A stretch of 62,918 nt of DNA, filler included, from Perkinsus chesapeaki ATCC PRA-425 (taxonomy: Eukaryota > Protista > Perkinsozoa), in the NCBI GenBank assembly GCA_013115145.1. It is 14 parts of 14 records of this genome, joined end to end, with 100 filler letters (N's around TTAATTAATTAA, not from the genome) between each part and the next. Parts side by side here need not be neighbours in the genome. Positions count along the whole stretch, not along the records: positions 44,469 to 50,793 come from JAAPAO010001096.1; 13 more parts are not named here. One strand, written 5' to 3'. Position 1 is the first letter of the stretch; every line of letters begins with the position of its first letter. The position numbers and the translations under genes were made by a program. The notes beneath the pieces are model-generated. The model had not been told where the DNA came from. It did not search any database and was given only the letters and a program-made list of their open reading frames with translations. Positions 1 through 62,918 of the stretch are shown here, piece after piece.

Positions 1-3000
1 TATTATCATCTATATTATTATATAACTAGTTAATCTATTTTATTGATATTGCACTGGTTATATTCTATTGATACATATAATTATGATGATATAAATTAAT
101 TGTAAATATCTAATATTAAGGATATATATGTATTATTCATTAGATCATAATATTATAATAAATACATTAGAGATCTTATATGATATTATATAATTACTTA
201 TGGTTATATTTATAATATATTATTATATTCTTAATCTAGTATAATATCATATAAATTATTAATAAAGACAGGGTATTATAATATTACAAGTTATAATTTT
301 AATACCTATAATTTATACTTAATATTAATTAATTAATATATTATATATTATTAATAAGAAGTAAATATATTATTTTTATCAATAAAATACTAGTAATAAA
401 GTAATATATATTTATATTAATCATATGATAATACCAATATACATTAGTACTTTATATTTTATATCTATATATCATATTATTTATTATTGTTTATTTATAA
501 TATTATTACAGGTTATATCTTATTCTTTATTAATAATAGGGGTTAATAGATAATCTATCATATAGGGATTATTATCTATATTATCACTAATTATTTATAA
601 GGGTCTCAATCATATTTATATTACCTTATTATAAAATAGAGACTCAGTTATATATTATTATAATTCCTAAGTTATATTATTATATTCCATATCTATATTT
701 ATAACCTATTATTATATAATGCTATATTATTAGTAATAAATATATTATAGTCTATTTATATTAATAATACCTGTATACTAGATATATCTATAATAATACA
801 CTATAAATATATATACTAGAAGTTAATATAATAATATGATATAATCTTTATTAAATAATATATGTTAAAATTAATATTAATACACCATGCAATATCAATA
901 GTATATACTAATATTAAATAATTATATTAATGCATGGTGTCTAGTTTATTAATATTAGATATTATAACTTATTAATAATATTGTATAAATATGATATTTA
1001 CTAGTCTATAAATTATCTAATAGATTTATATATAATATACTAATACTAGTGGTTATAGCTATATGAGTATAGCTATCTGTATATATTAATATTATAAGTT
1101 TATCATATTCAATACATTAGATTATTCCCAGCATTACATAAATATATAATATATATCAAATAACTGTATATTGAATATCTATATTTATATCATATAATTA
1201 CAAGTATTAAATTTATATTAAATTATATACTATTAGCCATTACTTTATATATATATCTATCTTAGGTATAATTAATATGAATATGGGATAAATAATAATA
1301 CCATATAATATAATACAAATAATATTTATTAATACATATATAATTAAAATATAATAATAGTTAGACCTGCATAATATAGATAAGAATACATTATATACTC
1401 ATATTTATATATTTAACTAATAATAGATTTATACCTTTATATATAATATCGAATAGCTAATATCTATCATAATAGATATTACATGTTAATATAGATATAA
1501 TTATTACTATATGCCCCTGCTATTACTTATTATATTATATTTAAGCAGGGGCTATTATTTATATTATAACTTTATAGACTATTATATCTAGTTCTAAGGT
1601 TATATAATTATAATAATATCTTTAATGGCTATTGTTAACTAGTAATATATAATCTAATATTTATATTGTTAATGCACCCCATAGAATAGATTTATAAAGA
1701 TATGTATACATATGTTATTATAAATATGATGCTAAAGCTATAAATAATATATATATGCCCCTAATGCTATATTATAAATTATATTATAATAATACTATAT
1801 TTATATCATTATATATAGTTAATAATAAATACTATTGGTTATATTATATATATCTCTATATTATATATTTATTAGTATTAAAAGATAGATAAACCTTAAT
1901 TAGTAGTTATAAAATTATAGATAATATGCATTATAAAGAATAATATATAAATATCGTATTATTACCAATCGCTTATTATTAATTATTATTATATATATCA
2001 TATTATTGCGATTGGTATATTATAGTATAAATTATGGATTATTAATAGTAATATTTATATAGATATCAATACAATTAATTATATATATTATAATACTATA
2101 CTTTATTAATATGATATATTGTTATAATTTAATACTGTTATTATTAATATAAGTTAATGTATACTATATAATATAATAAATTGATAGATTATTAATATTT
2201 AATTATTATAATGTTAATATATAGATAAAAATAAGGTAATAATGATATATAAATGTTAATATTAATCATTATATTATATAAATTATAGATATATCGTTAT
2301 CTTTATTAATAATATATATAGAATAGTGTATAATATCATATATTAAGTTGATAGATTATATTATAGTGTTATTAGTATATATTTTAATCTATTATATCTC
2401 TATTACTAGCTATTTATAATTATATATTAAATATATGGTATTACCTTATTAATATAAATATCACTAATGATTATATTCACTATTAGATATATACTATTAA
2501 ATATACATATAGATATATTATTAAAATATTAATAAATGCCTTACTAGTAATATCATGTATATTAATTATTAATATTAGAATATATGATATAATATAATGT
2601 ATAGAGCTATAACTATATATAATATATAATATAACAATAGAGATATTAGTCATATTAATACTAAATATTGATATTATAATACATTAATAACAGGTTTGAT
2701 AGATATATTATATATACATTTTAATAGATATCTTTAATATTATATTAGATTAACTATGGCATTATTCAATTATTAATAAGGTATTTTATAAATATATTAC
2801 TAATTAATATACAATAATAATATATTCCCATATTTATAATAATAATATATATAGATTTATACCATATAATCTTATTTATCCCTATCTATAGATTTAATAT
2901 ACCCCATTATTAATAGTATTTATAAATATAAGATATCATATAATAATATACAAAGAGATATAATTTATTAATATAATATATAGATTATTCTATACTTTAA

Positions 3001-5560
3001 TATAATATATAATTAATCTAATGATATAACTATGATAATGTATAATATTATATATATATTAATAAATATAATAAGGAATAAACTATTGTATATATTATAA
3101 ACATCAGATGATATTATATTAATACCAGGTTATCTAATATTTATTGTATTATTGTATATATTATACCACTATTTATATATATTTAATTATAACCTTTACT
3201 TAATATTATTATATGATTAGATAAACTATAAATACATATTTAAATCAATAAAATATTATATGTTATACTAATATTAATAATACATATGATAGACTAGTAA
3301 ATATTGATATTTAATAAATTATATTATATTCCTTATATTTATAACTAGATATACTATATATTACCTATTAAATATGATAATTCTATATTAATAATTTATA
3401 ACAAATAGTATTAATTATATATAGATCACTATGGATAATAATAATAAGATAAATTATAAGTATATAAGTAGTTTATAGTAAATAATGTAATTTTTATCTC
3501 ATTTGTATACTTTATTAATATATAATATATAATATTTATATTTTATTATAATAAGATTAGATTTATAATATAGATAGGCTATTATCTTATAATATATATT
3601 TATAACAGGTGATAATAGCCATAAAGATAGATATAATATATATATATAAAGATAGGGATAAATATACAATAGTTTATATTATAAATTATATTAGATCTCA
3701 TATATAGATAATATACCATAACTTAATATTTATTATATACTTATATCTATTATAATATGTTGTATAATGTATCATATATTATATAGAATTATCATATATT
3801 TATAATAAAAGGAATATATATTATATTAACTTATTAGATATAGATATATAGATAATTATAATAAGTAATAATTTATCCTAAGTTTATATAATAATAACTA
3901 TAAATAATATAATAATTTATTAGTGTATAATATATGTTATTAATATGGTTAGTTTATTATAATTAATGGGTAATATAGATCATATATACTATTATTATAT
4001 ATTAAATATTATAAGTATCAATATTAGATTATTAACTATTAGTAGTTATTATAATATATAAGGTGACCTACCAACATTAATAATTATATATCAATCTATA
4101 GTATATATTACCATATTTAATATTAAATCTATATTAAGATATTTATATATAAATATAAGATAACCAATGATTGCTAGTAATATAATTAATAAATATATTG
4201 ATAATGTTATAATATATGAATAGAGCACACCACATATTATATTATATAAAGCCAGCATTTTATTAATTATTATATATCTATGCTGGCTAATGGTGTGCAT
4301 TTATTATATTAATCTTATTACCTTAGATATGAATATATTATATTTATAATATATGAATTAAGGTATTTTATCTCACCCGGCCCATAATATAATAATAATG
4401 CAATGCACTAATATATATATAATTATTAATAAAGGTGCATTGCCTAGATAATATTATAATATATACTTTAACGATATATAATACTTTATATAGAGTTGTT
4501 TATCTATAACCAGCTGTATTATTATTTATATTTATACTATATCTTATTATTTATTAACAGCTGGTTTATTTATAATTTAATATATGCTAATCCTTGGAAT
4601 GTAATATCATATTAATTATGATATTAAGGATTAGCTAATAAAGGATAGATTTATATTGATAGGGTATAGTGGGTATTATTAATAATAGAGATAAATATAA
4701 TATTACTAATATAGAATATATATATATAAATATGTAATATAATAGATAGAATACTATATAAAGTAATATATACTAATTAATATTAATAAATAAGCACACA
4801 ACATATATTAATATCTTATCTTTTATTATAATATATTAACTTATTCTTTATAATTATTGTTATATTAATCTATGTCTATTATATACTTATTATTATAAAT
4901 CTAATTAATTATGTTATATTATATAAAGGGCAGGGTAGATATTTTATTATTATTAAATATTATATATTAAAGTATTATTAATAATAGTAGTATAGTATAG
5001 ATAATATAATTATTATGATATAAATATATATGGTATTGCTAAGAATATAATATTATAAATTAATAATAAATATATATAATTATGGTATACCTATAGATAA
5101 ATAATTAATAATGAGATATGTATATACTTTATCTATAATATTTATATATCTTATACTATTTATTATAATAGATATCTAATAGGATTAATAATATCAATAA
5201 ATCAGATAATAATATATAATAAATAGATGCACCCCCTTACTTTATATTATATTTATATTAGGGGGTGCTATAGATTACTGATATCATATTTAAATATATA
5301 TATGCTGTGCACCTGTATACTTAATATTAATTTATAGATTATATCTTATGGTAATATAATATAAGGAATTACTAAATTAATAATATCATATTAGGTATAG
5401 ATAGATAATCTTATAATATATATAAATCTATAATAATTAAATATATAATTAATACTTATAATACTATATATCTAATATAATGTATACTATATATAAATAT
5501 TACTATCTTATAATCTATAGTTTATTAATATCTTATTTAATACTAATATAATATAATATA
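1..5560. other. Extremely AT-rich non-coding contig with GC-clamped stem-loops; possibly mitochondrial DNA or NUMT
   Basis: Roughly 85-90% A+T by inspection, CpG very rare, no credible ORF. Inverted-repeat stems at 882-940, 1513-1552, 4225-4298, 4400-4443, 4508-4566 and 5229-5268. Mitochondrial origin is inference from the known AT-richness of myzozoan mtDNA. Confidence 0.5.
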
Positions 5561-5660
5561 NNNNNNNNNNNNNNNNNNNNNNNNNNNNNNNNNNNNNNNN
5601 NNNNTTAATTAATTAANNNNNNNNNNNNNNNNNNNNNNNNNNNNNNNNNNNNNNNNNNNN
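5561..5660. other. Assembly spacer (N-TTAATTAATTAA-N), first of 13
   Basis: Identical 100-base spacers at 5561, 7074, 9005, 19941, 37016, 38907, 40336, 41949, 44369, 50794, 52401, 53692 and 54836. The linker has stops in all six frames. Confidence 0.98.
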
Positions 5661-7073
5661 CGGTTGTTGAGCCTATCGTGGTTGGATCGTTAGATGATTC
5701 AACTAGACTTGTAGAAGTCCGCGATAGGCTGTTCAATTCGGGTTTCGGGTTTGTGGAAACCGTGGAGCAGTTCAATTCACTGCCGAAACAAGTGGAGTTG
5801 AGTACATCCTATAAGATGTACCACTTCCACCTTCCACGTCTCCACTTGATCCATAGTGGTATCGTTCTGGGACGTTGTCCCGGAACCTTATGTGATGGAC
5901 AAGTGGAGAAGGGTAAACAGTGTGGCTGCGTGAGTAACAGTAACGCAGTCACGAAGTGGGTGGTGGAACTGACTCTGGGGTGTGACGAGTTGACCAAGCC
6001 ATTCACCATCACTAGTCATAAATTGACAGAGGTGTTTGCTGACCCCAAGGCTATACTCGTAAGTCCTTCGCTCTATATACTCCACAGTTTTTCTTATCAG
6101 GGCTCATGTCCTGTTAGCGGCTACCGGATGAGGACTGCTATCCAAGATATCATCACATTGGTAAACGAAGGAGGAGGATGGGTGGCTTCCGCCTGGATAA
6201 AACCAGGACGAGCCAGACCCAATGAAGACCCCGGCGTTATTGTGGAAGGAAAGCTCCACGTCTGTTCTTTAAAGATCGCGAAGCCAACTCTTCCACTACT
6301 CAATGCTTTGATAGAAAAACGGTGAGAATTTTAGCATGTCTCCTATTTCATCACTTCATTGTTAGGGTGAAACCTGCTCCGGTTAACACTAACGTCAATG
6401 TTCAGCCGGCTTATCGTCAACGTGTTATGCTTAATCAAGCCCAACAACAAGGTAGGATTACATTATGTTGTTTTCTAGTGATTTTTTTCGTGTTAGGTTT
6501 GGCCAATCAAAATATACTAAATCTCAATATGCCAAGTACGTCTAACTAGCGATTTCTTCGGCACATTACTGTACTCTCAGACCCCCCAGCACAACAACCA
6601 GCTAACGCGCCCAATCCCGGTCTAATTGCCGGGCAACAGGTAGTTTATCTTTATCGCTTGATTATCTAACTCGCTCACTTTAGTGGGCTGTCATTCTGCA
6701 TATGTTGTAATTACAACTGAACTTATGTTGAACTTATCTGTCTGAATCGTTGTCTTACTTTAAATCATCCATTAATTATACTCATGTCTTCAGGTTCAGA
6801 ATGTACCACTACAACAGCCACCACAACAACAACAGCCACCACAACAACAGCCACAGCAACAACAGGCACAACAGCCGCAACAACAACAACAGCTGCTTGA
6901 ATTACTACAACAGCAAATGCAACAAATACAGCAGCTACAACAGCAAATAGTCAATCAACAACTACAACAACAGCAACAGTTACAACAATTACAACAGCAG
7001 CAGCAGCAACAACAACAGGCAAATCAACAGCAAAGTGGACAAAACCAACGCCGCGATCAAGGTGGATTCGTGG
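5661..7073 (+). CDS. Partial spliced gene: Cys-rich (zinc-ribbon-like) N-terminal domain followed by a polyglutamine region
   Basis: ORF 5678-6325 ends at a GTGAG donor (~6322). Further short exons with GT-AG boundaries lead into QQPPQQQQ/polyQ at 6790-7070. Contains CPGTLCDG..KQCGC. Truncated by gaps. Confidence 0.65.
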
Positions 7074-7173
7074 NNNNNNNNNNNNNNNNNNNNNNNNNNN
7101 NNNNNNNNNNNNNNNNNTTAATTAATTAANNNNNNNNNNNNNNNNNNNNNNNNNNNNNNNNNNNNNNNNNNNN

Positions 7174-7245
<72 letters not shown>
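7174..7245. repeat. (TAC)n microsatellite
   Basis: About 24 perfect TAC units at the contig start. Confidence 0.97.
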
Positions 7246-7246
<1 letters not shown>

Positions 7247-7599
7247 GAAGTATCCGAATTCCTACGGCACAGCAGCACCAGCACTCTCTAGTGGATTCGT
7301 TCGGGACTACCTTGTGGATTTTCGCAGCACAGCTCCTTCATATTTTGAAATACTAACATTACTATTGTTGCTCTCAGTTCTCCTTCAACCCTGGCCTCCT
7401 CGACCACTCCACCTACTGGTCCGACTCGAGTCTGTCTAACCTCTGTCAGAAGTTGAGGCTTCCGGTACGGTCTTGCCGCAGTCTTTCATACTAACAACAA
7501 TTATGCAGGCCACCGGCTCTCGAGAGGAGATCATCCACCGCCTTCGTACCTGGCATGCGGCGCACAACCCCAATGGGCCGACCCCAGGAGTGCCGAGTT

Positions 7600-8302
7600 A
7601 CCGAGCTACAAGTCAGCTGCTGCTTGCGGTCAGCGGATATTTATTTTAGAGGCGCGCGGTTTTCAGGTGGAAACTTCTGTCTTATCGCCGTCAAGGAAGG
7701 GTTGGTGGCGGAGAAGTTCAAAAGTCCGTTTAAGCGCAAAAATGGATTGGCGTCCAAGCCCATCCTGAGGTACTCTGCACGCGCACAGTTACTCAACCAA
7801 TTCTCTCTTGCAGAAAAGTGTCATCATACAGTCCCACGTCATTCGCTAAAGCGGCCGATCCACTGCTGCCGGTCGTCGAGTCTCCGAGAGGGTTCAAACG
7901 CCCGGGCAGCTCGTACAGCAGTCCAGAGACCGGCGGCAGGCTCTCTCCTTGCAAGGAGCGTCGTCGAAGGTAGTCCCGAGAAAGTCACGCGCCAGGATAT
8001 TGAATAGCCCTGTTCAGTATCTGTCCACCGATGAACCCTACCGATTCTGAAGGGGAGTCCGATAAAACCGCCGAGCGGAGTCTGCCTCTCAAGCAGGAGG
8101 CGAGACTCGGGCAACTAACAGCAACTCCGGCGAAGTCGTAGGCTACACGGAGATTAGCCATCTGCAGTGTTATGGCTAGCAGGTCTCGGGGTGGAATGAC
8201 TTCTGAGAGCTCCACTAAGCGCAAACGCAGAAGGGTCCAGTTTTCCCCGTAAGCTGCAGAAAGAGCGGTAAAGACGCTCCGAGCGTGATTTGGCAGGTTC
8301 AA
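7600..8302 (-). pseudogene. Degenerate, frameshifted ORF of unknown (possibly retroelement) origin
   Basis: Protein-like segments continue across frames (7985-8302, 7839-8114, then ALANDVGLYDDTFLQ...EYLRMGLDANPF). No diagnostic motif. Confidence 0.3.
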
Positions 8303-8931
8303 TGAAGTTCAACTTATGTCGCCACGGCGACTGGTCCCCAGCCTCTCACGGAAACGTCTAATGTTCCAGGCGGTGCCCGAAGAGGTAGGCACACTCCATT
8401 ACTGCACAGAATTCGTCTTATAGGACCCCTTTGCCGAGACTGCACATGTTACTTTTGAAGAATGTCAATGAAGAGCTGTCGTTTGATAGCATATCATCAC
8501 GTACAATAAAGACTGCTGCTGCTGCCCGGAATTGCGTAGTCTTGCATTACTGCTGTGTTAACGTACATTACGGTTTATTACTGTCAATTGTAGCATTATG
8601 GTTTACTTGAAGGCCAGATCAATTACTGATGATAATGTCTTACTATGCGTGTCTACATTGACTGCCTTATTAACTCGTCTTGTGTTATCAGTCGGGGGGC
8701 TTATGTTGCAAGGGCAGATCGCCTTTGTTGGTCTTTACGTTACAACGGGTGTAAAAAGCAAGAACCATGAGAACTCTAGCCATCAGACGGGGCAATCGTG
8801 TCAGCGTCGTAGCTGGGGGGGGGGGGCGGCCTGCAGCAGTGCTCGCCCCCACGCTGCCCCCCCTGCTGGCAGGTATGGGTGCTGTGGGGTATGGGTTTTG
8901 GGGACAGTAATTGACCCTTAGCGGTGTAGGT

Positions 8932-8932
<1 letters not shown>

Positions 8933-9004
<72 letters not shown>
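8933..9004 (+). repeat. Poly-G tract at contig end
   Basis: 72 consecutive G abutting the gap; may be a read artefact. Confidence 0.8.
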
Positions 9005-9104
9005 NNNNNNNNNNNNNNNNNNNNNNNNNNNNNNNNNNNNNNNNNNNNTTAATTAATTAANNNNNNNNNNNNNNNNNNNNNNNNNNNNNNNNNNNNNNNN
9101 NNNN

Positions 9105-10690
9105 AAGCGACAGTGACCATTGAGCCACTGCCGGCATTCCTCCCTAGGCCCAGAGGCGTGAGAGAACTTGCATCGGTCACCGTAGTTGCATGCTCCTCGG
9201 AGATACTGTCGACAGACACTCACCGACTGAGATGGTTTTTGGCCTCCTTGCTGTCGTACTTGACCACCTTTGTCGCGAGCTTGAACTTTGGGTTGCTCTG
9301 CGCGCGTAGTCTTAGCGACATCTGCCTCGGTCGTCCTCTCAGTGTCAACTCTAGCAGCTCTGACCGTCGCTCTAGCGCGAAACTCTCGCCAAGTGCTCGG
9401 ATACTCGTAAGACGCCTCCTTACATGATGCATCATTGACGCCGCCACGATAGGCTTTGATGATGTGGCCGTCGGAGAGATCAACACCGGCGGACTTGCAG
9501 CGCTTGGCCCACTTGTCGATTTTGGATATGAAGCTCGTCAACGATTCATCCGACCGACGAACTATAGTCTCAGACAGCAGCTTTTCAGCTTCCAAGCTAC
9601 CGCCACAGTCGTCCAGGAGAGCTTGGTGGATACATTCCACCGCTTGTGCATAACCGGCCACAGTCAGCGGTGCCTCTTCATCCATAGCATCACCACCATC
9701 GTCTTCGGACACGAGATTAGTGAGAAGGAAGTAGTGCTCAGGTCCCTTCAAACACCACCCTCGGCGAACAACAAAGCTCTCCAACTGTCGCCAGAAACCG
9801 GAAAGGCCACGAGGGTCGTCAATCCCAGTATAAGGACCCCCCTTAAACGCATTGGCGGCTTTGTCGGCGTCCTTGTGGGCTAGCCTCTTACGCGCGTCAT
9901 CAACCACCTCAGCGGATGCAGGGTTTGAACTGGCCCCCACCACTGTCACCTGCGCCGAGAAGGGCCGATGGGAATAGGCCAGATGAGATGGTCCAGATAC
10001 GGGCTCCCCTCCAACCGTCCGCGACGACGAGGAGGTGGGCCTAACCGGTCCATCAGCAGCGTCAACGTTGGCAGCACGTCTCGGCGGCGGAGGCGAGCCT
10101 GGAGGGACCTGCAAGTACCATTCTCGCCATTCGGGAGAGAAGAAGCTGGAGCGCACACTCTTCAGGTCGCGTAGGGCCGCGAGGCTGTGACGACGGAACT
10201 CCGAAAGGAGGTTTTGGGACGACAGACGGTTAGCCAGCGGCTGCGCTTGCAATGCCTTAGTGATGACCATGTGAGAGAGGTTTGAGGATATATGCTCTGC
10301 GTCCGCCGGCGTTAGGACCCCTTCAAGAGCGCTGACACACGCATGACCAACACTCCGCGACACATAATCGGCGAAGGAGTCGCCGTCCACTCCAGTGATG
10401 CTCTCCCTCGCCTCCTCAGTGAGAGCGCTTAGTGGCCCAATCACAAGTGCCTTAGATAGCTCATCAACGCACGACTCTAAGTCAGTTGCACCAGTAGTGA
10501 GGGCCTTCTCGATAGAGGCCAGGATAGAGCTGACGGCGCCGCTGGAAGCCGCCGATAGATCGAGCACCAAACGCTCAGACCCAAAACTGACGGTCAGCGC
10601 ATCCGCCAGGTGAGGTTGTGTCCCCGCATCGGAGCCAGATGTAGGGTTGGGTCTGCTTGAGGTGTGCCCGACTGCAGAACTCGAGGCCAT
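9105..10690 (-). mobile_element. Retrotransposon Gag-like ORF with tandem CCCH zinc fingers (3'-truncated by gap)
   Basis: Gag-like segment IVRRSDESLTSFISKIDKW...KAYRGGV...PSTWREF. C-x7-C-x5-C-x3-H finger CRQYLRGACNYGDRCKFSH and the start of a second, CRQWLNGHCR. Confidence 0.75.
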
Positions 10691-12240
10691 ATTAGTCTCA
10701 GAAGAATAGAAAAACTCTGACTCTCACCTATTTCAATGAATCTAGTTACTAGTCCTTCTACGGACTTGACTTATCATAGGGATATACGCAAGAACAATGG
10801 CAATGAGCAAGCGGCGCGACACATCTGCGCACGCGTGCGGAAAATGTGCGGACTAGGGAGCATCCTAAACTCTCACAGTCAGATTGTAAGTAACATACGT
10901 AAATCAATGAAGGGAACTTTTGCACTGTGTAACACCATGGTGTAGTTCTGATTAGTATTGGCTTAATGAAGGCTTAGCTAGAAATGATGAAAGTCGGCGA
11001 GTCGCAGACTGCGAGTCTTGTAAACTGCTTCCAATGAGCAATCCTACTGTGTCACACAGTCTGTGTGGACTATAAAACATTTTAAAGTGTCTTCCTCAGA
11101 AAAAGTTCTTCTTCAGTTGCCTATGGAGTTCTGTTCTTTGGCACCTATTATGGATACACGTTCATGACGGATGAAATGGGTTTGCTACCGAGTCGAAGAT
11201 TGGTTAATATGCCGTTTGTTCTCGCAACTACATTCGGCAATTTGTAAGTTCTTCGCCTTCATCCGAGCAGCGAATTTCCTCCGTCTTTGCCCTTTGTGCA
11301 GTTTTCGTCTATTTCTATGGCATACAATGGAGATTGCTCAGGTACGTCATGGGCGTAGTAGGGCTCCTTGACTGTATGATACCGAAGGACCGAGAGATTC
11401 CGCTTTTCATGCAAGGATATCAGGTATTTCACGGTGCCTTACCGCGAGCGTCCAGTTACCAGTGCCTTGTCAGAACTCGATGCTTGTTATGTTCCTAGTT
11501 GGCAACACGGTCACCGGAGTAACTAATTATTTGCAGCAAGCATTATTGGTGAGCGCTTTTAATACGGCGTGAGAGTCTTCCGCAATCTTTACTAGTGTTT
11601 CGCCTTTTAATATCTACGCACCATAATGTTCTTATTATTATAGCGCTCCTTGAGAATACATTTCTTATGGTCCATAAGCTATGGAAATCTGAGGTATTCA
11701 TGGACGCACAGTGTAATTTCAGATGAAGACTTAAAGGGATTCGGGAATTATACTTCATTGCTGTAATGGCAGTGCATGCACATCACGGGCACGCGGCCCC
11801 TCCCGACAAATTTGTTATTGGATACACTTAGTTTAAGAGTCGAGTATGACGAAATCTCTACGTTCACTGTAGGTACCTCCGTTAATTGCCACGATCTACA
11901 TCCATTTGTATAGCGCACTTCTGGTGCTCGTAGGTGACTATTGTGGTAGGAAAAATTTGAAACTGAAGTTTTGGTGAACGCTATGGGAATGAGTAGTTGT
12001 GTTAACAAGTTAATAGAAATTATATTAAGGACATCGTTCCTGGATTCCACTTTGGAATACAAAGGCGCTGCTGGGACTGAAAGGGTCTGGAAGGGGGGGG
12101 GTGGGAAAACGCAACTGCAATGCAAGAGACGCCAAGCCCCGCGGATGCACGACCGACCAAATAAATTCATCAATTCGTGCAACTCAGCACCAATACGCGT
12201 GCCGAGTCTTAGCTAATGTGTCGTCTGATCATTCGAGTCG

Positions 12241-12921
12241 CAGAACTTAGGGAACGTTTCAGCAGCTTTAAGACGTTTTGCAGACTGCGAAGAGGCAGCT
12301 GGTCACCTAGATTTGGACACCGCTTGCAGGAAGGAGTTATCGAAATTCTTCGGTCTTCTTGTGCAAGAAACTGGTTTGAATACTGGTTTGGGACCAATCC
12401 CTCGTGGGCGACAAGGTCTCTAATACACTTCTGATATTGGATGCGATAATGATGCTTGTAGGTATTGTTCACCTAACCCTCAATACCCTTGTTCTCCTGG
12501 TAAGGGTTACTGTGGCAGAGGAGCCTTACAACTATCAAATAAATTCGATTACGGCGCATTCTCAGAGGTCATCTATGGTGATAAACATGTACTTTTGGAC
12601 GACCCATATTCTCTTATGACGGCTGAGAACGGCACCTTGGCTATCATCAGCGCTGTCTGGTTTGTGATGACTCCACAAGAACGCAAGCCTTCTATCCATG
12701 ATATTGTAGTTGGTAAATGGCAGCCAAGCGAGGCGGATAAAGCCGGTGGTCGATACCCAGGGTTTGGTGTCGCTATTTTAATCATCAACGGAGCGCTAGA
12801 ATGCTATGGTCTAGATGACCAAAGGGCTTTAAATCGTATCGCTTCTTATAAAAAGATGGCCACCTATTTCAACGTGCAGGTGGACTGTCTCTACTTGATT
12901 AGCCCTTTCTTGAGACCTTAA
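12241..12921 (+). pseudogene. Glycoside hydrolase family 19 chitinase, disrupted
   Basis: One frame reads ACRKELSKFFGLLVQETG...RQGL*YTSDIGC...[10 protein letters not shown]...[27 protein letters not shown]...[15 protein letters not shown]...NRIASY. These are GH19 hallmark motifs, with an in-frame TAA at 12421-12423. Confidence 0.88.
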
Positions 12922-13976
12922 TGGCCGCGCGTTCAGTCCGGGGCGGCAAACGAACGGCGCTTTGGTATCCTTGTTGACTCAACACAGTGACAACACTGTT
13001 GAGTCTTCGACACTTGGCATGAGAGCTGCATAACATCATCTTAAGCTGTTACTCTGCACAACTCGTTCAGCTGTATAGTACAATTCGTACTCACTTGGGC
13101 TTCCCATTGTAGCTAAAGGGCAAACAAGCACACACTCGTTGGTTGAACTTAGTCACTCCTCCGACGTTGAACTCTCTACACTGTGCGCGAATTTGTTATG
13201 CAAATCACCGAATTTTAGTAATCTCTTGCCGTAGAGGCTTTCGATGCCAAAATTGGATGTATATGTATTTTCACTAGGGGAAATCCCATAGACGGTAGGG
13301 TTGAGAGAGGCGCTGCGATCACTTGGTGACAGCTGTAGTCAGCAGTGCTGACTCAGCACCGTTGACATCGTCATTAATGTCACTGGTGGCCCACTGGCGA
13401 ACCCCTGACGGAGTTTGTGGGTATCACGACTGTTGCAAGGTGATAGCAGTGCAGACATGGTGGTGTGTGACACACCGTGTGTCAGGCAAGGTGCTGGCAA
13501 CTGCTCAGTGAGTAGCTGTGTTAACTTAACACAACTTGTTATTGGGTTCGGTTAACTAGTTAGTTGATGTAGGACTAGAGGCTCAGATGCGTTAACACAA
13601 TAGGAGGGACCTTGAGGGATAGTTAGCTTACGCTAGAGATAGTAGTGATAAACAAGAACACACCAAGTGCAGGCGATAACCAACCGCGCCGGCCGCTTAG
13701 CCAGGGTGGCCGGTTTTTCATTCTTTCATTCTTTCTTACGGAAAGAATTTCTACTTTTCCGAAAGAAAGAATGTCTATTTTTCCTCGGAAAAATAGGAAA
13801 AATAGCCACTCCGAAAACAAGAGGCCTAGCATGTGGGGACGGTCTTACAAGTACCGCAGTACGCTTATAATCCTCGGCACGGATTCAGTATCCATGGGGT
13901 TGAGAAGAAACCATAAAAATAGATGGCTTTTATATGACCCTACCAGGGATCGAACCCGCTCCTTTCTCGTCTGGGG

Positions 13977-14058
13977 GCATGCCTCACTGAGGCATGGCAT
14001 GAGGCCTCATGAGGCCTCAGTGAGGCAGCCTCAGCAAAGATTCCCTGCCTAGGCCTCC
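13977..14058. repeat. Nested palindromic GAGGC/GCCTC cluster
   Basis: CATGCCTCA-C-TGAGGCATG, CATGAGGCCTCATG and GCCTCAGTGAGGC. 13980-13993 is the reverse complement of 14014-14027. Confidence 0.9.
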
Positions 14059-16423
14059 GAATACGCTAAGTTTCTAGTAATTCATTGCACTATCTTAGCT
14101 CTAATAGTATGCTCCATCTCTATGATGTGCATAATTAATGACTCCAATCCTATTTCAGCAAAATTTCTATGATTTGTCTATTTTTCCCTATTTTCCTTAT
14201 TTTTCGTATTCTTCCGAAAGAAAAATAGCATGAAATCCGCAGAATCCTACAACAAACTCAACACTGTTATGTTAACACTATCAATTGTGGCCCGCTCACA
14301 TGAATGACACACCAAATCATGTCCCCCCAACTGTCACAACCCGCGTCTAGAGCGTACCTAAGAGAATGTCAGCGGATAGGCGCTGCCCAAACTCGGCGCT
14401 GAAACAATCTCTTTGAACGTTGGGTTAGCCATCGAAAGATGACCCCCACTCGGGAAGATATCCCAGGGCTGGAATCTTGCGTTCAATTAAGTTGAGTGGG
14501 CCAACCGGGATACCTCCATGATGGCCCGTCCATCAGCCTGGTGACCAGGCCCTGGTCTGTTTAATGGCCCGAAGTTCCTGAGGTGCTTATTCATAGCATG
14601 CGGAAAGCTCAATAGCTAGGCGCACCCCAAACTATTCATGTGTGACAACAGGCACCGAACTGTACGTACATGTACAGCGGGCAGTGCCCGCAGTCAACTC
14701 CCGTCGCTCGCGATTCGAGCTGATTGCGAAATAGTGCCCTTCAGCATGAGTGTAAACTTCTGCCGGTGAGTTTCTTGCAGCTGCCCTGTCTGCAGCCGAC
14801 GGGAACGAGTTTATTCTTGGTGTGCTACTGTTGAGGAAAACTCTGCGCGTTTTCGCGCAATCGAGACTCAGGCAAATGTCCTCGAAGAACCTTTTCACCT
14901 GAAGTCGAACAATGATGCAACCAATGCGAATATTACTACTTCCATAATGGAAGTAGTGATAATGGAAGTTCCATTCCATTATTCAACCTCAGTCCTCCCA
15001 GCGATCCTCTTTTTAGTAATGAATTAAAGCCTTCACATATATTATTATCATATGCCACATTTAATAGTTTGTTGGTGTGATGATTCTGTATATACTATAT
15101 ACAGAATCATACTATATACTATATAGGGCGATAATCGACTCTTCCGGATGACGAAAAATAACTGATAAAAATAACGCGTGGTGTCAAATTTGCGTTGGAT
15201 TGGATGCTGTTTGATAAACCACGGTATGCATGATCGTCCGGACATTTGCATAGGGCATCGGCAATGATAATTGAATCCTGCCGCTCCGCCTCTGTCATTG
15301 AGACTTTTCGGAGACTTTTCGGAGACTTTCCCATCGATGCCAGCGGCATCTGTGTATAAATATACTAAATATATAAATATATTTGGTAGGCTGTGCCTAC
15401 AAAACAAGCAAGCTGCTTGTTTTGTGTTCCCATACTGAGCATTCCATTTTCGGAAGTCTCCAGGTTTCTTGTTTTACACTTACCCCCAAACACCCAATTG
15501 GCGATGTATTTTATCACTAATACCAGTACCGTAGTGTCACCTATTCCCTCACACAAAGTCCAACTAAGATCACGCTTACACATCTCGAAACACAGAACCA
15601 CATGGCACGATAGCATCGGCGATGCTATCGTGCCATACATCCCAGTAGAGCTTCCATACCTCCGCTTAGGCTAACAACAAACTTCCTACAATCATCAACC
15701 ATAAAGCGTACCAATGGAATCCCGTCGTAGACGCCGTCTACTAGACGGCATGGGTTGGCACAACTCCGTCCTCAGGCAACTGCCATACAAAGATCTCAAT
15801 ACCAGGAGTAACCAAGAACTTGTACCTCACCACTCCGACACGAGTTGCCCCCTTCCTCGACAGCGATATTGTCGTCATTCACTTGAGTTATACCCCTCGT
15901 GGCCTTTATTCCCGGATTACGAGATACCTACTCGATATACCCAGGATCTGGGTACAGAACGGGAGGGGAAATTCCCCTCCATCGATCACGCTATTTACAA
16001 GTTGTAAATAGCGTGTAAATAGTGTTGTAAATTACAACACTCGGCATAATCTTCTCTTCTCGCCAGTTAACGGGCATAAGTTTTCCCCGGTAATTACCAA
16101 TTCTTCGCCATCACTTAAGCCTTGTAAATAGTAGTAACGAAGATCTTCATCATCTGTCTCTGAGCTATCTCCGTCAACCGATGCATCTTCATCAAACAGT
16201 TAAGACTGCCCGTAGGGTAACGTCAATATCATCATTTATACATGCATTGCTGCGTATTTGAATTTCGTTTCTTTTCGGCTATGTTATAGAGGAGGTTGAG
16301 TAGCATACGTGGGCGGAGTTTGATGTATTTAAAATGCGTGATTACTGAGATATATGGCTATGAAGTATACTGGGTAGGGTGGGTAGGACCTAGGAAAACG
16401 ACAAGTAGAAAAGTGTTTAAAAA

Positions 16424-16496
16424 GTCAACCTTGGGATTCGAACCCGGGACCTTCCGCGTCACAGCACGCGTGCTTAACCAGCTAAGCTAAAATGTC
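16424..16496 (-). pseudogene. tRNA-like pseudogene or SINE head
   Basis: 73 nt with A box TAGCTTAGCTGG, B box GGTTCGAATCC and TTTTT immediately downstream. Acceptor and T stems are mismatched and the anticodon loop has 6 nt. Confidence 0.6.
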
Positions 16497-16807
16497 ACTA
16501 TACTGTTTATTGTTTCCCTAGTGTTGTAAAAGTGAGGCGTGGTTTCTGTACTCAGATTGTTTTGTTTTGTTCCCATCTAGTTTTCTATACGTACCCCTCC
16601 CCCATTAATTGACTACTGAACTCAAATCATTTGAGTCAAATGTTATTCATATTGCAAAACAAGAAGATACTAGTAATGCACAGAATAATACAAAGCGATA
16701 TAGGTGGCCAGAGTAGAACATGTAGAGAATAGGAAACAAAGGAAAGAAACGTAACAAAGGAGCCCTACACAGGCTCAACCGCACCCTACACAACCGAGGA
16801 AGTAAAC

Positions 16808-18843
16808 CTACTGCTTACGCTTCTCGATGAGGCCACTATAATGGCAGGTGCCATCATAGTAGATGCAGAGTGGATCAACTTCTCGAGTGGCGTTGAAAAT
16901 GGTCGCTATGACCGCCAACTCTCTTTCTCCCGCCCAAGCCTTGGGATCGCGCATGCTCGATACATACTGTTCCCACGTAGGTCTTGGAGGTAATCCCCTG
17001 CTACGGAAGATTGCCTGACCAATGTCAGAAGCACACTCTGCTTCCCAACTGTCCTGTAGAGGAGGGTTGTTCTGCAGAATGTTGCAGACTTCGTGGCGGA
17101 GAATTAACGGGAAATCCTCAACGTTCTTGTCGCGTATACAGCTTGGCAACCTCCCAGGAAGAGCATTGGCTGAGACAGAGATTGCGTAAAAGAGGCAAGC
17201 CCCATCGCCAGGAACGATGATGCGGTAGTACTCTTTATTACGCAGGACCCACGTATAGTGTCCTCAGGACACTGTCCTGGTCCTTCTGTTCTCCACCAGT
17301 ACGTCGGGAATGTGTCGGTTGTTTGAGCGGGCATGTTGCGCCACTCATGAGCGGGTTGCAACACATTGCCATCAAATCCCCGATCAACATCCCTAAATCC
17401 ACGACGTTTTGACGCGTTTCCTTCATACAGAACAACGTGCGCTCTCCAGCCTGCACCGTATTGGGAGATAATATCTCGCATAGCATCGGTGTAGGACTTG
17501 AAACTTTCAAGTCGGTGTCACGAGCTTTCAAGTTGAAAGCTCGTGACACCGACTTGTTCCCTTTCTTTTGAGCCGCCTTTTTTAGGCTGTAAGCAATTAG
17601 TCCTTGCTTATTTTTAGCTCCAGAAAAGGGTCGGCGCCACTTCACGACTCGGTAGAGGGTTAGCGCCAAATTATCGTCTAGTATATTGACGTCGCTACTC
17701 CTAATCGTTCAGTTCATTCCCGTCTCCACACATTGAATAACCAAAACCACAATATAGTAAATTACCAATCGATACTGAGAGTAGTCAGTAAAGAAGTACA
17801 TAATGTTATGAATGAGCGAGTATACTTAACAATACTAGCGCTAAGATATCACAGCTCAGAACACAATTACACAATGCATAACGCATCATGCGTTAGATCA
17901 TTCATCACATTAACCCGCTGGTCCAGTGTTCGCCCTTTCGGGTATGTAGACTTCGCGGTCTTCCGGTTGTACCTCTCCCACTGGGGGAGGTGTAGAAGGG
18001 CGGGTTTCGTGTAGTGTAACGTCCTCGTTATAAATACGCAAATAAAAGTGATAAGCCTCGCGACCTTTATCGAACAGTTGTTGTGCGTAATCATTGGTCT
18101 CCCCGAACAAGTTAATCAAATAAGCAGAGAAATATGTGAGGTCCTTAGGGAAGGCATTTCTGTTGTCCCCACTGGCCAGTTCAAGTTTCTCTGCGACTTT
18201 GAGTGCCTTGTCGGTTAAACTCAGATAGTCCGCAAATTTAACTGTTTCATCATCATTGTCATCATTTTCTCTTTCTCTTTTCTTTTTCTTGACAATAGTA
18301 GCAGCCGCAGTAGCGGAAGTTGTAGCAGCAGCAGTAGCAGTAGCCCGATTAGTTGCGTATCGTTCCGCCTCTGCCCGTCTCGTTTCCCAATAGCCCGGCA
18401 CCGTCAATGCACCGGTAGTTCGGCGACATCCTGGTGCCGGGCTAGGTAGGGTCGGAGAGGGCTGAGAGGGCAGAGAGGGCGGAGAGGGTGGTGAGGGCGG
18501 AGAGGGTGGTGAGCCTGAGATAGGAATACAAACGATATAAAACAGAGCATGCTTACCGGCAGGGGTGGGAGGCGTAGCGAGGGTAGGGAATGCGGCACTA
18601 GCAACTGCAGAACTATCACCTAATAAATATGAAATGTGTTAAGTATCGCGGATCGGATATGATCGGCTTACCTCCTGCGTACTGCCGAATACGTCCGACA
18701 CCCATTAAAAGAGCGAGATTCGCTCTTTCAAGTACATAAATCCTATGTTTTAATTTATGTACCTCATTTTTGAGGTGGTGGGAGCGGTTGCTCCTGGCCA
18801 CCGTCTTCTTGCACGCCCCGCAGTACCAAGTCTCCGCGGGCAT
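16808..18843 (-). pseudogene. Degraded copy (B) of the C2H2-finger / unknown domain / OTU protease gene
   Basis: Exon 1 has WYCGACKKTVARSNRSHHLKNEVH. Two GTAAG..AG introns splice in frame through a Pro-rich exon into ORF 17910-18407. 72/84 aa identity to 46675-46926. OTU motifs VPGDGACLF and YDGTCHYSGL. Frameshifting insertions at ~17265 and ~17530. Confidence 0.85.
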
Positions 18844-18879
18844 TTATTAAAACACTACTGATGATATGATGATATTTAT

Positions 18880-18926
18880 ATTGTTACTACTACTACTACT
18901 ATTACTACTACTACCACTACTACTAC
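18880..18926. repeat. Imperfect (TAC)n microsatellite upstream of the zinc-finger exon
   Basis: TACTACTAC run with interruptions. Confidence 0.85.
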
Positions 18927-21900
18927 AACTTCTATTTGTACATTACCTACTCTAAATTATTAAATTTCTAAGCTCTAGTACTCTTCACCTGCTCTAAATA
19001 ATTAAATTTCCTAGCTCTACTACACTACTAGGAATTAAAATATTTAATTTTCTAGACCCCACTAGTAGTAGGGAGGCTGGCTGCCAGCCAGCCTCAGGTT
19101 TCACCTATGTGTTGAGCGTCTCAACTGACGACAGGCCGATGTCATGATGGCATAGGAGGTAAATCAAACCCCTGATGTTGGTAGATTTACTCGATATAAA
19201 AATCGAGGCGACGCCTCGGGCACTCTCTATTGTATGGTCTGAGCCGCTGGTTAACTCCCACTCCTCTGCGTTCGCGTCATAGATGCGAAGGTACGTCAGT
19301 GGAAGGTTGGCGGTAGTCACATGGTGACCACTCTTGAGGAAACTGATCGTCCCTACTATGACGTCGAGGAGGCAGTTCAGGAAATTATAACCCTCCGTTT
19401 CAGCAAAAATGGTGTCCCAGCGAGCTTTGGGCAAACGGACATCCGCGCTGCCAAAAACGATGGGGCTATCTAACCGATCTGACTCAGATCATCTGAGAAG
19501 TCATAGTGGTGGCACAACGCATAGTTGACGTTGATGAGCCTCATCAGATGAGGCCGAGTGCTGCCAGCACTGACAAGGATCCCGACAAGCGCGGAATCAC
19601 CGAGTCGGTTTCGAATACGAGTGCAGCTGCGTCAGGGAATACAGCAAGCTAGGCGTTGAACCTATTGACGACAAATGGCCTAATCGAGACCAATACCACG
19701 CTTGGGCAGAGCGTCTCGTCTTCGCCGTCTACCACGTCAGGGTCGACAGCTACGTATGGGGTCCGCGTATGGTTTCGAAACCCACGACCTTGGAGCGCAT
19801 GGTGCCAGCGAGGTCCGGGCTTCCAATGCCATAGGGCTGTGTGTAATGGACAACCAGGCTCACCACCTAATCAATGAAACCAAGTGAGATGACCACAGTG
19901 TTATATACGAGTTCTGGCGACCGATTCGATTCATTGAACTNNNNNNNNNNNNNNNNNNNNNNNNNNNNNNNNNNNNNNNNNNNNTTAATTAATTAANNNN
20001 NNNNNNNNNNNNNNNNNNNNNNNNNNNNNNNNNNNNNNNNAAATAGTTTGACACATTTTATAATTGGATAAAACTCACTAATAATTCTACTTGTGTTAAC
20101 TCAATACTCAACACCCAGTCACGGAAAGTCTTAAGAAGTTACCTGCGTGAGTGTAGACCGCTGACGAACTAATGCGTAATTGCAACCGCATCATATGATC
20201 TGCATTTTTCATCCTCACATGAGGTCGTAGCGAAGCAGACATTCGAGGCCTTTACCAGTAAGGCACTTTCTAGAACTCAGCCCGTCTTTACGCAACTCAA
20301 GCGATTACCGCAGAGATCTTATTGATACTGTTTCATCAACTTGATACTGATTGATCAATTTAATTAATTAGTTTAATTTTATTATTTCAATTATTTAATT
20401 AGAATAGTCCAGACTCGTTTGAAGTGGCATTAAACGCCGCCAGACTAACAACAGGGTGGGTAAAATGTAGATCCATCTGTGCTGTAGAAGAAATAATTAA
20501 AGAGAAGGTCTCGTTGAGAACTGAATCAACCGTGTACAGTCTAACACCGAGCGTACCGATACACTCCTAAGTTACCTGATCTAATAATAATGCGAGCCTC
20601 AGATTCTGAGCTCGTGAATGAAAAGTAATTGCAGTTCCTTAGCTATTTTAGAAGTCGCTCCTTCGCCTCGTATGTACCAAGTTTACAGTTGTTCGACTCT
20701 CACGTCACACTCAATAGTCAACGGCTCACTGCAAGCTTCCTCTACCAATGATATTCACACTCACCATCCTCGGCTTATGCTGGTCCATTCAGGCTGACTA
20801 CTCGTCCGGATCCTACTTCAAGGAGATCGATAATACTGTGTTCAGACTTCATCGATGAACACACCGAATTCTCTACCCGACGTCGTACTATCTATATGGT
20901 CTGATGGACACCAGTGCCTGTCAGACCGTATGAATGTTGTGTCCCTCATTGATGGGTTTTGTGTGTAGCACAAGATATTGTGTGTAGCGTAAAATAGCGT
21001 GCTTGTAGGGAGCGCACGTTGTGTGTTGGTTGCACCACCCGTGGCAGTTTCGGGGTCATCCGGGGTTGAGTTTATGGTATCTTCGCAGTTACGCAAGGTT
21101 CCAAACCTCTATTTTTTTCGTTTCCTCTGGGAGGCGCCAGTCTTGCTCCTCTGAAGGCGATTTGTCTAAGGAAAACTCTCGCCACTCTTAGAAGCATCCT
21201 GGCCCTGCGATACCTTATCGGAGCGTTCTAGCAGAACTTACTCCTGATCCAGGTATCGCCTCTTCCGAAGCTCCCGGAGAGGAAAGCGGTTTTATGGCTA
21301 ACATCATTAACCTCGACTCCACTAATGACTCCGATACGCTTACGCTCTTGTCTACCAACTAGGGGTATGCATCTCTCAAATCCACGTGAGCAATATCAGA
21401 CCCTGATATGGTGGAGTCGCGAAGGATCCGTGCACATTCTTAGCTATCCATTTCTTTCAGTTTGTTGTAAGGTGCAGAGCCCCGCGGCGGCCATTAATCC
21501 AATGACTAATCAATACGACAGCTCAAACGATCGTTGTATGTCAGCAATTCTTACGCCAATATCATTGTGCAATCTGGCAGTCATTGTGTTAGTCAGCCTT
21601 CTTGGAAAAACCTTGAAGAACCCTGAGGTTGGCGGCTCATCCTCTAGCGTCCTCTAATAGAGCGCTGAAGTTTGAAGAGCAGAAGTGTGATGAATATGGA
21701 AAAACGATACATGGGGCTTGACAATAGTCAGCCTACAGTTTTTCAATGAGAATTTCTCATATAATCAATGTATCAAAACTTCTCCGGTTTCTTGGGATCT
21801 CCGTCTGTCCGAGTTGTCGAGTTGAGCTGAACGATATTGATCAAGCATTGCAAAATATGATAATTTTGTGGAAGCGCGATTTTTGGCAGTTCAACAAGAT

Positions 21901-22055
21901 CCGACTGGGGGAACGAAGATATAATCACCCAAATGACTATCGTGATTTATACACCCCGCATGTATGAGAGTGTGTATCCGGGAGCCTGGAGCAAATAACT
22001 CTAGTCGAAGTTATTGGGAAATAGTAATCAATATTCAACTTTATTTAATGGAATC

Positions 22056-23400
22056 TTATTTGATCGATAATGCAGTACCATAGCTACGGTGTGCGCTACG
22101 GGGACATAACACAACGGGACAATCGTACACAAGTCTCACAATTTTCCCCTCCTCAAGAGGATAAGGATTATCATAACCATAACGGTTAGGCTTGCGTATA
22201 ATTCGTCCATACACGATGCATATCTTCATGTACTCTAGGGGGATGTTGTTGTTGTAAAGCAGCATTAGTGACGGTTTCTGAGATGGGGGAGATATTCTTG
22301 CTTGCCTAGGCTGATGCTTACGAGTAGGAGGTACCAGTGATAGATCAGCTTCATCTAATCGCAGACGATTTACATGACAAGTAAAAGTATGACCAGTTCG
22401 ATCCACACATATACAATAAGTAACCGGACCAAGTTTCTTGAGACAAGTAAATCCTCTTCTCCAATGAGTTGATATCTTGGAACGTAAAGAATCGAAGTAT
22501 ACCAGAACCGGAGTACATTGTGGTATATCGGCAGGAGCTTTGGCTTTCTTATTGAACTGCCTTTGATACGTAGACTTTGCTGCTACTAACTGGCCATTTA
22601 CATAATCTATAATAGTTGCATGTGCTTCATCATGTGGTCGAGCATTAGACATATATTGGGGTAGCATAAGGTAGGGATAATGTGGACGTGTTCCAAACAT
22701 AACCTCAAAAGGTGTCAACTTGACACTGTCAAGCCAATATAGCTCTGTTTAGCAGTATTATGCTGGTAAACCAATTTTGGTAAGGCTTGGGTCCAGTTCC
22801 CATTAGTAGTCGTAATTAAGTACGATTCGATACGATCCAATAGAACTCGATGGAACCTTTCTACTTGACCATTACTTGCTGGATGAGCAACAGAAGGGTA
22901 TCTAACCATTATACCATATTGATTTAACTGTTCTCGATACTTATCATTATCAAAATTCTTCCCACGGTCACTAACCATTGTATCTGGTACCCCATAAATA
23001 TAAAAGATACGAGATAAGGTACTAAGAGTAGTATTAACTGTCTCATCAGGAACCAAGACTGCCACCGCCCATTTGCTGGAATGACAGCACATTGCAAGTA
23101 ACTTTTCACCATCTATGGTGAGAAAGTCAACTGAAACCACCTGCCAAGGCCTCGTTGCATAATGTACACGAAGTGATGCCGGTCGTGAAGACCTTTTTCT
23201 CAATGTACATGCTGGACACTTCTTGACAAATGAAAATAAATATTGTTATATATTTGCTCGCCAAATAGGCTAATATTCATCATTGCCTGCCTCTCAGTAT
23301 ATAGCCTGGTACACACACTCCTAACTTGTCATATTATGCTATATCTTGGCATAAGCGTGGCTGGCCAACATGCCAACATTGTTGGCTTGTGAATCACAAG
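22056..23400 (-). mobile_element. Ty3/Gypsy-type integrase, frameshifted pseudogene
   Basis: VKKCPAC (HHCC remnant), RPWQVVSVDF, YGVPDTMVSDRG, HPASNGQVERFH (DDE core), then TPFEVMFG and LGPVTY...HVNRLR in the next frame. Stops upstream; possible protease remnant VDT near 23845. Confidence 0.9.
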
Positions 23401-25000
23401 TTGTGATATACACTTCATCCGTTTGTGACCCAACTTCCTATATATCAGGCTGATATACATTCGTCCTAGAACTCGCTCTATGAAACATAGACCTACACTC
23501 TACTCCTCCTCTCGCGACCCCAGCGACTGTCTAGAGTTGGAAAGGTATCGGGTGTTGGTCAGCACGCGGTAAGCCCTGATGCTCCCACCGCAATGCTGAC
23601 GCGTTCAAACTCCTATAACCTTAACATCCGCACGGCACCGTACACCCGTCCTTTATTGTAGGTACTGCCGCTGCGATGTACACCGCCCCGTACGGCGGCC
23701 ATATCAGCAGACTGCCGGCAGTCACTGCCCAGTCGCTGTAAGGAGTGAACGCCCTCTCCAGCCCAACCCCGATCCCACGCCACTCCCCGACGTCGCGCCA
23801 AACGTGACAGTGCCAACAGCGCCCTCACGACACAGGTAGTATCAACCAACCTGTCACCAACGACCTAGCCATCTACCTGCGACACCAGCGTTCGGGTGTT
23901 GACTTCAACACGCCTACCTCCCAACAGGCACAATTTATGGAATAAACTTCATTCTATGGCGGCATGCTCGAGAGTTGCAAGTCTACACATTCAGATGTCG
24001 TGTCCGTCGGTATCTACTCGCAATTTTGACATAGATAATCTCTACGTCGCCGCCAGTGAGACCGCCATAGGTTGCTTAAAGAATGTCGCAGATGGTAAGC
24101 CATCATTAGGCGGCATCCACCTGATTTTTGCATAGGTTTCGGGGAGGTGTCAGTGTCGCTTGCCATGCTAAATTCGCAACTGTATAGTCCTGTGACTATT
24201 GTGATGTACAGTGATAGCACACTGGCACACGATGAGCAAGAGGTGCGTCATCCGGTGACTTACACCACTTGTCACATCTTCTCCCACACTTCTCGGAAAA
24301 GAAGCGGTTTTACAGGTTGTTGTCGACAAGCAGACAGGAACGTCTCGCGGCTAAGGTTTCATTTCATTTGATAACTGTGATGCGGCTGGGAGAACTGTAC
24401 ACGTCATGCCTGGTCTTGGCGGTCGGAATCGTAAAGTCTTGGCGGTGGGTGTCGGAATTAGCGTTGCCAATGGACGAAATTGCTGAGTGTTCGTTAATAG
24501 TCCGAAGACTCTTCGGCGGAGAGTCGTTTAAAGCGATAGTAAGTGATGTACTCCCGGATCGGGACTGTCCCGGTGGGATATGTAATATCTCTGCTCAGTC
24601 ATGGCGTTGCATTAATGTGATACTGTGTCTGAGACAGTGTATCATCTCCGGTAGGACATCGGATGCTCTACCGCGTTGTTCAACATCCGGTATCCAAGCA
24701 ACGTGACAGTAGCATCTCGATTGAGCTTCCTTGGTGAATTCGAAGGCTCTGACTCGCGGTTTTCACTCCAAGCTTCCAACGCAACTGGTGCTAAAACAGG
24801 ACAAACAGGTACTTTGATGAGGTTACTAAGTTTCTCAGCTGCTCTACCAGTTACAGTTGACTACGAAATGACTTGTCTGATGAGCTGAGATGGGGTTATT
24901 AAAACACAGCCCACAACGGTAGAACGGAGCCGAGCCGTTCATACTAGCGGCAGTGGTTAAAAAAAGCATACGATGCTCAAGGACGCTAAGTGAGCACCTT

Positions 25001-25037
25001 GATACGGTATCACCAACTCAGTTGGTGATACCGTATC
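25001..25037. repeat. Perfect 18-bp-arm palindrome
   Basis: GATACGGTATCACCAACT-C-AGTTGGTGATACCGTATC. Confidence 0.95.
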
Positions 25038-28000
25038 CAGTTGGTCCAACTGGGTATCAATCATCATCGACTGCGATCATGAGATGCACAGCTCCGCTAG
25101 GCAAGCCACTTATTCACAGCTTCGAGAATGCCCTCCACAACGTTCCTGATTGAACAACCGGATAACTTTACGAAAAGAACTCCACGAATTCAATAATAAA
25201 ATTAAAGAGCCTTGACCGCTAAGGAGAAGTTTCCGTGGATAAGCAACTCTCACTACTTACTTGTCGGAGTGACCACACCAGTAGCAATGTGACGCGCCCT
25301 TCACCTGCGGGAGGTATTTGAGTCGGCTATTATATTTAAGCGTTCGTTATATCTCACCCACATAACATCGAGGCCCTTTCTTGCTTCAGTGATCGAAGAT
25401 GGATACCAAGGATCGGCATCACCATTAATGGATAATATATTTGTAGTTTTATCCAAGTCTTTCTCAATGTACCGCTGAAAGTCTGCGATGTTCTTAAGTA
25501 TCTTGCCAACTCGAAATCACATAATCTATTGTACACGACAGCATACCTCATCCTTGGACAGTCCGAAGCCTTCTTTACACGCCATGAGCCAGAAGTCAAC
25601 CGAGCTTTTAGTTGTATAGAAAGGACAGCTTCCTCTGCTGCACTCCAGGAACCCTTGAGTGTTGCATTTTCCGAAGAACCCTAATCTGAGTGGGCTGTTG
25701 TCCATTCTATTCTTTAATCTGCAAACATCGGGTCTTCCGTAAAGAACACGAAGTTTGAACTGTATTGTCACTAACCTACTGTATTACAAATCAAAAAATA
25801 ATCTCGCCGAAAGCATTCGACAATATCCAGGCTTGAGCGGTTGATTTGTATTATAGATGTCAGCCAGCTTGTCGAGCGCAGGGTCACTAAATAAGAAGGA
25901 CGAGATCAGAAACTGAAATTTGACCTTACCTTCCTTTCGTAAGTCGATCACATATCCTCTTTATGTTGCAGTAAAGAATCCTTAATCCACAGTTAGGATC
26001 ACTATTCTGTAGCTCCATCCCTAGTAAACCGGCATCAACCGTGCTGACAAGCTCAATGATGTAAATGAAAATCGGAATAGTATCAATATTTACATGTATG
26101 TCTGATTCTTAACATCTTCGAGGACCCCAGCACAAATTCTAAGTTTTTCCTCGACCTCTCGGCGTCCTTCAGCTGTCTCCATGGACATGGCAAAATCCAT
26201 GTGTGCTTTGGTAAGCTACGAGAGATTTACAACTGCCCAAGGGCGACGGTTCTTATAACTCACCGTAGCCAGACATTGTGGACTACCTCCGAGGCTTGGG
26301 TTAGATAAGTCTTGGGATACGACGGAGTAGTACCTAAGCAGACTCGGTATATCACAGTCATTAAGTACGTGTAATTCTGAGCTCAGAATTCCGATTTGCA
26401 CGACGTCAGAATTAATAGTTATTAGCAAGCTATTAGCGACTAGTTATTAACCATTAGTTAGCTTTTTACAGGCTGAATGAAGCCCAGATGCACTCTATAC
26501 AGATAGCCTGTAAATTAAACGAATCCAATACACTCAAACTTCCCGGATGACCGACTCATAGTTTGCCAGTTCAAACTTGAATACAGCTGAGGACGTGACA
26601 GCTCCAATGAAGATGTCTCGGTGTTTCTTTCGGGCCAGAGCGGCGATAAGCTGAAACGCTCGATTTGGCTTTGACCGAGTAGTGCGAGATTCGTGCCCCG
26701 GCACCGCTGCATCCAAATAGGACTATCTTCACTCCAGGCTCTTTAGTCTGTAAGTCCCTCCCGAAGGCTGCGACATCAGCGATCATTTGCTCCATCGAGA
26801 AAAACCTCTTGAGCGTTTCGGTAGAGTATTCTTGTGTGGGAAAGCTAGTTCATGTGAAGTCAAAGCGAGGCTTACTGGATTTGTCGCATTGAAGGAATCA
26901 TAGTCTTCCATATACTTCTGTGAAAAGGTGCCAGCTCCCGGACCTAAAAATCGTAAGCGTTCTTTGAATGGTGCTTGTGTTTTATCCGGCCAACACACCC
27001 GCTGAGGAAACTCCTAGGTAACACACAAGAATCGATAGATCTACATTTACGCTGCCTAGGCATCTAGCCGTCCCATACTTAGCAGGGCTAGGCTAGCACA
27101 TTACGCATTAGCCTGCACGAATTTACCTTTTGAGTGGTCTATCGGCTGTTGAAAGGACAGACGGTCCCAGCGACCCAACTGCGAAAGGCTACGGCCCCCG
27201 GGCAAGGCTTGCCTGAGCAACAGAATGGAATAATTATCATATCATCGAATTTATTCAGCGTCGTTGTGGAGAATGGCGGCCGTGATGATGTCTGCAGTAT
27301 ATCCCTCCTCACGCGCTAAGAAAATCCGTGAAATTGTGGACGGCTCCTGACCAATGGAGGAAGCCAAGGAGGAGAGTAGTGAGCATGCTTCGAGTAGGCA
27401 GCGGTAAATGTCTGACAAGGTGGCAAAGACGAATGTATATAGGCAAGGCAACAGAACCCGCACGTCCGCGCAGAACACAGTTGAACCGCGACAGAGCCGT
27501 GAACATGGAACCGGTTCTGTCTACCCCTTCCCCTCCAGTTTGTTGAGCACCTCGAGACCCAGTTTGTGACGCTCGCGAGCCCCGCCAATGACTCCGCGTT
27601 ACTCTATCTGTTAAATAGAGTCGGTAGCTGACTGAGACCTTCTCTTTCGAAAGCGAAAATTCGACTCATAAGCGCCACTTATGGGGCTCAGCAGCCTACT
27701 CAGCGGCTGAGCCCCGGCTCGGAGTCGCTCTTGCGTACAGATGAGTGCGGCACTCAGAATGCCTCATAATCCAAGATAATCACGTTTATAACACTCGCAG
27801 GCGTATATCATGATCACAGTTCATATTCTCACAGAGCCACTGATCACTTGCCAGCGCTGATTTGCGTCTTTGAGATCCTGAGTTCTTATCGATCATTGCG
27901 CCGCGCTCCCGCGCTTTTAGTACAGCTCCACGCCGTGGAGTCCACGGGAACCCACGGCCACGGTGGCGGCGCCACCATACTGACGGGCGTTGCTATGGTT

Positions 28001-28221
28001 TCGAGCGCAGAAGCCTCAGCCCGAGTGAGTTCCTGCTCCCCCTGCTGGGTTGAGCGAGCTCCCTAAGGCCTTCACGGTAGAAAGATTAGATTGCAGAAAT
28101 CGTCATATCTCAGATATCATCCAGGAAGCAGTCATCAGTGGATGCTGCTCTGTCTGAGCTCAAGCCTCTCTTTCGTGATCGCGTTGCTGGTAAGAAGCTA
28201 CGCAACCTTTTGTTATCAGCG

Positions 28222-28359
28222 TTAAAGCTTACCGACCATCTTAGTGAGCTTGTTAAAGCTTACTATTCCTTATCGGCCTTCTTAGTAAGCTTGTTAAAGC
28301 TTACTATAACCTTATCGGCCTTCTTAGTAAGCTTGTTAAAGCTTACTATAACCTTATCG
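28222..28359. repeat. 42-bp tandem repeat (~3 copies)
   Basis: TTAAAGCTTA recurs at 28222, 28253, 28295 and 28337. Unit TTAAAGCTTACTATAACCTTATCGGCCTTCTTAGTAAGCTTG. Confidence 0.9.
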
Positions 28360-29451
28360 ACCTCGTTCGTCATTTCTGAGTAAATGGTTGATAATTAATC
28401 CTCACTAATAAACTCTGTTACATCCGCCCCCCGTGTTGTCAGGTGTGATATGCAATGTTTCTGACGCTGCTGATCATGCCGCTTTGCTTGAAGCTGCCAA
28501 AGCCTGTGGTGATGGCAAAAACGATGTCTTGGTGAGTCTTGTGCTCTGGAGGAAATTACCGAGTTTTCCAATAGTGATTCCGCGTGGTTGCAAGAATTTG
28601 TTCTACGTGCCCATGTATCTACTTAGCTGTTTTATGCTTCATTTACAGTTCATGTCTCTCCTAGACATTCATAGGATAATCGGCATCAGTTACCAGTGAT
28701 GTATAAATATTTTATCGCCGGCGAGCATCACCCGATATTGCATCATCGATGGAAGTTGTTTTCAGGCGTTTCCTGTGAGTCCGAAACTCTCTATCAGATA
28801 TTCAATGTGATACTTCATCTCACATTTACGCTATTTCGTTGCTTATACCTTCGCCAGCAAGTCGGCTGAAGGCAGTTGTTCTTCAGGTTTCTAATGCGGC
28901 ATCGAACATCGCTATAGGCCCGACTGATAGCTGTGACGATCGTCAATGGGATAAAAGTTTTATCCATGTGGATTTATATTTGTCCATCATGGACGGATAG
29001 TGAAGATTCGCACACGACCTATCATGATGTTTCTTATGATGTTCATAATACACAAGCTTTGTACAAGCAGTGGTCGTCAAATTGTCGTCAGTGTCGTCGG
29101 GTTCGAGGAGTGACACGTCAAATAGCTCTGGAAAACACAACAGCTCTCTTCTGTTCTAAACAGCCTTATAACCGACAGTGTTGGCTTCACAATCGATACA
29201 CAGCCGCTCACTCAGAGGCGTTGAGGCACAGCGAACACCTGGCCGATCTCAACTGTCTTCTGAAGTAAAAACGATGATAACGGTTGTTGCATTTCTAATG
29301 ATGCTGCCGAATTGGGTGGAGCACCGTCGGAGACCATTGATTGATTATAAGGAACAATGCGATCAGCGTACGCACCATGAGATTACAATCACAATATTCT
29401 CTGAGTACTTGGCTGAGTAAGAAATAATCCAGCGACAACATCTATGTGCAT

Positions 29452-32400
29452 TTAACGTAGCAGCCTGCTACGAGGGGAGGCAGCCGTTTTATTTCCGAGA
29501 GAGAACTGCATATGTCGCTTCAGTTTCTGTCTAATCCACTTCTTTATGTGACGTGCTTCCGGCTCTCGGCTCTCACGGACGTCGGCTCCATCCTAGATGC
29601 TATCGTGAGTGGAAGCAACTTATCTGTGAGCTTACTTGCTCTCTTGAGAACATGAGATCTGTGTGATGTGCTCCGGTGTCCATTATGAACGATTTGACAG
29701 AACTAGAACAAGGCATATTCCTGCAGTCTACACCTTGTGGGACTTCTCCCTCCGAGACGGAAACTGAGAATATAAAAAACAGAAGAACAGTAAGTTGCGT
29801 ATCTTGCACTGTTACAATATTGAGGTGTGTAGAAACCATGTGAAATAATCAAAGTAAAAATTCGAAAAGTTACGCAAGAACTGTCATTCAAGTCATTTCC
29901 GCTCTAGCCACTCCAGGCTTTCAACTACGCCCTAGTTACTAGGGTGCTAGTAACTAGAGAGTCGAACGTGAACGTTGCTAATGTAAAATATGCAGATTCA
30001 AATAAGCGAGTGAGCAAATATCTAAATCCTTACTAAGTTAGTAATACTAACATCAAGATAACCTGAAGGGCAAGATAATGAAGTGAATATATCTCGATTA
30101 TATATTATCAAGGAATATACAGTCAATGATAATAGCATTATGGTATATCTGTACGAGAACTGTTAGATCTCGCCTCCCCATGGGTCCAACTTCCCATTTG
30201 AAAAGACAACGTTACTCATACTGGCTACAGCATCTGCCATATTCCTCACGAACTGTAGGCTTGCCCGTTCCCTAGTAGTGACGCCGTAGCTGCAGAAAAC
30301 CATGGTCGGACCATGATGGTCCAAACGAAATCAATTCGAGGAATATTACAACTCCTCACATCCGGCCTTGAACGAGTCCATATCGAACTCGCTGGGCGGC
30401 AAGAACATATCATGCTCTGTACCCTGATCAGTACCGTGATAGGAACAGGAACGACCGAGAGACATCGTTGTAAATCAAGACGAACACGCAGCCATTTACT
30501 GCTATGCTTAAATCTTCTTACCATATCAAATCCCCATGGCATCTCCGTGCACTGCTGAAACAACCAACTGCCTTCGCACGTACTTGGAAGGTTGAACTCC
30601 CTCTTGCTGAAACGTTTAGAATTTTCGTGCATAAACAAATCTTCTTATGCAGAACTTACGTAGGAGTCTCGCACTTGATGTTTCCTGAGGCATTGTAATA
30701 CATGTTGAACGATTCCGCTAGTGCTCGCAGGCGATCCTGAGAGTACGAAGGAAATCTGCGACATAACTAATGCTGAAAGTGAAGCTGTGACACAGCTGCT
30801 GTGCCCTAAAGTTTATGACAATCTAGCGACTATTTCGGTACAAACACAGCTTCGAACAAATGCTCTTCACAAAAAGTAGCTGCAACAAGCTGAAGTTGAA
30901 GCAGAGTCTAATCTATACCTCATTCTCACCTGATCTGTTCGAGCTCGTTCGAAGGGCGCGCATGCCGTACGAATTGGATTGGCAGGTAAATTTGCAGGAC
31001 CACTTATCAGGTAGCTACTGGGATAAGGATAGTTACCTAGAATGAGATGTAAAAAATTACCAAACGTTCCGCGGGGTCGCGTTTAGCAAACACTATACAG
31101 AACTAGGCCGGATTCAATTGAATTCTGGGCTGGTTTAGAGGCAGAACCACATAAGAACTACAGCATGACTGTCGTCTGCCTTGAAACCTACCCATGGCCA
31201 TGTTCGTCCAAACTGAAGGCGATAAAAACTTAGCGAACTTGATAGCGAAAGTCGCTATCATGGCAGGTGAACGAGCCTCAGGGCACCCCCTAATAAATCA
31301 AGCGGGACACTCGCGTGGAGGTTCGACTTGTACTGCGAGCGCCAAAACGGAATGAGATCTTCCTTGAAGACTTGAGCTTCTTCTTCTGATTGTTCAAGTC
31401 TCTCAAGCAGCTTCATTGTCTCTTTGAACCTAAAAAGCCGGTAACAGTTGTGAGTTTCATATCACTTATACGAAGGCATAGTCGGCACTTAATTAGTGCT
31501 AATAATAACCTCTCCGCCAGTTACCCTTTTCCTAGAGACCATTAAAAGAATTTAACGGGATAACCAAGCAGTTTTTCGTGACGAAAATTTCATCCATTGC
31601 ATTGTAATTCGTCATCCAACGAGAAAAGACTACGACAAATTGTCGTCAATAATGCGTGTCGCTTCTTACTCTCTCGCACATACGGGCCCAGCATCTCGAG
31701 TTATTATCTCGTAAAAGGCACTCCTGCTAGGCTCGGGTGTAATACCGCCAATTGCAAATATTGGAGCTGATGAAGCAATGGCTCCATCAACTAGGTGAGG
31801 ATACCTGACAAAAAAGTATCGACACATTTGGCCAATTTCTCCAAATGCGCGGGCTTGAAAACTTGAGGTTGATCTACACCCACTGATGCGGCATCAGTGA
31901 TGCATCAGGAGACGATCTATCGAGTTCAATTAGTATCTAGCTCTTTGCCAATATTTGGTGCAATGTCACAAACCTACGACCTAACATGTGATATGGTCTA
32001 AATGAAAACGATAAAGAGATTTTCCACGTGAACGCGAAGAGAATGAGTCGCCGCTTACTTGTAGCGGAATGCGCTCGCAAGCATGCCACCATAGCTACCA
32101 CCAAAAGCGATCGTCGCAGTCGACGCTGGTAGAGAGTTCTCAATAAATATGTGATCGATTAAGACCTGCAAAATGCCATGAATTCCTGCGTTACGCAGGC
32201 TGCGTATCCTTCGCCCCATACGACACTTACCGAGTAATCTCCAAGAGCTTGCGCGATAGATAAGTAGCGCATGCAGTCGGAAGTGTCAGTTGGGTACACT
32301 GAGCTTTTACCATAGTAACGATGCTCGGCAAATACAAGCATAGCTCCTAGTTCAGACCTAAGGAACAATGAGTGCATAAGGTTCAGTCAACGAGCAATTA

Positions 32401-32780
32401 TGGAATACACAACGAGATAAGCTTACCCAAGCTCCCACATGAGACCTGTATGGTTGACATACAATTCCACTGCTCCTTCATTCCCAACATAAAAAAACAC
32501 TGGTCCACCTGGGCGGTAAAACTCAGTATATGTAAAGTATCTGACGGGATTCAAGTACCGATAATGCAATCACGCCGACGATACCTTTCTGTAAGATCTT
32601 ACCTTTGGTCAAATCCCCCAGGATCTGCATCGCTACTGAACGAGAAGTGATCTCGGTCTTGACGCAACCATCTCTCAGTACAGTTGGCCACAGTTGGTTG
32701 CCAGCTGAGTGGCGCCGCGTCAATAAATCCGACGAGTAGGACAAAGCCTTTGAACATGCGTAATTATAAAAAGATAACTG
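29452..32780 (-). CDS. Multi-exon serine peptidase family S28 (lysosomal Pro-X carboxypeptidase / DPP7-like)
   Basis: Ordered motifs: RQDRDHF, GGPVFFYVGNEG, FAEHRYYGKS, FGGSYGGMLAS (nucleophile, ~32085-32102), YPHLVDGAIASSAP, WLFQQCTEM, SNVVFSNGKLDPWG, GAHHTDL, HIKKWI. Separated by GTAAG..AG introns. Start codon not resolved. Confidence 0.92.
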
Positions 32781-33911
32781 ATGATGGTATGAATATTAGC
32801 TATGAAGGGCACAGGTTAACGTAGTTGGGCCCTTCTACTTGCGGATGGTTGAACTTAGCAGGAGCACTAAATAGCTGTAGGGGTCATGATAGAGGGAAGA
32901 GCGATATCTCTCATTATGAGAGATGTGCTGGGGGGACAGCTTGGCAAAGCTAAGCATCTGCACCATTCAGACTGCACGTATGCGCAGCGTGCGGTGCACC
33001 ATGGCGAGGAGCACATGATATCTTTCGCTGTTCAGCTCCGTGTTTCGATCTCCCTCTCCCACTATTGAGCAAGCTTGCGGACGGACAGTTGGGATTTGTA
33101 TATGATATACACGAAGTGTATTGAATTAAAATCCGAACAAGTCCGCCTCTCGGTCACGCATGCGTGCGGATTATGCATGTCACGGGATTCGAGGATCAAA
33201 GGTGTCGGGGAATCACCCAAGCTCTGGTCTTGCCTTTCTTGATCCGCCCATACTGCCTCCATTGAGGGGAGAGTCTCGCCAGTTTGAGAAGAACATGTGA
33301 CGAGATCCTTCTATTTCTGCCAAGCTGCTTTTTGTGTTCCCTTATTTCCGAGAGTCGAAAACTTTTGTGCATGCGCGCAACTATGGAGACAGATTGTTGT
33401 GTCACCCTGTAACTTTGTGGGCGGAGTCATGATCGAGACGACTAGCGCTCTGACCCCTGGAGCAACGCAACGAGCATAGACTGGACATGGGAAACCTTCA
33501 GCCCGCACGCCTTGTGCGGATGATATTCGAGAATACGGTGACAAGTGGTACAGCGCTGCGGCGGGAAGAGCGCCCGTGAGGTTGAAGTTGAACCGATAAA
33601 CCCGTCCGCAGGGTGGCTGCTGAAACGGACCGTAAAGGATAGTAGAGAAGACAGGGCCGCGCAGATAGCATAAGGATCCCAAGTTAGAGGCTACAAGCGG
33701 CCCTGCCCGGGTGCCCGGCGGCCGGGCTTGTCTGCACCGTAATACGGTGACCGTATCCGATGAACTTCATCGGATGAAGAGATATTCTCGATAAGCTGAA
33801 GGAATTCCAGACCCTCGGCCTTCCGTAGATCCACGTAGCACCGATAGCTATTACTGCAGACTTGTTGGTGGCGAAGTACTTGGATCAGGCTTGCCCTTCC
33901 CCCTCCTGTCG

Positions 33912-35468
33912 TTAGATCTTCGGTGGAAGTTCCACCGTGGAACCTCTTCTTAGGCAGTGCGAGGCGTATGCACTAGCTTGAGACTCCGGGGCGGTGCTGC
34001 AGCAACGGTTGTTACGGCCCGTAACAACCTGCAACAACCAGCCGTAACTCATGACTCGGCGTAAGTCGGAGTTAAACTGCTCGAGGGTCATGGGCAACTA
34101 GCTTCCAGCCACTTCGGGGTATCTTTGAGAATCCTCCTATTCAGCGCGAACGTGAGCTGCTTCATCCAGTCGACGCAAAACTGCAGTGACAGTTCGAATA
34201 GCCATAGAGATATCGGCGATAGATCCATGCCCTGCCAAGACTGTCCAATGAAGTCGATAGCACCGAGATTCGGTAGAGCATCTACGTGAAAATGTCATCG
34301 TTCGAGCCCTTCGATGTGGGCCGCTCTAGGGTCAGGGAGATCACTCACAGCATCTCGGAGGCTCTCAATCTCTGCGCAGGCGATAATCAAGGTATCTTGT
34401 AACGCATGCACGCCGTGCATGCGTGATTATCACGGCCGTGCAATGCACGGTTCCTAATCTGCCAAGGTCTTCGGTTCACGACCTGTGTAGTACATGAAAC
34501 ACCTGCTATGATAGTCATTACATCGTAGCACACAGCGAATTTCAGGAGCCAATCTAGCTTCATGACCTGGGGAAAGCTACCCAGGCTACAGATGCCTCTA
34601 AAATTCTGTGCAAAGTTACGGTATACACGAGCCTCACTTGACGCCCACCTTGTAGTCAAGAACGCCAGAGGAGCTGCGAACCTTGCACCAAGCCTGGAGG
34701 CCTCATCCCTAAGGTCCTCATATGCATTGCCGTGCCTAGACGGCATAGCGGGATGCGATAATCACCAAGAATGGCACAACTGGTCCGCGTCACAAGCCAG
34801 AGCTTCTCTGAAACGACTGCCGACACGAAGACCGTGATACTCTCCATCTGTCGCCAGGGCCACCAAGTTACTGCGCAAGTGATCCTCATCGAGACCGAAG
34901 TCCAAAAGAGTCTCTACAAGGAGCTCCGTCAGTCCCTCACCTGTCTTGTCAGTTACAACCGGAGCTGATAAGAGATACGCAACGAATCGTTGCCAACGCT
35001 TCTCCCTCGTACAAGTACCATACCACAAGTAGCCCGCAGTCTGCGACGCTGCACCATGACCTTGTCGCAACTCGCCGCAATGGGGCTGGACCAGCCGCTG
35101 CGTCCGCCAAAACAAGGCTGGCGATCCACAAAAACCGCTACCATACTAGCTTTCATCTCGGCCACCATGGCCCTAATGAAAGTTGGAAGAAAATGGGTTC
35201 TAAAAATGACCCCGTTTTCAGCCTGCGAAGCCAGTAGACGCTCGAACGAGCGGTGGCTTTGCCCTTCACAGACGCTAAAATAGGCCGTTCTGGCAACAGC
35301 TAGAGCTTCGATTCTTCTTGTGCTCGCCACCCCGGATTCAGCAATGGCCACTGACCTAATATGGGTAGCCACATCTAGATGCTTCTTCAATGAAGACAAG
35401 ATATCCCGCTGATGCTGCGGAGGAGGAATTTCAGTACCAAGGAGAAAGATATGATATGCGCTGTTCAA
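33912..35468 (-). mobile_element. hAT-like DNA transposase, frameshifted pseudogene
   Basis: PIAASCDKVMVQRR, TGEGLTELLVETL, LVALATDGEYHG, CHSW, LTTRWASSEARV spread over ORFs 34953-35468, 34762-35115 and 34387-34746. Confidence 0.7.
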
Positions 35469-35565
35469 TTGTGTCGTTTGTATACGAAGCTTAGCTTACG
35501 ATTATGTAGTAGCTTAGTAAATATATTCATATACTCTTCTTATACAATATTTGATGTATTAACTA

Positions 35566-37015
35566 ATGGGATCGGAGAAAGATTATGATGGTGCACCGTC
35601 CGGGAAATCGGATCGGTTCAACTTTCTTCGATCTACGGTATCTGGTATTATGGAGACTCAGGGTCGTCATAGCGGTTCATCGACGGCTCTATTATCTGAA
35701 CGGTCTCTCCGTAAGCTGGAGGACCCTTGTCTCGCGGTATCTAATATCGTTGGTTTAACGGCCTGTGGTCTCTACGGCATCGCTGATGGTTTCAGCTTTG
35801 TAAGTCCAAGTGGCCATACCCTTCAAGTAAGCCCAAAGGCGTTCGCTAAGTCTTGGTCTCTTGCAAAACCTCAACGTTTTGATGAGCCCTTTTGGCGGAA
35901 GCTGCTCAACATCCTAGATGCTGCCCGGTTGACTGCTCCTTTACAGTTATACATTCTTAGTTGGATTTTACCGCATGATAAAGCCTTGGTTGTGCAAGAA
36001 CACTGTCTGAACCATTGAGCTGCTTTACTGGCTTGGAATGGTATCGTCTTGCCGGCTGAAGATGCTGCAGTAGATCCCGTTTGAGATGCTTCGGTTGCTC
36101 TCAAGGTTAAGAAGTGGTTGGAGAGCTGTTATCAAGTACTCGCTGAGGTGGTTAAGGAGCTTGATAAGGACTTCATTGAAGTTGACAGTTCCGTTTATCT
36201 GCAGAAGTGGTCTTCCTTTCGACCGGTCACTGGTACTTCTTGGGGAAGCTATTGCGTTGCTGAGCGTCGTCTTGCTGCTGAAGTTGAGTACGTTCGCTTG
36301 GATTCCGGTGAAGGCTGGAAGGTTCGACGAGAACATCTTGTTGCTGCCCTGCCTCAGTATTCCTTTTTTGGCGATACTGCCAATCAATCCCAATGGCTGC
36401 CAAAGTTGAATCTTGCTAACAGTCTGCCAGCTTTTGATAAAGTTCTCGAAGATTTGGTTTCTTTGTATTCTCCTCTCACCCTTGACCAATTGTTGGGGTC
36501 AGTGGGAGAGGAAGTGGAACTCAAAGCGGTTAGAGGTGTTAACGCGGCTAAAACTACAACTTCTTCTGTGGGCGTATCTACTACTCCGACAGGCGGCAAG
36601 AGTGCACCTCGGGGTGTTTGTCGTCTTTTCGCATCTACTGGACAATGCTCTTATGGAGACCTTTGTAAGTACCGCCATGTGAAGGAGAGTGTTGTTGCTC
36701 CCAAGCAAGGTGATAAAAGCTCTTCGAAGACTGTATCGGCTGGGCCTACTCCTTCGGTATCGAGATCCAGTCCAACCCCGGTGACAATACCGCCTCCTCC
36801 CCGTCGTTCTGCAAGGTTACAGCAGAATAAAGGAAAAGGTTCTGCTAAGGCTGAAAAGTCGGTGGCAACTGCGTCGATTATAGAGGAGGATTCATCCTCC
36901 GCTGATATGCCGGCAGTAGCTAATGCTACTGTTGATACCGGAAATGGTCGGCCGAATGATATTTCCAACTTGGTATGTGAAGGAGTTAAAACGGTTGAAG
37001 GTTTTGTTCGCACTA
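35566..37015 (+). mobile_element. Gag-like ORF with CCCH finger, interrupted by two in-frame TGA
   Basis: ORFs 35566-36018 and 36118+ are in the same frame, with TGA at 36016 and 36082. Finger CRLFASTGQCSYGDLCKYRH. Confidence 0.6.
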
Positions 37016-37481
37016 NNNNNNNNNNNNNNNNNNNNNNNNNNNNNNNNNNNNNNNNNNNNTTAATTAATTAANNNNNNNNNNNNNNNNNNNNNNNNNNNNN
37101 NNNNNNNNNNNNNNNCCAAGTCTTACTCCGAGTGCCTCCTGACTTGCCTCGCTTCGCCAAACGATCCCGGGCTTACAGCTGAGATCTATACAAACTCGAC
37201 CGGTCCGTCTGCCAACTTACGCCGCCCCGCTGTCGACTCCGATCGATCCGAGCGAGACCGTCGCAATATGCGCCAGCGGATTCCACAACCTCCGCCTCCC
37301 CAACAGTGATTCACTCATGTCTCTACCCCACGTCTAGACCCACTACTGCCCCATCAGCTCAGCGGGGTTTCTTTGGACTTCCCGATTCTGTTACCCTGCC
37401 CTCTCACTGTCGTCGCTGCTCCTTTGTTGGACTTGTCCCTACTTCTCTATGGCTGTTCGGGCCACATAGTCAGTTACGGAC

Positions 37482-38861
37482 GTGCAGTCCGGCCATCTCC
37501 CACGTCCCGTTGAGTGTTCCCAGCTCGATTTGCGGTTCCGGCCTTTGTTTCATGCAGCTCCCTCGTCCAGCGCCGTGCTTCTGGCGCATTCTGTGAGGGT
37601 GCGGCCTCTCAACGGCCTTACGCTGTGGGTACTTCCGTTTCCACCTCACATGTGCCTTACTTCCGGGTTTTCGATGTCTGCCCTCCCTCTCAGATCATCC
37701 TTCGGCCTTCCACCCATGCCTCACAAGCGCTCCCGGTGGCCGGGTAAATCTGCGCAGAAACGAGCGGTTCGCCGCGTCCTCCGCCATGCTGTTGCCTTGC
37801 CAGCCCCCCCGACGGGATCACCCGCGCCTTCCTCCCGCAACACGTTATCTATCGAGTTCCTGCAATCTACGGCAGCGCAACTACTTCGAGCATCTCGATC
37901 ATCACTACCCTTCACAGATGGTTCAGCTGACTTCGGTCGCTGCGTCAGCTTACCAGCCCTCCCGACTGATCTTTCTTCCTTCCCGTACAGCGACCCCCTT
38001 CTCCGACACTTAGCGTCGCTACCCGCAGTTCGGCAACTCTCGTCCGTCGTCGGCAACATCACGGGGTCTCCAGATGAGAATCAACAACACTCACTTGCAC
38101 AGGCTGCTCAGGCAGCAAAATCCGTTACCACTGCCTATCTCGAAGACCTCTTCAGTGTCCACAAAGATCAGGCAGATATCGCCGACCTCCACTCTACGCT
38201 GTTACGAGCCTTCATCGATTACGCAGGCGGTGAAGATGCGACCTTCGCGGCTGAGGTTGCCCGACATGGAGCCCCTTTGGGTCTCGACCCAACTTATCCA
38301 ATCCCATCCTCGCATGGTTTATTCCCACTCAACCTCTCTCCCTCCTCCGAACTCCCCGGCGTCTCGCCGAGCTGCTCTACCGACTTACTCACCAACTACT
38401 CCTCTGTCGAGCTCCAATCCTCCTTGGTGTCTCGGATGTATACATTCGAGGAAGCTCGCGGTTGGATGGAGCGGGTTCCCCCAGGTGACGAGTTCCGTCA
38501 AGTTAAGGTGGCTCTTATTCTCAAGAAGGCTGGTCAGGATCACCCTGACTCCCTTCCCGACGAATCCCTCTCTAAGCACTATAGACTCATCGAGGACTAT
38601 CGCCGGAACCATACTAATACTTTCGTCGACTGCCCTGAGACTGTGAGATTACCTACATTCAAACATCTTCAACATTTCTTACGTCATGTTTCACATATGT
38701 CGACAACAGCTTCGACCCCGTTCTCATTGGTGAGTGCAGACGTTGCTTCGGCTTTCCGTAACTGTCCGATTCGACCGGCCGAACGCCGCTTTGTGGTAGT
38801 TAACATTCCGAGTACTGATGGCCGCCCGTCTACGAGACGAGCGCTCGCGAGAGCTAGTTGA
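37482..38861 (+). mobile_element. DIRS-like retrotransposon reverse transcriptase, N-terminal part
   Basis: GAPLG..., VALILKK, YRLIEDYRR, VRLPT, SADVASAFRNCPI match DIRS-type RT motifs. YxDD is not reached before the ORF ends. Confidence 0.8.
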
Positions 38862-39006
38862 AACACCATGACTAGCCATCGCTCGCCATAGACTAGTGGG
38901 CGTTGGNNNNNNNNNNNNNNNNNNNNNNNNNNNNNNNNNNNNNNNNNNNNTTAATTAATTAANNNNNNNNNNNNNNNNNNNNNNNNNNNNNNNNNNNNNN
39001 NNNNNN

Positions 39007-39043
39007 CTAAAGCCAGCGCCTTAGACCACTCGGCCAAACTGTC
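39007..39043 (-). tRNA. tRNA-Leu: tRNA-Leu(TAG), 5' half only (cut by gap)
   Basis: GACAGTTTGGCCGAGTGGTCTAAGGCGCTGGCTTTAG. Confidence 0.85.
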
Positions 39044-39241
39044 GGTGAGTGCTGCAAGTGACACATCCGAGAAATGATCACACTGGCGTTGGGCAAGTTG
39101 CGTGCAGTCACAAAAGTCTGATGACACACTGGCGTTGGGCAAGTTGCGTGGAGTCACTCAAGTCAGAAACTTCTCGTTTCCCCGCGCAGCTGCTTATTTC
39201 CGCAAAACGCAAAAGAGATATCACCCCACATGCTAAAGCCG

Positions 39242-39321
39242 TGACAGCTGTGGGGTTCGAACCCACGCCCTTACGGACTGGCGCCTAAAGCCAGCGCCTT
39301 AGACCACTCGGCCAAACTGTC
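39242..39321 (-). tRNA. tRNA-Leu: tRNA-Leu(TAG)
   Basis: 80-nt type II cloverleaf, anticodon arm CTGGC-TTTAGGC-GCCAG, variable arm, GGTTCGAACCC. Confidence 0.97.
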
Positions 39322-39476
39322 GATAGGTGTTGCAAGAGACACAGCCAAGAAGTGATGACACACTGGCGTTGGGCAAGTTGCGTGCAGTCACTCAAGTCAG
39401 CAACGTCTCGTTTTTTCCGCGCAGCTGCTTATTTCCGCAAAACGCGAAAGAGAGATCACCCCACATGCTAAAACCG

Positions 39477-39556
39477 TGACAGCTGTGGGGTTCGAACCCA
39501 CGCCCTTTCGGACTGGCGCCTTAAGCCAGCGCCTTAGACCACTCGGCCAAACTGTC
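39477..39556 (-). tRNA. tRNA-Leu: tRNA-Leu(AAG)
   Basis: Same body, loop TTAAGGC, variable arm CCGAAAGG. Confidence 0.95.
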
Positions 39557-39711
39557 GATAGGTGTTGCAAGAGACACAGCCAAGAAGTGATGACACACTG
39601 GCGTTGGGCAAGTTGCGTGCAGTCACAAAAGTCAGAAACGTCTCGTTTTTCACGCGCAGCTGCTTAATTCCGCAAAACGCAAAAGAGTTATCACCCCACA
39701 TGCTAAAGCCG

Positions 39712-39791
39712 TGACAGCTGTGGGGTTCGAACCCACGTCCTTACGGACTGGCGCCTAAAGCCAGCGCCTTAGACCACTCGGCCAAACTGTC
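39712..39791 (-). tRNA. tRNA-Leu: tRNA-Leu(TAG)
   Basis: Cloverleaf; one substitution at the variable-arm base. Confidence 0.92.
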
Positions 39792-39945
39792 GATAAGTGC
39801 TGCAAGAGACACAGCCAAGGAGTGATGACACACTGGCGTTGGGCAAGTTGCGTGCAGTCACAAAAGTCAGAAACGTCTCGTTTTTCCGCGCAGCTGCTTA
39901 TTTCCGCAAAACGCGAAAAAGATATCACCCCACATGCTAAAGCCG

Positions 39946-40025
39946 TGACAGCTGTGGGGTTCGAACCCACGCCCTTACGGGCTGGCGCCTAAAGCCAGCG
40001 CCTTAGATCACTCGGCCAAACTGTC
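39946..40025 (-). tRNA. tRNA-Leu: tRNA-Leu(TAG), possibly defective
   Basis: D-loop GG changed to GA (GAGTGATCT), plus one more substitution. Confidence 0.75.
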
Positions 40026-40180
40026 GATAGGTGTTGCAAGAGACACAGCCAAGAAGTGATGACACACTGGCGTTGGGCAAGCTGCGTGCAGTCACAAAAG
40101 TCAGAAACGTCTCGTTTTTTCCGCGCAGCTGCTTAATTCCGCAAAACGCAAAAGAGTTATCACCCCACATGCTAAAGCCG

Positions 40181-40243
40181 TGACAGCTGTGGGGTTCGAA
40201 CCCACGCCCTTTCGGACTGGCGCCTAAAGCCAGCGCCTTAGAC
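40181..40243 (-). pseudogene. 5'-deleted tRNA-Leu(TAG)
   Basis: The 5' 17 nt are missing; sequence jumps into the spacer at a GAC microhomology (TTAGAC|ACACTGG). Confidence 0.88.
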
Positions 40244-40435
40244 ACACTGGCGTTGGGCAAGTTGCGTGCAGTCACAAAAGCCAGAAACGTCTCGTTTTTT
40301 CCGCGCAGCTGCTTATTTCCGCAAAACGCGAAAGANNNNNNNNNNNNNNNNNNNNNNNNNNNNNNNNNNNNNNNNNNNNTTAATTAATTAANNNNNNNNN
40401 NNNNNNNNNNNNNNNNNNNNNNNNNNNNNNNNNNN

Positions 40436-41948
40436 GTCGAATAAGCGGTCTTAGGTATTTCGTCTGCTGTCCCTGATAGTCATTTTAAGAAATTTGCATT
40501 TTCTATGTTTTAGTGACCGCGGGATTTTTCGCAAAGTACTATCATGATGTGTGAGTTGTGTGAACGGCCCGTTAAGGCCATATATTAGAACATAATCGGT
40601 TTACGGACAACACCTGAAGATGAACGAAGTTCCTTGGTTTCCTGCTCTACACACGCGTGGTGCAGTTATCCTCTGGGGTCCAGGTGTGTCCAGGAAGTTG
40701 GCACTTCTCAAACAGAAGAGCGGATTGTTTTGTGATTCAGAGTTGAGTGAACGAACCATGAACTTCCGCGGAAATGCGCTTTGCTCCTATGGTCGAATAG
40801 TCGATGCACGTAATTGGTTAGAAGTTCTAGGTGTAAGAACTCGTCGTGTTACATCAATTCTTGAATTTCTGAAGATGTGCAAATTGGAGAAAAAGACGTG
40901 TCAAGTGAAAATGCGCAAGCATGAAAATGCGCAAATTTGGACAATGACAAATCTCGCGAAAAATGCGCAAATTTGAAGAATTACAAATCTCGCGAGAAAG
41001 TGCAGTTTAATCTTATGGTCGAATGAGCGGCGTTAGAGATTTCGTTTGCTGTCCCTGATCGTCATTTTAAGAAATTTTACATTTCTTATGTTTTAGTGAC
41101 CGCGGGATTTTCCGCAAAGTACTATCATGATGTGTGAGTTGTGTGAACGGCCCATTTTAGAACATCATCAGATTTCAATGTTCCAGTAACCGCGGATGAT
41201 TTGTGACTGAGTATTATAGTAATCCCTGAATTGAGCGAGTGGATCATTTTGGAACATCATCATTTAATGTCGATGTTTCAGTAACTGCGGGATTATTAGA
41301 GGTGTCCTGCAATGATGTCTGCGTTTGCTTAGGGCTTATTTTAGAACATATCGGTTTACGGACAACAACTGAAGATGAACGAAGTTCCTTGGTTTCCTGC
41401 TCTACACACGCGTGGTGCAGATATCCTCTGGCGTCCACGTATGTCCTCGGAGGTGGTACTACTCAAACAGAAGAGCGGATTGTTTTGTGATTCAGAGTTG
41501 AGTGAACGGACCATGAACTTCCGCGGAAATGGGCTTGGCTCCTATGGTCGAATAGTCGATGCACGTAATTGGTTAGAAGTTCTAGGTGTAAGAACTCGTC
41601 GTGTTACATCATTTCTTGAATTTCTGAAGATGTGCAAATTGGAGAAAAAGACGTGTCAAGTGAAAATGCGCATGAAAAATGCGCAAATTTGAAGAATGAG
41701 AAATCTCGCGAAAACTGCGCAAATTTGGAGAATTACAAATCTCGCGAAAAATGCGCAAATTTGGAGAATTACAAATCTCGCGAGAAAGTGCAGTTTAATC
41801 TTATGGTCGAATGAGCGGCGTTAGAGATTTCGTTTGCTGTCCCTGATCGTCATTTTAAGAAATTTTACATTTCTTATGTTTTAGTGACCGCGGGATTTTC
41901 CGCAAAGTACTATCATGATGTGTGAGTTGTGTGAACGGCCCATTTTAG
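40436..41948. repeat. Complex tandem repeat (units ~582 and ~788 bp) with 36-bp subrepeats
   Basis: Unit starts GTCGAAT(A/G)AGCGG at 40436, 41018 and 41806. Subrepeat ACAAATCTCGCGAAAAATGCGCAAATTTGGAGAATT. Confidence 0.93.
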
Positions 41949-42048
41949 NNNNNNNNNNNNNNNNNNNNNNNNNNNNNNNNNNNNNNNNNNNNTTAATTAA
42001 TTAANNNNNNNNNNNNNNNNNNNNNNNNNNNNNNNNNNNNNNNNNNNN

Positions 42049-44368
42049 TAAGGTGGCTATCTTTTATACCTTTATTTATATATCTAATTAGACTATTATA
42101 CTATAATCATTAGTAATATATCTTTATACTGTATTCTTATATATATAAACTTATAATATTCTATCTATTGTAAATATCTTATTATTATATATAATATTAT
42201 ATATCTATTCTTATTAGTTAATAATCTATTATAATTATATATATTGATAACCTTATATTTATATTATATATCATTAGATATTATTAATAAAGTATACTAT
42301 ATATTATAAATTAATAATGATAAACTATAGAGATTTATACCATAATATATATTAATATGCACTGCTATAATATAAATATATAATATACTAATAATCTTAA
42401 TAACTAATAGCAGTGCTTTTATCTCATTAATTCTTATTATTTATAATTAATCTATTCATAATAATAGCTATCTATATATATTAATATTAATATTAGCCAT
42501 GCACAACAATAAATAATAATATAATAATAAGTGCATGGCATTAGATTATCTACCTCTAATAGTTATATTAATAATTATATTTATTTATATATTATATCTT
42601 ATCAATAGTTTATAAATATTATATAATCTAATCTATTAACATATTATAAATTACTAATTATTATATAAAGATATGATAGGTTTATCAATATATATGCTAT
42701 TTATTAGATTATATCTTATTGCTATCTATTATATCTAAATATTATATATATAATTACAAGGGAATATAACATGTATTATTATATAACTAAATATGATAGA
42801 TCCTTAGACATTAATTAATATATCATTATACATATAGATAATATAGATGATCTTATATTAATTTATTATACAATATTAACTATAATGACTAGATAAAGGT
42901 ATTAATATATATCCCCTGCCCTCTATTGTATATTTAATTAATGCTATTTATATATATATTGGCAGGGGATTAGCTATAAGTAAGATATTATTATTAAGAT
43001 ATACAGTATTATAATATAGTGAATAAAGATTATAGTCTCATTGAGATAAAACCATGCCCTTTAGTTATTAATTTATTATACTATATATTACAATATTATA
43101 TTATTAGGGCATGGTATATATTTATTAATATATATTTATCTATAAACCACTAGTTATATAATATTAATTTATGATATAGCATATTTTATTATAATAAGAT
43201 AAACACATATATCTGTTATCTAATATACAGTATATTATAATAATCTATTAATATTATAGCTATTTATCTTATATTTACTATTCATTATAATATATACTCA
43301 TATCCCATTATTATATATAAGGTATTATTCCTGTAATTATATTATATGAAATATATATAATTAGCTAATGAGGTATAGTTTATTCTATAAATCTACTTAT
43401 ATTACTATATATTAATAATAAATTAATTATAATACAATATATTATATCTATTTATATAACATTAATAACTAATAGAATATGATATAGTATACATTATCCT
43501 TAATATTATCTATCATATACAGTATATTATATATATTAAATATATTTAGTAATGAGATAAAACTTACAGTAGTTATATTATATAAATTAATAGATATATT
43601 ATTATATTATACTTTATTATATATTTAATTATAGATAATCCTATGCATAATATCCTTATGCATTAATATAATATTATAAACTTATGATTATCAATATATT
43701 TATATAACTATTAATATAATAATGTATAGTAATGGTTTATTTATAATATATTATCAATAATGATATGATATCTAATCTGTTAATATATATATATAATGAT
43801 TAATAATACCTAAGATATTTATATTAGTTATTAATATATACTTATAATAAATATATTCTAATTTAATATGTAATTTTATACCCACTAGATATATATTATT
43901 ATTCATTATAGCTATATATTATATCGTTATAATTAAGTATTTTATTACCTTTATCACTAGTTATAATATTAATTAATATAATATATTTAATAGATAAAGA
44001 TAAGTATACATAATTAATACAATAGTTATAATATTATATATCAATTAACTATATATTTATACTTATATCTGTAATCTTATATATTAATATATTATAAATA
44101 AGGCCAGCTATATTATATTTTATATATATTATATGAAATAAAGAATAGATTAAAATATATATAATAGATTATTAGTCATCTGCAATAATATAAATATAAA
44201 TAATATAATGTATAATAAATATATATAATCAACTAATACTATATTTACATTTACTAGATACCTATTATTTATACTAATGCTAATATAATAGACAGCCTGT
44301 ATTGTATTTATTATAGTATATTACCTATTATTTATTAACAGGCTGTAATATAGATATATAGATAATTA
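42049..44368. other. Second extremely AT-rich contig with GC-clamped stem-loops
   Basis: Stems at 42359-42416, 42496-42539, 42911-42970, 43051-43115 and 44292-44346. Same composition as 1-5560. Confidence 0.5.
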
Positions 44369-45774
44369 NNNNNNNNNNNNNNNNNNNNNNNNNNNNNNNN
44401 NNNNNNNNNNNNTTAATTAATTAANNNNNNNNNNNNNNNNNNNNNNNNNNNNNNNNNNNNNNNNNNNNAAAGTTGTTGACCTTTCCTTTTGTAGACCGAG
44501 TGAATTGAATTATTCAAGATATGCGGGTTATGGTGACCCTCCGAGTGGCACGTGATGGCTGGACTCTTGAATGATTCAAGGTCGGCGCGTTTTTGCACGT
44601 GACCGTTATTTACAAAAATCATCAAAAATCAACGAATAAGCATTTCGTACAAATTAAATTTAGCCCAGGGGTGAAATAGGACCTAAGCTATCATATTAAG
44701 TGAAAAAAAATGTAATCAATTAGTTACCCCTGTACCACTGGGACAAGTCCAACTATCCGGCTACAAGTAACTATCGCGGTTCGAGTTATTACCACACCAA
44801 CGGTAGCCACTATGCTGATGACGACACTAACTCTGGTCACCATGAGAGCAACTATTACAGTAATGGCTCTGATAGCTCTCATACCCCCTCTGACAAGGCC
44901 GATGATGTCAAGACCCAGATCATCATCTTGCACTTTTAACTATGTGCAATTGCGTTGATGGTACCAATGGTCGGGGATGAATGATTACTACAGTCTTTCT
45001 ATACCGAATTCCCCTCATTTTTCTACAAGTTACTAACTTTGTAAACTGTCCACCATAATACACAGTTTCATAGAGACTTAATGTGCTTTCTTGTCGTGGG
45101 TTCCAAATTTGTCCAGCATTTGTCAAGAAGTGAGCCCTGAACGGGACATATGTAATAATGCCATGATGGGAATGCCAGCATGATGATGGCATGACCGACC
45201 AAGACTTAGTGGCTAAGCTTCCGAGTTTGAGCTCGCGTTACGTAATACGTAGCCCTTCACTCCTCAGTTCGCGGACTCAGCGCAGTCGATAGTACCATAG
45301 ATTCAATACTAGCAAACTCGGATACCACTCCGGAATTCGGTCCCGCTATAAAACAAGCAACTGCAACTGCAAGAACGAGAAGGAGCGGAGCAGCAGCAGC
45401 AGCAACAGCAGCGGCAGCATCAGCAGCAACAGCAGTGGCAGCAGCAGCAGCACCCGGCGGCAGATGGAAGGATCTGGAGAGGATGTTATAATGGGAGAGT
45501 TGGATGATGATAGAACTAGTGGTCCAAATGTCGTTGTAGCCGAATTCGCTACGCCTCGTAGCGACTGGAGCTCCGACTCGTACGGCATGGTTGTCCCTTC
45601 ACTACAGGGGTCATCATCCGTTCGCCTTTCTCCTTCCGTTTTTTCTCCTCGTTCTCCGTGTTGTTCTGACGTCTCAGGCTCTGAGACGTCAGGACTCGCT
45701 AGTGATACTCGAAGTTCCGATGTCGGAACTTTCTGAACCTTCGAGTATCAATTCGTCTATCGCGCCACCCCGCG

Positions 45775-47073
45775 ATGATGCGCTCGAAATACGGCGACTA
45801 TGACTTTGACGCTATTTTCGTCTGCATCCGTCCCGAAGCGCTACTTGCCTACTCCCCTTTATGGTGGACGCTAGACATTAGACGTTCGCGATTTAGGGAC
45901 CTTCCCCCGTCAGTGATAGGATTTGCTTCCGCTCCTGTTAGTTTGTTCGTGGATCACGACTTTCCAAAGGAGCAGTTCTGCAAAGAATTGCGATCTCGTG
46001 GTCACATTGTCTTTGAGAACCCTCATGAGCAATCCGTCATTCCGGGGGTGGTCAGTCTCGACTCGAGGGTAATCTACGATGCTTATATGGCAACGTCGTA
46101 TCCGAACCAAAACGGGTTCCTATACGCAGCTAGATATGGCATGAAGAGTAAACTCCGCCCTTATGTCTTCAGTACTTTCGACCGATACACGTTTTCTAGC
46201 GACACCCGTCTTGGTGAAACTATTTACGATATCGGGAAGATATTCAAAACTGAGAATATATGGGTGTTTCGTCGGGCTGTCCAGAGTAAGAAGCAGTACA
46301 AAGTCCTTGACAAGTTGGGTGGACTTGATTATGTGACTGTACAATTTACAACTTCTTACTCAAATTCGTCTGATAAGTGGCCTCTCATTGATGTGGAGTA
46401 TACGTTTTACTTCCGTTTGCGTCACGTAATCAAAGCGTTGTCTAGCATGAACTTCAGCGTGGCAACTACACGCTCCAGGTTTCGCCAAATGCTAGACAAC
46501 TTTACTCTACATACGAAGCTTTGCCGGGTGAAGGAGAAGGACGTTGGTGGATACCGAATTGAATGCCGTTTCCGCGTACAACATCGTTCTAGTCCTTCGA
46601 TCCGGGAAGCTGTAGATTGGTTGCTGGCGCGTGATAAGTTTAACCTCGATTCATACCCGGATTTAAGTTTTCGAACTGTAAAGTTCGCGGACTATCTAAG
46701 TTTAACCGACACAGCGCTCAAGGTAGCCGAAAAGCTTCCACTGGCCAGTGGGGATAACAGAAATGCTCTCCCTAAGGACCTAAGCAATTTTTCAGCTTAC
46801 TTGATTAACTTGTTTGGTGAAACTTATAGTCACGCGCAACAACTTTTCGATAAGGGTCGCGAGGCTTATCATTTTTATTATCGTATTTATAACGAGGACG
46901 TAGTTTTACATGATAATCGACCTAGTTCAGCTTCCCATGACGCTATAAATCCTGAAGACCTCGTTGTCAACACTCCAGAACCCGATATGGATGAGACATC
47001 GAGGGCGCCCGAGAGAGCCCAAGTCGTACTTGATGACGATTTGGCGCTGGACCTTTATAGAAGAGTCCTCTGA
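45775..47073 (+). CDS. 432-aa unknown domain protein (copy A), 5' part of a probable fusion with OTU
   Basis: Long ORF with GGYRIECRF motif; C-terminal third homologous to 17995-18246 on another contig. Confidence 0.85.
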   Translation: MMRSKYGDYDFDAIFVCIRPEALLAYSPLWWTLDIRRSRFRDLPPSVIGFASAPVSLFVDHDFPKEQFCKELRSRGHIVFENPHEQSVIPGVVSLDSRVIYDAYMATSYPNQNGFLYAARYGMKSKLRPYVFSTFDRYTFSSDTRLGETIYDIGKIFKTENIWVFRRAVQSKKQYKVLDKLGGLDYVTVQFTTSYSNSSDKWPLIDVEYTFYFRLRHVIKALSSMNFSVATTRSRFRQMLDNFTLHTKLCRVKEKDVGGYRIECRFRVQHRSSPSIREAVDWLLARDKFNLDSYPDLSFRTVKFADYLSLTDTALKVAEKLPLASGDNRNALPKDLSNFSAYLINLFGETYSHAQQLFDKGREAYHFYYRIYNEDVVLHDNRPSSASHDAINPEDLVVNTPEPDMDETSRAPERAQVVLDDDLALDLYRRVL

Positions 47074-47921
47074 CGCCGACCCTTTAGCGGAAAGAAGAAT
47101 AAAGTAGGCTTGATCGCCTATTCATTCAAATCTACACTGCTAAACAAGGGTGAAAAAAGGTGTCCAAGACTTTCAACAGCTACGCATCGGCCATGCGAGA
47201 TATTCTCGCCAAGTTTGGGGCTAGTTGGAGGGCACATGTTGTGCTATATGAAGGGGACGCGTCAAAGAGAAGAGTATTCAAGGATGTAGCCTGGGGTTTT
47301 AGTGGTAACGTGTTACAGCCCGCTCACGAGTGGCGTAACATGCCCGCTCAAAACACAGACGCATACCCGACTTACTGGCTGAGGACGGATCAGACAGGTA
47401 AATATACATGGAGCCTACGTAACAAGGTCTTCAACCGTGTTGTAGTCCCTGGAGACGGAAACTGCATGTTTTACTCTGCGCTGATCTCAGTCAAAGAACT
47501 CTCTGGGCGTTTACCGAACTTTTTAAGGGATAAGAATGAGGCCCTTGCCCCAGGAATTCTACGTGAGAAAGTCTGTGATTACCTTGGAACCCATCCTCCG
47601 GATGCGGCTACTTGGGCAGCTCAACTGGTATCTGACATTGAGCAAGCAGATTTTCGAACACGAGGATTGCCGTTAAAGCCAACTTGGGAGGAGTATGTGA
47701 AAAGCATGCGACATCCCAAAGCCTGGGGAGGGATAAAGGAGCTTCATGCTATTGCAGCATTGTTCGAGAGACGAGTATACCTTCTACAACTTGCCAACGG
47801 GGCTTCCCACAACCTCGTAAAGGTACAGGAGTACGGAGAGGAAAATCTCAAAGAACCGCTCTGTTTGTTCTATGATGGCATTTGCCATTATAGTGCCCTC
47901 ATTGAATCCTCTAAGAAGTAA
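47074..47921 (+). CDS. OTU-like cysteine protease domain, 3' part of the same gene
   Basis: VPGDGNCMFYSA (Asp/Cys, Cys ~47463), WGGIKELHAIA, YDGICHYSAL (His ~47886). The linker RRPFSG..GLIAYS continues after the TGA at 47071 and matches copy B. Confidence 0.9.
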
Positions 47922-48838
47922 AGGTATTCTTCTGGGTTCGGGTCGGTAGCTGGTTGGACTCCCCTTGTGTTATAGATATTTTTTGTATTATAGTTGTATT
48001 ATTTGTTTTTGTTTCTTTACTCAAGTATACTCTTATCTATGGCCACTTATCCATTCTGTTGTACATAACTGTATCACCGTTTTTATTCCATTTTATAAAA
48101 TATTGTCACGTCTGGCATCCCCTCTTCGCCCGGTTTCATCGTGAATATATTGGATGAAATGGAAAATGTTTTCATAAAAACTGAAATGTCCTTAATCGAG
48201 CGTATCTTAATAATCTTAATATCTTTGCTTGAATCAATGCCTACGTGTTATCAAGCTCCTCGGAGAGGTATGCATCTTCGGTGACCTTTCAGGCTCCCGC
48301 TGCTGAAGAGGCAAAGGACGCCGTACCGGTTGAGGAGACTAAGCCTGAAGCCGAGGAGGAAAAACCTGCCGAGGCCAACGAGCCGCCTGCGGTAGTTGAG
48401 GAAATTAGGAAACTGGAAAAGTGTTTTGCAGGGAACTGACGAAGCTGCTGCTGCTGCTGCGGATGGTGCTGATGGAGGTGATGCTGCTTCTCCACCAGAG
48501 GTAGTAGTGAGGGGGTGAGGGATGAAGTGGAGATTGAGTTATGTTAGGGAGAGTAATTTATTGAATTTGAATTTACTAAAGGATATGGCATGTTGTTGTT
48601 GAGGATGTGATGGTGTTTTGTTGAAGTGTATTTTATGAGGGGGAACAAAGGGATCAATGGGAAGATTCCCTATAGGGTACATGATTCTTATAATTGTATT
48701 TATTTCCTATTTTTCGTAGTGCATCAGCACCTCTCCTTCGATCAGGCAGCAGGTGAGTGCCAGTATAGGAGTATAGCAGCGGGCCGCTGAGCTGCTATAC
48801 TGAGGCCGGATTCCGGGTCAGTATGATCCATGTGCTGC

Positions 48839-49396
48839 TCACTTCGGGCGGCCACGTGCTTTGGGGCCGAAAGTCAGTAGGTCTTCGATGCACACTCCAG
48901 GTAAGCCGTAAGCATCAAGCGTATTGCCTTCGAGGAAGGTCAGCGCGATAGTATGCTTGCAGGGCGGTTTCCTCGCATCATAGCAAGAGCAAGCCATTGA
49001 CTCGTCTCTGTCGACCAGATAGATATTCTGTACCATCATTTTGAAGTCGTCGAAGTCCACCTATGGCGGAGTTTCTGCAGAATCTAGAATCCTGCCCAGG
49101 AAGCGTTGAACCATGCAATCCAGTGTTTCTCGGTTTCCCGCCGCATGAGCTAGCTTGTCTTCCACAATGACATAATATTTCTGAGTTGAGTCTACATATA
49201 CCACACTCCAGTTCTTTTTGTTCAATATGTATCTCTCAGCCCATTTTGCGCCCTGACGGGCTTGTCCAAGATTGAGCGAACAAGCAGGGCTGGGATCATC
49301 GGTATCTTTCGACTCGCTCTCGCAGTAGCGTTGAAGCTCTTTCAACAACGCTGGCACGCTTGAAGTTGTCCGCATCTTACCTATAAAGCATGACAA
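48839..49396 (-). mobile_element. SWIM-finger fragment, probably the C-terminus of a MULE-type transposase
   Basis: CSCYDARKPPCKH (SWIM C-x-C...C-x-H) followed by RGRPK. The two ORFs are in frame, separated by one TAG. Confidence 0.65.
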
Positions 49397-49409
49397 AATA
49401 GAAAGAAAG

Positions 49410-50091
49410 TAGAACTGCTACCTCAACTAGGTCTACAACTAGTTTTATTAGAACTAGAACTACTACAAGTAGGACTACTACAACTAGGACTACTACAACT
49501 GGGACTACTACAACTTGGACTACTACAACTAGGACTACTACAACTATAACTGCTACAACTAGGACTACTTCAACTAGGACTACTACAACTAAAACTACTA
49601 CAACTGGGACTACTACAACTACGACTACTTCAACTAGGACTACTTCAACTAGAACTGCTACAACTAAAACTACTACAACTGGGACTACTATAACTAGGAC
49701 TACTTCAACTAGGACTACTACAACTAAAACTACTACAACTAAAACTACTACAACTCGGACTACTATAACTAGGACTACTACAACTAGAACTACTACCACT
49801 AGAACTGCTACAACTAGGACTACTACAACGAGGACTACTACAACTAGAACTGCTACAACTAGGACTACTACAACTGTAACTGCTACAACTAGGACTACTA
49901 CAACTGGGACTACTATCACTAGGACTACTACAACTAGAACTACTACAACTAGAACTGCTACAACTAGGACTACTACAACTAGGACTACTACAACTATAGC
50001 TGCTACAACTAGGACTACTACAACTAGAACTACTACAACTAGGACTACTACAACTAGGACTACTACAACTAGAACTGCTACAACTAGGACT
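49410..50091. repeat. 15-bp minisatellite (AGGACTACTACAACT)n
   Basis: About 45 slightly variable units. Confidence 0.97.
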
Positions 50092-50793
50092 CAAGAGATC
50101 CTAAGAGTGAAAAAGGAAAATAAACATTACTGTATCCTCTCAGTGGATGTCGCAGACGCCTTCGGATCAATATCACATGAGGGGATAATAAAAGCACTGG
50201 AAGAAAACAACGAAGAGGAATTGACGATACGGTGGATAGAAAAGTGGCTGAAAAACCGCAGCAGCTATGGGCACTTCATGGGAGAATGTCAAGGAAGAAG
50301 ACCCAGAGAAGACAGAGGGGTAGCACAAGGAAGTGTAGGGGGACCGAGGCTCTTCACAGCGGCGATAGATCACAAATTAGTAGAGGCAGAAGGATTAATT
50401 ATGAGAAAACTAGAGACGATCCTGAAGATTTGCAGTGATAACATAAGAGTGAGAGTATTAGCTTTTGCGGATGATGTAAGTATACTAATTGGGTTTAAGA
50501 AGAAGCTAAAAAATGTCGACTACACACGTATAAAGCAAATTGCGGAAGATGCGATGAATCACCTCTTTCAAGACATATCCCTGACGCTGGATCCAACAAA
50601 AGGACAATGCCTCACCAACATCGGCCCAAAGGAGAACAGGGGAGGCCAAGGAAGCCTACGCCTTCTTGGGTATGATATAACAGACAGTGGGAGCTGGAAA
50701 AAGCATATCACAAGAAGACTGAAAAAGCCAAGGCGATAGGCATGATGGTCCGAAGATTCCTACGCAGCTCATATGGAGCTCCCCCGGAGGCGA
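50092..50793 (+). mobile_element. 5'-truncated non-LTR retrotransposon reverse transcriptase
   Basis: LSVDVADAFGSISH, WIEKWLKNR, GVAQGSVGGPRLF, LAFADDV, LRLLGY. A 1-nt frameshift near 50725 continues as AKAIGMMVRRFLRSSYGAP. Confidence 0.9.
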
Positions 50794-51116
50794 NNNNNNN
50801 NNNNNNNNNNNNNNNNNNNNNNNNNNNNNNNNNNNNNTTAATTAATTAANNNNNNNNNNNNNNNNNNNNNNNNNNNNNNNNNNNNNNNNNNNNTGCCAAA
50901 CTCGGCAACCCGAGCATAAGAATTTCCCAGATACATTTCGGGCTTCGAAGATCAGCGCAGCACCCCATGGAAACTGCGTTGATCAACGTGACCGTCCAGA
51001 TCCGAATTTCACGTCGTGGTAACTACCCCTTATTCACTAGTAAATTAATTGACAACACTACAGAGGACTTATCTGATCACAAATTATCAAAACCGCACTC
51101 ATCACCATGGATACCG

Positions 51117-52331
51117 CTATTCAACTTCTGCCTCTGAGTCACTTTCCTCCAGAAGTGACATGAAATGGCTTGAAGCCAATTTCTGGACCTCCGCGAGATC
51201 CACATAGACACTGGCAGGAACTCTACTCCGCCAAGAGCCCAAGGCACAAATCTGTTGAAAGCTAGATCCGCTTTTTGCAAGATCGGAAGCCGCTCCTCTT
51301 CTTAGGGAGTGAGAACCATAGTATTCCGCATCTTTGACTTTCATACTGGAAAGAGTTGTCCGAAGGATGAATAGAAAAGCCCTATACGACAGTAGAGGGA
51401 ACAACTGGTCCTTCTCGGGATCCCGCGAGGCACGCCTCTCTAGCAGAACCTTTGAAGCTTCCACTGGGCAAGTCAGGGAATCCGTCTTACAGCAGCAGCT
51501 TCTTACTTGTCTGTCACCAGCCGGCAGGTTCTTCCTCTTTGGGATAGATAGAGCGACCTCTCCGGACACCTCACCTACGGAGAGCTGACTAACGCGAGCT
51601 ACCAGGAGCTCAGAGGGGATCCTCAGCAGGAAGTGGTAGCCAAGAATCGCTGCTAGAGAGAAGTCGATCAGGCCTCGACTGATCGCCAGTTTCGTCATCT
51701 CTCTGAGCATATATAAGCTGACTCTCGGTTTTTCGGCCGGAGAAGCACGCGGGTTCTTCGAAAGCCCCTGAGCCGTTTGTCGAACTGCGACTGAGTCCCA
51801 AGCTTTCTCCAAGTCCAACCAATCATGCCACTTTCGCAGATGCGTTAGGTAGCACTTTGCCGTGTCCTGGTTTGTGAAAGTCGATAACCAAAGACTCACA
51901 ATATCATCCCTGGCCGGAAGCAGTTCGGCACCTGCCGAACATTTGACTGCATCCAACTTGAGAACGGACGCCGCGAATTTTAGATAGCATCGGAAGCCTG
52001 TAGCGTATTGTTTGAGTGAATTCACCGCCACACAGTTGTATCTCAATGATCCTACAGAGTCAGCCAAGTCTCTCAGTATCGACGCGGCTCCCCGGGTTTC
52101 TGCCTGTGCCATCAACCAACCCGGAACCTGTCTTGGTCTGTAACCTCCTGCCTGTAAGGCGGAAAGAGCCGTCAGCTTCCTCTGCAGGACTATGGCGGTC
52201 GAGATGAGATGATCCCAAATCGGGCCCCTGAGCGAGCCTGACCTTGCTTGGCCCCAGAGCCTTATGAGGGAGTCTCTTAAATCGGTGGTTGCAAACGCCG
52301 TGATGTCATCTTCAGACACTTCCGACACCAC
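51117..52331 (-). mobile_element. Tyrosine recombinase of a DIRS-like retrotransposon
   Basis: LKQYATGFRCYLKF (N-terminal), FLLRIPSE (R), HSLRRGAA (H-x-x-R), LGSWRS (W), SVYV (Y). Catalytic set apparently intact. Confidence 0.93.
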
Positions 52332-52500
52332 TTCTTCCCAGTTGTAGAAACCCGATTTGAGCAGAATCGTACAGACTCTCTGATCCTCAACCGCGCAGTG
52401 NNNNNNNNNNNNNNNNNNNNNNNNNNNNNNNNNNNNNNNNNNNNTTAATTAATTAANNNNNNNNNNNNNNNNNNNNNNNNNNNNNNNNNNNNNNNNNNNN

Positions 52501-53300
52501 GAGTTGGTGAATTCGAAGGTTATCAACTTCGACATCTGCCAGTCACCCACGACCAAGCGTCCTCTCATCCACATCGGTACCGTTGATGGTCATTGTAAGC
52601 GGCGCTTCATGTTCGGTTCAACGTTATTTATTTGTTGCAGATATATTTGATCTCGATAAGAGTGAAATGAAGGAGCCAAAGGATACTGCTAGGGGACCAG
52701 TTGCGGTAAAATATTGTCGAAGTCGTTTTTCTGTTACCGTTAAATTGCAGGTTTCATGCTTCCTTCGGGAGGATAAGCCCGCCGTTGTATTCCACAACGA
52801 TCAGCTTGCCAATGCGTCAAGCGTCTTTGTTGATGGAGAGGCTATCTATCTGAGAGTTGCAGACAAAACGGTATGAGGACCGAGGCGAGACGCGGCGTTT
52901 TCATACAGCAATTGGGGTATCATGATCACTAGGCCTCCATATGTCAGCATAGTACAGAACTATTCCTTTTCGGATACTTGCTAAGTGACCGATATAGGGA
53001 TGTGAAGTTGACGGTCATGACAGGGAGACAATTTTTGTGTGGTAGATTCAAGGATATCGCATGAAGTCGAATGAGGCCCTTCCGACGATCAATACGGCGA
53101 GTGCTGAGGAAGCTGATTTCATTCTCAGGGAGCTTAAAATGCCAACCTTGCCAGCTGGGAGCGAATTTGAGGTATAATCGTTTGCTTTGGAAATGGGTAA
53201 ATTATTCCGTAGGTGCTTGAGAATCCAAAGAAGTTTATGAAGGGGAAACATGTGTATTCAAGGAAGGCTGGCGAGAATGTGAAGTTTGAAATCGACTTTG
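52501..53300 (+). CDS. Fragment of a spliced hypothetical gene
   Basis: Open frame from the contig start (ELVNSKVINFDICQ...) and exon-like blocks with GT-AG borders. No recognisable domain. Confidence 0.35.
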
Positions 53301-54935
53301 ATGGTAGTGCCGTGGCTGGGGTTCGAACCAGGGGCCTTTGGATTGCTCAGATCTCACATTGCGCATGAAGAAGGGCAACAAGGTGTTGTGGACGCGTGAG
53401 GAGAGTCTGTCGAAGCCTTCTCAAGTGGTCACACTTACGGAACGTAATACAGCGGAGTCTGGCGGCTAGGGGGTTACGGAGGCACATGAGCGGTTCTGAA
53501 GAAGGAAGAACCGCTCAGCACAGCCAGGGGAATGACAGCCGCGATGAATTTGATGTTTCCTTTTGGTCAAGGAACACTTTCCCTAGCAAAATTGAGTGCA
53601 TTAAGAGAACTCTCCATTCCTGGAATAACACATTTTAGTGAGGCTAAATAACCTCATGCTGTTGAGGTGGCGATATGTGCCTCTTATCGCANNNNNNNNN
53701 NNNNNNNNNNNNNNNNNNNNNNNNNNNNNNNNNNNTTAATTAATTAANNNNNNNNNNNNNNNNNNNNNNNNNNNNNNNNNNNNNNNNNNNNCAGTTAGGA
53801 AATGGTAGCCAGCCAAGAAATTCTACTTCCCAGGCCGCGGCTCAAGTACAGCCGAATTCAGGTACGTGTGATGGGACAATTACTGTGACATGGTTATTAG
53901 CTCGCAGAGAGCCCGCAATCCTTTCAATTACCCTCTGACTCAGGTAAAAGAAAAGTCAGAACACCATCCTGGTGGAATGAAAAGGAAGTCGGACTGAAGA
54001 TTCGTCGAAGTTATTAACTTCGACCGGTTAACTTCAAGTTAACCGGTTACGAGCGGCTTCTTGGACGCCGAGCCTTTCTACTTCTCCCCGTCTCAATCGC
54101 AAGTGTTGCAAATGCTTGACAATTGATGCGCTAATTTGAGCCTGGCCCCCATTCGTGCGCCCCTTTCTGTTCTACATTATCAAGTTTCTCCCCCATGCAT
54201 ATGCTACCGTATATTATCGTATAGTGTATGTATAGTATCGTACATCACCGTTTTCTCACAGAAGCGGTGAACTACTAGTAGTCGCGCATACTACATGAAG
54301 TTGAGGCACCTCACTTTAGAAAAGTCAGTTCTGATAGATATATTAGTGAATGATGCCAAGCCTGTACTTGCTCGAGTCATGTTTCTAGCCCATATAAGTG
54401 TTGTTTTATATATGACTGAAATGCTGCTTGTCATGAATGAATTCCGTGGTGGCTCGAGTAGTAGACTACTGGTCTACGTATTCGATAGACCAGATAGACT
54501 CTATTGGTACTAGCAGTATCTACGAATAATCTTAACTCCTTGAGAGTTAACTAAAGCCTCCTAATATACACGTCTAAAGCCCCTTGGGGCCACAGTACGA
54601 TTGGAGTTATTAAGCGAGAAGCTTACGCTAAATTCTACCCTTACGGAGCCTGTCGCATCCTGCCTCAACTAACCGTCATTGTTTCCTCAGGTTTTCTACT
54701 AGGGCGAGCGAGAATTCATTCCTCACCTTTCCCGCTTCTTCCTCAGAAAACCGGAAGTTCCCGGAGGAACTAGCTCGATTCTAACCACGAATTGAGCTTA
54801 TCCTCTCATCCCAAATCTTAGCCAAACATCTAACCNNNNNNNNNNNNNNNNNNNNNNNNNNNNNNNNNNNNNNNNNNNNTTAATTAATTAANNNNNNNNN
54901 NNNNNNNNNNNNNNNNNNNNNNNNNNNNNNNNNNN

Positions 54936-55698
54936 CACAATCATCGGTAAATTGTGAATAGACACGTCCCGATAGCTGCAAGAGACACGCCATGATAGTT
55001 AGTCGCAACTACAGCTCTTGGCGTTGAAAGGGATCACCTGCGCAGCGGAAGAATCAAACCATTCCCGCACCTTGTCCATTCTTGCTATCGATTGCTGAAG
55101 TGAGAGGGCTGCGGGTAATGCTACTACGAGACAGGGGACAGCATTCACCTCAGTTTCACTAACCCTCTCCTCCAATGCATCCAATCTCGACAAGATTCCA
55201 TCAACCTGAGATGCATCATCCGAGGCTGCAAGGCTAACATAACCAGCTGCTCATTGCATTACCTCAGGATCTTTGGCGGTGCGAAGAGCAGATGACAGCA
55301 TGGCAGTTGCGAAAAGGGAGATAAGGAACATCTGTGGAGAATAGAGGTAACTATAACATGTGGAGTGGTGCATGTATTGTTGTATGATGGTGTAGATAAC
55401 TGGATCTAGCTTTACTGGACTCTCAACTGGGTAACCACCAACAGGTGGGGCTAGATACGAAAAGACTAAGAGTTAAAGACAGAGACAATAGAATAGACAT
55501 TATCACCAGTAAATGGAAATATTTAATTATGAGTAGACGAGACACCAAAGAACCGGGTCGATGAGCGCGTTTTATTGATAGATTCATCATTCGACCAGCA
55601 ATCTCGGCATCAGCCTCGCTGGAGGTACGAAATATTATTCTGTACACCACATATGCCACAAGATTCGCTACTCTACGGCTGTCCGTAACTCCAGGCAT
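54936..55698 (-). CDS. Spliced hypothetical gene fragment (coiled-coil-like)
   Basis: ORF pieces 55423-55698 and 54999-55193 with intron-like spacers. Confidence 0.35.
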
Positions 55699-55791
55699 TC
55701 ATCAAATTGATTATGTAAGGATAAATTATTCTGAATAATTACAATGATTATTAACTGGAATAAGCACACCTGGTGAGCGAACGAAAGACTC

Positions 55792-57001
55792 CTACCAATA
55801 AGGAAACGACGTGAAGATTGAAGGCTCCTTCATTGATCCCGTAGCTTGTGTGGGGCGTCCTGTTGCATTCTCCTCTACATCCGCCAACAGCCTATCATCC
55901 ACCGTAGGAGACTCGGAATCGCTATCTTCAAACTGAAGGTATCCATCAAGCTCCCAACGTTGTTCGTCGCTGAGCCCATCTGACACAGTAACCTTGGGTT
56001 TGTCCTTGATTCGTATGTGTTTCGACGACTTAGCCATCTTGGGCCTGTCCACCTTTGACCGCTTGCGCACTTGCCCTTCTCTCCGTATTTCAGATGGCAT
56101 CATCATTAAATACTGCGTCCTTCTATGCCCATAGGCGATCTCCACCGGAAGCATGGACCCGTCTGCCAGCGGCCCGACTTCATTGAATGACCGACAGATG
56201 GCCCGATCGCAAGGGAATGGTTTCAGCAGTGCCGCGCAGTGTCCCGCAGGGAGACACGGCAACACATAAGCGACTTCTCGTCCAGTGGAGTTCTCGACTG
56301 CTGTCCGTACTGCCTTTGCGACCTCCTCTATCCACGTTGAGCTGGGCTCACAGTTGGGGATAGGTGTGAGGAGCATCACTCCACCAGAGTTATCTCGAGG
56401 ATTAGCGGGCCACCGGAAGGGAGGAAGGCCGTCCAGTGAGGGTTTGATGGTTCCTTCGGAGATTTCAACAAATGGAGATGCATTGCAGACAGCCTCAGCT
56501 GTCGGTAGAACTTGTTGAGAGGTTAACTTATATTGGATAAGTAAAGGAAATGTTACGAGGATCGCAAGGGGCAAGCCAGAGGGTCCTGAGAAAACGGTAT
56601 TAGAACCCTCCATCAGACTGACGTTTTCCCGCCGAAACATCACCGAAGTTTCATTATCGGCATGTGCCATATGCTTCGACACGTCACAAGGATAAGACGC
56701 AAAATTCAAGCGAAATTAGGGAAGAGCTGCCCAACTTGGGAACTCCAAGACCTATTAAAATCTCGACTTTGGCGTTCCTGGGCTTTTTTCAAAGAGCTTT
56801 CCCGGCATCATGGAAGGCTCTTGATTGATGAACGCAGAGACCGATTTGAAGGGATATTTCATGCGAGGAGACGAAGGGCATGTTCCCCTTAGTACCTTCC
56901 AGAAGCCCTCGAAGGTAAACGTCCCTACTCAGATTCTCCTCAGAGAAGTAGAACTCGATTTGTCGGACAGCATTGGATGGGAGAGCATCAGGAGATATCA
57001 T
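55792..57001 (-). CDS. La-motif (LARP) RNA-binding protein
   Basis: Exon 1 VRQIEFYFSEENLSRDVYLRGLLE; intron 56895-56586 (GT..AG, phase 1); exon 2 GPSGLPLAILVTFPLL..LT...ASPFVEISE completes the La motif, followed by an RRM-like segment. Confidence 0.88.
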
Positions 57002-57137
57002 TTTGATGGGACACCATATCCTGGAAGATACACCAGAGGTTAATTGAGGTCTGTGCGATGAATTTCACCTAAGATAACTCCTAGGATTGGTTTTGGTGGT
57101 CCCGAACACTGGGATCGTTCAATAAACCGATTTTGAA

Positions 57138-57201
57138 ATTCAGAATCGATTCCAGAACTGCTTTTTACACGTAAAATGCGATGCTGGAATCGATTCTGAA
57201 T
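57138..57201. promoter_or_regulatory. 18-bp-arm inverted repeat in a divergent intergenic region
   Basis: ATTCAGAATCGATTCCAG...CTGGAATCGATTCTGAAT, between head-to-head starts at 57001 (-) and ~57357 (+). Regulatory role is inference. Confidence 0.45.
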
Positions 57202-57356
57202 CTCGGAATTGGTTTAATGAACATGTGCTCGACCTGAAAATGTGAAACATTTTGCGCTTTTTAGCGGAGCGACGCAGAATACTACGCACGTGAACTATTT
57301 GTCGGGCTACTGTTATGTGTAGTATTCTGACCATATCAGATTTTATTTTCTTCTGC

Positions 57357-60300
57357 ATGCCCAACAGTCCACACTGTCGGAGACCAGAAGGCCCGGATGT
57401 GGTGACTCTACCACCTACAGGGGTCTTATCCCCTGATATAAGAGCAACTGGTTCGCATCATGTAAGGCTTCATCTTGACCTGTTTTGTATCATGCGAGCA
57501 TCGACCTTAAAAGCGTTCTACGAAATGGGATCTTAGCTCGAATCATGCATTATTCGAGGGAGGGTAACTGAATTCGCTTCAGGGATCTGGCTGCTATACC
57601 AGATGCCACTTTCACTTCGCCAATGATGACGTAGAAGTTGGCGATACAGTACGAGTAGTTGGTGGACACCCCTCCCTTGGAAGCTGGGACTATAAGCGAG
57701 GTTACATCTCCCATGTCATCCTTCTCCCTCAGTCCCGTCTCAGGCCTTCCGCTGTGTATCAGGGAAGCTCTCTATCCCTGTTGGTTTACCGTTGAACCAG
57801 CAATGCTTCCCTTGATGCGAGTTACTGAGTACGCCTACGTTACAGTTGGGCCTAGTGGCAATCTCAAGTCCTGGGAGAGGACAGATGCTGGACAGAGGGT
57901 TATCCGTCAAGTAAGCTTGGGGGTGCTTCCTTTGATGGTCATTTCCAAAACCATGCCGTTCCTGTTGGAATTTGGAAAGTGTTGTTGATGTCATCTTCGT
58001 AGGTGATTCCAAGTGGTATGGAAATGACTATTGAGGATGATGACGGTCTCTATCGCTACCTCCAGTCGAGGGGCACCGCGGCTAGGGTAGAGGAAGACCG
58101 TGTCGATTTGTGTCACTTTCCTTTGTCTCTTCAGCCACAGCATACTGACACTACAACCGCATCTGGTTCGAGCGTTGGAGCCGCAGACACGACAAGTGTG
58201 GAGTCAGGAGTGCCTGGCAAGGAAGGATCTTCTAATGAGCTGCATATACCGCTTCCTGCCTCGGGAGCATCCACGGAGTCTCTTCCAAGGGTAGTACAAC
58301 GGGAAGGCGGATCGGGATGGTCCAATTCGGGGCGCTGTTGGGTTTGCCGCGTTGGACAAAAAGGATGCACTTGGTGTGCGCGTCACGCGGTATTTATGTA
58401 ACTGTGGATCCCCCTTTCGGAAGGGTACCAGCGGCAGGCTCCTCATCGATCGAACCGTCACCATTGGGCATTTTTCGAGGTCATCGCTTTTGCACGCTCG
58501 AGAAAGCGGAGCGAGTTGTCTCGGACTGCTTAATTGATATGAGGATACTTGGTGACTGTTGTTTCCCGAGCTCCCAGCCGTGGCGAGATGTATACGTAGT
58601 TCCTTCGCTGGAAGTGTAAATTATAGTCGTGCTGGATAGTAATCTGTCCAGGAAACTGTCAACGAGCCTGCTTGGTTCAGTTTGTCTATCACGCTGGTTT
58701 AGATAAGGGTATATACGGCGCTACCAAGGGAACTGTTGCGTCTTGTTCCAGACAATGCCGCGGCCTTCCCATCTCAGGTTCGATCAGCCTTCTTTGATAC
58801 ATCGATTACACTTACTCCCGATGACTGTGTAGTATTCGTTAGTATACAACTGCCGGTTCTGGTCTGCCGAAAGTAATAGGGCTTCTCTGGTCTACTGAGG
58901 TGTGTAGCGGCGTACTGTAACACGAATCTTAGATTTCTGGCTTCAATCTTACCTCGTTGGATTTGCTGCCGTCCAGGCATTCGTCCGCGTTCCGTCTTTA
59001 TCCGACAATACCATCACTTCTCAGCATGAATGTAGTTATTAGTTATATTGAGTATCGGCTAATATGACACGGAAGTATTAGTCAGTATTATTAGCAATCT
59101 TGTATACTAGCGACTCGCGGATAGGAATTTGTAATATGCCAGAGGCAGCTGGTAGACAGCGTAAGATCTCTGAGAATAGTATTCCGGGCCTTCGCTGTTT
59201 CGCTGCTTGTTCATAGTCCCTATTAGTAAATAGAGTCTATTTACTCTATTCAATAGATTCTATCATTTTCCCAATGGTTGATCGAGAATCTGGGGAGATT
59301 TGATATGATATTGTTGGCAAGTGACCGATGCCTCTAAATCGTGTTTCAGGGCGGGTGGAGGCTTTGAAGTGTATCCGAGCCGTTATGTGTCGATGTCTAC
59401 TCTACATGCTGTTAAGAGTGGGCTAGTCCCTAAGAGATCACTCTTCGTTGGCTGGCCGGGCTTGGATTACCTGTCTAAGCAAGGTAGCGTATTGGAGAAT
59501 TTTTGTGGATGGTGGTGACACTACGCACGGAAGACTGTTAAGATTCATGCGAGGTTGATTGGCGGTCTGTGGAGTCCATTCTTTTTCAGAACAAGACGAG
59601 GTTAGAAAGGTCCTGTTGCCTTATGATTGCATACCTGTATTTTCCAGCGACCCTGAGCCCAAGAGGAGAGGTAGTAAAGGCGATTCTGAAAATCAGCTCG
59701 GTGATGTTGAGCAATATTCGCCAGTTATTGCATTTAATGAATAAAAGTTATGCTAGTCAACTGAATGGAAGTCACTGTTACCTCCGGTGTCGGTAAGACT
59801 GGAAAAATACCGCGTTCCGTCTAGATCGCCTGGCGGTTTTATCAGTGCATATTTGTCAAGGACGTCTTTAGTAGAGAATTCAGAACAGAGCAGCACTAAT
59901 GTCAAGAAGACATTACCGTATATTTTTAAGATTGCTGTGCAGGTCCACAGCCGCCGCGACATGGTTTTGAGGAGTTTTTGGATTTTTGTCAAACATTTCT
60001 ATGGCCGACAGTGAATGACCAAGTGCCCCTGGTTCACAACTCGGAGGACTTGATGACGTTTGATAATAAATTATGGGAGAAGTAAGTTCATGGAAACCGT
60101 TTGGGAACTCGCCGCTAGTGTATGCAACACAGATCCGCGTTTCTGAGCGCCGTTGCTGAGGACCGAACCTGCGCCTTTCGGTTTCGTCCTCCCCGAATGA
60201 GATTTGCTCCTCCGTTTTCAGATATCAAAATGCTAACCAGCGGTATGTGGATGTCCTTCTCAACGCTGACCTGTTTCCTCCGCTGCCTAATTTCGGAGAG

Positions 60301-62918
60301 TAATAGTTTGTGGGGGGGAGTGGGTGGTATGTCATGCCTTCGTAGTGCACTTAACTGCTTGGCTGGATTCAATGCATAGCACAGCGTGAGTGTCGATGAA
60401 ATCTCTTCAGCAGTATCGACCACCTTTAGGGATTTCGTGGCGTATGTGAACCTTCGAGATGTTAGAGTCGTCCTTCTACTAGGAGATTCTGTGTAGAAAT
60501 GTGGTATGAAGCAGATTCTCCAGAGAGATTGGTGATCACTTACAGCATAGCCTAGAAGCTAGTTAATAGTGAATGATGCGCGATTTCCAACTCGTAGAGT
60601 AAACGGGCTCTGCTGCGAATACGATTGGCTGAAAATGCGTGTATCGTCTGGTTTCCATTTCTAAGGTTCTAATTACTATATCAGGTACGTTTTTTGGGTT
60701 AACGATTATCATCTCTTGCTGGTGCCAATGCTGCTTCGTAAAGGCCTGCGTAAATCTCAGAGAGTAGGCTCTCCTCCGCTAAGCCCATCGCAACCTAAAT
60801 CAGCCGCTCAGCCTCCACCGAAGAAACCCACCGTAGCGCCAGGAAAATCTTGCAATCTTGTGGGATCTTGCATTTCCATTAGATCGGTTTGTTTCTTCAT
60901 ACGCCGTTCCCGACGTCGGAGATATTCCTCACTTTACCGGTGCGGACACAAGTGATGCAATCGTTGCTGGCTGCCGATTTGGTGGGGTTCCAGTTCTTCG
61001 ATTATGCGAGGTAGATGGTTAATTTTGTGGCGCGTGACGTCGTAGGGTCCCTCAGGCACTTTTTAACAGTTGTGAAGAAGCTGGTTGGACTTGATATGTC
61101 GTATCGGCTCTCAGACGGCTATCTGGCCTTGGATGTGCCCTACAGCTATGTATCAGGATCACCGGCATCGACAGTAACAGCTCAACAGAGGCATCAGGTA
61201 GGAGCTGGAGGGGTAACTCCACTACACTGGAAGTCTCCCTGGAGGGTTTATTCGGAATCCCGACGAATGAATACGCATATATCAGAACGTCTATGCTGTC
61301 ACGCGCCGTGAAACTAGGAGCAGTTTCGGGTAGTGTCGATATCATCTCCGCCGCACCGAAGTTCATCGCAAATGGACATTTTAAGTGGCTTAAGTGTGTT
61401 TTTGACAGCTCCTTCAATTCTGCTCCGAACTTGCACGCCAATGCTATTCGGATATTTTTTCGAACGGTGTTTGTGACCGGAGTGGAAGTATGGTGCGGAG
61501 AAGTATCTTGCCGTTCAGTTGGGTTTTAGGAATGCGGATTACAAATACACTTCTCTATTGCTGTTGTTTTTTGTTAACTAAACTGTGACAGGTTCTGGTG
61601 ACAGTCGGGCACGCCTCGATTCAGTTCGAGTTGATAGCGGCCCAGATGCGGTCTCCGGAGGTTCTTAGACGTATTAAGGAACTGAGAAAGAAGTTTGCTG
61701 GGAAAACTATCATATGTAATGGCAGGGCGAATCGATCCACTTTTTGTCGATCCGGTTCGAATTGTCTGCGCCGGTTTTGGTCTTACACTAGCATTTTGAT
61801 AGATTGCAGGATAAAAAGCTCGATAGCGTAATAGTTTGAACAGTCAGAATTGGCAGGGCGATGATAACAGCTTCCGGCTGTCTCGCACGCCAGAATAGCC
61901 CATTGGATACTATCGAATCGCCAGTCTCACGAGATGCTATCGAATCGATAAGATTTCGTGAGACTGGGTCGGCTTGCAGTCGAAGTCCTCGTCTACTTGC
62001 AGATGCCCCCACTGAAATTTGGCTTTGTTCCGACATGATCAGGTGGCGTTGATAGGCTTGGTAGACTGTCTGGTATGTTATTGAAGCTGAGGACATTCAG
62101 GCAGTTCTTGAAGGTTTACCCTAGCTATAGAAACAGGGTGGTGTTGGTGCAGCTAGCAGTGTCTAGGACAACAACAACTCATACAAGTCCGGAGAACAGG
62201 ATAACATTGGCGAAAAGGGTACGAGGGCGGCGGAGCGAAGCTGTGTGGGAGCGGACGTATTGGCAATGAGCGTAGCGCTGTAGCTGCTCGGCACTGGGAG
62301 TCAGCTCTGAGACAGAGCTTTGGTTTCTCAAGAGCTGGTTCCTCATGGGCATTGCTGCCAGATCAAACTTCCAGGCCTTTTATAGGGTAACGAATCTCCG
62401 TCTGGGAAGTGTGAGCCAAAAATTGTGCTGTGTGTTAAGTAGGAGAATATTGGACTTGGAGTTTTCCCAATAGGATTACTTATAATACAGTATTACTTTA
62501 CTTATTTACATATTAAATTATTTATTATTTACTTATTTACTAGTTTACTTATTCACAGTATTACCCAATAGTATACAGTATTTTGCATATAATAGAATGT
62601 CTAGTATTACTTTACTCAGATATCCGCATTGGCGAAGGAAATCAACGATACAATGGGCCCACATGTATATTTCTACGCCGGCGATATTGAGACTGAAGAC
62701 AGGCTGGCGACTATGGCAGTTTCAGATATGTTGTTGGATACCAGTTTGAAGGACGGGCTTAATTTGGCCCCTTTTGAGTGAGTTTTGGTATGGGTAGCAT
62801 GAAGTGATTGTCCATCGGTGTGGAGATCTTTGTGTATCAGCTTTAGTTGCACTTGTTGTCCTGTACCACCTTAGATAGTCGTTCCTCCTTCACTTGGGTT
62901 GTGGGTGGTATTAAGCAC
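57357..62918 (+). CDS. Multi-exon CBM20 + glycosyltransferase-20 (trehalose-6-phosphate synthase-like) gene, 3'-incomplete
   Basis: CBM20: [36 protein letters not shown]20: [97 protein letters not shown]. Start at 57357 is inferred. Confidence 0.92.

Follow-up and report, generated by a model that had tools for sequence, protein, structure and literature searches.

Perkinsus chesapeaki, a parasite of clams, has in the gene-poor, non-coding part of its mitochondrial DNA a real and discrete class of GC-clamped hairpins, which are all-Watson-Crick, polarised, absent from the cox1 contig and found in two assemblies. From their structure and distribution we infer a possible function: we see an even chance that these hairpins are kept intact on the DNA and act as strand-switch sites, not as mRNA punctuation.

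A mitochondrial window with ten hairpins

The DNA analysed here (the window, 5,560 nt) is the reverse complement of positions 16,967-22,526 of P. chesapeaki mtDNA molecule 2, which was assembled independently from PacBio and Illumina data (Gornik et al. 2022); window position w corresponds to Pche_mt_02 position p = 22,527 - w. Identity was checked over window 1-626 and 4406-4646, which after reverse complementation agree base for base with Pche_mt_02 21,901-22,526 and 17,881-18,121, respectively. The window is therefore myzozoan mitochondrial DNA. It has 14.4% GC and a CpG observed/expected ratio of 0.24, the scarcity of CpG being a trait of the whole mtDNA and not specific to stems. Every one of the last contigs of the assembly (C3503-C3515) has 12.5-17% GC; seven of the eight contigs fetched from before C3503 have 44-48% GC, and the eighth, C3501, has 29%. 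Both cox1 and cob lie within the AT-rich mitochondrial contig block, cob on C3540 and cox1 on C3511, a contig with 17% GC and a dinucleotide profile like that of the window. This cox1 carries the frame breaks TAGG and CCCCT, which are of the Perkinsus type (PMC2952869).

The window is gene-poor and non-coding. No open reading frame in it exceeds 69 aa; there are only five of 42-69 aa, all of low complexity, and an exact-sequence look-up of the 69-aa frame gave no match. Neither Rfam nor tRNA searches detected anything in the window or in a further 12 mitochondrial contigs. For the published rRNA-fragment features RNA16, SSUB, RNA10 and RNA1 within the window, Rfam gave no match at E ≤ 10 apart from two chance hits. 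Published rRNA-fragment features of comparably low score are also contained in the P. atlanticus cox1 CDS.

Ten perfect inverted repeats with arms of 8-10 bp, at least four G/C per arm and loops of 21-58 nt are present in the window (Table 1). Only 0.02 were expected from 300 dinucleotide shuffles, and 0.14 when intact G/C clusters were permuted and randomly flipped. When folded as single-stranded DNA all ten formed as predicted, with dG values of -7.5 to -16.5 kcal/mol and z scores of -2.9 to -5.5. C exceeds G on the 5′ arm of nine hairpins, and one shows a tie. The inner hairpin of the nested pair (4250-4288) lies 2 nt from one arm of the outer hairpin (4225..4298) and 17 nt from the other. 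Hairpin 1963..2017 overlaps the start of the published low-confidence feature SSUB, and the loop of hairpin 4586..4635 contains an AT stem of its own.

Table 1 Hairpins of the window with the positions and sequences of both arms
Feature	Positions	Strand	Arm length (bp)	Arms	Loop (nt)	Remarks
Hairpin	882-891/931-940	.	10	ACACCATGCA/TGCATGGTGT	39, AT-rich	DNA fold dG -10.7, z -4.0
Hairpin	1513-1521/1544-1552	.	9	GCCCCTGCT/AGCAGGGGC	22	Stem recurs at L013:2011-2056, loop unrelated
Hairpin	1963-1972/2008-2017	.	10	TACCAATCGC/GCGATTGGTA	35	Sole stem containing CpG
Hairpin	3577-3586/3611-3620	.	10	GGCTATTATC/GATAATAGCC	24	Weakest of the class (4 G/C, C=G)
Nested double hairpin, outer	4225-4232/4291-4298	.	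8	GCACACCA/TGGTGTGC		dG -16.5, z -4.8
Nested double hairpin, inner	4250-4258/4280-4288	.	9	AGCCAGCAT/ATGCTGGCT	21	
Hairpin	4400-4408/4435-4443	.	9	GCAATGCAC/GTGCATTGC	26	Identical in published sequence
Hairpin	4508-4517/4557-4566	.	10	AACCAGCTGT/ACAGCTGGTT	39	Identical in published sequence, same loop orientation
Hairpin	4586-4595/4626-4635	.	10	GCTAATCCTT/AAGGATTAGC	30	dG -13.5, z -5.5; identical in published sequence
Hairpin	5229-5237/5260-5268	.	9	GCACCCCCT/AGGGGGTGC	22	

An initial annotation of this DNA had listed six stems, one of them nested, all of which are present as perfect inverted repeats; the hairpins 1963..2017, 3577..3620 and 4586..4635 are additional to that list. The shuffle control it had proposed came out clearly in favour of the repeats, and its assignment to organellar DNA of a myzozoan holds wherever the contig was compared with the published mtDNA, while its alternative of heterochromatic DNA was wrong. 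It had further claimed that most G/C clusters are hairpin arms. Many are, but the arms account for only about half (18 of 35) of the window's clusters with at least four G/C. The loops span a wider range than the 20-45 nt it gave, and its description of the stems as CpG-free applies to all but hairpin 1963..2017, although the poverty in CpG belongs to the mtDNA as a whole.

It is almost certainly wrong to see no feature here at all, whether the repeats are put down to chance in low-complexity DNA, to an artefact of assembly or to a fungal nuclear repeat degraded by RIP. The fungal reading was an initial hypothesis based on an excess of TpA, a deficit of AA/TT and a fungus-sized genome of 41.7 Mb, and the RIP-type indices of the window do agree with it (TpA/ApT 1.05; (CpA+TpG)/(ApC+GpT) 0.89). 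It was dropped because a cox1 gene with Perkinsus-type frame breaks has the same composition and because the window matches the published mtDNA; the organism is a perkinsid. Chance is opposed by the shuffles, for the window as for the larger set of contigs described below, and an artefact by the identical sequence in the independent assembly.

A discrete and polarised class

In 34.1 kb of P. chesapeaki mitochondrial contigs we counted 48 unique hairpins, with 0.33 expected by shuffling; in non-coding mtDNA they occur roughly every 0.7 kb (~1.4 per kb). The class consists of perfect arms of 8-12 bp with 4-7 G/C each and AT-rich loops of 20-67 nt, some hairpins being nested. Arms measure at least 9 bp in 39 of the 48 hairpins and more than 9 nt in 17; loops measure 20-48 nt in 42, the remaining six being outer stems of nested pairs or hairpins with larger loops. 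The loops have 9% GC against a background of 14.6%. In nuclear contigs the number of hairpins was near the shuffle expectation, and the cox1 contig (2.2 kb) contains none. The other published records (three Perkinsus species and P. chesapeaki molecule 1) were read by eye, and the same class was seen in the three other sequenced Perkinsus mtDNAs. On the published molecule, likewise by eye, the 6 kb that hold cox3 and cob contain only two hairpins, none of them within or beside either gene.

The excess is limited to hairpins whose arms have at least four G/C and whose loops are 20 nt or longer. Stems with 0-3 G/C occur at or below expectation, and GC-rich stems with loops below 20 nt or of 81-150 nt are lacking in the mitochondrial contigs. 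Stems with a wobble pair or mismatch amount to about one extra in 34 kb, so that there is essentially no decaying, mismatched population, and wobble pairs are virtually absent among the ~450 stem pairs. General template-switch mutation was rejected as a source of the hairpins because inverted repeats that are low in GC or consist of A/T alone do not exceed expectation. Since the excess is seen only at four or more G/C and decaying stems are essentially missing, the structure appears to be maintained against AT pressure, as the initial annotation had suggested. Its observation that C is at least as frequent as G on the 5′ arm extends beyond the window: in the full set, 34 hairpins have a C-rich and 8 a G-rich 5′ arm (p = 7e-5), and this polarity is strand-symmetric. 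Its statement that each stem is different is correct within the window, but across the mitochondrial contigs it needs qualification.

Nearly all stem sequences differ, and copies of the same stem have unrelated loops. Nevertheless, the arms share a loose profile R-Y-N-C-C...T-G-Y, and three stems (GCCCCTGCT, ATGCTGTGT and ATGGCCAGC) are found again at other loci, where the loop or the flanks are unrelated. In all five nested pairs one element looks as if lodged against the arm of another. These features, together with the restriction to gene-poor DNA and apparently species-specific sequences, would suit palindromic elements of a selfish or neutral kind, with no function for the host, that owe their spread or persistence to correction templated by the hairpin. 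The mtDNAs of fungi, algae and sponges harbour comparable GC clusters and palindromic repeats. We consider selfish or neutral elements a rather unlikely explanation of the Perkinsus hairpins. There is no repeated family, neither a motif nor a target duplication was found in the flanks, and decayed copies are absent though roughly one in two of the larger G/C clusters is unpaired. Furthermore, the narrow geometry of arms and loops and the polarity suggest constraint. Yeast-type mobile GC clusters and palindromic repeat families were rejected on the same grounds of differing stems, unrelated loops and missing flank motif. A putative promoter or processing motif (GAGATAAA / CTATGGAG), which adjoins several P. 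atlanticus hairpins, is not enriched beside those of P. chesapeaki and was also rejected.

Covariation among paralogues was rejected as a test of the stems because all alignments of mitochondrial against mitochondrial sequence are compositional matches of 65-68% identity. Little intergenic sequence is common to Perkinsus species (Gornik et al. 2022), and between most of them it is not alignable; P. olseni and P. atlanticus are the one pair whose spacers can be aligned. In one hairpin orthologous between P. atlanticus and P. olseni the stems are identical, but only 2 of ~70 positions of the region differ, so this case has no power. A metagenome scan with cox1 for environmental perkinsid mtDNAs revealed no AT-rich relatives. 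L024, a dinoflagellate-like contig from metagenome data, has hairpins of the same architecture as those of Perkinsus, nested pairs included.

Proposed DNA-level strand switching and its alternatives

Three of ~28 contig ends examined are linked to hairpins. The start of contig C3515 coincides to the base with that of a 3′ arm, whose full hairpin is found in C3526, and the contig terminates exactly with another hairpin arm; C3544 begins exactly with the arm of the hairpin that forms the centre of C3510. The latter contig is a 2.3-kb fold-back palindrome, whose central hairpin has 12-bp arms and an asymmetric 35-nt loop and possesses a unique left flank in the published assembly. Short inverted repeats nucleate large palindromes after a nearby break in Tetrahymena rDNA and in yeast models, and C3510 with its 12-bp inverted-repeat centre is the expected product. 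However, this concerns one Perkinsus hairpin only, and a library artefact may explain it. Hairpins at the centre of every large palindromic contig were considered and rejected, because C3510 is the only one of three, the inner ends of C3503 and C3505 being AT-only. None of the ten hairpins of the window coincides with a contig break, and no heteroplasmy was reported for the published mtDNA (Gornik et al. 2022). The fold-back contig and the arm-precise ends could be hairpin-primed chimeras of library preparation rather than molecules of the cell.

The all-Watson-Crick stems, the strand-symmetric polarity, the three arm- or loop-precise contig ends and the fold-back contig together favour strand switching at the DNA level over mRNA punctuation. 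Stems would be kept intact by selection or arm-to-arm correction on the DNA, and the hairpins would act while the DNA is single-stranded, when a polymerase or a recombination intermediate could switch strands at them by fold-back or loop inversion. Such switching may feed the rearrangement-prone behaviour of myzozoan mtDNA, and the hairpins would not serve as punctuation for the three mRNAs. Extrusion of cruciforms with 9-bp stems and 20-45-nt loops from duplex DNA is energetically implausible, so the model needs single-stranded intermediates, which are putative in Perkinsus.

Alternatively, the hairpins might be elements of primary transcripts, possibly of both strands, where they would label sites of processing or confer stability on the ends of small mitochondrial RNAs such as fragmented rRNAs. 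The P. chesapeaki hairpin L017:1003-1067 directly follows a ~45-nt block conserved with P. atlanticus and has conserved arms and a diverged loop; by eye it is the only such orthologous hairpin seen. Moreover, the published set of Perkinsus rRNA fragments is incomplete, and the inverted repeats of dinophyceans lie at gene boundaries, where an effect on transcripts has been proposed for them (PMC3268668, PMC7800619). Even so, we regard a role in RNA as unlikely. Selection on a single RNA strand should tolerate G-U pairs, yet wobble pairs are virtually absent; the polarity is strand-symmetric, loops of at least 20 nt make poor RNA hairpins, and the hairpins are concentrated in regions without credible annotation or Rfam and tRNA matches. 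Processing of mRNAs in particular is disfavoured because hairpins flank neither cox1 nor, by eye, cob or cox3. Among the roles named by the initial annotation (recombination, replication or RNA processing) the evidence thus leans towards DNA-level recombination or replication.

Priming of replication would be another way of acting on single-stranded DNA. Vertebrate OriL has a GC-rich stem with a C/pyrimidine-rich 5′ arm and a single-stranded loop, and is active only on displaced single-stranded DNA. Likewise, the loop of a Perkinsus hairpin on displaced mtDNA might attract the mitochondrial RNA polymerase or a primase, and a G-rich primer templated by the C-rich 5′ arm would then stay annealed. 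The GC stem, the long and easily bound AT loop and the C-rich 5′ arm on either strand, as in the human OriL stem (a lead only), fit this scheme. It is nevertheless improbable: OriL is present once per genome and has a T-run in its loop, whereas Perkinsus has dozens of hairpins, at a density far above the need of an origin, and their loops show neither a T-run longer than 3 nor any T/A asymmetry.

Roles in initiating replication and transcription, which would also speak for priming, as well as in illegitimate recombination and excision have been implicated for yeast GC clusters (PMC9054137), described with the ori/rep elements of Saccharomyces mtDNA (de Zamaroczy and Bernardi 1986, as cited in PMC9054137). 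Like these clusters, the Perkinsus hairpins are G+C islands, often palindromic in yeast, within non-coding mtDNA that is very rich in AT. The clusters of yeast are CpG-rich and fall into sequence families with many copies, whereas Perkinsus stems are nearly all different and CpG-free, with arms at least 20 nt of AT apart.

Relation to dinophycean repeats

G+C-rich intergenic inverted repeats, the second class of such repeats there, are known from the dinophycean mtDNAs of Crypthecodinium cohnii and Karlodinium micrum (Jackson et al. 2007, PMC2151934; Norman and Gray 2001). Their arms are longer than 9 nt and at most 50 nt apart, and they are almost exclusively non-coding (PMC2151934). The Perkinsus hairpins are the perkinsid counterpart of these closely spaced repeats. 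They share the spacing, the G+C-rich stems in an A+T-rich genome, the nearly exclusive location in non-coding DNA, the perfect pairing unlike that of rRNA helices and the species-specific sequences. The genomes differ, as Perkinsus mtDNA has 85% AT and a simple organisation of one or two molecules, compared to about 70% and a scrambled organisation in dinophyceans. The 20-nt minimum loop, the all-or-none perfection and the C-to-G polarity were measured in Perkinsus, and no description of them for dinoflagellates was found in PMC2151934 or PMC3268668. GC-rich stem-loops have apparently not been described before in Perkinsus mtDNA.

Frameshifted genes were the reason for publishing the Perkinsus mitochondrial genomes, and ~90% of each genome is unexplained AT-rich spacer, in which the dense, discrete and apparently maintained stem-loops are the first recognisable structure. 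No such repeats were found in Hematodinium or Oxyrrhis, and they were called a later-derived dinophycean trait (Jackson et al. 2012, PMC3268668). The finding bears on this late origin, since hairpins in the sister lineage Perkinsus imply that the trait either is older and was lost in some lineages or arose convergently under similar pressures. Only tentatively, and with low confidence, do we propose that GC-clamped polarised stem-loops common to Perkinsus and dinophyceans are ancestral to dinozoan mtDNA, were lost in Hematodinium and Oxyrrhis, and act as a DNA-level strand-switch signal. If so, Perkinsus would show the strand-switch system in a still-simple genome, and its runaway outcome would be the recombinational scrambling seen in dinoflagellate mtDNA.

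Assignment of contig C3504 to the mitochondrial genome

Contig C3504, which fills the window at its full length of 5,560 bp, belongs to an assembly of 41.7 Mb and 3,544 contigs. It has a GC content of 14.4%, CpG at 0.24 of expectation, an excess of TA and AT, and a depletion of AA and TT (0.58-0.60 of expectation). No ORF longer than 69 aa, no tRNA and no credible Rfam match were detected in the window. A RIP-degraded fungal repeat, first suggested by this composition, is countered by the cox1 gene of the assembly, which shares the composition of the window and is located on the small nearby contig C3511 (positions 95-1500). Its frame is broken by single-base TAGG insertions and a CCCCT site, a signature of Perkinsus mitochondrial genes (PMC2952869, PMC9550989), and these breaks are the known +1/+2 programmed frameshifts. 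On C3511, cox1 is followed by an AT-rich hairpin with a short loop, CAATCATAA-GG-TTATGATTG.

Of the eight contigs retrieved immediately ahead of C3503, seven have a length of 8 kb or more and 44-48% GC; the eighth (C3501) has 29%. The length-sorted series restarts at C3503, and C3503-C3515 have only 12.5-17% GC. Together with the location of cox1 on C3511 and of cob on C3540, this identifies the tail of the assembly as a mitochondrial block. C3501 itself (8 kb, positions 1-8020) has 22-36% GC throughout, compared to 44-48% in nuclear and 13-17% in mitochondrial contigs. Two of its ORFs (2192-3139 and 3457-4272) together encode a split type III glutamine synthetase, and the contig may derive from an AT-rich part of the nuclear genome or from a foreign source.

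A search for stem words in the GenBank files that accompany Gornik et al. (2022) located a match in the published P. chesapeaki mtDNA molecule 2 (Pche_mt_02). Positions 17,881-18,121 and 21,901-22,526 of this record are exact reverse complements of positions 4406-4646 and 1-626 of the window (p = 22,527 - w, with p for the record and w for the window). These matches confirm the organellar, myzozoan origin proposed in the initial annotation. The record's only annotations across the range of the window are four putative rRNA fragments. They look weak, because the Rfam search of the window did not support any of them and comparable low-score features of P. atlanticus fall within the cox1 CDS.

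Features annotated in the published record within the range of the window
Feature	Type	Window position	Source
RNA16	putative rRNA fragment	1628-1652	published annotation
SSUB	putative rRNA fragment	1997-2113	published annotation
RNA10	putative rRNA fragment	3050-3122	published annotation
RNA1	putative rRNA fragment	3225-3309	published annotation

A class of hairpins with G/C-rich arms

The window contains ten perfect inverted repeats, whose loops measure 21-58 nt and whose 8-10-bp arms each hold four or more G/C. They comprise all seven stems listed in the initial annotation and three that it had missed. Half of the ten crowd into positions 4225-4635, and all fold as expected as single strands. 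The dinucleotide-shuffled control proposed in the initial annotation yielded 0.02 hairpins, and permutation with random flipping of the intact G/C clusters yielded 0.14. The statement that most G/C clusters are arms has to be tempered to about half (18 of the 35 larger clusters). Unpaired arm-like clusters at 601-647, 1674-1680, 1757-1768 and 4794-4802 (GGGTCTC...GAGACTC, GCACCCC, GCCCCTAATGCT and GCACACAAC, respectively), the first of which is one C-to-T change short of a stem, may be remnants of lost hairpins.

The observation is thus confirmed, and it extends beyond the window. The 34.1 kb of non-redundant mitochondrial sequence examined from P. chesapeaki contigs yielded 48 distinct hairpins vs. 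0.33 expected, with arms of 8-12 bp (mostly 9-10) and loops of 20-67 nt. Only repeats with four or more G/C per arm and a loop of 20 nt or longer are in excess. Inverted repeats with 0-3 G/C per arm and all those with short loops do not exceed expectation, which rules out a general template-switch process. Loops shorter than 20 nt are absent (probability 7.5e-6 if lengths were uniform over 3-80 nt), as are loops of 81-150 nt, and loop GC is 9% vs. a background of 14.6%. A mismatch-tolerant search revealed essentially no further stems in the window and a single one, with a T-G pair, in the 34 kb; the class is all-or-none.

The polarity described in the initial annotation also holds for the larger set: C exceeds G in 34 of the 5′ arms, G exceeds C in 8 and 6 are tied (binomial p = 7e-5), the 5′ arms totalling 161 C vs. 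95 G with A and T balanced. The arms follow a loose profile, R-Y-N-C-C...T-G-Y, and three stem sequences are found again at other loci, where the loops or flanks are unrelated. Each of the five nested pairs has its inner hairpin 0-2 nt from one outer arm and 12-18 nt from the other. No motif is enriched in the flanks of the hairpins.

Inverted repeats in nuclear contigs are near shuffle expectation. No hairpin of the class is present on the cox1 contig, and only two, both of minority polarity, were seen by eye in the first 6 kb of the published molecule, which holds cox3, cob and several fragments. The window is a hairpin-rich, gene-poor part of the mtDNA.

Contig ends and palindromes at hairpins

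The lack of wobble pairs argues against selection at the RNA level, which would tolerate them. Together with the strand-symmetric polarity and the odd assembly graph at hairpins, it points to DNA rather than a single RNA strand. Contig C3510 (1-2307) is a near-perfect fold-back palindrome of 2.3 kb (arms 1-1123 and 1185-2307) with a hairpin of 12-bp arms and a 35-nt loop at its centre; in the published assembly (Pche_mt_02 22,963-23,021) the left flank of this hairpin is unique instead. The first bases of C3544 are exactly the arm of the same hairpin. Furthermore, a hairpin that is complete in C3526 has its 3′ arm at the very start of C3515, the first base of the contig being that of the arm. 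The 73-nt overlap of both contigs begins at this arm, and the other end of C3515 is exactly another hairpin arm. By a rough estimate, with inner arm boundaries occurring about 2.8 times per kb, 0.1-0.2 arm-precise ends are expected among about 28, so that three are unlikely to occur by chance.

Both the C3510 palindrome and the arm-precise ends would be expected products of strand switching by fold-back, or of loop inversion, at a hairpin. Such events could have taken place in the cell or while the library was prepared, C3510 and C3544 representing either fold-back isomers or hairpin-primed library chimeras; no heteroplasmy was seen in the P. chesapeaki mtDNA study of Gornik et al. (2022). None of the ten hairpins of the window coincides with a contig break. 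Two other contigs are whole-contig palindromes, C3503 (arms of 2,758 bp with a single mismatch, spacer of 286 nt) and C3505 (2,259 bp, 206 nt), as probably is C3518. C3503 and C3505 are not hairpin-centred, and only A and T occur at their inner ends. Judging from these palindromes, large inverted repeats appear to be present in P. chesapeaki mtDNA; the main text of the genome paper does not mention them. Any function of the hairpins in this mtDNA is inferred; an OriL-like role finds no support in loop composition.

Related elements in Perkinsus and dinoflagellates

Hairpins of other Perkinsus species were read by eye in the supplementary text. Elements of the same kind occur in P. marinus mtDNA, e.g. 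ATGCCCTCC/GGAGGGCAT at about 25,871-25,935, and several each in P. atlanticus and P. olseni. P. chesapeaki (C3508, 960-1067) shares the stem ACCATGCCCT/AGGGCATGGT and about 45 nt upstream of it with P. atlanticus (about 61-195); the intervening loop has diverged. The published record leaves this block unannotated, and it may represent an RNA gene or signal that has gone unrecognised. The P. marinus spacers (18,241-26,100) hold many CpG-containing words (acgata, tcgtaa, ggtaagcg), and a 'ctatagagataaa'-like word recurs in them. CpG is nearly absent from P. chesapeaki mtDNA (observed/expected 0-0.3), whose spacer make-up is very unlike that of P. marinus.

Among described systems, the most similar is the second class of inverted repeats reported from the mtDNA of Crypthecodinium and Karlodinium, with arms >9 nt, a spacing of ≤50 nt and G+C-rich stems; these are almost exclusively non-coding and were set apart from imperfect rRNA helices (PMC2151934). 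On the metagenome contig Ga0115100_10911180, a dinoflagellate-like mitochondrial contig (32% GC) matched via cox1 (63% identity over 97 matched residues), the region immediately 5′ of cox1 (1-250) holds five perfect GC-rich inverted repeats, two nested pairs among them. The GC clusters of yeast are alike in context and proposed roles (PMC9054137) but, unlike the Perkinsus hairpins, form sequence families. The hairpins are not mentioned by Gornik et al. (2022), and literature searches found no later description for Perkinsus. They are a known type of element, unremarked until now in a published Perkinsus genome. Jackson et al. found no such repeats in Hematodinium or Oxyrrhis and inferred a later-derived dinophycean trait (PMC3268668); the presence of the hairpins in Perkinsus reopens this inference of a late dinophycean origin.

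Follow-up and report, generated by a model that had tools for sequence, protein, structure and literature searches.

The coding unit at positions 45775-47921 (+ strand) of the window, by which we mean the whole 62,918-nucleotide stretch of Perkinsus chesapeaki DNA that was analysed, is a pseudogene as judged by alignment with its relatives. Our best explanation, to which we give a probability of roughly 0.4, is that this copy is the dying gene of a selfish element and belongs to a small, intronless, dispersed and almost Perkinsus-only family whose class is not assigned.

The broken unit and its domains

The unit is borne by JAAPAO010001096.1, a P. chesapeaki contig of 6.3 kb that is present as a whole; the genome is reportedly polyploid. 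The ORF list and the translations gave two open frames that differ in phase. Compared with relatives from P. marinus and P. chesapeaki, the unit has one in-frame stop and one frameshift, and homologous coding sequence continues across both of these breaks, neither of which falls within the core or the OTU catalytic domain. In these alignments, the breaks are lesions and not an intron, and it is because of the stop and the frameshift that we regard the window copy as a pseudogene. An earlier note made from the sequence had described an intronless unit of ≈ 715 codons. The coding unit is real, as seen from the ORF list, translations, homology and dN/dS, but it is not one open frame. Similarity to the P. 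marinus and P. chesapeaki copies spanned 45790-47936, with none outside, and the coding signal was far above chance (dN/dS 0.11-0.35 against the closest paralogue, the minus-strand copy on contig L002). An intact protein would have ≈ 715 residues: the orphan core, which is basic, would come first, followed by an acidic spacer, the basic linker and, at the C terminus, the OTU domain. The window copy most likely has no function today. A dead copy cannot serve as an active gene for replication or transposition, and no known enzyme of that kind was recognised in it.

The orphan core (45793-46914, + strand; pI 9.1) comprises residues ≈ 7-380 of the upstream frame, that is, ≈ 375 residues. Profile search, alignment and tblastn showed that it is common to the paralogues P0006, P0008 and P0016, which are ≈ 25% identical, and its pI is 9.1-9.4 across the family. 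The core had no match in Pfam, PDB, PHROGs, NCBIfam or the viral structure library BFVD, in which Foldseek returned nothing below E = 0.04; the N-terminal domain thus stands as unassignable to a family, as first described. The AlphaFold/Foldseek check that had been suggested was run and gave no usable fold. The AF2 model of the core reached a pLDDT of 62.5, and a second AlphaFold model, restricted to residues 108-385, fell to 50.3. Both models are poor, and every Foldseek match obtained with them was noise.

Column counts in the six long members of the family identified a motif, Y212-x-R214-x-x-H217-x-x-K/R220 (46408-46434, + strand), which the AF2 model places where a predicted strand ends and a helix starts. 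It was retained in the copies on L001-L004 and lost from L007 and L008, two wrecks from another sample that are riddled with deletions. The GGYRIECRF sequence (46546-46572, + strand) corresponds to a beta-strand that the AF2 model predicts at residues 259-268, and its G-Y-R-x-E residues (G259, Y260, R261 and E263) do not vary within the family. These core motifs and the OTU triad were retained in all copies except the wrecks. The acidic spacer that follows (46915-47028, + strand; pI 4.2) is predicted to be disordered (pLDDT < 50 at residues 381-422, gappy alignment columns) and was weakly conserved in two family alignments.

The basic linker (47029-47426, + strand; pI 9.9, ≈ 130 residues) was delimited by alignments and tblastn. 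Using tblastn, the C-terminal part of the OTU-less P0006 matched the linker of this contig and those of L001 and L002, and the downstream frame matched L003. Searched against Pfam, PHROGs, NCBIfam, PDB and libraries of viral structures, the linker gave no match. The conserved linker reported between core and OTU is therefore borne out by the alignments and by its presence in a protein without OTU.

The OTU cysteine protease/deubiquitinase domain (47427-47900, + strand) matched PF02338 with E = 1.2e-12 and 48.9 bits (cut-off 23.3) over residues 97-240 of the downstream frame. D99, C102 and H243 of this frame (47454-47456, 47463-47465 and 47886-47888, + strand) aligned to the catalytic residues of yeast OTU1 (PDB 4boq), which confirms the OTU domain with Asp, Cys and His in place; the triad was also retained in L001, in the L002 minus-strand copy and in L006. 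The domain is a predicted deubiquitinase, and the sequence of the window copy cannot be translated as a single protein. The best PDB sequence match of the OTU part was 7jms_A, a viral-type OTU chain labelled 'Replicase' (E = 2.6e-4), followed by yeast OTU1 (E = 3.4e-3) and then by nairovirus L-protein OTU chains with weak E-values. A word-based protein search with the OTU frame found nothing.

The family, its decay and its flanks

A profile search of 1.84 billion (1.84e9) representative proteins recovered, as true relatives, Perkinsus proteins, one JGI metagenome protein and two Logan fragments. Matches in fish, moth and bacterial proteins were rejected: they reflect a ≈ 67-residue tandem repeat, in which a short chance likeness is summed over many repeats. 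A word-based protein search, which did not directly cover the other Perkinsus proteomes, gave no annotated homologue beyond P. chesapeaki and P. marinus. Scans of IMG/VR (with the core alignment, the OTU frame and the linker-OTU part) and of JGI metagenome contigs found nothing similar, an Rfam search had no match, and nothing was found in the literature on the locus tags. The search for homologues that had been called for thus yielded relatives in Perkinsus and none in the viral contigs of IMG/VR. By these comparisons, the family is a Perkinsus-specific orphan family with core, linker and optional OTU, known almost only from Perkinsus, a parasite of oysters and clams.

OTU-type copies number three in P. 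chesapeaki, on two contigs, and two in P. marinus, and all five are broken, 5'-truncated or internally deleted. The L002 minus-strand copy has lost approximately its first 146 codons. In P. marinus, L006 is a 5'-truncated duplicate of L001 with 96% identity, and the substitutions between them split evenly over the three codon positions (11/12/12), which indicates neutral drift in L006. Two paralogues without OTU, P0006 and P0008, are intact (≈ 25% identity) and have in common an N-terminal CPxCG...H...C motif, which is zinc-finger-like. P0008 is a clean 511-codon frame with WD40 and DUF155 host genes on either side. Diverged homologues on other contigs of the assembly, such as the earlier note had noticed, were confirmed; for example, one on L002 is 76% identical over 211 aa. 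The window copy and the L002 minus-strand copy form subfamily A, and L001 and the L002 plus-strand copy form subfamily B, so that both subfamilies are present in P. chesapeaki. The subfamilies are old, with saturated synonymous sites, and their dN/dS is well below 1. At the sequence level, the dN/dS values of 0.11-0.35 show purifying selection for most of the family's history.

The family members are intronless, in contrast to the intron-rich host genes that neighbour them in L001 and L004. No shared flanks, neighbour genes or synteny between copies were detected using blastn and tblastx; given short contigs and high divergence, this result carries little weight. Similarly, truncation and dispersal rest on small numbers because few contigs were inspected per genome.

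An AT-rich 20-nt motif (47981-48000, + strand) lies 60 nt past the stop of the unit and 54 nt past the stop in the two P. marinus copies. In 96 kb, searched on both strands, it had just three matches at ≤ 3 mismatches; 18 of its 20 bases were identical, a value reached by none of 300 block shuffles. The distance from the stop is nearly fixed despite the saturated synonymous sites, and the first block of 96% identity between L001 and L006 ends immediately past the motif. This motif may be a 3'-UTR/poly(A) signal or the terminus of the unit. Homology ended 15-25 nt past the stop in two comparisons (window copy versus L002 minus-strand copy; L007 versus L001) and ≈ 80 nt past it between L001 and L006, with a further short block downstream.

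The surroundings of the window copy, L001 and L004 showed no terminal inverted repeats (TIRs) or LTRs, no poly(A) tails, no target-site duplications and no conserved 5' flank. The proposed check of element termini therefore came out negative, and the copy number is low. Three hairpin-type inverted repeats lie within 250 nt upstream of the start and are not conserved at other copies. Inverted CAG/CTG runs that flank the window copy, 3 kb apart, were rejected as TIRs, being simple repeats that are missing around the other copies.

An RVT_1 fragment (50107-50739, same strand), whose best PDB matches are R2-type proteins, lies 2.2 kb downstream of the unit. Minus-strand SWIM-type frames and a 660-nt minisatellite stand between the OTU and this RT. 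The minisatellite (49433-50091) was considered as something that copies of an element might have in common and was rejected, because near P0006 it matched no more than a (GTA)n run. Transposon debris was found near several copies: the RVT_1 fragment and a SWIM scrap in this contig, rve in L003 and DDE_3 in L006. The copies sit on short, repeat-rich contigs adjoining RT, rve and DDE remnants. The public annotation fuses OTU and RVT_1 in one 706-aa gene model that is probably chimeric.

Known enzyme classes and the origin of the family

RT, DDE, HUH, YR, helicase and Rep families went undetected in every family member using Pfam, motif columns and hhalign, in agreement with the earlier remark that no HUH, DDE, RT or YR motif is visible. 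For HUH and the Helitron Rep-Hel protein, there was no conserved HUH column and no Rep or helicase Pfam match. For DDE/rve, Pfam gave no match and hhalign against the rve integrase of L003 returned a probability of 0.7%. For tyrosine recombinases of the Crypton/DIRS type, there was no Pfam match, and the residue order R-K-HxxR-H/W-Y was not found; the conserved core residues run K124, D152, R214-x-x-H217, R261, Y307. An RNase H-like/DDE core, in which three invariant acidic residues would be expected on beta1, beta4 and the helix after it, was suggested by the order of strands and helices together with acidic residues: D152 is acidic in five of the six long members (His in P0016), E263 is invariant and both are on predicted strands, but the third candidate position, around residue 306, varies among the members. 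We keep this as a weak lead only. In the PDB fold searches, RNase H2A chains ranked near the top, all with E > 0.08 and TM ≈ 0.1, which is noise. It is improbable that the core is a new catalytic nucleic-acid-processing domain (for example, an RNase H-like or tyrosine nuclease that has diverged strongly) that would define a new, almost Perkinsea-only class of eukaryotic mobile element with its own deubiquitinase, the zinc-finger paralogues then being domesticated or autonomous relatives.

The earlier note had likened R-x-E-x-R to the metal-binding strand of Rep_trans initiators. Rep_trans proteins have four conserved strand motifs, RxDxAxD, TxYxG, RxYxK (with the catalytic Tyr) and RxE, the last on strand 11 with a Glu that binds metal (PMC4797284). 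The likeness to RepD and RepSTK1 consists of an R-x-E pair on a beta-strand in a beta-rich basic domain; in the Perkinsus family, R261-x-E263 is invariant on a predicted beta-strand. Besides this pair, no entry of the PDB Foldseek list had a higher TM-score than 4cwe_A (RepDN, rank 26), the match that bears on the crescent-shaped two-module beta-sheet fold of Rep_trans, and the hairpin-type repeats upstream of the start could be called upon. Against this, PF02486 (Rep_trans) had no match at E ≤ 10 in eight family members. RxDxAxD, TxYxG and RxYxK, and with them the catalytic Tyr, were absent in six long members, as was a conserved HUH, so that R-x-E alone is present and conserved. In the AF2 model of the core, long helices precede the strand rather than a hairpin partner strand with the catalytic Tyr. 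The 4cwe_A match was not significant (E = 0.59, probability 0.15, TM 0.23/0.32, rmsd 17.9, with a core model of pLDDT only 62.5), and it did not recur among the best 50 matches listed for the second, poorer model. The upstream hairpins are unconserved in other copies. With no HMM or significant fold match and three of the four defining motifs missing, the Rep_trans lead does not hold, and a rolling-circle initiator with a metal-binding strand and built-in deubiquitinase is very improbable.

The selfish-element reading draws on several observations: copies are dispersed with no shared neighbours detected, decayed, intronless in an intron-rich genome and set amid transposon debris; they were once under purifying selection; they have a conserved 3' motif; and the core is basic and preceded by CPxCG...H...C in P0006 and P0008. 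There is also a precedent, since Ginger1 transposases and some Helitron proteins are known to bear an OTU domain at the C terminus (PMC2836005). On this view, the family would be what remains, as protein-coding sequence, of a selfish (mobile-element-type) gene of low copy number. The layout would resemble a transposase-plus-protease fusion, with, in some paralogues, an N-terminal Cys/His zinc-finger-like motif, then the basic core and then a C-terminal OTU. The core, with its invariant Tyr, Asp, Arg, His, Lys and Glu residues, is probably nucleic-acid-binding or -processing, and the OTU might strip ubiquitin from the protein that the element itself encodes or from factors of the host. Copies would have spread as a reading frame with a short 3' tail and little more, stayed functional for a while and then begun to decay. 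What stands against the reading is the lack of TIRs, LTRs, poly(A) tails, target-site duplications and a conserved 5' flank, the low copy number, the lack of any recognisable transposition or replication family in the members, two poor core models with noise in Foldseek, two intact paralogues without OTU, one of them (P0008) among ordinary host genes, and the empty IMG/VR and JGI scans.

A lineage-specific host family evolving by birth and death is nearly as likely as a selfish element. One subfamily of an ordinary Perkinsus protein (a factor associated with chromatin or DNA, for example) would have gained an OTU, and its members, the window copy among them, would now be turning into pseudogenes and disappearing from repeat-rich regions. 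This reading accounts for the two intact and very divergent paralogues, for the clean P0008 frame between its WD40 and DUF155 neighbours, for two old subfamilies with dN/dS well below 1 in P. chesapeaki, and for low copy number without element termini, and the motif past the stop fits a shared 3'-UTR signal. It is harder to reconcile with damage to five of five OTU-type copies in two species, no detected synteny between species, intronless genes within an intron-rich genome, repeat-rich short contigs beside RT, rve and DDE remnants, and a word-based search without annotated homologues beyond the two species. OTU proteases are carried by many RNA viruses and large DNA viruses, and an OTU-bearing gene of a Perkinsea virus, integrated more than once and now decaying, is a further, unlikely source. 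The viral-type 7jms_A is slightly ahead of yeast OTU1 among the PDB matches, the unit is intronless, patchy and decayed, and Mononegavirales-like endogenous elements have been reported from P. olseni (PMC12548735). However, these OTU matches are too weak to separate viral from cellular origin; no RdRp, capsid, helicase or other viral hallmark was seen in or beside any copy; BFVD and PHROGs were empty for the core; IMG/VR contigs held no relatives of the core or the linker-OTU part; and OTU-less paralogues with zinc-finger-like N-termini reside in the host genome. Another reading would make the unit the first frame of a non-LTR retrotransposon that includes the downstream RT fragment. The same-strand RVT_1 with R2-type matches, the public model joining it to the OTU and two 5'-truncated copies with 3' ends kept all agree with this. 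We nevertheless give it little credence: opposite-strand SWIM-type frames and the minisatellite intervene, no RT lies near any other copy (L001-L008), and homology between copies stops at the short distances past the stop given above. The broader proposal of a selfish element or endogenous virus thus fares unevenly: a lineage-restricted, intronless gene with broken copies in transposon debris is compatible with it, but no termini were found and no viral similarity beyond the weak OTU matches.

Significance and comparison with known systems

The present value of these results is modest: a Perkinsus-specific orphan family is defined, and a dead copy and a probably chimeric public model are flagged. 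Should the core prove to be a new kind of enzyme for transposition or replication, a new class of eukaryotic mobile element would reside in Perkinsus. In that case it would also add another independent recruitment of an OTU deubiquitinase by a selfish element and would bear on the recurrence of ubiquitin-removing proteases in transposons and viruses.

The OTU domain is like yeast OTU1 (4boq) and nairovirus-type OTUs in its Pfam OTU match, its Asp/Cys/His triad and an aromatic-Gly-Gly region. It is unlike cellular and viral OTUs in that the similarity is weak (E = 2.6e-4 to 0.2), and in the databases searched, core and linker are joined to no other OTU. Animal Helitrons and Helentrons also have an OTU protease as an accessory domain of a selfish element, but Helitrons are defined by HUH Rep and helicase, neither of which was detected in the Perkinsus unit. 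The DNA transposon Ginger1 (Bao, Kapitonov and Jurka 2010, PMC2836005) has as its core a Gypsy-type integrase (YPYY, H2C2, DDE, GPY/F) and has TIRs of 45-270 bp, whereas the Perkinsus unit has no rve/DDE match and no TIRs. The two are alike in their single long, intron-poor frame, where the OTU (PF02338) stands C-terminal to a core that processes nucleic acids (probably so in the Perkinsus unit), in a unit of 2-4 kb and in a low to moderate copy number with many dead copies.

The coding unit and its relatives

The contig that carries the unit, JAAPAO010001096.1 (6325 nt; P. chesapeaki, GCA_013115145.1), lies in its entirety at 44469–50793. ORF finding placed the coding unit at 45775–47921 (+), as two open frames in different phases; these upstream and downstream frames were used separately and never joined in all searches and folds. 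Alignments showed that in relatives of the unit the frame stays open from core to linker. The window copy is interrupted by a single in-frame stop and a single frameshift, neither of which falls in the core or in the OTU catalytic domain, and homologous coding sequence carries on past both. Judging from these alignments, the stop and the frameshift are true breaks, with no intron, and because relatives read through at these places, we regard the window copy as a pseudogene. The earlier description of an intronless unit of ~715 codons holds for the unit of homology, not for an open frame.

The downstream frame contains an OTU domain (PF02338, Pfam, E = 1.2e-12) whose predicted catalytic residues, Asp99, Cys102 and His243, line up with those of yeast OTU1, so that the triad reported in the earlier note is indeed intact. 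The triad and the invariant residues of the orphan core are present in every copy except L007 and L008, two deletion-ridden wrecks in sample SRR12548988. The OTU part is ordinary.

A word-based search returned two relatives only, P. chesapeaki P0002 and P. marinus PMAR008784. Profile searching with HMMER, over 1.84 billion representatives, extended the set: from P. chesapeaki, the paralogues P0006 (857 aa) and P0008 (511 aa), both ~25% identical; from P. marinus, the fragment P0012; and, besides these, the protein P0016 from a JGI metagenome and two Logan fragments. Long matches in fish, moth and bacteria were rejected as chance likeness amplified by repeats. P0006 has the core and linker of the window unit without the OTU, and P0008 has the core alone; by eye, their N-termini have in common a CPxCG...H...C motif, which Pfam does not significantly support. 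The C-terminus of P0016 (L005 28–1437) has a basic stretch that looks Myb/SANT-like by eye, as does that of the neighbouring gene (L005 1722–2573, −); neither has Pfam support. Contigs of IMG/VR and of JGI metagenomes yielded no relatives, and a literature search found nothing related to the family.

The P. chesapeaki contig L002 carries two further OTU-type copies, one closely related to the window copy (72% nt, 76% aa) and one from a different subfamily. In P. marinus there are a full-length copy, L001, and a partial duplicate, L006, 96% identical to it. With called genes and a few Perkinsus contigs as the source, these copy numbers are minimum values.

Every OTU-type copy is damaged. L001 lies in three pieces and therefore has at least one frameshift and at least one stop; L006 has nothing left upstream of the linker. 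The minus-strand copy on L002 lacks about the first 146 codons and has at least two frame changes, and the plus-strand copy has at least three and runs off the contig. Substitutions between L001 and L006 were even over codon positions (11/12/12), indicating neutral drift. In each separately aligned segment shared by the window copy and its nearest paralogue, dN/dS was 0.11–0.35 (dS ~1–2). Purifying selection thus acted on the protein through most of its past, and the breaks came late.

The orphan core

The upstream frame had no match in Pfam, PDB, PHROG or NCBIfam, in agreement with the earlier failure to assign the N-terminal domain. The core and linker module is an undescribed orphan family. 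The core is basic (pI 9.1–9.4), and its conserved positions, read over members only ~25% identical, are Y121-G-x-K124, Y151-D152-x-G, G182-G183, Y212-x-R214-x-x-H217-x-x-K/R220, G259-Y260-R261-x-E263, Y307, G326 and G348 (upstream-frame numbering).

From R-x-E-x-R, the earlier note had suggested a possible Rep_trans-type initiator, a reading that now seems hardly tenable. PF02486 was absent from all family members even at E ≤ 10. The published Rep_trans motifs are RxDxAxD, TxYxG, the catalytic RxYxK and R-x-E (PMC4797284); R-x-E alone is present in the core, and the other three are missing. The predicted strand bearing R-x-E would come after helices, not after a partner strand. No HUH motif was conserved across members; the earlier note, too, had seen none.

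The AlphaFold model of the core, built from only eight sequences, was mediocre (pLDDT 62.5, pTM 0.50; the other four models scored 38–48), and that of residues 108–385 was worse (pLDDT 50.3). The fold check proposed in the earlier note gave no assignment: Foldseek of these models against PDB and BFVD yielded nothing below E = 0.04, with RNase H2A, RdgC, DnaK, stomatin, I-CreI and RepDN mixed at noise level. The predicted order is a strand with D152, a hairpin, helices, a strand with E263, a helix, a strand and a helix with a mostly acidic position near 306. As a lead only, this predicted order recalls an RNase H-like fold; no score supports it. The core showed no likeness to rve integrase.

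Boundaries and surroundings of the copies

Similarity between copies begins at about codon 7 and stops 15–25 nt past the stop codon (window versus L002 minus-strand copy; L007 versus L001). We found no TIR, LTR, poly(A) tail or target-site duplication, nor a 5′ flank conserved between copies. One feature conserved outside the frame is an AT-rich 20-nt motif at 47981–48000, 60 nt past the stop, which recurs 54 nt past the stop of each P. marinus copy and at no other place in the 96 kb scanned (match 18/20, reached by 0/300 shuffles). The first block of 96% identity between L001 and L006, the young P. marinus pair, extends ~80 nt beyond the stop and ends just beyond this motif, which could be a 3′-end signal or unit terminus.

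Three hairpin-type inverted repeats lie within 250 nt upstream of the start codon (45533–45577, 45663–45695 and 45703–45750), one with 15-nt arms, a 3-nt loop and a TGACGTC core, another with perfect 12-nt arms; in P. marinus and Logan, they are not conserved 5′ of the copies. The gene lies between an (AGC)21 microsatellite (45389–45452, upstream) and a (CTG)n run (48444–48491, downstream), which stand in inverted orientation ~3 kb apart and are probably incidental since they are not seen around other copies.

No neighbours in common between copies were found. The copies occupy gene-poor gaps or short contigs rich in repeats, beside remains of transposons: in the window, an RVT_1 fragment and a frame with a weak SWIM match; on L003, rve; on L006, DDE_3. 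Family members lack introns, in which the adjoining host genes are rich. In one of two adjacent frames at 48839–49396 (−), a C-terminal RGRPK accompanies a weak match to the SWIM zinc finger (PF04434, E = 0.0015, narrowly under the cut-off); this may be a leftover of a MULE-type transposase. GC skew is strongly positive (0.34–0.41) at 48269–48868, where a short Glu/Pro/Ala-rich frame (48245–48439, +) has no family match. The minisatellite at 49433–50091 (15-nt unit, ~44 copies, 85% matches) produces long artificial minus-strand ORFs; its match near P0006 (L003 8962–9074) was merely a (GTA)n run. P0006 itself is ringed by different minisatellites with units of 34–154 nt (L003 7387–7635, 8656–8891, 9472–9830 and 13090–13458), some having short words common to both sides in inverted orientation, and this region includes an rve integrase gene 8 kb upstream.

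Nature of the family

The window unit is a defunct member of a dispersed, decaying family that lacks introns, is almost confined to Perkinsus and was under selection in the past. We infer tentatively, with a probability of about 0.4, that it was left by a selfish element of low copy number, whose protein would have consisted of a DNA-binding or DNA-processing core followed by a C-terminal OTU. A lineage-specific host family under birth-and-death evolution is nearly as likely, because copy number is low, termini are absent, and intact OTU-less paralogues lie amid ordinary genes.

An endogenous viral gene is improbable; slightly in its favour are a faint likeness of the OTU to viral OTUs and the mononegavirus-like insertions reported in P. 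olseni (PMC12548735). Very unlikely is that the unit is the first frame of a non-LTR element downstream. The RVT_1 fragment at 50107–50739 (+; E = 4e-13), whose best PDB matches are R2-type non-LTR proteins, begins directly after the minisatellite and extends toward the contig end. In the public annotation, this fragment and the OTU frame form a single gene model of 706 aa, probably an artefact.

We class the finding as an OTU-carrying selfish-element-type gene outside any named transposon or virus family, since none of the defining features tested for those families was found. The selfish-element reading has a precedent in its protein plan: Ginger1 transposases and some Helitrons are built with a DNA-binding or DNA-processing core and an OTU at the C-terminus (PMC2836005).
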